From positions 120,001 through 152,000 of the forward strand of contig CP075337.1 of the NCBI GenBank assembly GCA_025349965.1: DNA of 32,000 bases, read 5' to 3'. The notes beneath the pieces are model-generated. The model saw only the letters and a program-made list of their open reading frames with translations. It had not been told where the DNA came from and made no database searches. The position numbers and the translations under genes were made by a program. Positions within the stretch are counted from its first letter, which is position 1, and each line of letters starts with the position of its first letter. This stretch comes from Candidatus Saccharimonadota bacterium. GTDB taxonomy: Bacteria; Patescibacteriota; Saccharimonadia; Saccharimonadales; Saccharimonadaceae. Of the stretch, positions 1 to 32,000 are shown piece by piece.

Positions 1-2
1 CG

Positions 3-128
3 GCAAATACCATTCCAGTTGATGATGCCGAAGTCGCGGCAAAAATTTTCAAGGTGCTTGATGCAATTGATGATCTCGATGACGTAACAAATGTCCACAC
101 TAATGCGGACATTCAGGCGGAAGTTTAA
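3..128 (+). CDS. yebC: YebC/PmpR-family regulator, C-terminal end (5' part lies outside the window)
   Basis: An open frame from the window edge reads ANTIPVDDAEVAAKIFKVLDAIDDLDDVTNVHTNADIQAEV*, ending at TAA 126-128. This resembles the conserved YebC C-terminus (..L.D.LED.DDVQ.V..N..I). yebC upstream of ruvC is a common synteny. Confidence 0.6.
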   Translation, partial: ANTIPVDDAEVAAKIFKVLDAIDDLDDVTNVHTNADIQAEV

Positions 129-151
129 ATCTTTTTGAACGAAGCCTGGAA

Positions 152-176
152 AGACCCCGAGACGGGGTCTTTTTTG
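152..176 (+). terminator. Rho-independent terminator downstream of yebC
   Basis: A 7-bp stem AGACCCC (152-158) / GGGGTCT (164-170) with a 5-nt loop is followed by a T-run at 170-176. Confidence 0.75.
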
Positions 177-205
177 TTTTACTTCATTACCATTTAATTT
201 TCGAT

Positions 206-214
206 TGCCATACT
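206..214 (+). promoter_or_regulatory. Extended -10 box (TGCCATACT), 7 nt upstream of ATG 222
   Basis: The sequence is TGn + CATACT followed by AAGGGAC then ATG. The same architecture recurs at many genes in the window. Confidence 0.45.
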
Positions 215-221
215 AAGGGAC

Positions 222-1700
222 ATGCTGAAGAAAATATGTAGACTATTATTGTTGGGTTTAATGGTTTGCGCAGGTAGTGCGTGTGTAACCCCTACACACG
301 CTTCTTCAGCGAACGTCTTGCTTCCAAGTACGGAGACTGGAGTTGTTTTGACACATATTTATCCAGCAACCCTGAACGGGGCGACGCATGAAATGGTGGC
401 GCTGTATAACAATACTGCCGAGGCCATCGAAATAACAAATTGGTGTATTACGAATAAAAATGAGCAAGCACTCGTATGTTTCAAGAGCCAGGTAAAAGAC
501 GGCTTCTTCATAGACGGGTATACCCGTGTTGCAGTTGCTTCGGAAGAGTATGTTGCTACACTTGATGAGCAGGTGTTTATCGACCGTGTTTTTACTGTAG
601 CGAACAAGACGAGCGGTAGTCTCGTGGGGTCGAATGATACAGTACGCCTAAAAGATGCCGTTGGGCGCACCGTGTCTGAGTTTTCATGGACGTCCACTGC
701 TGTAAAAGGAAGTGGATATATACGAACGAGTTTTAACGATGAGACGCGTATGTATAGTACGGAGTCGCGTCTTGAGTCATTGGTGGCTGTAGTGATAGCG
801 GGCGGAGGTCTGCGTCTTGAGCCTCGAGCCGTTGATGATACACAAGAGGCTGCCATTGATACTGATCAGCTTCGCCTTTCCGAAATTCTTGCTAATCCAA
901 CAGGCGCGGATGCGGGCAACGAGTTTATTGAATTGTACAATAGTGGCTCTGCCACGGTTTTGCTTGATATGTATGCACTGCGTGTTACGGGTGGTTCCTC
1001 GGATAAGACCTTTACCTTTCCTGACGGTTTGTCTCTCGAGCCTGATGAATACTATGCGATCTATGATACGGAAGTAAAATTCTCTTTAAATAATACGGCG
1101 GGCGCAGTCTCGTTACTTCGATCCGGGGATGGTGCGTCCGAGGAGGATGTAGTTGACGCCGCACTTTATAGGGGCCCAAAAGAGGGTTATTCCTGGGCGT
1201 ATTTTAATGAAGACGAAAGTGTGGATTGGATATATACCTCGCGCCCAACACCCAATCAGCCCAATTTAAAAGATGAGCCCGTTGAGCAGGGGGTGAAAGT
1301 TTCTCAAGTGAAGACTTGTAGTGAAGATCAGTATAGAAATCCAGAGACAGGGCGCTGTAAAAAGAAAGGGGTCGTCGCAGTGGCGGCGTCTTGTAAGATT
1401 GGGCAATATCGAAGCGAGGAAACAGGACGTTGCCGCAATGTCGCTACTGCAAAGATCCCTACAGATTGCAAACAAGGACAGGAACGAAACCCGGAAACAA
1501 ACCGATGTAGGAATAGTAAACAGATGACAAAAGCAGGTCATGGGGTTGAGGTGAAGCCGACTATTACTTCGGGTGGCGTCGCGTGGTATGCGTGGGTGTT
1601 GGTGGGGGTGATTGTTGTTGGGGTGCTTGCGTATGGGGCGTGGGAATGGAGGGGCGAACTTTATAAAATCTGGCAAAAGCTTCGTCAGCAGAAGGGGTAA
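222..1700 (+). CDS. Membrane-anchored surface protein with two lamin-tail-like (LTD) domains and three Cys-loop repeats
   Basis: The 492-aa ORF has an N-terminal signal peptide (MLKKICRLLLLGLMVCAGSAC..THA/SS). It carries the LTD hallmark LSEILANPTGADAGNEFIELYNSG plus a weaker upstream copy (LTHIYPATLNGATHEMVALYNN). Three C-x3-Q-x-R-x2-ET-x-RC repeats follow, then a C-terminal TM helix (VAWYAWVLVGVIVVGVLAYGAW) and a basic tail. Confidence 0.7.
   Translation: MLKKICRLLLLGLMVCAGSACVTPTHASSANVLLPSTETGVVLTHIYPATLNGATHEMVALYNNTAEAIEITNWCITNKNEQALVCFKSQVKDGFFIDGYTRVAVASEEYVATLDEQVFIDRVFTVANKTSGSLVGSNDTVRLKDAVGRTVSEFSWTSTAVKGSGYIRTSFNDETRMYSTESRLESLVAVVIAGGGLRLEPRAVDDTQEAAIDTDQLRLSEILANPTGADAGNEFIELYNSGSATVLLDMYALRVTGGSSDKTFTFPDGLSLEPDEYYAIYDTEVKFSLNNTAGAVSLLRSGDGASEEDVVDAALYRGPKEGYSWAYFNEDESVDWIYTSRPTPNQPNLKDEPVEQGVKVSQVKTCSEDQYRNPETGRCKKKGVVAVAASCKIGQYRSEETGRCRNVATAKIPTDCKQGQERNPETNRCRNSKQMTKAGHGVEVKPTITSGGVAWYAWVLVGVIVVGVLAYGAWEWRGELYKIWQKLRQQKG
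1317..1508 (+). repeat. Three tandem 14-residue Cys-loop repeats encoded within the LTD protein
   Basis: The repeats are CSEDQYRNPETGRC, CKIGQYRSEETGRC and CKQGQERNPETNRC, separated by 11-12 aa basic linkers. Confidence 0.8.
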
Positions 1701-1715
1701 TTCGCGTAAGTATCG

Positions 1716-1721
1716 TATACT
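1716..1721 (+). promoter_or_regulatory. -10 box TATACT, 7 nt upstream of the ruvC ATG
   Basis: The sequence reads TATACT-AAGGGTA-ATG(1729). Confidence 0.45.
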
Positions 1722-1728
1722 AAGGGTA

Positions 1729-2208
1729 ATGAGAGTACTTGGAATTGACCCAGGAACGGGGATTATGGGATTTGGCGTCGTTGACGTGTCGCCGAGTGGC
1801 TCCTTTACGCTTGTCGATGCCGGGGTTATTCGCACTCCACCACACACTCCTCAAGACGAGCGACTCGAGGATATCTACGCGAGTTTGAATGAAATTATAG
1901 ACGCAACGAAGCCGGATGTTTGTTCGATTGAGAAACTCTTTTTTATGAGGAATATCACTACCGCTATGACCGTGGCGGAAGCACGTGGCGTGGCACTCTT
2001 GGCGGCGAGACTTCACGGTTTATCAATTCACGAGTATACGCCGATGCAGATTAAGCAGGTCGCAACGGGATATGGCAAGGCAGACAAAAAGCAGGTTCAG
2101 GAGATGGTCCGTGTCCATTTGGGTCTACGTGAAGTCCCGAAGCCTGATGACTGTGCGGATGCTTTGGCTGCCGCTATTACGCATGCAATGATGTCACGTG
2201 TTCAGTAA
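1729..2208 (+). CDS. ruvC: Crossover junction endodeoxyribonuclease RuvC
   Basis: The protein starts MRVLGIDPGTGIMGFGV (catalytic Asp in GIDPG) and contains the C-terminal DDCADALAAAITH motif. The start is placed at the internal ATG 1729, not the track start 1612 that overlaps the upstream gene. Confidence 0.9.
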   Translation: MRVLGIDPGTGIMGFGVVDVSPSGSFTLVDAGVIRTPPHTPQDERLEDIYASLNEIIDATKPDVCSIEKLFFMRNITTAMTVAEARGVALLAARLHGLSIHEYTPMQIKQVATGYGKADKKQVQEMVRVHLGLREVPKPDDCADALAAAITHAMMSRVQ

Positions 2209-2800
2209 AGGGCTTCTTTTGGCGTGTATTTATAGTTGCACAGACAAGTGCGCGATACGTTTCTGAATGGTTGTTATATAGTCTCGTGAGGCGCCAGAGA
2301 CGCATCCAATCACCGCGTCTTCCGTGAAGATAAAAGCCGATACTGGAGTAGCGGTCGTGTTCCCAGTCTGAATGCTGGGCGTGGAGTTGGGTCGACACAT
2401 GAAGTGCGTCATGGGGGCCGCAAAGGATCTGCATATCTGCTCGTAGGGCAGGGTTCTGCGGATGATTGATGTGTTCGGACTCTTGAAATTCAATTAATTT
2501 GTTTATAAGCAATACACCGAGCGTTTGTACATCGGCTTGATTGAATGCAAACAGGAGGAGCGATATGGATGTGCGCGTGATGGAGAAGGCGAGGAGATCT
2601 GTTGTGGTCGCAAGACGCTGTAGTGTGATTGCATGGGGGTTGAGCGCATGGCCGCCGAGCGTATCTTGTAGTATTGCAATAATGTACGCTCGTTCCGTAT
2701 TGGAGTGGATAATGGTGCGAAAGGGTGTCCGGTGGCTCGCCTTTATATTCAAAAGATAATAGGCGGTATGCACAGGTGAGTATAGGCTCTCAGGTTTCAT
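2177..2800 (-). CDS. Hypothetical His-rich soluble protein (207 aa) encoded antisense between ruvC and ruvA
   Basis: This is the only long ORF in the 700-bp ruvC-ruvA gap (the track ORF has 247 codons). The start is chosen at ATG 2800 because TACAAT (2808-2813, minus) lies 7 nt upstream, matching the window-wide pattern. There is no TM segment and I recognise no family motif with confidence. Weak resemblance to 2H phosphoesterases (LHVSTQL; C-terminal FYLHGRRGDWMRL) is speculative. Confidence 0.6.
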   Translation of the reverse strand: MKPESLYSPVHTAYYLLNIKASHRTPFRTIIHSNTERAYIIAILQDTLGGHALNPHAITLQRLATTTDLLAFSITRTSISLLLFAFNQADVQTLGVLLINKLIEFQESEHINHPQNPALRADMQILCGPHDALHVSTQLHAQHSDWEHDRYSSIGFYLHGRRGDWMRLWRLTRLYNNHSETYRALVCATINTRQKKPFTEHVTSLHA

Positions 2801-2807
2801 GGGCTTT

Positions 2808-2813
2808 ATTGTA
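2808..2813 (-). promoter_or_regulatory. -10 box TACAAT, 7 nt upstream of ATG 2800 (minus strand)
   Basis: The minus strand reads TACAAT-AAAGCCC-ATG. Confidence 0.4.
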
Positions 2814-2894
2814 GGGAGTTCAAATGAAAACATACTAAAGTTTTGAAAGATTGTGTAGTATTTTTGTCTATCAGGGGTGGTGAGAGGTGAATAG

Positions 2895-2903
2895 TGGTAT
2901 ACT
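2895..2903 (+). promoter_or_regulatory. Extended -10 box TGGTATACT, 7 nt upstream of the ruvA ATG
   Basis: The sequence reads TGGTATACT-AAGAACA-ATG(2911). Confidence 0.5.
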
Positions 2904-2910
2904 AAGAACA

Positions 2911-3486
2911 ATGATTGCACATGTGGTAGGTACTGTTGCCGAGAAATTTGGAAATGCCGTTATTGTTGACGTGCAGGGTGTTGGGTATGAGGTGCAGGTT
3001 GCACAGCCTGATTTTGACGCCGCACTTATTGATGAAACGGTTAAGTTTTTTACCTATCATCATGTTCGTGAACAATCTCAAGAGCTATTCGGATTTGCCT
3101 CTTTGGCGACAAAAAAGCTTTTCGAACTTCTTATCACCGTGCAAGGTGTCGGCCCTAAGGCTGCCTTGGCAATTCTTTCCATAGGTGGTGGCGAAGAAGC
3201 CCGTAATGCAATTGCGCAAAGCGATAGTGCTTTCGTGGCGAGAGCTACTGGTGTGGGCAAGAAAATTGCTGAGCGTGTGGTTGTTGATTTGTCAGACAAG
3301 GTAGGGCTTCCGGTGTCTATTTCACATGGCGGCGCAGGCATACCTGTGGCGTTGAGCGGTGATGAGGCGCTTGAGGCGCTTGTTGCACTTGGCTATACAC
3401 TTCAGGATGCTACAGTGGCGCTTGAAAAAATAGATAAGACACTTCCGACGTCAGAAAGAGTGCGACAAGCACTACAGGGTGCGTAA
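2911..3486 (+). CDS. ruvA: Holliday junction branch migration complex subunit RuvA
   Basis: The protein starts [12 protein letters not shown]...[12 protein letters not shown] and contains the HhH region [17 protein letters not shown] and [13 protein letters not shown]. The start is the ATG at 2911 rather than the GTG at 2887. Confidence 0.9.
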
Positions 3487-4499
3487 TGGCAATTGAGCGC
3501 ATTGTTGATACTGGTGTCCATGACGAAGATAGCGAAGAGCAGATTATTGAAGTTTCTTTGCGCCCGCAGACATTCCTGGAGTATGTTGGGCAAGAGCGTC
3601 TGAAGACAAATCTACAGCTTGCAATTGATGCCGCTAAGAAACGTGATGAAGTATTGGACCACATTCTTTTATACGGCCCTCCCGGTCTTGGCAAAACTAC
3701 CATGGCAACAGTCGTGGCGAGAGAGATGGGTGCAAATATCCGCGTTACGGCAGGGCCAGCTATTGAACGGGCGGCAGATTTAGCCAGTATTCTTACTAGT
3801 CTTCAGGACGGCGACGTGCTGTTTATTGATGAAATTCACCGCTTGAGCCGGGCTGTTGAAGAGGTGCTCTATTCCGCAATGGAAGATTTTAAGCTTGATA
3901 TTGTTATTGGAAAGGGCCCGGGCGCCCGGAGTGTGCGTCTCGATTTGCCAAAATTCACTATTATTGGAGCTACAACTCGCACCGGCTCACTGGCGGCTCC
4001 TCTTCGTGATAGGTTTGGACACATTTATCGTCTTGAGTTTTATAAACCCGAGGAGATTGGCTTAATTATTGCACGGGCTGCTTCTATTTTGGGCACTGAA
4101 ATCCATACTGAGGCGGCGCAGCTTCTTTCAACGAGAGCGCGTTTAACGCCACGCATCGCCAATAGGCTACTTAAGCGCGTGCGTGACTACGCTGATGTAA
4201 ATGGCGATGGAATTATTGACACTACGGTTACGACAAGCGCCCTTACGCTCCTCGAGGTGGATGAGCTTGGGCTTGACTCGGGAGATAGAAATCTGCTCGA
4301 GAAGATGATTGACCTCTACGGTGATACGCCCGTCGGCCTTACGACACTCGCCGCTCTTACGGGAGATGAGACGTCTACGATTGAAGATTTTTATGAGCCA
4401 TATCTTCTTCAGATCGGGCTTATTGAACGAACGCCTCGTGGTAGGCGAGCCACTCCACGTGCCTTTGCGCACCTTAAAAAGCCCTCAGGGGAGGCATAA
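3486..4499 (+). CDS. ruvB: Holliday junction DNA helicase RuvB
   Basis: It has Walker [10 protein letters not shown], Walker [11 protein letters not shown] and an overall AAA+ RuvB layout. The ATG overlaps the ruvA stop (TAATG). Confidence 0.95.
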
Positions 4500-4500
4500 T

Positions 4501-4509
4501 TGCTATACT
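4501..4509 (+). promoter_or_regulatory. Extended -10 box TGCTATACT, 6 nt upstream of ATG 4516
   Basis: The sequence reads TGCTATACT-AAGAGT-ATG. Confidence 0.5.
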
Positions 4510-4515
4510 AAGAGT

Positions 4516-5202
4516 ATGAATGACACCCCGCGCAATATACCAGAAGAAACACCACCTATACAGCCGACTGTAGTACATGTTGCGAGGCCACTTGAGCCGG
4601 AGAAGATCGAGATTACTCCTGAACAGCGCCGTAGGCACGACCGATCCACTCGTCTCTATCCAAATTTAAATCTTAGCGAGGGTGAATATGTTATCCGCGC
4701 AGTGCGGAGGCATCCGATTGGGTTAATAATGCCGCTTTCCGTTGGGGTTCTTTTGATTGCTGCTGCAATGTCTGTCTTGGTGTACTACGAAGAAATAGCA
4801 GAAGCCGTTCCGCTTCTCGGTCAGCTCGGCGGTTTTCAGGGGTTGTTTTTGCCCGTGGTGGCCTTGATTGTGCTTTTTGCCTTTCTCATGTTTATTAGCT
4901 GGTATGTCTATACGAGTAATAGGTTTTTTCTTACAAACGAGAGTGTTATTCAGGAGATTCAGCCGAGTATATTCTCTCACCAAGAGCAGACTGTGAGTCT
5001 TGGTAATATTGAAGATGCGAGTTATACCAAGAAAGGTATTCTTCAGCAAATACTTGACTATGGAGATATTAGATTAAGTACCGAAGGTGATGAGACGACC
5101 TACCGCTTTAGTTATGTTGCTCACCCTAAAGAGCATATCGCGCACCTTAATAATGCGGTTGAAGCTTTTAAAAACGGCCGTCCCGTTCCGGACGAATTCT
5201 AG
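4516..5202 (+). CDS. Membrane protein with bacterial PH domain (YdbS/YdbT-like, bPH_2)
   Basis: It shows the LSEGEYVIRAVRRHP motif, then two TM helices, then FFLTNESVIQ...IEDASYTKKGILQQILDYGDIRLST, as is typical of DUF304/bPH_2. The start is the internal ATG behind the -10 box, not the track start 4309 inside ruvB. Confidence 0.6.
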   Translation: MNDTPRNIPEETPPIQPTVVHVARPLEPEKIEITPEQRRRHDRSTRLYPNLNLSEGEYVIRAVRRHPIGLIMPLSVGVLLIAAAMSVLVYYEEIAEAVPLLGQLGGFQGLFLPVVALIVLFAFLMFISWYVYTSNRFFLTNESVIQEIQPSIFSHQEQTVSLGNIEDASYTKKGILQQILDYGDIRLSTEGDETTYRFSYVAHPKEHIAHLNNAVEAFKNGRPVPDEF

Positions 5203-5591
5203 TTTTTGTTCTTTTTTACAAAATCGTCTTCTCGTTCGAGAATCGCGCGCAATGAGTAGCCGGTGCAGGTAGTATCACTTGTGCAACCAGTTGGCTCATA
5301 GCGATATTGACTATCACCTTCGCCAATGAGGATATCGTTTGTGTCCTTGAACGTGTCAGGATTCACGGTTGGAAGGGTATCCTTGGTGAGTGTCCGAGGG
5401 TAGGATTTATGCGCCGGATAGTAAACAGATTCAAGCGTATGATACATCGTATTGATAGCTGTTTTGCGCGCTTCATCACGTGCCGCCGCTGTAACGTTAT
5501 TTTTTTGCGTAAAGAAAAGTATACTTGCAAATGCCAAGACCGCTACAACAATAAGTATTTCAATAATGGTAAAGCCTTTGCGTGATTTCAT
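5199..5591 (-). CDS. Type IV pilin (prepilin with class III signal)
   Basis: The N-terminus is MKSRKG/FTIIEILIVVAVLAFASILF, with G at -1, F at +1 and E at +5. A C-terminal Cys pair (CTSDTTC) is present. The start is chosen at ATG 5591, preceded by TGATACAAT + 8 nt. Confidence 0.8.
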   Translation of the reverse strand: MKSRKGFTIIEILIVVAVLAFASILFFTQKNNVTAAARDEARKTAINTMYHTLESVYYPAHKSYPRTLTKDTLPTVNPDTFKDTNDILIGEGDSQYRYEPTGCTSDTTCTGYSLRAILEREDDFVKKNKN

Positions 5592-5599
5592 CTCTATGT

Positions 5600-5608
5600 A
5601 TTGTATCA
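5600..5608 (-). promoter_or_regulatory. Extended -10 box TGATACAAT, 8 nt upstream of pilin ATG 5591 (minus)
   Basis: The minus strand reads TGATACAAT-ACATAGAG-ATG. Confidence 0.5.
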
Positions 5609-5676
5609 TGAGCGCTTATCTATATAAATGCTCTATGAAATAGCGTTGTTATATAACAATTTAACTAATGTACAGG

Positions 5677-5700
5677 TATAATAAGAGTATATAAGGAGGG
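5677..5700 (+). promoter_or_regulatory. recA -10 box (TATAAT 5677-5682) and Shine-Dalgarno (AAGGAGGG 5693-5700)
   Basis: The sequence is TATAATAAGAGTATATAAGGAGGGAAGT-ATG(5705). A near-identical arrangement occurs upstream of the VOC gene at 17081. Confidence 0.55.
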
Positions 5701-5704
5701 AAGT

Positions 5705-6760
5705 ATGGCAACTAAGAAAACTGAAACGTCTGATACTACCAAGACAAAAACGACCCAATCTAACCCAGCTTCAGAGGCAAAGCTTAAAGCGCTTGGCCTT
5801 GCGCAAGAACAAATTAACAAGCAATTTGGTGATGGTGCGATTCGACGCCTTGGGGACACCAAGACTGTTGATGTTGAGCTCATTAGCAGTGGTGCACTAA
5901 GTCTCGACCTCGCGCTCGGTGGCGGGTATCCGAAAGGGCGCATCGTAGAGATTTATGGCCCCGAGTCTTCAGGTAAAACAACCCTTACGCTCCATGCAAT
6001 TGCAGAAATTCAAAAGCAGGGTGGCACAGCTGCCTTTGTTGATGCAGAACATGCGCTTGACCCTGCATACGCACGGCGTGTTGGCGTTGATACGGACAGT
6101 CTTCTCGTTGCACAACCGGATAACGGTGAGCAGGCGCTTGAGATTGTTGAAACATTGGTGCGTTCAAACGCAGTTGATCTTGTAGTAGTCGACTCAGTGG
6201 CTGCGCTTGTGCCGCAGGCTGAGATTGATGGCGAGATGGGTGATAGCCATATGGGTCTTCAGGCTCGCCTAATGAGCCAGGCGCTTCGTAAGCTTACGGG
6301 TATTATTAATAAGAGCAAGACAATTGTCATCTTCATTAACCAGATTCGTATGAAAATCGGCGTGATGTTTGGCAACCCTGAAACTACCACCGGTGGTAAT
6401 GCGCTTAAGTTCTACGCTTCAGTCCGCATGGATATTCGTCGCACCGGCCAGATTAAAGCAGGCGAAGAGATTATAGGTAACCGGACAAAGGTGAAGATCG
6501 TAAAGAATAAGATTGCTCCGCCTTTCCGAGTTGCTGAGTTTGATATCATGTACAATCAGGGTATTTCAAAGACGGGCGACGTGCTTGACCTTGCAGTTCA
6601 GCATGGCATCGTTGGCAAGGCTGGTGCATGGTTTGATTATGCGGATGGCAAGATTGGTCAGGGGCGTGAAGCTGCAAAGCAGTATCTCTCAGAACATCCA
6701 GAAGTGCTGGGTGAGGTTGAGGCTAAAGTCCGTGAAAAAGTTGCGGCCGAGGAAGTCTAG
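5705..6760 (+). CDS. recA: Recombinase RecA
   Basis: It has Walker [10 protein letters not shown], the motifs FVDAEHALD and VVVDSVAAL, and the L2 region [33 protein letters not shown]-rich N-terminal extension of about 20 aa is present. Confidence 0.97.
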
Positions 6761-6792
6761 GCTTCCCGAGTACCGCTACTTAGAAACTCTCT

Positions 6793-7422
6793 ATGCGGGT
6801 TACTAATCTTAAGCCCCAGCAGCGTGACAAGAACCGAGTAAACGTCTATCTTGATGGCGTTTACTCTTTTTCGCTTGATTTAGCGCAAGTCCTCGAACTT
6901 GGTATTCGTATAAACGCAGACTATTCAGAGGATGAGATTACTCATATCCGCGCGGAATCTGAATTTGGAAAGTTATATACACGAACACTTGAATATTCAT
7001 TAATGCGACCGAGGAGTGTGTACGAGGTGGAACAATACCTCTACCGTAAAATGCGTCCGTCTCGTACGAAAACAGGTGAGATGAGGCCTGGATATAGCAA
7101 ACAAGCTTCAGAGAGGGTGCTTGATCGTATTCTTGAAAGAGGCTACGTGGACGATGCAAAATTTGCAATGTACTGGGTGGAAAATAGGCGACTGAAGAAG
7201 GGTGCGAGCGAGCGCCTGCTGCGTTCTGAACTTTCGGCAAAAGGGGTGGCGTCGAGCATTATTGATGTGACCTTGGCAGATTCGCCTAGGTCTGAAAGAG
7301 ATGAGCTGCGAAAAGTGATTGAGCGAAAGTCTGCGCGCTATTCGGATAGGCAGAAGCTTATACAGTATCTCGTAAGACAGGGTTTTTCTTATAGTGATGT
7401 TGTCGACGAATTATCTACCTGA
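6793..7422 (+). CDS. recX: Recombination regulator RecX
   Basis: It lies immediately downstream of recA. Repeated helical modules are present (YSLMRPRSVYEVEQYL; RGYVDDAKFAMYWVENR; QYLVRQGFSYSDV). Confidence 0.8.
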   Translation: MRVTNLKPQQRDKNRVNVYLDGVYSFSLDLAQVLELGIRINADYSEDEITHIRAESEFGKLYTRTLEYSLMRPRSVYEVEQYLYRKMRPSRTKTGEMRPGYSKQASERVLDRILERGYVDDAKFAMYWVENRRLKKGASERLLRSELSAKGVASSIIDVTLADSPRSERDELRKVIERKSARYSDRQKLIQYLVRQGFSYSDVVDELST

Positions 7423-7970
7423 GGTGTTTTGAACGGATTAACGAAGTTACCTCGCTCGGTATTCATAATCGGCTGCGCTATCTTTGCCTTAGGTGCTTTT
7501 ACGATAATCGCCGAGTCGTTAATTTCTATAATTTGAGAACGGTGTACGAGCAGGCCTCCTGTGTCGGTAAACTCTTTAAGAAGACTTCGACGAACTGAAA
7601 GTTGTTGAACTTCAAAATTGAGGGTGTCTACGGTATAGCCACTCACTTTGCCAAGTTTTTTACCATCTTCGTCTCGCACGTGCATTGAGATGAGCGGAAA
7701 ATTAATTTTAAGTATTTCGTCTAACTTTATTACATCTCCGGCGGCCACAAACTCATCAGCATCATCCACGATAATCCCGAGGCTTCCGAACTCTCGAATA
7801 TCGGAAGTGAGGAGATAAAGAGGTACAGGTGTGTTGAATGCAACTATTTCATAGGCAACAACGCGTAAATTGGCAGGATTGATAATGGGGCGTTTTGTCA
7901 CACCAATGCGTCCACCTACATGGAGGCTCATGACCGGGGCGTTGATAAGTCGGGATTCATTCACAAGCAT
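7389..7970 (-). CDS. Tandem PRC-barrel-like protein, last gene of the pilus operon
   Basis: The protein has 193 aa. Two segments resemble PRC barrels (LINAPVMSLHVGGRIGVTKRPIINPANLRVVAY; VRDEDGKKLGKVSGYTVDTLNFEVQQLSV). An SD (AGGAG) lies upstream, and the gene overlaps the recX 3' end by 34 nt. Confidence 0.45.
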   Translation of the reverse strand: MLVNESRLINAPVMSLHVGGRIGVTKRPIINPANLRVVAYEIVAFNTPVPLYLLTSDIREFGSLGIIVDDADEFVAAGDVIKLDEILKINFPLISMHVRDEDGKKLGKVSGYTVDTLNFEVQQLSVRRSLLKEFTDTGGLLVHRSQIIEINDSAIIVKAPKAKIAQPIMNTERGNFVNPFKTPQVDNSSTTSL

Positions 7971-7979
7971 AGGGCGCTC

Positions 7980-8264
7980 CTACTCAGAAGAGAAGGGGTT
8001 ATTTTTTCCTGTAGGCAGTTGGGGTGGTGTGGTGAGCTCATCGCTACTATGAAGTGATTGCATTAGAGAGAGTGTGCTTTGTGTGCTTGAATTGCTGGAT
8101 TGATTTACGGTTGTACTCGCTGGCGGATTGACGACAACGTTATTGACGAGAAGCACTACACCACAGAGGATGCCGGTAATAAAGATGATAAAAAAGGTAA
8201 GATGGTATCGCTTAAAAAGAGCGACTACATTCCAGACTGGGAGTTGTACTTGTATGTCCTTCAT
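7980..8264 (-). CDS. Small single-pass membrane protein (94 aa), pilus-operon member of unknown function
   Basis: It has one TM helix (LTFFIIFITGILCGVVLLV) and an S/T/N-rich extracytoplasmic tail. An SD (AAAGGAAG) lies upstream, and the gene is tightly spaced between the pilO-like and PRC-barrel genes. Confidence 0.5.
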   Translation of the reverse strand: MKDIQVQLPVWNVVALFKRYHLTFFIIFITGILCGVVLLVNNVVVNPPASTTVNQSSNSSTQSTLSLMQSLHSSDELTTPPQLPTGKNNPFSSE

Positions 8265-8277
8265 AGCTTCCTTTCTA

Positions 8278-8790
8278 TTATCGCACTGCGACCTTTATTT
8301 TTAATGAGTTCACTGCGACATTTTTCGATGTAGGTGACTGTTTCTGGTCGATCTCAAGTGATTCTATGGTCATTTTTGGGACGTTACTTTCGAGGGAGGT
8401 AAGGAGCTGCAAGAAGCTTTCATAGGGGACACTGCCGGTTATTCTGACCGATACGGTGTTATTTGCCTCTGCGTTTACGCTTTGAATCGGGATGTTTGTA
8501 AGCTTGCCGTAAGCCCGGATATCGGTTTCTGCTTGTGTTGCGTAAGCCGTTGGTGTCGAGAAGAACTTTTGCGCTCGTGGTGAGAGTGTGGTAGATTCGC
8601 TACGACTTTTATCTGTGGCCGAAATGAGGTTTGCTTGTTCAAGCTTCTGGTTTACAGAGGCTGCATATGTTGGTAGCTTTTGAAACGCGAAGAAAAGCAG
8701 CGCGCCAATTCCGACCAGTATGGCAATAAGTATAAGTGCAAAAAGTTGCGAGAGAGATTTTACGGCCGAAGTTTTCGTCTTTACCGTCAT
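8278..8790 (-). CDS. pilO: PilO-like pilus alignment protein
   Basis: The protein has 170 aa with an N-terminal TM helix (LFALILIAILVGIGALLFFAF) and a periplasmic-type domain. Its start overlaps the pilN-like stop (ATGA). The call rests on position after pilM/pilN and on topology, not on a motif. Confidence 0.45.
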   Translation of the reverse strand: MTVKTKTSAVKSLSQLFALILIAILVGIGALLFFAFQKLPTYAASVNQKLEQANLISATDKSRSESTTLSPRAQKFFSTPTAYATQAETDIRAYGKLTNIPIQSVNAEANNTVSVRITGSVPYESFLQLLTSLESNVPKMTIESLEIDQKQSPTSKNVAVNSLKIKVAVR

Positions 8791-9359
8791 AAGAGTGGTC
8801 CACCTTGTCGCGTTGGTTGTTGCATAGCTGAGTTAATTCGTGTAGAAAATTCAATTCGCACTGGATGGTTCGGCACATCCTTTGCCGTCGTACTGCTTGA
8901 GCGTATAGTGACTTGCGAGAGAGCCCCGGTAGTTTCGATGGAGCTGCGAACTGACTCCGGTGTTATCTCTTTTTTTGCGTAAACGATAAGGTCGAGGGAT
9001 TTTTCTTGGGGGTTCTGAGTTTTTAGATCAAAGGATCGAATAAATGACCCTTGGGGGAGTACTTGAGCAAGGCGTGCGAGGAGCTGTGATGTCTTGACGT
9101 CCTGCTGAGTACCTGTCGACATAAGGGCACTCAAGAGCGCCTCATCATTTGCTTGTCCTTGTGATGCGTTAGTTCCGCCGAGGGTGAGTTGGTCTGTGGC
9201 GCTTTTTTCGCTGCTTTTTAGTGATTCGTAGGATATGTACACGATACCACCTATAAAGAGACCTGCGAGTGCAAGGACGAGAATATAGCGAACGAGAATC
9301 GTGTTGGTGCGTGCCGCACGAATCTCATTCTTTTTTACGTCAGAGAGAAGGTTTATCAT
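8787..9359 (-). CDS. pilN: PilN-like pilus alignment protein
   Basis: It starts MINLLSDVKK..., the hallmark INLL start of PilN, then has a TM helix LVLALAGLFIGGIVYI. The ATG overlaps the pilM stop (ATGA). The track start 9467 lies inside pilM and was rejected. Confidence 0.6.
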   Translation of the reverse strand: MINLLSDVKKNEIRAARTNTILVRYILVLALAGLFIGGIVYISYESLKSSEKSATDQLTLGGTNASQGQANDEALLSALMSTGTQQDVKTSQLLARLAQVLPQGSFIRSFDLKTQNPQEKSLDLIVYAKKEITPESVRSSIETTGALSQVTIRSSSTTAKDVPNHPVRIEFSTRINSAMQQPTRQGGPLL

Positions 9360-10414
9360 TTCCAGATAGCCCCCGGAACAACACTCGCGGCGCCTGCTAC
9401 GGTAATAAACCGCGGGCGAAGTTGTTTTTGTGGCTCTTCGATTGTACCGAAGTCTAGCTTTTGCCATGGGCTTGCGACACGGGCTGCGATAACGATATTT
9501 TCAGTAAAGTAGTCTCCAATGCCGGGTACGTTGCTGCCACTCCCCACGATTAGTAGCTGTTCTAGTTTTCGTTCGGTATCGATTCGCTCGGTGTAGTAGC
9601 GCATGACCTTTCGAGTTTCGGTAATAATTGCATCAAGGCTGGGGCTGAGAGCTGTGCGGAGTCTTTGCTGACGAGGGCCAGCGCTAAGGCCATTAAGTAC
9701 CTTAAGTTGGTGTGCGTTTTCAAGCGAGACATTCATCTTTTTTGCCACATCAAGCGTAAAGGTGTTTCCACCTATTGGAATTCCGCCGGTGACGCGAATT
9801 GACCCCTTATCTAGGATTGCAATATCGGTGCTTGTTGGGCCTATGTCAACGATGACCGTTGGAAGTGTGCCGTCTTCGGTTGCAGTGAGCACGCGCCCAA
9901 CCGAGTTGATGCTTGGCTCAATGAGCGTTGGAAAGAGTTTCGCTGCTTCAATATTTTTCGTAATGTTATCGATAATCGTCCGTGACATTGCACTCATGAG
10001 CACGGTAATTGTTTTGTTTTTGCGCTCAATGATTTGATAATCAATATAGAGCGTTGATATCGGAATAGGAATATACTGCTCAGCTTCAAGCGAGACTGCT
10101 TCGTCGAGAGATTTCTCCGCAGAAGCGGGAAGTGTGAAGGTACGTGTGTAGCTCTTTGCCGTAGGGACGGCTACGGCGACACGCGTGCCCGTAATAGTGC
10201 CAATAAGTTTATTCTGCATTAAATCCACGATGGTGTCAGCAAGAAAGGTGCTCGAGCTGTCTTCGATTGCTTCACGCATTTTCTTTGGGTCAACGTCAAT
10301 AGACCCGTAACCATTTACGAGCCATTTCTTTGAATCTACGGACATAACTTTTATGCCCGAACTACTGATATCAAGCCCTATCAGTGGAGTATCTTTATAG
10401 AAAAATTTTGACAT
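9356..10414 (-). CDS. pilM: Type IV pilus assembly protein PilM (actin-like ATPase fold)
   Basis: The protein has 352 aa. Motifs include IGLDISSSGIKVM, VIVDIGPTSTDIAIL and LLIVGSGSNVPGIGDYF, as is typical of PilM/FtsA-like proteins. Confidence 0.85.
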   Translation of the reverse strand: MSKFFYKDTPLIGLDISSSGIKVMSVDSKKWLVNGYGSIDVDPKKMREAIEDSSSTFLADTIVDLMQNKLIGTITGTRVAVAVPTAKSYTRTFTLPASAEKSLDEAVSLEAEQYIPIPISTLYIDYQIIERKNKTITVLMSAMSRTIIDNITKNIEAAKLFPTLIEPSINSVGRVLTATEDGTLPTVIVDIGPTSTDIAILDKGSIRVTGGIPIGGNTFTLDVAKKMNVSLENAHQLKVLNGLSAGPRQQRLRTALSPSLDAIITETRKVMRYYTERIDTERKLEQLLIVGSGSNVPGIGDYFTENIVIAARVASPWQKLDFGTIEEPQKQLRPRFITVAGAASVVPGAIWK

Positions 10415-10441
10415 ATGCCCACTTATTGTTTCTTTGTACTT

Positions 10442-10450
10442 ATTATAGCA
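10442..10450 (-). promoter_or_regulatory. Extended -10 box TGCTATAAT upstream of pilM (internal operon promoter, ~27-nt leader)
   Basis: The minus strand reads TGCTATAAT-AAGTACAAAGAAACAATAAGTGGGCAT-ATG(10414), in the 57-bp pilC-pilM gap. Confidence 0.45.
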
Positions 10451-10471
10451 TGAGCACTATAATTCCGTAGG

Positions 10472-11701
10472 TTATTTGATGTTCTGTGAGAGCTGTGCAA
10501 TTGGGAGCATAACACTGGCAGCAATGAGGCCAACCGCCCCACCCATAAGTACGATCATCGCAGGTTCAATGATGGAGCTCAGCCCCTCTACGGCTATATC
10601 TACCTCTTCTTCGTAGAAGTCAGCTACTTTCACGAGCACGGTATCAGTTTGTCCGGTTTCTTCACCGACGGCAAGCATCTGGGCAACGATAGAAGGAAAG
10701 AGTGGATTTTGCTCAATAACTGCAGAGAGTTGTTGTCCATTTTTTACCTCAACACCCGCTTGAACGAGACTCTCCTCGAAGAGGGCATTGCCCACGGCAC
10801 GTGAAGTGATATCAAGTGCCTCAAGCACTGCGACACCAGCGCTCATGAGAGCGGAAAAGGTTCGGGCAAAGCGTGCGACGGCAAGCTTACGAACTAACGT
10901 CCGGATAACAGGGATTTTCAAGATAAGGGAGTGGAATGCTCGTCGTCCGCGTTTGGTATGAACGTACCAAATTATAAACAGCGCAAGTGCGGCAAGTGCA
11001 GGAATAATAATAAACCAGTAGCCTGTAATGGCGCCGCTTAGGCCGAGCATGAATAATGTGATTCCGGGAAGTTTTGCATCGGGACCACCGAGGTCTTTTA
11101 GGATGGTACTGATTTGTGGAACGACGAATAGCATAAGACCGAAGAAGGCGAGAATGGCAATGACGATCAACACTGTTGGGTAGGTCATGGCGCTGCGAAT
11201 TTTTTTACGCATTGCGGCGCTTTTTTCAAGTTGTTCGGCGAGTCTTCGTAGAATATCATCAAGAATACCCGCAGATTCACCTGCTCGCACCATATTAACG
11301 TAGATATCGTTAAATGTTGCAGGGTATTTTGAAAAAGCATCTCCGAGGGATGCGCCAGCTTCGATATCTTTGATGATGTCATTCAAGATTTTCTTTAGTG
11401 ACTTGTCATCGGTGTATTTTTCAATTGAAGTCAGAGAGCGGAGAAGTGGTACGCCTGCGCCGACCATTGCGCTTAGTTGGCGAGTGAATGATACAAGGCT
11501 GGCATGCTTTACTTTTGAGCTCTGGAATAGATTGTTGAGGTCAAAAGAAAGGGTCTTCTTTTCGCGAAGCTCTTTAATGCTAATGGGTCGGAGATTTTGC
11601 TTTCCGAGTGCCTCGATAACGCTCGATCTGTCAGGAAGATCGGTTTTTCCTTTGACGACATTATTGCTTGCATCCGAGGCGACATATGAGAATAATGGCA
11701 T
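10472..11701 (-). CDS. pilC: Type IV pilus platform protein PilC (GspF family)
   Basis: The protein has 409 aa with two GspF repeats (FTRQLSAMVGAGVPLLRSL; FARTFSALMSAGVAVLEAL) and three TM segments. Confidence 0.9.
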   Translation of the reverse strand: MPLFSYVASDASNNVVKGKTDLPDRSSVIEALGKQNLRPISIKELREKKTLSFDLNNLFQSSKVKHASLVSFTRQLSAMVGAGVPLLRSLTSIEKYTDDKSLKKILNDIIKDIEAGASLGDAFSKYPATFNDIYVNMVRAGESAGILDDILRRLAEQLEKSAAMRKKIRSAMTYPTVLIVIAILAFFGLMLFVVPQISTILKDLGGPDAKLPGITLFMLGLSGAITGYWFIIIPALAALALFIIWYVHTKRGRRAFHSLILKIPVIRTLVRKLAVARFARTFSALMSAGVAVLEALDITSRAVGNALFEESLVQAGVEVKNGQQLSAVIEQNPLFPSIVAQMLAVGEETGQTDTVLVKVADFYEEEVDIAVEGLSSIIEPAMIVLMGGAVGLIAASVMLPIAQLSQNIK

Positions 11702-11704
11702 ATA

Positions 11705-13489
11705 TTATTCCCTATTCACCCTAAGGATTTCTTCAACGGTCGTTTCACCGCGCAGTGCTTTTATGAGCCCGTCAATCTGCATACTAATCATGCCATCACG
11801 TATAGCTTGGGCGTGAATTTGATCACTTGAGGCGCGTGCCATAATCATGTCTTTGATTGCAGGGGAGTTATTGAGTACTTCGTAGATACCGATACGCCCA
11901 CGATAGCCTTCCTGTACCTCGTCTACCGTGTGGTTTGTATCTGCGCGCCAGAGCGTTTTGATGCCGTTTTCATCAGTGCTTAACGGAGTGTCACCTCCAA
12001 GGCCGGCTTTTGCGGCACGCTTTTCTAGTTCGTGAATAATCTTGAAACTCTCGGCACTATTGGAGAGGCCAAAAAGTTTTACAATCGAAGCTTTTTCTTC
12101 ATCTGATGGGACGTAGCTTTGTCGTGATTCTCTGTGGAGACGACGAACAAGGCGTTGTCCAACGACCGCCCGTACAGTACTTGCAATCAAGAAGGGCTCA
12201 ACGCTCATATCGAGAAGACGAGGGAGTGTTGTGGCGGCATTATTGGTGTGCAGGGTCGTAAAGACCATGTGCCCCGTAAGAGCGGCTTGGATAGCAAGGT
12301 TTGCTGTTTCGCTGTCACGGATCTCACCGACCATAATAATGTTTGGGTCTTGGCGTAGTAACGCGCGCAGGCCGTTTGCAAATGTCATGCCTGCTTTCGG
12401 GTTTGTTTGAGTCTGATTAACTCCAGGAATCTTGTATTCTACAGGGTCTTCGACGGTAGAAATATTGACATTTGGCCGATTGAGCATCGTAAGAATGCTA
12501 AAGAGGCTTGTTGATTTACCGCTACCGGTTGGACCGGTTACGAGGACAATTCCATCGGGCTCTTGCATTTCTCTGCTAATATCTTCAAGAGATTTTCCCC
12601 AGTAGCCGAGCTCTTTAAGGCTAACAGCTTGATTGGATTCGTCCAGAATACGCATTACAATCTTTTCACCGTCAACAATAGGAAGTGTACTGACACGAAG
12701 TGCATACTGTCTACCGCCAACATTAATCTTAAAACGGCCATCTTGTGGGACGCGACGCTCGTCAATTTTGAGATTTGAGAGAATTTTAATACGACTTGTA
12801 AGTGCACCCGAAACATTCTTTGGTAGGCGGTTCACTTCCTTCAAGATACCATCGATGCGGTAGCGCACCTGGATGCCGTCTTCACGCGGTTCAATATGTA
12901 CGTCACTGGCGTGTGAGCGCACGGCATACTCGAGGAGCAGGTTGACGGTTTGCGCAATTGGAGAGTCTTCCGCGATGTCTTTCTCGGCAATGACTTCGAG
13001 GCCTTCATTTTCCTGACGCTGTGTGTCAATAACTTCGTCGAGCTCTTTCGTAACGTCCCCGCGGTACATGTCGAGAACGGAGAGGATATTGTCGCGACTT
13101 GCGATATAGATTTTGGAGTTTGTGCCAATTTCTTTTTGAATGAAGTTGATTGCCTGAACATCATCAGGGTCTTCCATGGCAAGGTGCGGAATATTGTCAC
13201 TGTCGATTTCAAAAAGCACGGCCATGTATTGGCGGGCAACGCGCTCTGGAATTTTTCGTAGCACATCACTTGGGACGGATGAAGGGTCGATTTCGACGAA
13301 TGGAATTCCGCTGTATTCCGAAAAGGCGCGAAGTAATGCCTTTTCCGTGACAACCTTTTGGTCTATAACCACATCAAAAAGAGAACGCTTTGAACGAGTC
13401 GCCTCTTCAGAGAGCGTTTTAATTTGCTCAGGTGTTACAAGTTTTGCCCGCCCAAGCACCGTTTCCAGAGTTGTGTCGGAAATGCGCAT
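11705..13489 (-). CDS. pilB: Type IV pilus assembly ATPase PilB (GspE family)
   Basis: The protein has 594 aa. It has Walker A GPTGSGKST, the Asp box, Walker B IIMVGEIRD, the His box TGHMVFTTLHTN, and an N-terminal GSPII_E_N-like region. Confidence 0.9.
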   Translation of the reverse strand: MRISDTTLETVLGRAKLVTPEQIKTLSEEATRSKRSLFDVVIDQKVVTEKALLRAFSEYSGIPFVEIDPSSVPSDVLRKIPERVARQYMAVLFEIDSDNIPHLAMEDPDDVQAINFIQKEIGTNSKIYIASRDNILSVLDMYRGDVTKELDEVIDTQRQENEGLEVIAEKDIAEDSPIAQTVNLLLEYAVRSHASDVHIEPREDGIQVRYRIDGILKEVNRLPKNVSGALTSRIKILSNLKIDERRVPQDGRFKINVGGRQYALRVSTLPIVDGEKIVMRILDESNQAVSLKELGYWGKSLEDISREMQEPDGIVLVTGPTGSGKSTSLFSILTMLNRPNVNISTVEDPVEYKIPGVNQTQTNPKAGMTFANGLRALLRQDPNIIMVGEIRDSETANLAIQAALTGHMVFTTLHTNNAATTLPRLLDMSVEPFLIASTVRAVVGQRLVRRLHRESRQSYVPSDEEKASIVKLFGLSNSAESFKIIHELEKRAAKAGLGGDTPLSTDENGIKTLWRADTNHTVDEVQEGYRGRIGIYEVLNNSPAIKDMIMARASSDQIHAQAIRDGMISMQIDGLIKALRGETTVEEILRVNRE

Positions 13490-13502
13490 AATGGTTATGT
13501 CT

Positions 13503-13508
13503 ATTGTA
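13503..13508 (-). promoter_or_regulatory. -10 box TACAAT, 13 nt upstream of the pilB ATG (minus)
   Basis: The minus strand reads TTTACAAT-AGACATAACCATT-ATG(13489). It is divergent from the tsaE promoter. Confidence 0.4.
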
Positions 13509-13541
13509 AAGTATCTGAAGTAAAAACACTAGCTCTCCTCG

Positions 13542-13550
13542 TGTTACAAT
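13542..13550 (+). promoter_or_regulatory. Extended -10 box TGTTACAAT, 7 nt upstream of the tsaE ATG
   Basis: The sequence reads TGTTACAAT-GTAGAAG-ATG(13558). Confidence 0.5.
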
Positions 13551-13557
13551 GTAGAAG

Positions 13558-13995
13558 ATGATTATAGAGGTAAAAAGCGAAGCTGAAATGAAGGCACTTG
13601 CCGAAAAGATCGGCACCCAGTTAAAGGGTGGCGAAGTTTTTGAGTTGATTGGTGATATTGGCGCTGGAAAGACCACCTTTACAAAGGGGCTTGCTCGGGG
13701 GCTTGCAATTGACGATGATGTTCAGAGCCCGAGCTTCACGATTAGTCGAATGTACGAAGCGCGCGATGGTTTACAGCTGGCGCACTATGACTTTTACCGA
13801 CTTGATGATCCGGGTATTATGACAAATGAATTGGCAGAATTTGCGAATGACGCCACGACGGTAACGGTAGTGGAATGGGCGGACGTTGTGGAGGGTGTAC
13901 TTCCGAAGGATCGTATGCGAATTCGTATTACTACGCCAACTGAGACAAGCCGGACTGTTGAAATAACTGGCTTTGCGAACGAGGAGCGACTATGA
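13558..13995 (+). CDS. tsaE: tRNA t6A biosynthesis ATPase TsaE
   Basis: It has the P-loop GDIGAGKTTFTKGLARGL and the motifs SPSFTI and HYDFYRL. Confidence 0.85.
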   Translation: MIIEVKSEAEMKALAEKIGTQLKGGEVFELIGDIGAGKTTFTKGLARGLAIDDDVQSPSFTISRMYEARDGLQLAHYDFYRLDDPGIMTNELAEFANDATTVTVVEWADVVEGVLPKDRMRIRITTPTETSRTVEITGFANEERL

Positions 13996-14378
13996 TTCTC
14001 CTGCTCGACACTTCAACTCCTACCTGCAAGTTAACGCTTGTTGAAGGTGCTGCTCGACATGATTTTACCTGGGAGGCGGGAAGAACACTCTCCACCGGTT
14101 TACTCGGATTTATTCAGGAGAGGCTTGGTGAAGTGGGTTCTGGTTGGGATGCGCTCGAAGGCATTGTTGCTTATAGGGGCCCTGGAAGTTTCACCGGCTT
14201 GCGCATCGGTATCTCTGTTCTTAATGCGCTTGCCAATACAAATCAACTGCCAATTATTGGCGCAATGGGTGAGGCGTGGCAGATGGAGGGATTAGCTCGT
14301 TTGGGCACTGGCGAGTCTGATGAAATTGTCTTGCCAGAATATGGCGCTGATGCAAATATCACAACGCCTCGAAAATAG
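13992..14378 (+). CDS. tsaB: TsaB-like protein (short, 128 aa; N-terminal ASKHA half only)
   Basis: It starts ILLLDTSTP and contains GPGSFTGLRIGISVLNALA. The ATGA start overlaps the tsaE stop. It is roughly half the usual TsaB length. Confidence 0.7.
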   Translation: MILLLDTSTPTCKLTLVEGAARHDFTWEAGRTLSTGLLGFIQERLGEVGSGWDALEGIVAYRGPGSFTGLRIGISVLNALANTNQLPIIGAMGEAWQMEGLARLGTGESDEIVLPEYGADANITTPRK

Positions 14379-14380
14379 CC

Positions 14381-14410
14381 TTGTCAAGCATTGCGAAACA
14401 GGGCTACAAT
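14381..14410 (+). promoter_or_regulatory. Sigma-70-type promoter of rny (TTGTCA-N18-TACAAT)
   Basis: The -35 box is TTGTCA (14381-14386) and the -10 box is TACAAT (14405-14410). It lies about 125 nt upstream of ATG 14537. Confidence 0.55.
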
Positions 14411-14467
14411 AAGAGTACGTCCAACGTTATGTTTTCTGACTCGGACTTTTGATACTTTTTGAATTTT

Positions 14468-14520
14468 TAGCTTCATTTTGATACTGAAAGGCAAGACAGA
14501 TACTTGCTTTGATGAAGCTA
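14468..14520 (+). promoter_or_regulatory. Nested hairpin in the rny 5' leader, abutting the SD
   Basis: A 9-bp perfect inverted repeat TAGCTTCAT (14468-14476) / ATGAAGCTA (14512-14520) encloses an inner GCAAG (14491-14495) / CTTGC (14503-14507) hairpin. The SD AAGGAAGGA starts at 14520. Confidence 0.45.
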
Positions 14521-14536
14521 AGGAAGGACTCCAGAT

Positions 14537-16048
14537 ATGGTAGAGATGATTATTGCCGCAATCGTAGGTATTGCTTTTGGTATTGGGGGTACTTTTACGT
14601 ATGACCGTACTCGCAAGGCTCGCGGGAAGACAGCTGCAGATCAATTAGTGGCAGACGCAAAGAGCAAGGCGGGAGATATTGTTCTTAAGGCGAAAGATGA
14701 CGCCTTAAAGCTTACGAATGAGGCAAAGCGCGAAGAGTCTGAACGCCGCAAGGACTGGCAGAAAACCGAGAATCGTCTTGCGGAGCGTGAATCAAGCTTG
14801 GATAAAAAGCTCGATGAGCTTGACGTGCGTACGGAGAAGCTTCGTTCACAGGAAGATGAAGTTGAGTCGCTGAAGGATGAAATCCGCGCTATTCGTGAAC
14901 GTCAACAAGAAAAGCTTGAAAAGATCGCAGGGCTTAAGAAGGCGCAGGCCGCAGAGAAGCTTCTCGAGATGACAGAACGCGATATAAAGGAAGACCTGAC
15001 TGGTCTCGTTTCCAAGCTTCAGAACGATGCCAAAGAAACGGCAGAAGAGCAGGCGCAGCTCATTCTTGTATCTGCAATGGAGCGGATGAGTAGCGAAGTG
15101 ACGGCCGAACGTACCGTAACTGCGCTTAAGCTGACAGATGACGAGATGAAGGGCCGTATTATTGGTAAAGAAGGCCGCAACATTCAGGCACTTCAGCGTG
15201 CGACTGGTGTTGACGTGATGGTTGATGATACACCTGGTATGATTATTCTTTCCAGCTTTGACCCGCTTCGTCGACAGGTGGCTCGTTTGAGTCTTGAAAT
15301 GCTCATGAAGGATGGCCGTATTCATCCCGGTCGTATTGAAGAGGTAGTGGCTAAGGCGACTAAGGAAATCGAAAAAGAAGTGGTGCGCGCTGGTGAAGAT
15401 GCGGCGCGAGAAGTCGGTGTTATTGGTATCCCTAAAGAAATGCTTCGTCTGCTTGGCGAGCTTAAGTTCCGTACAAGTTACGGGCAAAACGTACTGCTTC
15501 ATAGCACCGAGATGGCGCATATGGCGGGACTTATTGCGGAAGAAATTGGTGCGGACGTACGAACCGTTAAGACTGCAACCCTCCTTCATGATGTAGGCAA
15601 GGCAGTCACCCATAAGGTTGAGGGTAAGCATCACCATATTGGGGCTGAGTTGGCTCGTAAATACGGCATGAGCGATGCAATTGTGCATGCTATTGAAGCG
15701 CACCACGATGATGTTGAAGCAACAACTGTTGAAGCACTGGTTGTCCGTGTGTGTGATGCACTTTCTGCGGCGCGCCCAGGTGCCCGCAATATTAGTGCTG
15801 AGAACTTTGCCGAACGCATGCGTGAACTTGAGAACGTTGCCAATAGCTTCCCTGGAATTGAAAAGTCATATGCAATTAGCGCTGGCCGCGAAGTACGCGT
15901 GATTGTTCGTCCTGAGAATATTGATGATTTGAGTGCTATTAAGTTGGCACGCGATATCGCCAATAAGATTGAAGGCACGATGCAGTACCCCGGAACAATC
16001 AAGGTGAATGTTATTCGCGAAACACGCGCAATAGAATTTGCTAAGTAG
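14537..16048 (+). CDS. rny: Ribonuclease Y
   Basis: The 503-aa protein has an N-terminal TM helix, a long coiled coil, a KH domain (IIGKEGRNIQAL) and an HD domain (LLHDVGKA...HH). Confidence 0.95.
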   Translation: MVEMIIAAIVGIAFGIGGTFTYDRTRKARGKTAADQLVADAKSKAGDIVLKAKDDALKLTNEAKREESERRKDWQKTENRLAERESSLDKKLDELDVRTEKLRSQEDEVESLKDEIRAIRERQQEKLEKIAGLKKAQAAEKLLEMTERDIKEDLTGLVSKLQNDAKETAEEQAQLILVSAMERMSSEVTAERTVTALKLTDDEMKGRIIGKEGRNIQALQRATGVDVMVDDTPGMIILSSFDPLRRQVARLSLEMLMKDGRIHPGRIEEVVAKATKEIEKEVVRAGEDAAREVGVIGIPKEMLRLLGELKFRTSYGQNVLLHSTEMAHMAGLIAEEIGADVRTVKTATLLHDVGKAVTHKVEGKHHHIGAELARKYGMSDAIVHAIEAHHDDVEATTVEALVVRVCDALSAARPGARNISAENFAERMRELENVANSFPGIEKSYAISAGREVRVIVRPENIDDLSAIKLARDIANKIEGTMQYPGTIKVNVIRETRAIEFAK

Positions 16049-16053
16049 GTAGT

Positions 16054-16599
16054 ATGAAATACGTTGTACTCCTTCGAGGTGTGAATGTTGGCGGAAATCA
16101 CAAAGTTCCAAAGGGAGAGCTTAAGGCTGTACTTGAGGGGCAGGGCTTCCAAAATGTTACAACGTATATCAATTCAGGAAACGCGCTTTTTGAAAGTGAC
16201 ACCACTCCACATGCTAATGAGATTCAGGCTGCCCTTGAGTCTCATTTTGGTTTCACGATTCCAACACTCGTGCTTTCTGAAGGCAAGCTGCGAACAATTG
16301 CAGCAGCCATCCCAGACGAGTGGACGAATGATACACCGAAGCCAGATAAATCAGGGCAAAAGTCTGATGTACTCTTTCTTTTTGATGCCGTAAATACCCC
16401 GGAGATCATTGAACAGCTTGGACATAAGCCGGAAATTGAAACGATGCTTTATATTGATGGAGCGGTGATAACAAATATTACACGCGCCAATCAATCAAAG
16501 GGGAGTTTGCAGAAAATTATAGGCACGAAAGTATACGCGGACGTGACTATCCGTAATATTACAACGGTCAAAAAGCTTGCCGAGTTAATTGGCAAATAG
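16054..16599 (+). CDS. DUF1697 family protein
   Basis: The N-terminus MKYVVLLRGVNVGGNHKVPKGELKAVLEGQGFQNVTTYINSGNALF is the characteristic DUF1697 signature. Confidence 0.7.
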   Translation: MKYVVLLRGVNVGGNHKVPKGELKAVLEGQGFQNVTTYINSGNALFESDTTPHANEIQAALESHFGFTIPTLVLSEGKLRTIAAAIPDEWTNDTPKPDKSGQKSDVLFLFDAVNTPEIIEQLGHKPEIETMLYIDGAVITNITRANQSKGSLQKIIGTKVYADVTIRNITTVKKLAELIGK

Positions 16600-16601
16600 A
16601 T

Positions 16602-16997
16602 TTATACTTCGTCTTGTGGGCGAGCTAGCGTAAAGAGTTTTGCAACTCCCCATGCAATCAAAAGATAGACAGTAATAGCAAGTAGGCTACTTACCTCAAA
16701 TACAGAAGTTCCATAGACTGGTTCGCCAAAAATGCCCGTAAAAGGTGCAACAAATGGGCTACTTGCTGAATAAATAAAGTCTGTAAAGCCGGCTTCACGA
16801 TTCGCGCCAAGCAGTAGGAAGACGAAGCGCATCGCAATGATGACGCTGATAAGTCCTGCTATAAACCAGACAATGCGCTGGAGTACGACGACCCCTGGGG
16901 CAAGTTCGGAGCGCGCAATGCGCCGTTTCTGCACGACGGTATTGCCGTTTTGAGTGTTAGTTTCTCGTACTTCGGTTTCTTGCATATCTTCCTGCAT
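16602..16997 (-). CDS. YggT-family-like membrane protein
   Basis: The pattern RFVFLLLGANREAGFTDFIYSASSPFVAPFTGIFGEP...LLAITVYLLIAWGV matches that of short YggT-family proteins. A TACAAT promoter (17019-17024) and SD GGGAGG lie upstream. Confidence 0.55.
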   Translation of the reverse strand: MQEDMQETEVRETNTQNGNTVVQKRRIARSELAPGVVVLQRIVWFIAGLISVIIAMRFVFLLLGANREAGFTDFIYSASSPFVAPFTGIFGEPVYGTSVFEVSSLLAITVYLLIAWGVAKLFTLARPQDEV

Positions 16998-17018
16998 AAT
17001 TACCTCCCGATTAACTAG

Positions 17019-17024
17019 ATTGTA
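17019..17024 (-). promoter_or_regulatory. -10 box TACAAT for the YggT-like gene (with SD leader)
   Basis: The minus strand reads TACAAT-CTAGTTAATC-GGGAGG-TAATT-ATG(16997). Confidence 0.45.
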
Positions 17025-17080
17025 CCTTTATTGTAACACCAAATGGATATCGTGAATGTTTTCCTTATTTTTAAGGGGAG

Positions 17081-17106
17081 TATAATAAGAGGTATAAGCA
17101 GGAGGG
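17081..17106 (+). promoter_or_regulatory. -10 box TATAAT (17081-17086) plus SD AGGAGGG (17100-17106) for the five-gene VOC-to-UDG operon
   Basis: The sequence is TATAATAAGAGGTATAAGCAGGAGGGTAGC-ATG(17111), very similar to the recA upstream region. Confidence 0.5.
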
Positions 17107-17110
17107 TAGC

Positions 17111-17521
17111 ATGAGAAAACAAGTGTTTATCAATTTACCGGTCAGCGATCTTGGGCGGTCCAAGATGTTCTATGAAAAGTTAGGATTTACTAATAATCCT
17201 GATTTCACCGATGAAAACGCGGCTGCGATGGTGTGGTCGGATGAAATTTACGTCATGTTGTTGACGCATGATTTTTATAAAAAATTTATAGGCAGTAGGC
17301 AGGTTGCTGATGCAGCCACTCAATCTGGGGTGCTTCTTGCTTTAACGATGGACTCCCCAGCGGCTGTGCAGAAGTTCGCTGATACTGCCAAAGAAAATGG
17401 CGGAGATTGCTATAAGGTTGATATGGGTATGCCGGAAAACGAAATGTTTGGCTATGAAGTGACTGACCCAGACGGCAATCATTGGGAGCCACTTTGGATG
17501 AGTTTTGGAGGCTCGGAATAA
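17111..17521 (+). CDS. VOC (glyoxalase/bleomycin-resistance) family protein
   Basis: MRKQVFINLPVSDLGRSKMFYEKLGFTNNPDFTDENAAAMVWSDEIYVMLL is typical of this VOC subfamily. Confidence 0.8.
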   Translation: MRKQVFINLPVSDLGRSKMFYEKLGFTNNPDFTDENAAAMVWSDEIYVMLLTHDFYKKFIGSRQVADAATQSGVLLALTMDSPAAVQKFADTAKENGGDCYKVDMGMPENEMFGYEVTDPDGNHWEPLWMSFGGSE

Positions 17522-17546
17522 AAGTCGTTTAGCAAAAGGAGGACCT

Positions 17547-17777
17547 ATGCCTTATAAATCAATTGACGAATTGCCTGATGGCGTGCATCATGTCTTGCCA
17601 AAGCATGCCCAGGAAATTTACAAAGAGGCATTTAACAGTGCATATGATCAGTACGATAAACCGGAAGAGCGACGTGGTGACGCGGATCGTGAAGAGACGG
17701 CGCATCGTGTTGCTTGGAGTGCTGTAAAAAAGGCCGGATACCACAAGGGTGACGACGATCACTGGCATAAGTCGTAA
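17547..17777 (+). CDS. ChaB family protein
   Basis: MPYKSIDELPDGVHHVLPKHAQEIYKEAFNSAYDQY is the ChaB signature. An SD AAAGGAGGA lies upstream. The track start 17505 was rejected. Confidence 0.8.
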   Translation: MPYKSIDELPDGVHHVLPKHAQEIYKEAFNSAYDQYDKPEERRGDADREETAHRVAWSAVKKAGYHKGDDDHWHKS

Positions 17778-17790
17778 AGGAGTGTATACG

Positions 17791-18243
17791 ATGCAGAAAA
17801 TAATCCCAAGCCTATGGTTTAATATGAACGCCGAAGAGGCGATGGAATATTACGTTTCTGTTTTTCCAGATTCGCGTATTAATTCAATACAAAAGTACCC
17901 CGATGAGTCGATTGACCCTCATTTTGAAGGAATGGCGGATAAAGTTATAAACGGTAATTTTACATTGAATGGCGTAGATTTCATCTGTCTTGATGGTGGC
18001 CCGGCTTTTAAATTCAATGAGGCAGTATCGTTTACGGTATTGTGCAAAGATCAAGAAGAGATTGATTATTACTGGGAGCGACTCTCTCATGTTCCCGAGA
18101 GTGAACAGTGCGGGTGGTGCAAGGATAAATTTGGTGTTTCTTGGCAGATTATTCCAAAGCATCTTGATGAGCTTCTCGGCAAGAGTCCGGATGCAATGAA
18201 GACGTTAATGAAGCAGCATAAGATTATTATTGCGGAGTACTAA
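17791..18243 (+). CDS. PhnB-like VOC protein (3-demethylubiquinone-9 3-methyltransferase-domain family)
   Basis: Motifs MQKIIPSLWFNMNAEEAMEYYVSVF...LDGGPAFKFNEAVSF...CGWCKDKFGVSWQIIP are present. An SD AAAGGAG lies upstream. Confidence 0.8.
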   Translation: MQKIIPSLWFNMNAEEAMEYYVSVFPDSRINSIQKYPDESIDPHFEGMADKVINGNFTLNGVDFICLDGGPAFKFNEAVSFTVLCKDQEEIDYYWERLSHVPESEQCGWCKDKFGVSWQIIPKHLDELLGKSPDAMKTLMKQHKIIIAEY

Positions 18244-18258
18244 TAGTAAGGAGGAGTT

Positions 18259-18447
18259 ATGACCCCGGAAGAACTACGAAAAGAAGCAGAGGACTTGCGC
18301 CGACAGGCAAGTGAAAAAGAGCAAGAGGCGCAAAGGCGCTTAGAGGAAAAAGAGGATGCTCAAAAAAGAATTGAAGATGCCGAAAGGCAGCTTCGGGAAG
18401 CCGCAAAAGATAAATCCAACGCAGAAGGTAGGACGGGCTGGTTTTAG
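18259..18447 (+). CDS. Small highly charged coiled-coil protein (62 aa), unknown function
   Basis: A strong SD (TAAGGAGGAG) lies 6 nt upstream. The E/K/R/Q-rich heptad-like sequence ends in GWF, and the gene sits tightly between operon neighbours. Confidence 0.5.
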   Translation: MTPEELRKEAEDLRRQASEKEQEAQRRLEEKEDAQKRIEDAERQLREAAKDKSNAEGRTGWF

Positions 18448-18480
18448 AGCGGCCACCCTAATTTTTAAGGAGTTTAAGGC

Positions 18481-19068
18481 GTGACCGATCCATTTGCTGA
18501 AATTTATGCAGATATTACTTCCGACCCTATGAATAGTGATATGGCTGACAAGGGGTATGCACCCGTATATACTGCAGGTGCGGGGGCAAAGATTGTTATC
18601 GTGGGGCAAGCACCGGGCGCAAAGGCGCAGATGAGCATGAAGCCGTGGAATGATGCGAGCGGAAGATTGTTGCGACAATGGCTCGGTGTGAGCGAAGAGC
18701 AATTCTACGACCCCAATCTCATTGCATTGATACCGATGGACTTCTTTTTTCCTGGAAAAGGTGTGCACGGCGATCTTCCGCCTCGTAAGGGATTTGCTGA
18801 AAAATGGCATCCTCGACTGCTTGAGCATATGCCGAATGTGGAACTCATCCTTCTCGTAGGTGCATATGCGCAAAAATACTACCTTGGTAGTACGACAAAG
18901 TATAATCTTACCGAAACTGTCCGTGCATTTGACGAGTATCTACCGCGCTATTTTCCACTTGTACACCCGAGCCCATTAAATTTCAGGTGGCGAGCTAAAA
19001 ACGCATGGTTTGATAGCGAGGTAGTACCAAAGCTTCACGAGAGGGTCTGGGCGATATTGGAAAAATAA
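18481..19068 (+). CDS. Uracil-DNA glycosylase superfamily protein
   Basis: Motif A-like IVIVGQAPG and motif B VHPSPLN are present. It has a GTG start with SD AAGGAG 8 nt upstream. Confidence 0.6.
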   Translation: MTDPFAEIYADITSDPMNSDMADKGYAPVYTAGAGAKIVIVGQAPGAKAQMSMKPWNDASGRLLRQWLGVSEEQFYDPNLIALIPMDFFFPGKGVHGDLPPRKGFAEKWHPRLLEHMPNVELILLVGAYAQKYYLGSTTKYNLTETVRAFDEYLPRYFPLVHPSPLNFRWRAKNAWFDSEVVPKLHERVWAILEK

Positions 19069-19093
19069 AAACCTACCACGTATTGATGGTAGG
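19061..19093 (-). terminator. Rho-independent terminator downstream of tRNA-Pro (hairpin shared with the end of the plus-strand operon)
   Basis: The stem CCTACCA (19072-19078) / TGGTAGG (19087-19093) has an 8-nt loop. On the minus strand it is followed by TTTTTATTTTT. Confidence 0.65.
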
Positions 19094-19110
19094 CTTGAAT
19101 GAGATTCTAG

Positions 19111-19187
19111 TGGTCGGGGTGAAAGGACTCGAACCTTCGACCTCACGGTCCCAAACCGCGCGCGCTAGCCAACTGCGCCACACCCCG
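19111..19187 (-). tRNA. tRNA-Pro (anticodon UGG), CCA encoded
   Basis: The minus strand reads CGGGGTG-TG-GCGC-AGTTGGCTA-GCGC-G-CGCGG-TTTGGGA-CCGTG-AGGTC-GAAGG-TTCGAGT-CCTTT-CACCCCG-ACCA. This folds into a full cloverleaf with the anticodon loop TT-TGG-GA. Confidence 0.9.
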
Positions 19188-19267
19188 AAAGGATTACGTA
19201 AACCGTAACTTTAGTAAGTATACGATATTTGTACATAAATTACTAGTAGCAAGTGGAAGAATACTCC

Positions 19268-19276
19268 TGTATAACT
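19268..19276 (+). promoter_or_regulatory. -10-like box TGTATAACT, 9 nt upstream of ATG 19286
   Basis: The sequence reads TGTATAACT-AAGGGTAGT-ATG. It shares the AAGGG discriminator seen at 215 and 1722. Confidence 0.35.
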
Positions 19277-19285
19277 AAGGGTAGT

Positions 19286-20803
19286 ATGAAAACACGTATG
19301 AGTATGTTCAAGATGGTAGAAAAATATTGGTATGTTGCGGTATTTGTTGTTGCCGCGCTTTTCTTCTGGCTAACAATGGCCCTCTCATTTGGGCAGCCGA
19401 TCTGGTTTGATGAAGGATATTCTATTCTTTTGGCGAAGCACAGCACTGCTGAACTTCTATCTCTTACGGCTGTTGATGCGCATCCACCGCTCTACTACCT
19501 GTTACTAAAGGTGTGGTCGGGGGTGTTCGGCTGGGGTGAATATGCCATCCGAAGCCTTAGTGCGTTTTTGATGAGTGTGGCAGTGGTGGTTGCGGCATTG
19601 ACGCTACGCAAGATGTTTTCCACAAAAGTAATGTTGGTTGCGATTCCATTTATTCTCGTTGCACCGTTCTTGTTACGGTATGGGTATGAGGTCCGTATGT
19701 ATGCGCTCGCGACTTTAATTGCCGTCAGCGCGACTTATATTCTAGTACGTATCCAGAGTGACAAGCGGTGGCAGTGGTGGATTCCATATAGCGTCCTTGT
19801 TGCTCTTGGTATGTATACGCTCTATATGACAGTTGCTGTCTGGGTTGCGCATTTTGTGTGGCTGCTGGTTGTCTCAATAAAGTCAAAGCAACGTCCGTTT
19901 TGGCGCTGGCCGTGGCTCTATGCATTTGCAGGTGCCGTGGTGTTCTTCTTGCCGTACATTAAAACGTTTTTATATCAACTGACACACTCAGCACTTCCGG
20001 GTATGGGGAATGAGATGACAATTCCCCAGCTTACTAATATTGTCAGTACGCTTAGTCTTTATACTCCCGAGTGGAATCTTGGTGGTTGGGGTACTATCGT
20101 AATTGTCATCATGCTCGTGGGGCTTTCGTTGCTCGGTATATCTGTATATCGCGGGCTTGATAAAAATAAGAAGCGTTCATTCATGTTGATCACTGCACTA
20201 TCAGTAATCCCTATACTCTTCTATGGACTTATCTCGCTCCCGCCTCGCGACCCGGTGTTTATCGTACGCTATATGGCACACAGCGCTATCTTTATTTATA
20301 TGCTTGCCGGTGCCATTGTGGCACTTTCATTACTAAAGGGAGGAAAAGGCGCTATAAAAGTGCGAACAGTTATTTTTAGCGCCGGTGTTCTGGTAGTACT
20401 GCTTGGTGGTGTATATATCTTGCAGAAAACAGGTAATTTCAATTTTGAGCGTATGCAGCTGCCACTCACGACGGCAGTACACCGTGAAGCGAGGTGTGAT
20501 AATGACGAGACGGTAGTGGTTGCGGATGACCCATACACGTACATCGATAGTGCATACTACTTCACTGATTGTCAGTTGTTCTTTTATAGCAAGGATGAAA
20601 TCGCCTACAAGGGCGGATATGCGATGCTTCACCGAAGCGATCGTCGAGTCTCAAGCCCTGCCGATGTTGCGACGCCTGTGGTAGTTCATCTTGGATGGAA
20701 GGGGCAAGAGTCAGCTTTTAAGCCCGATACTCGATATACACTCGTTGAGACGATTACATTTGATAAGCAGGTAATGAGCCGCTATAAACTTAACGCGGAA
20801 TAA
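19286..20803 (+). CDS. GT39/ArnT-PMT_2-like membrane glycosyltransferase
   Basis: The protein is polytopic, with FDEGYS...DAHPPLYYLLLKVW...AIRSLSA at the N-terminal loop, as is typical of PMT_2/ArnT-like enzymes. The start is taken at ATG 19286 (MKTRMSMF...). Confidence 0.6.
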   Translation: MKTRMSMFKMVEKYWYVAVFVVAALFFWLTMALSFGQPIWFDEGYSILLAKHSTAELLSLTAVDAHPPLYYLLLKVWSGVFGWGEYAIRSLSAFLMSVAVVVAALTLRKMFSTKVMLVAIPFILVAPFLLRYGYEVRMYALATLIAVSATYILVRIQSDKRWQWWIPYSVLVALGMYTLYMTVAVWVAHFVWLLVVSIKSKQRPFWRWPWLYAFAGAVVFFLPYIKTFLYQLTHSALPGMGNEMTIPQLTNIVSTLSLYTPEWNLGGWGTIVIVIMLVGLSLLGISVYRGLDKNKKRSFMLITALSVIPILFYGLISLPPRDPVFIVRYMAHSAIFIYMLAGAIVALSLLKGGKGAIKVRTVIFSAGVLVVLLGGVYILQKTGNFNFERMQLPLTTAVHREARCDNDETVVVADDPYTYIDSAYYFTDCQLFFYSKDEIAYKGGYAMLHRSDRRVSSPADVATPVVVHLGWKGQESAFKPDTRYTLVETITFDKQVMSRYKLNAE

Positions 20804-21911
20804 TCTTAAATAAGAACTTCTTTTTCACTGCAAGAAGTATTAATCCGATAACTGCAACGGAGCCGACTGCGTTAATGATAATATTGCCACTTGTTTCTGG
20901 GGCGATAATGAGATGTGCGAAGAATAGAATGATGGCGTGTAAGATGTACACGTAGAGAGAGTTTTGGCCAAAGGGGAGGAGTATCCACCCGAGCGCCTTG
21001 ACGATGCGATCTTCATAGCGACTGAAGATATAGAACCCAAGAGTAAACCACAATCCAAACAGAAGGATTCTTAGTGGGCTCAAGGCTTCTTTGTTGAAGA
21101 ATTCTGCTAAGAATAATTCAAGTCCCTTAGCGGCATCCGTTCCAGGAAGGGCTGTGATGGCGACGAGGGTGAGATTGGCAAAAAGCGTCACAATAGCTGT
21201 CGCGAGTATCGGAAAAAGAATTCGTCGCTTCGTGAGCGTAGTGAGTTTAGTCCACTTTTTAGCAAGAATATCCCAATAAAATCCAAGTGTCATTCCACCA
21301 AAGAAGATGAGTTGCCAAGAGAGAATCATGAGTAGCTCGGTTGAGTGCTCTGTATATTCTTTTGCGTAAGGGAAAAGCGCCCAAAAGCCAATGTTAATAG
21401 CTAGAAGGATTGGCCACTTGTTTTTTCGTAGCAAGAGAAGTGCGAATGGGCTCGCGATTAAGAATACGCCATAAAGTCGCAGGAAGTCAGCCCAGCCGTA
21501 TATGTAGTTGAGGCTAAGAGCGCCCGTAATGATGTCGCCAAAAGATTCGCTCATTGGCCGTATACCCGCCTTGAGACCTGGATTGTCCATAAACATCCAC
21601 CCAATAACGGTAAAGATAAGCATGAGGACTACGCTGATTACGTAGAGTAAAACCCCTCTGTTGATAAGAAGAAGGGCTGCCTTCTTGAAGGGCACATCGA
21701 TGAGTTTTCTTCCTCGAATAATTCCTAAGACAATTCCTGAAATAAAAAAGAATCCTTCAGCGGCCGAGACGAAAAGAGAGCCTCTAAAGGCTACCCAGTC
21801 AAGACCATTTGGATACCACTGAAGATGGTTGAGGATAATCGAGACCATGAAATAGCCTCGTAGTAAATCAAACGTGAGTATCCTTTTTGATTTTTTCGTC
21901 ACTTCTGACAT
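20790..21911 (-). CDS. OpgC / acyltransferase-3-like polytopic membrane protein
   Basis: RILTFDLLRGYFMVSIILNH...FFFISGIVLG is followed by about 10 TM helices. The start is set at ATG 21911 because TGCTATAAT lies 7 nt upstream; the alternative ATG 21920 lies inside the -10 box. Confidence 0.5.
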   Translation of the reverse strand: MSEVTKKSKRILTFDLLRGYFMVSIILNHLQWYPNGLDWVAFRGSLFVSAAEGFFFISGIVLGIIRGRKLIDVPFKKAALLLINRGVLLYVISVVLMLIFTVIGWMFMDNPGLKAGIRPMSESFGDIITGALSLNYIYGWADFLRLYGVFLIASPFALLLLRKNKWPILLAINIGFWALFPYAKEYTEHSTELLMILSWQLIFFGGMTLGFYWDILAKKWTKLTTLTKRRILFPILATAIVTLFANLTLVAITALPGTDAAKGLELFLAEFFNKEALSPLRILLFGLWFTLGFYIFSRYEDRIVKALGWILLPFGQNSLYVYILHAIILFFAHLIIAPETSGNIIINAVGSVAVIGLILLAVKKKFLFKIIPR

Positions 21912-21918
21912 TCTTTTC

Positions 21919-21927
21919 ATTATAGCA
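21919..21927 (-). promoter_or_regulatory. Extended -10 box TGCTATAAT, 7 nt upstream of ATG 21911 (minus)
   Basis: The minus strand reads TGCTATAAT-GAAAAGA-ATG. Confidence 0.5.
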
Positions 21928-22019
21928 CTAGGAAGCGAGTGAAAAGAGCGGCTGGGCGCTTTTCCGAGCGACGACGCGCTTCTATTGGCAAAAGTGGCAA
22001 AATAGCACTAGAGGGTGAG

Positions 22020-22025
22020 TATAAT
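22020..22025 (+). promoter_or_regulatory. -10 box TATAAT, 6 nt upstream of the tilS ATG
   Basis: The sequence reads TATAAT-AGGGTT-ATG(22032). Confidence 0.5.
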
Positions 22026-22031
22026 AGGGTT

Positions 22032-22862
22032 ATGAATAAAGTCGTTGCAGTGAGTGGTGGAGTGGATTCTGTTGTACTTCTAGACATGCTCGTAGGTAAG
22101 TATGGGGCTTCGACTATTATCGTTGCTCATTTTGATCACGGTATTCGGCCTTCATCGAGTGCAGATGCGGTGTTTGTTCAAGAGCTCGCTCATCGATACG
22201 GTTGTATATATGAGGGCGCGCGCGAGGAATTAGGTGCGAGCGCAAGTGAGGAGCGAGCGCGCGACGGTCGGTACCGATTTTTGCACTCAGTTGCCTTGAT
22301 GTATGATGCTCAATTGGTGACCGCGCATCATCTCGATGATCTTGTTGAGACGGTCGTACTTCAGAATATTCGGGGCACTGGCTGGCGCGGACTAACACCA
22401 TTCGGGCAGGACATTGAGCGCCCCCTCTTGGATATGACGAAAGAGGATATTCTAGACTATGCAAGAGCGCATAGACTTGCGTGGCGTGAAGACGAGACGA
22501 ATCAAACACTCTTATATGCGCGAAATCGCATTCGTCCAGCTGTTGGAGCATTGCCGATTGATACAAAGCGTCAAATTCACGCTTTGTATACACAGCAGTG
22601 GGCAATACGTGCTGATATTGATCAAGAAGTTGCAAAATTACTTGAGACGCGGACGAGTGAGCGGTACTTTTTTATTATGACACCCCCCTCCGAGAGGGAA
22701 GAGCTTCTTCGCGCGCTCACGGCAGGTCGATTGACGCGTCCGCAGTTGACGCGACTCGCCCACGCTATTTGCGTTGCTAAGCCCCGTTCGACGTATCAGG
22801 CTGGCGCTGGTATTGAAGTTCATTTCACCACTCGCACATTTAGTGTAAAACTGATAAAATAA
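22032..22862 (+). CDS. tilS: tRNA(Ile)-lysidine synthase TilS (short form, 276 aa)
   Basis: It has the PP-loop VAVSGGVDSVVL and the motifs HFDHGIR and TAHHLDDLVET. The track start 21939 was rejected in favour of the ATG behind the -10 box. Confidence 0.85.
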   Translation: MNKVVAVSGGVDSVVLLDMLVGKYGASTIIVAHFDHGIRPSSSADAVFVQELAHRYGCIYEGAREELGASASEERARDGRYRFLHSVALMYDAQLVTAHHLDDLVETVVLQNIRGTGWRGLTPFGQDIERPLLDMTKEDILDYARAHRLAWREDETNQTLLYARNRIRPAVGALPIDTKRQIHALYTQQWAIRADIDQEVAKLLETRTSERYFFIMTPPSEREELLRALTAGRLTRPQLTRLAHAICVAKPRSTYQAGAGIEVHFTTRTFSVKLIK

Positions 22863-22917
22863 AGAGAGATACTAGAGAGAATATTCTTACAATTCCCGAA
22901 AGGACATATCGTTTTTT

Positions 22918-24780
22918 ATGGCAGCAACTGCACCGTCACCAAAGAAAAAACCTAGCACTATCTTGCGCCTCACGCTCTTCTGGGCGATTGTTGTGTTTGG
23001 TGCACTTATTATTTACGCAATTACCGCTCCTGGTGAAGCCCTGAAGGATGTTGCGGTTTCGGACGTAATCAAGCGCGCCAATAGTGGTGACATCACTAAG
23101 ATTGTTGTTGAGGGAAATGCCCTCACTGTAACTCCAAAGGGGAGTGATAAGCCGACAGAAAAGTCCGTAAAAGACGCTTCAAGTAGCTTGCAGGATCAGG
23201 GTCTAAAGAAAGATGCAAACGTTACTATCGAGGTAAAGCAGCCATCTAAGACTGGGGATATTCTATGGAATCTTGCCATCATTGTAGTGCCGGTACTCCT
23301 TATCGTTGCGTTCTTTATGTTCATGATGCGTCAAGCACAAGGACAGAACAATCAGGCTATGGGCTTCGGCAAATCAAAGGCGAAGCTATACGGCGAGGAT
23401 AAGACAAAGGTACTCTTTAGCGACATTGCTGGTAATGAAGCTGCAAAACAAGACCTCGAAGAGGTGGTGGACTTTCTCAAGAGTCCAAAGAAGTATGAGT
23501 CACTTGGGGCAAAGATTCCGAAGGGCGTGCTGCTCGTTGGTCACCCGGGTACCGGTAAGACGATGCTTGCGCGTGCCGTTGCGGGTGAGGCTGGTGTACC
23601 TTTCTTCAGTATTAGCGGTTCTGAGTTTGTAGAAATGTTCGTGGGAGTTGGCGCATCCCGTGTGCGCGATCTTTTTGCTAAGGCGAAGAAGAACGCTCCG
23701 GCGATTATCTTCATTGACGAAATTGATGCCGTTGGACGCCGCCGTGGTAGCGGAATGGGTGGTGGCCACGATGAGCGTGAGCAGACCCTCAACCAGATTC
23801 TTGTTGAAATGGATGGGTTTGAAACTGGCGCGAACGTCATTGTGCTTGCCGCAACAAACCGTGCTGATGTGCTTGACCCAGCACTACTTCGCCCAGGTCG
23901 TTTTGATCGCCGCACGAATATTACACTTCCTGAGCGTAAAGACCGTGAGGCAATCTTAAAGGTACACTTTAAGAATAAGCCGACTGATAAGGATGTAAAT
24001 ATTGATTCACTCGCAGCTAAGACGGCTGGTTCATCAGGCGCGGATCTTGCGAATATCGCCAATGAGGCGGCAATTATTGCGGCGCGTCGTAACTCTAAAA
24101 AGATCTCAAACGCTGATCTTACCGAGGCTTTTGAGAAGGTGGCTATTGGTCCAGAGCGTAAGGCGAAGGTGATCGGTGAAGAAGAGAAGCGCATGACGGC
24201 GTATCATGAGGCAGGGCATGCAATTGTCGGTCATGTTCTCCCGGATAGTGACCCTGTCCACAAGGTGACGATTATCCCTCGTGGTGGTACTGGTGGTGTG
24301 ACATGGTTCCTTCCGCCGGAAGACCGTAACTATACAAGCATCATTGAGTTCAAGGATATCCTTGCCCGTGCAATGGGCGGGCGTGTTGCGGAAAAGGTTA
24401 TTTACGGAGCGGAACGCGTCACAACCGGTGCAGGCTCTGATCTTCGTAAGGCGACTGAAATTGCTCGCGATATGGTGATTGAGCAAGGCATGGGTACGAA
24501 GCTTCGTGACCAGGTGTTCCATGAAGATAATGGTGGTATGGTATTCGATAAGATTACCCATGAGCGGCCATATAGTGACGAAACCGCGCGCGAAATTGAC
24601 GCTGAGGTTGCGGTCCTTATCAGGGAAGCTGCCGTAAGGGCGGAGGCTGTTATTAACGCAAACCGCACTGCACTCGATACTCTTGCCGAAGCACTTGTAG
24701 ATAAAGAAACGCTCGAGGAAGACGCCGTAGCGGAAATTCTAAAAGACACAAAACTACCTAAGGACGCAGCGCTTTACTAA
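22918..24780 (+). CDS. ftsH: ATP-dependent zinc metalloprotease FtsH
   Basis: It has two N-terminal TM helices, Walker A GHPGTGKT, Walker [10 protein letters not shown], the SRH, and the zinc site HEAGHA. Confidence 0.97.
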
Positions 24781-24809
24781 GATATTAATTCAGCGCGCAC
24801 ACTCGGTGC

Positions 24810-26438
24810 ATGATAAACTTCAAAACAACAATCTCCAAAGCAAACAAGAAGCTGCCGCTGAAAATTGCGGCAACCCTTCTTGCGAGTTCTTCGCTTCTTG
24901 CAAGCTTGTTGGGACTACTGCGCGACCGCCTTCTTAATGGAATGTATTACAATACCTACCCAACGGGTATTGATGCATATGCGGTCGCGTTCACTATCCC
25001 AGATTTCATGTTCTTTATTCTTGTGTCCGGGGCGCTGAGTGTTACTTTTATTCCTGTCTTTAACCAACGCCTTGCAAAAGGCAATAAGCGCTCTGCTTGG
25101 GAACTTTCAACAAGCCTATTGAACTTGCTCGCAATCGTAACGCTCGTTGCGTCGGTACTTATTATCATCTTCGCTGACGTGCTCGTTAAGTATGTTGTGG
25201 GGCCGGGTCTTGATGAATCAAGCACGGCGTTGGCGGTGAGTATGATGCGCGTAATTGCGGTGAATCCGTTCCTATTTGCTATTGCAACTGTTTTCGCAAG
25301 TATGCAACAGGCAGTGGGGCGCTTTGCTTTCTTTGCACTGGCGCCAGTACTTTACAATATAGGAATTATTATCGGCGCAATGTTCTTTACACAGGGAATT
25401 AATATTTTCGGTATTCAGATTTTTGAAGGCGGTATTATGGGTGTTGCGCTTGGTGTGGTGTTGGGCTCAATGCTCCAGTTACTTGTGAGTAGCCTTGGAC
25501 TTTTTGGGATGGGATTTGATTACCGGTTTAAAATCTATTGGAAGAATAAAGGCTTTCGGCAAGTGTTGCGCCTCCTGCCTCCCCGTTCACTTGATCAGGG
25601 GATTGATTATGTAACGAGTATTGTTGAGACGAATCTTGCATCACGTTTTGTTGCGGGAAGTGTCCGTGCCTATCAGCAGGCGATGACACTTTCGTTTGTG
25701 CCAATTAATCTGATTGGTGTCGCTATTAGTACGGCCGCATTTCCAAAGATGACCGAGCGGCTCGGGCAGGGGCGCCCCGACCTTTTCCGTCGAGAATTAC
25801 AGGCGGTGCTTCGTGTAATTGTGTGGCTTGCGCTTCCTGTAACGGTCATTGCTTACTTCGGGCGCGGGTACTTAGTGAGCTTTGTAAATAACGGTGGTGA
25901 TGCGTATATAGCAAGTATTCTTGGTATCCTTTCGATTTCAATTTTGTTCCGCTCGATTTTCTTTATCGCGGCCCGTAGTTTTTATGCGCAGCAGGATACA
26001 AAAACACCTTTGTATATCTCGTTGGTTACAATCGGTGCCAGTGTCGCGCTTGCTGTGTGGCTCTCATTGGGCACTAACGCTGGAGTGTATGGGTTGGCGT
26101 GGGCGTCAGTGCTAGCGGCTATACTTGAAGTGACAATTCTATTCGTTATTATGGAGCGACGTATCCGTGGTCTTTTTAGTAAAGATTTTGTTAATGCGCT
26201 TGTTCGTATGGCAAGTGCGACGGGTTTCATGGCAATCATCACTTATATAATGGTGCTTCTTTTGCCATTCGGCGCAGATGATCAAAGTTTCTTCTCTTCA
26301 TTCCCTAAGTTTGCGGTTATCGTTGCAGTTAGCTTAATTTCCTATATAATAATCTGTCGGCTCTTTAAGTTGCGTGAAGTAAATCCAATTATTGATAAAG
26401 TCCGTAAAATATTATTTAAACCTCCGACTGTAGGCTAA
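24810..26438 (+). CDS. murJ: Lipid II flippase MurJ
   Basis: The 542-aa polytopic protein carries SLLGLLRDRLL..., AFTIPDFMFFILVSGALSVTFIPVF and FYAQQDTKTP, which are MurJ/MviN signatures. Confidence 0.85.
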   Translation: MINFKTTISKANKKLPLKIAATLLASSSLLASLLGLLRDRLLNGMYYNTYPTGIDAYAVAFTIPDFMFFILVSGALSVTFIPVFNQRLAKGNKRSAWELSTSLLNLLAIVTLVASVLIIIFADVLVKYVVGPGLDESSTALAVSMMRVIAVNPFLFAIATVFASMQQAVGRFAFFALAPVLYNIGIIIGAMFFTQGINIFGIQIFEGGIMGVALGVVLGSMLQLLVSSLGLFGMGFDYRFKIYWKNKGFRQVLRLLPPRSLDQGIDYVTSIVETNLASRFVAGSVRAYQQAMTLSFVPINLIGVAISTAAFPKMTERLGQGRPDLFRRELQAVLRVIVWLALPVTVIAYFGRGYLVSFVNNGGDAYIASILGILSISILFRSIFFIAARSFYAQQDTKTPLYISLVTIGASVALAVWLSLGTNAGVYGLAWASVLAAILEVTILFVIMERRIRGLFSKDFVNALVRMASATGFMAIITYIMVLLLPFGADDQSFFSSFPKFAVIVAVSLISYIIICRLFKLREVNPIIDKVRKILFKPPTVG

Positions 26439-26441
26439 ACT

Positions 26442-28220
26442 ATGACTCAAGACCACATCCGAAATTTCTGTATAATCGCCCATATCGACCATGGTAAGTC
26501 GACACTTGCTGACCGCATGATGGAGATGACTGGCACTGTCGAAAAGCGAGATATGAAGTCCCAGCTCCTTGATAGCATGGACCTTGAGCGCGAGAAGGGA
26601 ATTACAATCAAGCTCGCCCCAGTCCGCATGCAGTACAAGTCGCATGATCTCAATCTTATTGATACTCCAGGACACGTCGACTTCAGCTACGAAGTGTCGA
26701 GAAGTCTCGAAGCGTGTGAAGGTGCAATCCTTGTCGTTGATGCATCGCAGGGCATTCAGGCGCAGACACTTGCAAATGTATACCTTGCAATCGCGGCCGA
26801 CCTTACTGTCATTCCAGTGCTCAATAAAGTGGATCTTCCGGCAGCGGATGTTCCGCGCGTGTCAGCCGAAGTGATGAATCTTCTTGGGTGCAAGGAAGAA
26901 GAAATCCTTAAGATTAGTGCAAAAACGGGCGAAGGTGTTCCGGAGGTGCTTGATGCGGTCATTGAACGAATTGCTCCGCCGACCGGCGTGGCCGACGCAC
27001 CAACGCGTTCGCTTATCTTTGACAGTTACTACGATGATTACCGCGGAGTAATTCTTTACACACGTACCGTTGACGGTGCCATTAAAAAGGGCGACACCAT
27101 CCAAATGATTGCTACTGGTGCTGATGGACTTGCGCTTGAGGTCGGCGCGTTGAGCCCGACTATGAACCCTGAAGCCTCAATCGACACTGGAGAGATTGGG
27201 TATATTGTCACTAACCTCAAGACGACGCGCGACGCAAAGGTAGGTGATACGGTTACGGTAAAGCGCTCGCACTCTGACGAGCCGCTTCCAGGGTATCAGA
27301 ACGTGAAGCCTTTTGTGTACGCTGGATTCTTCCCAGTTTCAAATGAAGATTACAACGACCTTAAGGAAGCTGTTGAAAAGCTTAGCCTGAGCGACAGCGC
27401 GCTTCAATTTGAGCCAGAAAACTCACCTGTGCTTGGATTTGGCGTACGTATTGGCTTCTTGGGTCTTCTTCACATGGATATTATCCGTGAACGACTCGAG
27501 CGTGAATATAATCTTGATCTTGTCGTGACTAACCCGAGCACTGATTACCAAATCACCATGACAGACGGCGAAGAGTTGAATATTAAGTCAGCTAGCGATT
27601 TACCTCTCGTGACGAAGATTATCGAAATCCGTGAGCCGTGGATTAAGGGTGAAATTGTTGTTCCGCAAGACTATATTGGTGGTGTGATTCAACTGATTGT
27701 TAGCAAGCGCGGTCGCCAAACAAATCTAAGCTACATAGATGAGCGAGCACTGATTAGCTTTGAGGCGCCACTTGCAAATCTTCTGACTGACTTTTACGAT
27801 CAGCTCAAGAGTATCACGAGTGGATATGGCTCGTTCAACTACGAACTCGATGAATATCGTCCAGAAGATTTGGTGCGCGTTGATTTTTACGTATCGGGTG
27901 AAATGGTGGACGCACTTTCTGTGATGGCGCACCGTTCAGAATCACAGGCGCTTGGTCGTGTGATTGTGAAAAAACTCAAAGATGTCGTGCCTCGACAAAA
28001 CTTTCAGGTAAGCCTTCAGGCGGCAATCGGCGGAAAGTTTATTGCTCGTGAAGACATCTCGGCCTACCGAAAAGATGTAACAACCGGACTTTATGGCGGG
28101 GACGTTAGCCGTAAAAAGAAGGTGCTTGCAAAGCAGGCCAAGGGTAAAAAGCGTATGAAACGGTTCGGCAAGGTTGATATTCCTTCTGAAGCGTTTACGG
28201 TGATGCTGAAACGAGATTAA
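26442..28220 (+). CDS. lepA: Elongation factor 4 (LepA)
   Basis: Motifs IRNFCIIAHIDHGKSTLADR, DTPGHVDF and NKVDL are present, together with the LepA-specific C-terminal domain ending KKRMKRFGKVDIPSEAF. Confidence 0.97.
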   Translation: MTQDHIRNFCIIAHIDHGKSTLADRMMEMTGTVEKRDMKSQLLDSMDLEREKGITIKLAPVRMQYKSHDLNLIDTPGHVDFSYEVSRSLEACEGAILVVDASQGIQAQTLANVYLAIAADLTVIPVLNKVDLPAADVPRVSAEVMNLLGCKEEEILKISAKTGEGVPEVLDAVIERIAPPTGVADAPTRSLIFDSYYDDYRGVILYTRTVDGAIKKGDTIQMIATGADGLALEVGALSPTMNPEASIDTGEIGYIVTNLKTTRDAKVGDTVTVKRSHSDEPLPGYQNVKPFVYAGFFPVSNEDYNDLKEAVEKLSLSDSALQFEPENSPVLGFGVRIGFLGLLHMDIIRERLEREYNLDLVVTNPSTDYQITMTDGEELNIKSASDLPLVTKIIEIREPWIKGEIVVPQDYIGGVIQLIVSKRGRQTNLSYIDERALISFEAPLANLLTDFYDQLKSITSGYGSFNYELDEYRPEDLVRVDFYVSGEMVDALSVMAHRSESQALGRVIVKKLKDVVPRQNFQVSLQAAIGGKFIAREDISAYRKDVTTGLYGGDVSRKKKVLAKQAKGKKRMKRFGKVDIPSEAFTVMLKRD

Positions 28221-28224
28221 TAGT

Positions 28225-28812
28225 ATGAGCGAGCGGCTTGATTATGAGAAGAAAATGTTGGCTGTAAGTCGCCCGGTTGCTTTTTCTTATAATAAAGATG
28301 CACGTCATTTTCTTGTTGGTGATACGACAGTAGGAGTTGAAGCTATTCCTCGGTGGGGCCTGAGACACCAACTAGCAGAAGGTACAACCGTTGAGCAGGT
28401 GAATGAGCTCATAGCAAAAGAGCCAATGGTGCATACATTTAATAAACTCATTGGCCTGCCGCGATTGGCTGAGTTTGTGAGAGATAATTGGTCTGACGAG
28501 CTAGAGCTGGAAACGCTGGATGTCATGGCTGATGTCATGCCAACTCTTCCGGAATTTCACCAGCCCGGTCGGGATCATTTAGGGTTTGGCGCAACAAGAA
28601 TAGATTATGAGATGGGACGTGTTGTCTTGAAAGTGCCTGGTATTTGCGCATGTATTGGCCCTGATGCAACTGATCCAAGTTGGGGTTCGCAAGGCTGGGA
28701 GGAGGCGTCAATCTTTTCATATGATGGTCATAATATTGACCGCCCAATTCAAAGAGCTGCGCTTTACGCTGGCCTTGGACACTTGGCGTTCCGTGCAAAG
28801 CAAGCGCTGTAG
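28225..28812 (+). CDS. Hypothetical soluble protein (195 aa), no recognisable motif
   Basis: The ORF starts 4 nt after the lepA stop, and no competing ORF exists on either strand. There are no TM segments or signal peptide. Confidence 0.55.
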   Translation: MSERLDYEKKMLAVSRPVAFSYNKDARHFLVGDTTVGVEAIPRWGLRHQLAEGTTVEQVNELIAKEPMVHTFNKLIGLPRLAEFVRDNWSDELELETLDVMADVMPTLPEFHQPGRDHLGFGATRIDYEMGRVVLKVPGICACIGPDATDPSWGSQGWEEASIFSYDGHNIDRPIQRAALYAGLGHLAFRAKQAL

Positions 28813-28830
28813 CTCTGTGCAGTCACTCCG

Positions 28831-28839
28831 TGCTAGAAT
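28831..28839 (+). promoter_or_regulatory. Extended -10 box TGCTAGAAT, 5 nt upstream of ATG 28845
   Basis: The sequence reads TGCTAGAAT-AGGGT-ATG. Confidence 0.5.
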
Positions 28840-28844
28840 AGGGT

Positions 28845-29546
28845 ATGAGTATTGAGTCGCTAGTAGAGAATTACCGTACTCCAAAAGAGGCGGTTCAAGT
28901 TGTGAAGAAAACAAAAATTGCCCTACTGGTTGGCATTTCTGGTGCAGGAAAAGATACGGTTAAAAAAGGCCTGCTTGCACGTCCTGGCTTTGGGGAGATT
29001 ATCTCTCATACCACACGTGCGCCACGTGAGAATAACGGTATTTTGGAAAAAGATGGCGTAGATTACCACTTTATCACCACACATACTGCCTATGATATGC
29101 TAGAACGCGGTGATTTTATAGAGGCAAAGATGGTGCACGGTACTGTCTACGGAACCTCAACGGAAGATGTGCTGCGCGCAAGTACGCACGGCGTTGCAAT
29201 TACCGACCTTGATGTCCAGGGCGTTGCCGAGTACAAGGATGTCTCGGAAGATGTTGTCGCAATCTTTATTATTCCACCAAGCTACGAAGAGTGGATTCGG
29301 CGGCTTCGTCGACGCTACACGACAGAAGAAGAGTTTATGCATGAATGGCCGAAGCGTCGCGATAGCGCCATCGCTGAGTTGAGGCGCGCGCTTGAGGTGC
29401 CGTACTATCACTGCGTCATTAATGACGAAATTGATAGAGCAGTGGAAGTGGCAGCAGAAATTGCCCAGCGCGAAGATGTCTTTACGCGTAAGGATGACGA
29501 AGCTCGCATAGTAGCTCGCGACTTGCTACAGCAGATTTCTATGTAA
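28845..29546 (+). CDS. gmk: Guanylate kinase-like protein
   Basis: It has the P-loop GISGAGKDT and the motifs SHTTRAPRENN..DGVDYHF and EAKMVHGTVYGTS. At 233 aa it is somewhat longer than typical Gmk, with extra N- and C-terminal segments. Confidence 0.75.
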   Translation: MSIESLVENYRTPKEAVQVVKKTKIALLVGISGAGKDTVKKGLLARPGFGEIISHTTRAPRENNGILEKDGVDYHFITTHTAYDMLERGDFIEAKMVHGTVYGTSTEDVLRASTHGVAITDLDVQGVAEYKDVSEDVVAIFIIPPSYEEWIRRLRRRYTTEEEFMHEWPKRRDSAIAELRRALEVPYYHCVINDEIDRAVEVAAEIAQREDVFTRKDDEARIVARDLLQQISM

Positions 29547-29556
29547 TCCTATAAAG

Positions 29557-29583
29557 CTGGCACTCACATTGAAAGAGTGCTAG
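29557..29583 (+). promoter_or_regulatory. CIRCE operator (HrcA binding site)
   Basis: The element CTGGCACTC-N9-GAGTGCTAG compares with the consensus TTAGCACTC-N9-GAGTGCTAA. It ends 8 nt upstream of the hrcA -10 box. Confidence 0.85.
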
Positions 29584-29588
29584 TTTTG

Positions 29589-29597
29589 TGCTATAAT
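29589..29597 (+). promoter_or_regulatory. Extended -10 box TGCTATAAT, 6 nt upstream of the hrcA ATG
   Basis: The sequence reads TGCTATAAT-GAGGGT-ATG(29604). Confidence 0.55.
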
Positions 29598-29603
29598 GAG
29601 GGT

Positions 29604-30311
29604 ATGACAGAACGCCAGCGCCAAATTCTCTCTGCAATTATTGAGCAGCATGCAGAAATTGCTGCTCCTGTTGGGAGTGTTATGTTGGCAAAACTCTTTA
29701 ATGTCTCGAGCGCCACTATTCGTAGTGAAATGGCAAAACTTGAAGAAATGGGTATGATTGAACAGCCACACACCAGTGCGGGTCGTATTCCAACTGACCT
29801 TGGCTACCGTTTCTATGTAAATAGTTTGAGTGAAGCACACGCATCACAACCACAACTTCCTGACCGTGGTGCCCGTGCCATCGAAGCGCGTGTACAAACG
29901 CATAGTGACCGTGCTGACCGTGCTATTCGCAGCGCCGTAGACAGCCTTGTGGAGCTTACGCACAACCTTGGTCTTGCAACGATTGGCGATGAACTTTATC
30001 TTAGTGGTATCGGTAACCTCTTTTCGCAGCCGGAATTTCTTCAGGGTGACCACGTGCAGCAAGTAGCGCGCCTGCTTGATAACCTTGAGCCGTGGCTTCG
30101 TGAAGCGGCGCCAAACGAGCCACTTAACGTTTATATTGGGTCTGAAAACCCAATCGGAAAGACGAGCGGCGTATCGCTTATCATTAGTCGATTCCGTTCG
30201 CCATACAGCGACAATAGCTATATCGGTGTTCTTGGCCCGACACGTCAGAGCTATGACAAAGTGATGCGGCTCGTGCGTCACACTGGAGCAATGTTAGAAG
30301 AGGTTTTATAG
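29604..30311 (+). CDS. hrcA: Heat-inducible transcription repressor HrcA (short, 235 aa)
   Basis: It starts MTERQRQILSAIIEQHAEIAAPVGS...LFNVSSATIRSEMAKLEEMGMIEQPHTSAGRIPT, a wHTH. It lies next to CIRCE and upstream of grpE. Confidence 0.85.
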   Translation: MTERQRQILSAIIEQHAEIAAPVGSVMLAKLFNVSSATIRSEMAKLEEMGMIEQPHTSAGRIPTDLGYRFYVNSLSEAHASQPQLPDRGARAIEARVQTHSDRADRAIRSAVDSLVELTHNLGLATIGDELYLSGIGNLFSQPEFLQGDHVQQVARLLDNLEPWLREAAPNEPLNVYIGSENPIGKTSGVSLIISRFRSPYSDNSYIGVLGPTRQSYDKVMRLVRHTGAMLEEVL

Positions 30312-30321
30312 GGGAGAATAC

Positions 30322-30816
30322 ATGAACGAAGAAGCAAAAAAGACACCAAAATCTACAAAAAAGAACCTGCAAGCCGAGCTTGAACAGCAACTTGCTGAAT
30401 TGACGCTTGATTTGCAGCGCACGCGGGCTGATTTTGAAAATTATCGTAAGCGCGTAGAAGTGGAAAAGTCGGCTGCTCGCGAGGCTGGTCAGTCTGGTGC
30501 CGTGCTTAAACTCCTTCCGGTTATTGATAATATTGAGCGCGCCATTGCCTATATGCCAGAAGACCTTCGGGAGAATAAATGGGCGCAGGGCGTGGCAAGT
30601 CTCGTAAAGAATCTTGATAAGTCACTTGAGGGTTTAAGTGTCCGTCGCATTGACGCAAAACCGGGTACGGTGTTTAACCCAGATTTTCACGAAGCGATCC
30701 AGTTTGACGAAGATGCGCAGGGTGACCAAGAGGTGATTGCAGAAGAACTTCAGGCCGGCTATATGCTTGGTGATCGTGTGGTTCGTCATGCCATGGTGAA
30801 GGTAACGCGTCAATAA
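30322..30816 (+). CDS. grpE: Nucleotide exchange factor GrpE
   Basis: Motifs RTRADFENYRKR, LLPVIDNIERA, FNPDFHEA and VRHAMVKV are present. An SD GGGGAG lies upstream. Confidence 0.9.
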   Translation: MNEEAKKTPKSTKKNLQAELEQQLAELTLDLQRTRADFENYRKRVEVEKSAAREAGQSGAVLKLLPVIDNIERAIAYMPEDLRENKWAQGVASLVKNLDKSLEGLSVRRIDAKPGTVFNPDFHEAIQFDEDAQGDQEVIAEELQAGYMLGDRVVRHAMVKVTRQ

Positions 30817-30831
30817 TTCACATCCCTCTTA

Positions 30832-30840
30832 TGCTATACT
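30832..30840 (+). promoter_or_regulatory. Extended -10 box TGCTATACT, 9 nt upstream of ATG 30850
   Basis: The sequence reads TGCTATACT-AAAATCATC-ATG. Confidence 0.45.
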
Positions 30841-30849
30841 AAAATCATC

Positions 30850-31550
30850 ATGAAATCACACAAGAATTCTGTTCAAAACAACTATAATACTATTATATCA
30901 CAAAACACTATAAAAAGCAAACTCTCTCTCTCTCTCTCTCTCGTAAAAGAGTAGCATCGGCTTTTACTATCGTTGAGCTCCTTATTGTCATTGTCGTCAT
31001 AGCCCTCCTCGCCGCCATCACTATCGTTGCGTATAACGGCATTACTACGTCTGCGAATGACGCGGCTCGACTGGCAGACATTAAAAATTTTGAGACTACA
31101 CTTAGAGCCAACAAAGCTGTACATCCTCAGGGTTGGGTTGTAACCCCTCCTTCCGACCCTGGAGGGGAGAACGCATTGTCTCGAACTGAATTCTTGCGGG
31201 TGAACGGCCTGAAGAGTTTTGAGGGCAAGTTATGTATTGGTCAATACGATCGGTCGAATAAAGGTTGTTACCCAGATCTTGTTGAGGGTGTTGTGCCGGA
31301 GTATGACCGGCAGAAGATTTATATATCTGTTAGTGCCGTAGGGATTCATGGAAGTCCGGCTTCGGGGGTAAATCTCAATTTCTTGTCTTGGGATGCAGAT
31401 CAAGGAAGATGGATGGGTAAAAATTTCACTGCAACCACTGAGTCTCTTGATAGTGAGGATGTGTTTGATGGCGGACGATGCACGCCAGGTGTGGAGTGGG
31501 ATCCTAGTTTTGATCAGGAGTGTAGGTACGCGAAGTATGAAGTAACATGA
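30850..31550 (+). pseudogene. Second type IV pilin gene, out of frame with its start codon at a (CT)n tract (candidate phase-variable gene, OFF as sequenced)
   Basis: The ATG 30850 frame reads MKSHKNSVQNNYNTIISQNTIKSKLSLSLSLSLVKE* and stops at TAG 30952-30954. The -1 frame, open from 30888 to 31550, reads ..RKRVASAFTIVELLIVIVVIALLAAITIVAYNG.. plus a globular domain with two Cys pairs. That frame has no ATG, GTG or TTG before the pilin motif. Confidence 0.65.
30922..30942 (+). repeat. Perfect dinucleotide repeat (CT)10 + C
   Basis: CTCTCTCTCTCTCTCTCTCTC is read directly from the sequence. It lies between ATG 30850 and the prepilin cleavage motif. Confidence 0.98.
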
Positions 31551-31637
31551 TTTGTTTGGGATTGAGCGGAGCGAACACAGCTTGTGCATAAAATACATTC
31601 TTCATTGATAATCCACTGGTTTATGTGATTGTCCTTA

Positions 31638-31646
31638 TGCTAAAAT
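31638..31646 (+). promoter_or_regulatory. Extended -10 box TGCTAAAAT, 9 nt upstream of ATG 31656
   Basis: The sequence reads TGCTAAAAT-AGAAGCATT-ATG. Confidence 0.4.
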
Positions 31647-31655
31647 AGAAGCATT

Positions 31656-32000
31656 ATGCGTGGGCAACTATATTCATTGATGACGAATCCAGATTTTAAT
31701 GGGGTCGTTGAAACAACACAGGCCGCTCGTGAGGCGGTAAAGAGAGATGCAAGTATTTTTGAGGTCGTTCCAACCGGTGTGATTGCACCGCGCGACGTGA
31801 ATGATATTCAGGCAGCGGTACGCTGGGCGAGCGAAGAGGTGGAGGCGGGGCGTCCTGTCACGCTTGCGGCTCGTGTTGGTGGCACGTGTATGTCTGGCGG
31901 CTCACTCACCGAAGGATACGTTCTTGACCTCAAGCGCTTCTTTAATTTCACTGGTCAGGTTGACCCAGCTGCGCGGACAATTCGTACGCAATCTGGCGCA
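31656..32000 (+). CDS. FAD-binding (PCMH/FAD_binding_4-type) oxidoreductase, N-terminal part (3' end outside the window)
   Basis: My translation is MRGQLYSLMTNPDFNGVVETTQAAREAVKRDASIFEVVPTGVIAPRDVNDIQAAVRWA...LAARVGGTCMSGGSLTEGYVLDLKRF. This matches the GlcD-like pattern P..V..P....D......A.......R.GGT...GG......V.DL. The frame is open to the window end and is not in the ORF track. Confidence 0.65.
   Translation, partial: MRGQLYSLMTNPDFNGVVETTQAAREAVKRDASIFEVVPTGVIAPRDVNDIQAAVRWASEEVEAGRPVTLAARVGGTCMSGGSLTEGYVLDLKRFFNFTGQVDPAARTIRTQSGA

Follow-up and report, generated by a model that had tools for sequence, protein, structure and literature searches.

We found that Candidatus Saccharibacteria TM7i, a cultivated epibiont, carries an accessory type IV pilin gene in which a hypermutable (CT)n tract, located in the leader coding region, probably controls expression, and we consider it likely that the reference sequence caught this contingency locus in its OFF phase. 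The gene lies in the 32-kb stretch of TM7i DNA that we analysed (the window). An initial annotation of the window had proposed that an alternative pilin is switched by slipped-strand events at a contingency locus, and this proposal is supported by the recurrence of the arrangement in related pilin genes, by the pattern of their phases, by alleles that differ in tract length and by proteins encoded from ON alleles. As expected of a contingency locus, the tract is perfect over its 10.5 units, it separates the start codon from the rest of the gene, the downstream open reading frame (ORF) is intact, and both ON and OFF alleles occur at homologous loci. Our search of the literature returned no description of such a switch in Saccharibacteria or Patescibacteria, in agreement with the earlier remark that none was known in this reduced-genome group. 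The features of the locus are collected in Table 1.

Table 1. Features of the TM7i pilin locus and related features of the window
Feature	Position	Strand	Description
Type IV pilus assembly genes	9356..13489	-	PilB ATPase 11705-13489, PilC platform 10472-11701, PilM 9356-10414
Strain-specific pilin cassette	30817..31633	.	817 bp; flanked by the grpE stop and by the FAD-binding oxidoreductase promoter
Promoter-like CTTATGCTATACT	30828..30840	+	Extended -10 (TGCTATACT at 30832-30840); 13-mer recurs upstream of a homologous pilin
Prepilin ATG	30850..30852	+	9 nt past the -10 box; mRNA probably leaderless
34-codon frame of the present OFF phase	30850..30954	+	Leader N-terminus, (LS)n, out-of-frame VKE, stop
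(CT)10.5 simple-sequence tract	30922..30942	+	Proposed slippage site; ON at 19 or 25 nt, OFF at 21 nt
Basic leader end, RKRVASA	30942..30962	+	Pilin frame; Ala at -1 of the prepilin-peptidase site
Mature pilin coding sequence	30963..31550	+	195 aa and stop; FTIVE with Glu5, hydrophobic alpha-1 helix, globular domain
UTX51489.1, 'hypothetical protein KI440_00815'	31200..31550	+	Only GenBank coding sequence here; 116 aa, GTG 31200
Promoter-like CTTATGCTAAAAT	31634..31646	+	Promoter of the FAD-binding oxidoreductase gene (ATG 31657); right cassette edge

Reading frames, promoter and product of the TM7i pilin gene

At 30922-30942, where a perfect CT tract had been reported, Tandem Repeats Finder returned 10.5 copies of a period-2 repeat that match at 100%, and this was the sole dinucleotide array in the window. 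The 21-nt length of the TM7i tract comes from one consensus sequence. Translation from ATG 30850 gave the 34-aa product MKSHKNSVQNNYNTIISQNTIKSKLSLSLSLVKE, which ends at TAG 30952-30954 as annotated, and no other frame stays open all the way from promoter to tract. The open stretch of the pilin frame begins at 30888, ends with TGA 31548-31550 and reads TLSLSLSRKRVASA and, directly after the cleavage site, FTIVELLIVIVVIALLAAITIVAYNG. Its earliest ATG, GTG or TTG is TTG 31176, and it therefore has no canonical start upstream of the pilin motif, as had been claimed. Downstream of the tract, 202 codons are open even though they are out of frame. Setting the tract to 19 nt, one CT unit fewer, yielded a 232-aa prepilin, and setting it to 25 nt, two units more, yielded one of 234 aa; the frame fusion predicted for both changes was thus reproduced, while the single size of 232 aa applies to the 19-nt tract.

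The -10 box TGCTATACT and its distance to ATG 30850 read as first annotated. The motif TGCTAWAMT occurs six times in the window against 1.04 expected, and the window holds six extended -10 boxes with an ATG at 6-9 nt, five of which open a long ORF (those at 2895, 4501, 29589, 31638 and, on the minus strand, 21927). Because the spacing at the pilin locus matches that of five other genes in the window, we take ATG 30850 to be the probable true start, on a leaderless mRNA. A sigma-70 consensus scan found two promoter-like sites, no excess over the 2.3 expected from shuffles, and so the promoter call rests on the recurrent spacing of extended -10 box and ATG; the scan left TATACT unreported as a -10 and instead paired TTCACA (from 30817) with TAAAAT (ending 30845), a candidate that we set aside. 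The 13-mer CTTATGCTATACT is found in identical form upstream of a homologous (CT)n pilin (L029/L060), and CTTATGCTATAAT precedes the (CT)n pilin of L008, a Saccharibacteria metagenome-assembled genome (MAG). The 9-mer CTTATGCTA is common to the pilin promoter and the oxidoreductase promoter CTTATGCTAAAAT. The first nucleotides of the ORF, ATGAAATCAC, also open an intact pilin gene at ATG 5591, as had been pointed out; this gene is on the minus strand (5199-5591).

A different start has some appeal. In the pilin frame, the non-canonical codon ATC 30897 would give ITKHYKKQT(LS)3RKRVASA ahead of the mature Phe and would make the ATG 30850 ORF irrelevant. The peptide ITKHYKK is similar to MTNHYLKN, the leader of P0002, a homologue, and the codons show synonymous differences (CAC/CAT, TAT/TAC). 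ATC 30897 is preceded at 8 nt by a TATAAT box, and ATC ACA AAA CAC is also present in L008. However, conservation of the TATAAT box does not extend to L008, ATC initiates translation very poorly, and a leaderless mRNA depends strongly on AUG. Moreover, in P0005, a natural in-frame allele, this conserved DNA encodes LYHKT, in another frame and from a normal ATG, and on this basis we downgraded the ATC start, which we now regard as extremely improbable.

The product of the pilin frame has the cleavage motif of Gly or Ala followed by F-x-x-x-E, with Glu at +5, in the form RKRVASA/FTIVE (the slash marks the cleavage site). Next comes a hydrophobic stretch of about 20 residues (FTIVELLIVIVVIALLAAITIVAY), and the mature protein contains the peptide ANKAVHPQGWVVTPPSDPGGENALSR. 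The profile search of the pilin translation that had been recommended was borderline positive: TIGR02532 scored 16.8 bits, above its cutoff of 16.3, and PF07963 scored 20.0, just below its cutoff of 21.2. Ala at -1, which had been judged tolerable, is common to the nearest homologues (RRSSA/FTIVE and ASSSA/FTIVE), and P0002, P0005 and P0006 all have it. Some of the initial figures needed correction. The mature pilin counts 195 aa where about 190 had been given, and its cysteines at 91, 102, 173 and 187 are spaced C-x10-C and C-x13-C, not C-x12-C and C-x15-C. Both pairs (91/102 and 173/187) are conserved in P0001, P0002 and P0006, and all four cysteines are kept in the TM7i pilin along with the other family-conserved residues. 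An AlphaFold2 model (pLDDT 75.5, numbered from 30942) placed a helix at residues 10-60, followed by a four-stranded sheet, a predicted topology that is pilin-like. Foldseek found no significant match to this model in the PDB (best E=0.07), and a search of 5.8 billion proteins with the globular domain alone returned only TM7i's own fragment, with no close relative. Exact-protein look-ups with the 124-aa ORF, the GTG form of HrcA and P0001 gave no match. The collections contained no second copy of the TM7i pilin and no ON allele of this exact gene.

CT tracts in the leaders of related pilin genes

We scanned for the pattern (CT)6-N0-30-FTxxE, which covers CT repeats ahead of the pilin motif only. 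The scan gave 10 matches in 185,579 species genomes, seven of them in named Patescibacteria and one more probably so, and the same pattern gave 42 loci in metagenomes. Together, genomes and metagenomes contributed approximately 38 distinct pilin genes in which the tract lies between the ATG and a basic-[G/A] segment that leads into FT[LI][IV]E, and most of these are from Patescibacteria (Saccharibacteria, Paceibacterota and Gracilibacteria). Across 261 kb of these loci, all 40 of the (CT)n tracts with at least six units fell within pilin leaders. The sequences after the tract are similar to that of TM7i (RKKRVA, NKKATG and KDRKSG at other loci), and the leader DNA of L008, TATATCACAAAACAC...AAAAAGCAA(CT)12, is homologous to that of TM7i. 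Called proteins with (LS)n leaders in frame include P0004, P0005, P0012, P0013, P0015 and P0018. The leader of P0004 is MKKSTLSLSLSLSLSRKKLKIARG and that of P0005 is MTTNTAKEELNILLYHKTGKKASSLSLSHRLKKSSA, each directly ahead of the mature Phe; the latter, at 36 aa, is built like the 37-aa leader predicted for TM7i. The initial annotation had described the TM7i leader as an MKSRKG-type leader with an insertion of about 35 aa, a description that P0005, naturally in frame with a leader of the same build, does not bear out. Some of the related loci have two ATGs in two frames, suggesting that they would give a product from two of the three phases.

We found that short and long tracts differ in phase. 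Tracts of up to 13 nt were ON in 10 cases and OFF in three, whereas tracts of 14 nt or more were ON in five and OFF in 18 (Fisher p=0.0019), with the proviso that paralogy or relatedness links many of the 38 loci, so that these statistics overstate independence. The three phases of the long tracts, at 5:12:6, did not differ from random (p=0.15). At the 18 other loci with OFF alleles, the downstream ORFs are intact at 158-543 aa. Length alleles were also seen directly. L029 (35 nt) and L060 (33 nt) are separated by one gap and zero mismatches over 3141 nt; L020 (33 nt) matches L060 without any difference across 3511 nt; and the contigs L020 and L029 come from the same sample, both ending at the tract. 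One Saccharibacteria strain thus has 33- and 35-nt alleles as the sole difference in 6.6 kb. A further pair, L015 (31 nt) and L051 (17 nt), is 97% identical. The comparison of related loci called for in the initial annotation therefore showed that tract length varies while the downstream ORF stays intact, although near-identical sisters of TM7i are without the gene.

These counts bear on programmed recoding, in which RNA polymerase would stutter on (CT)n, or the ribosome would slip by 2 nt on (CU)n, such that OFF alleles still yield some pilin. This idea was first raised when eight of eight initial loci shared one out-of-frame offset, a uniformity that was lost in the larger sample, where the phases fit random expectation. 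In its favour, 18 of 23 long-tract alleles are out of frame and the pilin frame has no alternative start; 12 of the 18 need one more unit, the direction of RNA insertion or of a -2 ribosomal slip, and CUC and UCU tRNAs can re-pair perfectly on (CU)n. Yet TM7i sits in the other OFF phase, the length alleles are visible in the DNA itself, and we know of no established bacterial precedent for efficient slippage on dinucleotide repeats. We hold recoding to be very improbable as the explanation, and it is compatible with a DNA-level switch, since both can hold.

An error of assembly or consensus, by which the true TM7i tract is uniformly in frame and the 21 nt are a polishing artefact, is also to be weighed. 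PacBio Sequel and Illumina NovaSeq reads went into the TM7i assembly (PMC9894109). Long reads err in dinucleotide runs, PCR stutters on them, and contigs in other assemblies break at such tracts (L010/L043 and L020/L029). However, 21 nt is far below the Illumina read length and is normally resolved, and out-of-frame long tracts form the majority across independent assemblies made with varied pipelines, which argues for real variation; mixed reads, for their part, would themselves be phase variation. Such an error thus seems to us quite unlikely.

Genomic setting and proposed switch

The TM7i (CT)n pilin is a strain-specific accessory pilin located outside the pil cluster. In three near-identical strains (L001, L002 and L003), a 58-bp spacer with a hairpin terminator takes the place of the 817-bp cassette. 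We considered a deletion between the two CTTATGCTA 9-mers as the origin of the pilin-less strains and rejected it, as their spacer is a different sequence, indicating replacement and not simple deletion. These three are the closest genomes to that of TM7i, and so they offer no orthologue of its pilin. The PilB, PilC and PilM encoded in the window could polymerise the pilin; no prepilin peptidase gene is present within the window, and Rfam found no RNA family at 29000-32000. In TM7i, type IV pili mediate attachment to the host and are needed for host association (PMC9894109), in keeping with the initial guess that the lineage uses pili for attachment.

The absence of the cassette from its three closest relatives raises the question of a plain pseudogene, that is, a pilin once phase-variable or intact that is now fixed out of frame and decaying, with the tract as a relic. 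Three near-identical strains manage without the gene, GenBank shows just the 116-aa UTX51489.1, a C-terminal fragment of the pilin, and the globular domain is without a close relative. In addition, the conserved leader DNA ahead of the tract is used in TM7i in a different frame from that of L008 and P0005, and the P0005-like frame contains a TAA in TM7i; this shift and stop could be a sign of decay. The gene nevertheless retains 202 open codons past the tract, the family-conserved residues with both cysteine pairs, and an intact promoter and ATG at canonical spacing. The tract is perfect and uninterrupted, where one free of selection would tend to degrade, and a change of one unit restores a prepilin with a leader built as in a natural ON allele. 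Taken together, we consider a plain pseudogene unlikely.

Given that the tract recurs in related pilin genes, with varied lengths in and out of frame, the TM7i locus is most likely a reversible on/off switch. In this proposed switch, the extended -10 promoter at 30832-30840 would direct a leaderless or nearly leaderless mRNA beginning at ATG 30850, and the encoded leader would consist of about 24 hydrophilic residues, (Leu-Ser)n from the CT tract and the basic RKRVASA. Prepilin peptidase would cut after the Ala of RKRVASA, ahead of FTIVE, and because the leader would be cut off, the mature pilin would be unchanged by tract length. Slipped-strand mispairing during replication would add or remove CT units, with one length in three joining ATG 30850 to the pilin; the 21-nt reference would be OFF, and 19 or 25 nt would be ON. 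Saccharibacteria are without MutS and MutL (PMC8406219), and by analogy with Helicobacter pylori this should destabilise dinucleotide tracts. Our inference is that the switch operates in TM7i cells and alters piliation, attachment, or phage and host interactions.

Type IV pili are the one tool with experimental support that cultivated Patescibacteria have for locating and gripping a host. If the reading as a repeat switch is true, it would give regulator-poor cells stochastic variation in adhesion, host range and phage susceptibility. The tract arrangement is present in at least three lineages of Patescibacteria, including TM7i, a strain that can be grown with its host and thus makes the switch idea directly testable. 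There are also consequences for the use of genome data: annotation mistakes pilin genes with such tracts for fragments or hypothetical proteins, as with UTX51489.1 here, assemblies break at them, and reference genomes may show an OFF state that is untypical of the whole population. More tentatively, and with considerable doubt, we suggest that promoter, hydrophilic leader, (CT)n, basic cleavage region and alpha-1 helix might form a portable module across Patescibacteria phyla, recombined onto diverse pilin heads. If so, each cell would hold several independently toggling pilins, and those with two starts in two frames would give graded and not binary output. The combination of pilins that are ON would then set which hosts and surfaces are gripped, and which phages grip, amounting to bet-hedging of host range in organisms without mismatch repair and with few regulators.

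Comparison with known phase-variable systems

The closest known parallel is provided by the CT repeats of H. pylori outer-membrane protein genes. H. pylori is without canonical MutS/MutL mismatch repair. Saccharibacteria are like it in having no MutS or MutL (PMC8406219). In H. pylori oipA/hopH, sabA, sabB, hopZ and babB, slipped-strand mispairing at CT repeats shifts the frame between ON and OFF (PMC10564699). As at the TM7i locus, the tract is part of the 5' signal-peptide coding region and is translated into Leu-Ser repeats, and the product there is a surface adhesin. The H. pylori proteins have a Sec-type signal peptide and form beta-barrels in a Gram-negative pathogen, whereas TM7i, an ultrasmall episymbiont, has a class III prepilin leader and would use prepilin peptidase; unlike in H. 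pylori, some loci related to that of TM7i have the two ATGs described above, with product expected in two of three phases.

The initial annotation had offered the CTCTT repeats of Neisseria opa as the precedent. These do share a coding repeat in the leader that toggles the frame of a surface adhesin, with a mature protein independent of repeat number, but they are less close than the H. pylori repeats, being pentamers where TM7i has a dinucleotide, and Opa is a beta-barrel of another family and secretion route. In Neisseria pilC1/pilC2, a poly-G tract in the signal-peptide coding region phase-varies type IV pilus function. This resembles TM7i in that a simple repeat where the signal peptide is encoded affects type IV pili; PilC, however, is a tip adhesin and assembly factor with a homopolymer repeat, and the TM7i gene encodes a pilin and has a dinucleotide. 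Variation of the Neisseria pilin itself arises through gene conversion, with pilS copies as donors, and not through a leader repeat. Pili are responsible for host binding and twitching in Nanosynbacter lyticus TM7x and TM7i, whose genomes have several pilin paralogues (PMC11623550, PMC9894109). Neither paper mentions phase variation, a frameshift or a pseudogene, and PMC11623550 also has no mention of simple-sequence or slipped-strand events. The (CT)n pilin is of the same protein class, and from the same lineage, as the pilins studied in those two strains.

The pilin gene, its CT tract and its likely start

Tandem Repeats Finder placed a perfect CT array (period 2, 10.5 copies) at 30922-30942, the sole dinucleotide array of the window. 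The array lies in a short ORF, and the pilin is encoded in another frame whose earliest ATG, GTG or TTG is TTG 31176; the pilin therefore lacks its own start codon (Table). We computed that a 19-nt tract fuses the frames into a 232-aa prepilin and a 25-nt tract into a 234-aa one (ON); the 21-nt tract of the TM7i reference (OFF) would thus be one CT unit too long. These positions agree with the initial annotation of tract and frames; the cysteine spacings given there, C-x12-C and C-x15-C, are wrong and should read C-x10-C and C-x13-C.

Matches of the pilin to profile models were weak but positive (TIGR02532, 16.8 bits, cutoff 16.3; PF07963, 20.0, cutoff 21.2). In an AlphaFold2 model (pLDDT 75.5) a long N-terminal helix leads into a sheet of four strands, and Foldseek found no significant PDB match for this model. 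The closest relatives, about 37% identical, include a TM7i paralogue and proteins with leaders ending ...SSA/FTIVE (in leader sequences the slash marks predicted prepilin-peptidase cleavage), and alignment showed that both Cys pairs are kept, along with further positions conserved in the family. Queried against 5.8 billion proteins, the globular domain found only itself. The full-length query missed TM7i's own 116-aa fragment, as the conserved N-terminal helix filled the candidate list, and the fragment was recovered only with the query restricted to the globular domain; pilin queries in word-index searches are therefore best run without the helix. Within the gene, an imperfect direct repeat at 31016-31062 (24 nt, two copies, 79% matches, Tandem Repeats Finder) spans ...ITIVAYNG/ITTSANDA and probably reflects either chance or an ancient duplication within the gene.

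The pilin is preceded by guanylate kinase, hrcA and grpE genes and followed by one for a FAD-binding oxidoreductase. Because GenBank annotates only its last 116 codons, starting at an internal GTG, as an entry placed between those of GrpE (UTX51488.1) and the oxidoreductase (UTX51490.1), the record is silent on both its pilin nature and the frameshift. An intact pilin had been noted at 5591; it is indeed there and intact, on the minus strand, a detail to be amended in the initial annotation. It stands back to back with recA, and an ENA MAG starts it at ATG 5609, six residues further upstream. Its opening 10 nt, ATGAAATCAC, also open a Gracilibacteria-type pilin (L018), making MKS- a common pilin leader start.

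Features of the TM7i window and of comparison loci (L-numbers)
Feature	Position	Strand	Description
Short ORF through tract	ATG 30850 to TAG 30952-30954		34 aa
Pilin frame	open 30888 to TGA 31548-31550		...TLSLSLSRKRVASA/FTIVELLIVIVVIALLAAITIVAYNG...; 195 residues after Phe
UTX51489.1, 'hypothetical protein KI440_00815'	31200-31550, from GTG 31200		116 aa; C-terminal pilin fragment
Second pilin, intact	5199-5609	minus	MKSRKG/FTIIEILIVV, 130 aa from ATG 5591
pilB-pilC-pilM cluster	9356-13489	minus	
Extended -10	2895		ATG at 6-9 nt opens 191-aa ORF
Extended -10	4501		ATG at 6-9 nt opens 228-aa ORF
Extended -10	29589		ATG at 6-9 nt opens hrcA
Extended -10	31638		ATG at 6-9 nt opens oxidoreductase
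Extended -10	21927	minus	ATG at 6-9 nt opens 373-aa ORF
Extended -10	30832		ATG 30850, likely start of pilin
58-bp spacer	L001 704-761, equivalents in L002 and L003		hairpin terminator ATACCGCTA-ctcac-TAGCGGTAT
Proteobacterial-type pilin tract	L015 1221-1251		31 nt, ON
Proteobacterial-type pilin tract	L051 2485-2501		17 nt, OFF
Proteobacterial-type pilin tract	L042 3729-3740		12 nt, ON

The window holds 11 extended -10 boxes (TGnTAnAnT), six of them with an ATG 6-9 nt downstream; five of these ATGs open long ORFs, and the sixth is ATG 30850. The stricter motif TGCTAWAMT was observed six times against 1.04 expected. This recurrent spacing speaks for mRNAs that are leaderless or nearly so, making 30850 the likely pilin start, and at the sequence level it suggests that many TM7i genes may be transcribed without a leader, from an ATG only 6-9 nt past the box; recA (5705), in contrast, has a GGAGG Shine-Dalgarno sequence. 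The stretch from promoter to tract is open in the ATG frame alone, weak support for this start given a chance probability of about 0.14. Initiation at a non-canonical ATC 30897, suggested by resemblance to the leader of the homologous protein P0002, became less attractive in light of another homologue, P0005, whose 36-aa leader has the same build as the 37-aa leader predicted for TM7i.

Recurrence of CT tracts in pilin leaders

We found 10 matches to a pattern of (CT)6, a 0-30 nt gap and a degenerate FT[x][I/V]E-hydrophobic motif in 185,579 species genomes. Seven were named Patescibacteria (two Gracilibacteria, three Paceibacterota, one Saccharibacteria and one 'Patescibacteria group'), and the other three were a similar-looking unclassified MAG, an Acidobacteriota and a Verrucomicrobiia. 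The identical pattern gave 42 loci in JGI metagenomes, including nine non-pilin chance matches and three duplicates of genome matches. In all, 38 distinct pilin genes have the tract downstream of an ATG and ahead of a basic stretch that ends in [G/A]/FT[LI][IV]E. Across 261 kb of the pilin loci, all 40 tracts of at least six CT units lay in pilin leaders, and the repeat was absent from about twenty adjoining pilin paralogues.

The leader DNA of a Saccharibacteria MAG, L008, is homologous to that of TM7i (TATATCACAAAACAC...AAAAAGCAA, then (CT)12) and follows the promoter CTTATGCTATAAT; the TM7i promoter 13-mer is exactly present at another Saccharibacteria-type locus, L029/L060. The tract-bearing proteobacterial-type pilin of L015, L051 and L042 (FTLIELMIVVA.IGILASVALPTYQDYTKR, leader ATGATGAAGCG(CT)n; contigs 90-97% identical) shows that the device is not confined to Patescibacteria. 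Two Gracilibacteria leaders, L004 1583-1662 and L009 2464-2525, read ATG TGA AAn and then (CT)15-16, which would make sense only if UGA encodes Gly (code 25); the two copies within one MAG are both out of frame with equal offset. In L027 (about 600-709, minus-strand orientation), a neighbouring Gracilibacteria-type pilin has a G9 homopolymer at most 120 nt upstream of FTLIE, possibly a repeat switch of a different type.

Tract length, reading frame and strain distribution

In-frame tracts made up 10 of 13 loci at lengths up to 13 nt and 5 of 23 from 14 nt upward (Fisher p=0.0019), and in the longer class the phase counts of 5:12:6 were indistinguishable from random (p=0.15). Genes that are out of frame retain complete pilin ORFs (158-543 aa). 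Slippage of RNA polymerase or of the ribosome on (CU)n, which would recode the message, was suggested by an identical offset in the first eight loci; the larger locus sample weakened this explanation. L029 (35 nt) differs from L060 (33 nt) by one gap and zero mismatches across 3141 nt, and L020 (33 nt) matches L060 without difference across 3511 nt. L020 and L029 are contigs from one metagenome, each ending at the tract, and L010/L043 likewise break off at the tract or a few bases from it (position 1); such breaks are consistent with within-sample length heterogeneity splitting the assembly graph.

Among the best 120 protein homologues of the TM7i pilin, six have (LS)n leaders, including P0004, which represents L020/L060 in the ON state. 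Upstream of the tract, L029 (14229-14334) and L060 (2970-3072) each have two ATGs in different frames, with products MIIRGIIERFNEKVNS... and MKKST..., and both start frames occur in database proteins (P0012, P0015 and P0018 versus P0004); the same mature pilin, with differing leaders, thus results from two of three possible phases.

Two Logan contigs and one 408-kb ENA MAG, three independent assemblies whose proteins around this site are identical or almost so to those of TM7i, lack the pilin: the oxidoreductase gene follows grpE after about 80 bp. TM7i 30817-31633 (817 bp) occupies the place of their 58-bp spacer, which is absent from TM7i, making the difference a replacement rather than a simple deletion. 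The grpE stop codon differs (TAA versus TAG), and a 9-mer, CTTATGCTA, belonging to both promoters, stands at either cassette edge. By sequence comparison the difference looks like allelic replacement by recombination. Lack of the gene in these sister strains would fit a pseudogene now fixed OFF, as would the frame drift of the TM7i upstream leader relative to L008 and P0005. We also considered an error in the assembled tract length; the complete 780,698-bp genome was built from PacBio Sequel and Illumina NovaSeq reads (PMC9894109).

A probably switchable prepilin leader and its precedents

The comparative evidence supports the contingency switch proposed in the initial annotation. Replication slippage in the CT tract would most likely turn the pilin ON and OFF. 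The tract would be translated as Leu-Ser repeats inside a leader that prepilin peptidase removes, so that its length should leave the mature pilin unaffected. MutS and MutL are reportedly absent in Saccharibacteria (PMC8406219), which should raise the slippage rate. We consider the TM7i locus probably a working contingency locus caught OFF, and are more confident that it is one of a class of pilin genes whose leaders are hypermutable.

TM7i, a Candidatus Saccharibacteria bacterium, is the cultivated epibiont of Leucobacter aridicollis J1, and its association with the host is reportedly triggered by type IV pili (PMC9894109). The switch would touch the sole structure known to mediate host association in Patescibacteria, and cultivation makes it testable. 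We found no description of phase variation or repeat switches in the literature on Saccharibacteria or Patescibacteria, where subscription journals were thinly covered and an earlier description is possible; the two main Saccharibacteria pilus papers do not mention such terms, and a Gracilibacteria paper treats a different repeat protein with a 9-mer unit. The mechanism is unsurprising, yet it has not been described from this large group, about which little is understood. The switching principle itself is classical: the closest precedent comes from Helicobacter pylori, where outer-membrane protein genes such as oipA carry CT dinucleotide repeats in the region coding for the signal peptide (PMC10564699), followed by the CTCTT repeats of Neisseria opa and the poly-G tract of Neisseria pilC. 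What appears to be new is that the repeat sits in the leader of a class III prepilin and that it recurs across Patescibacteria.
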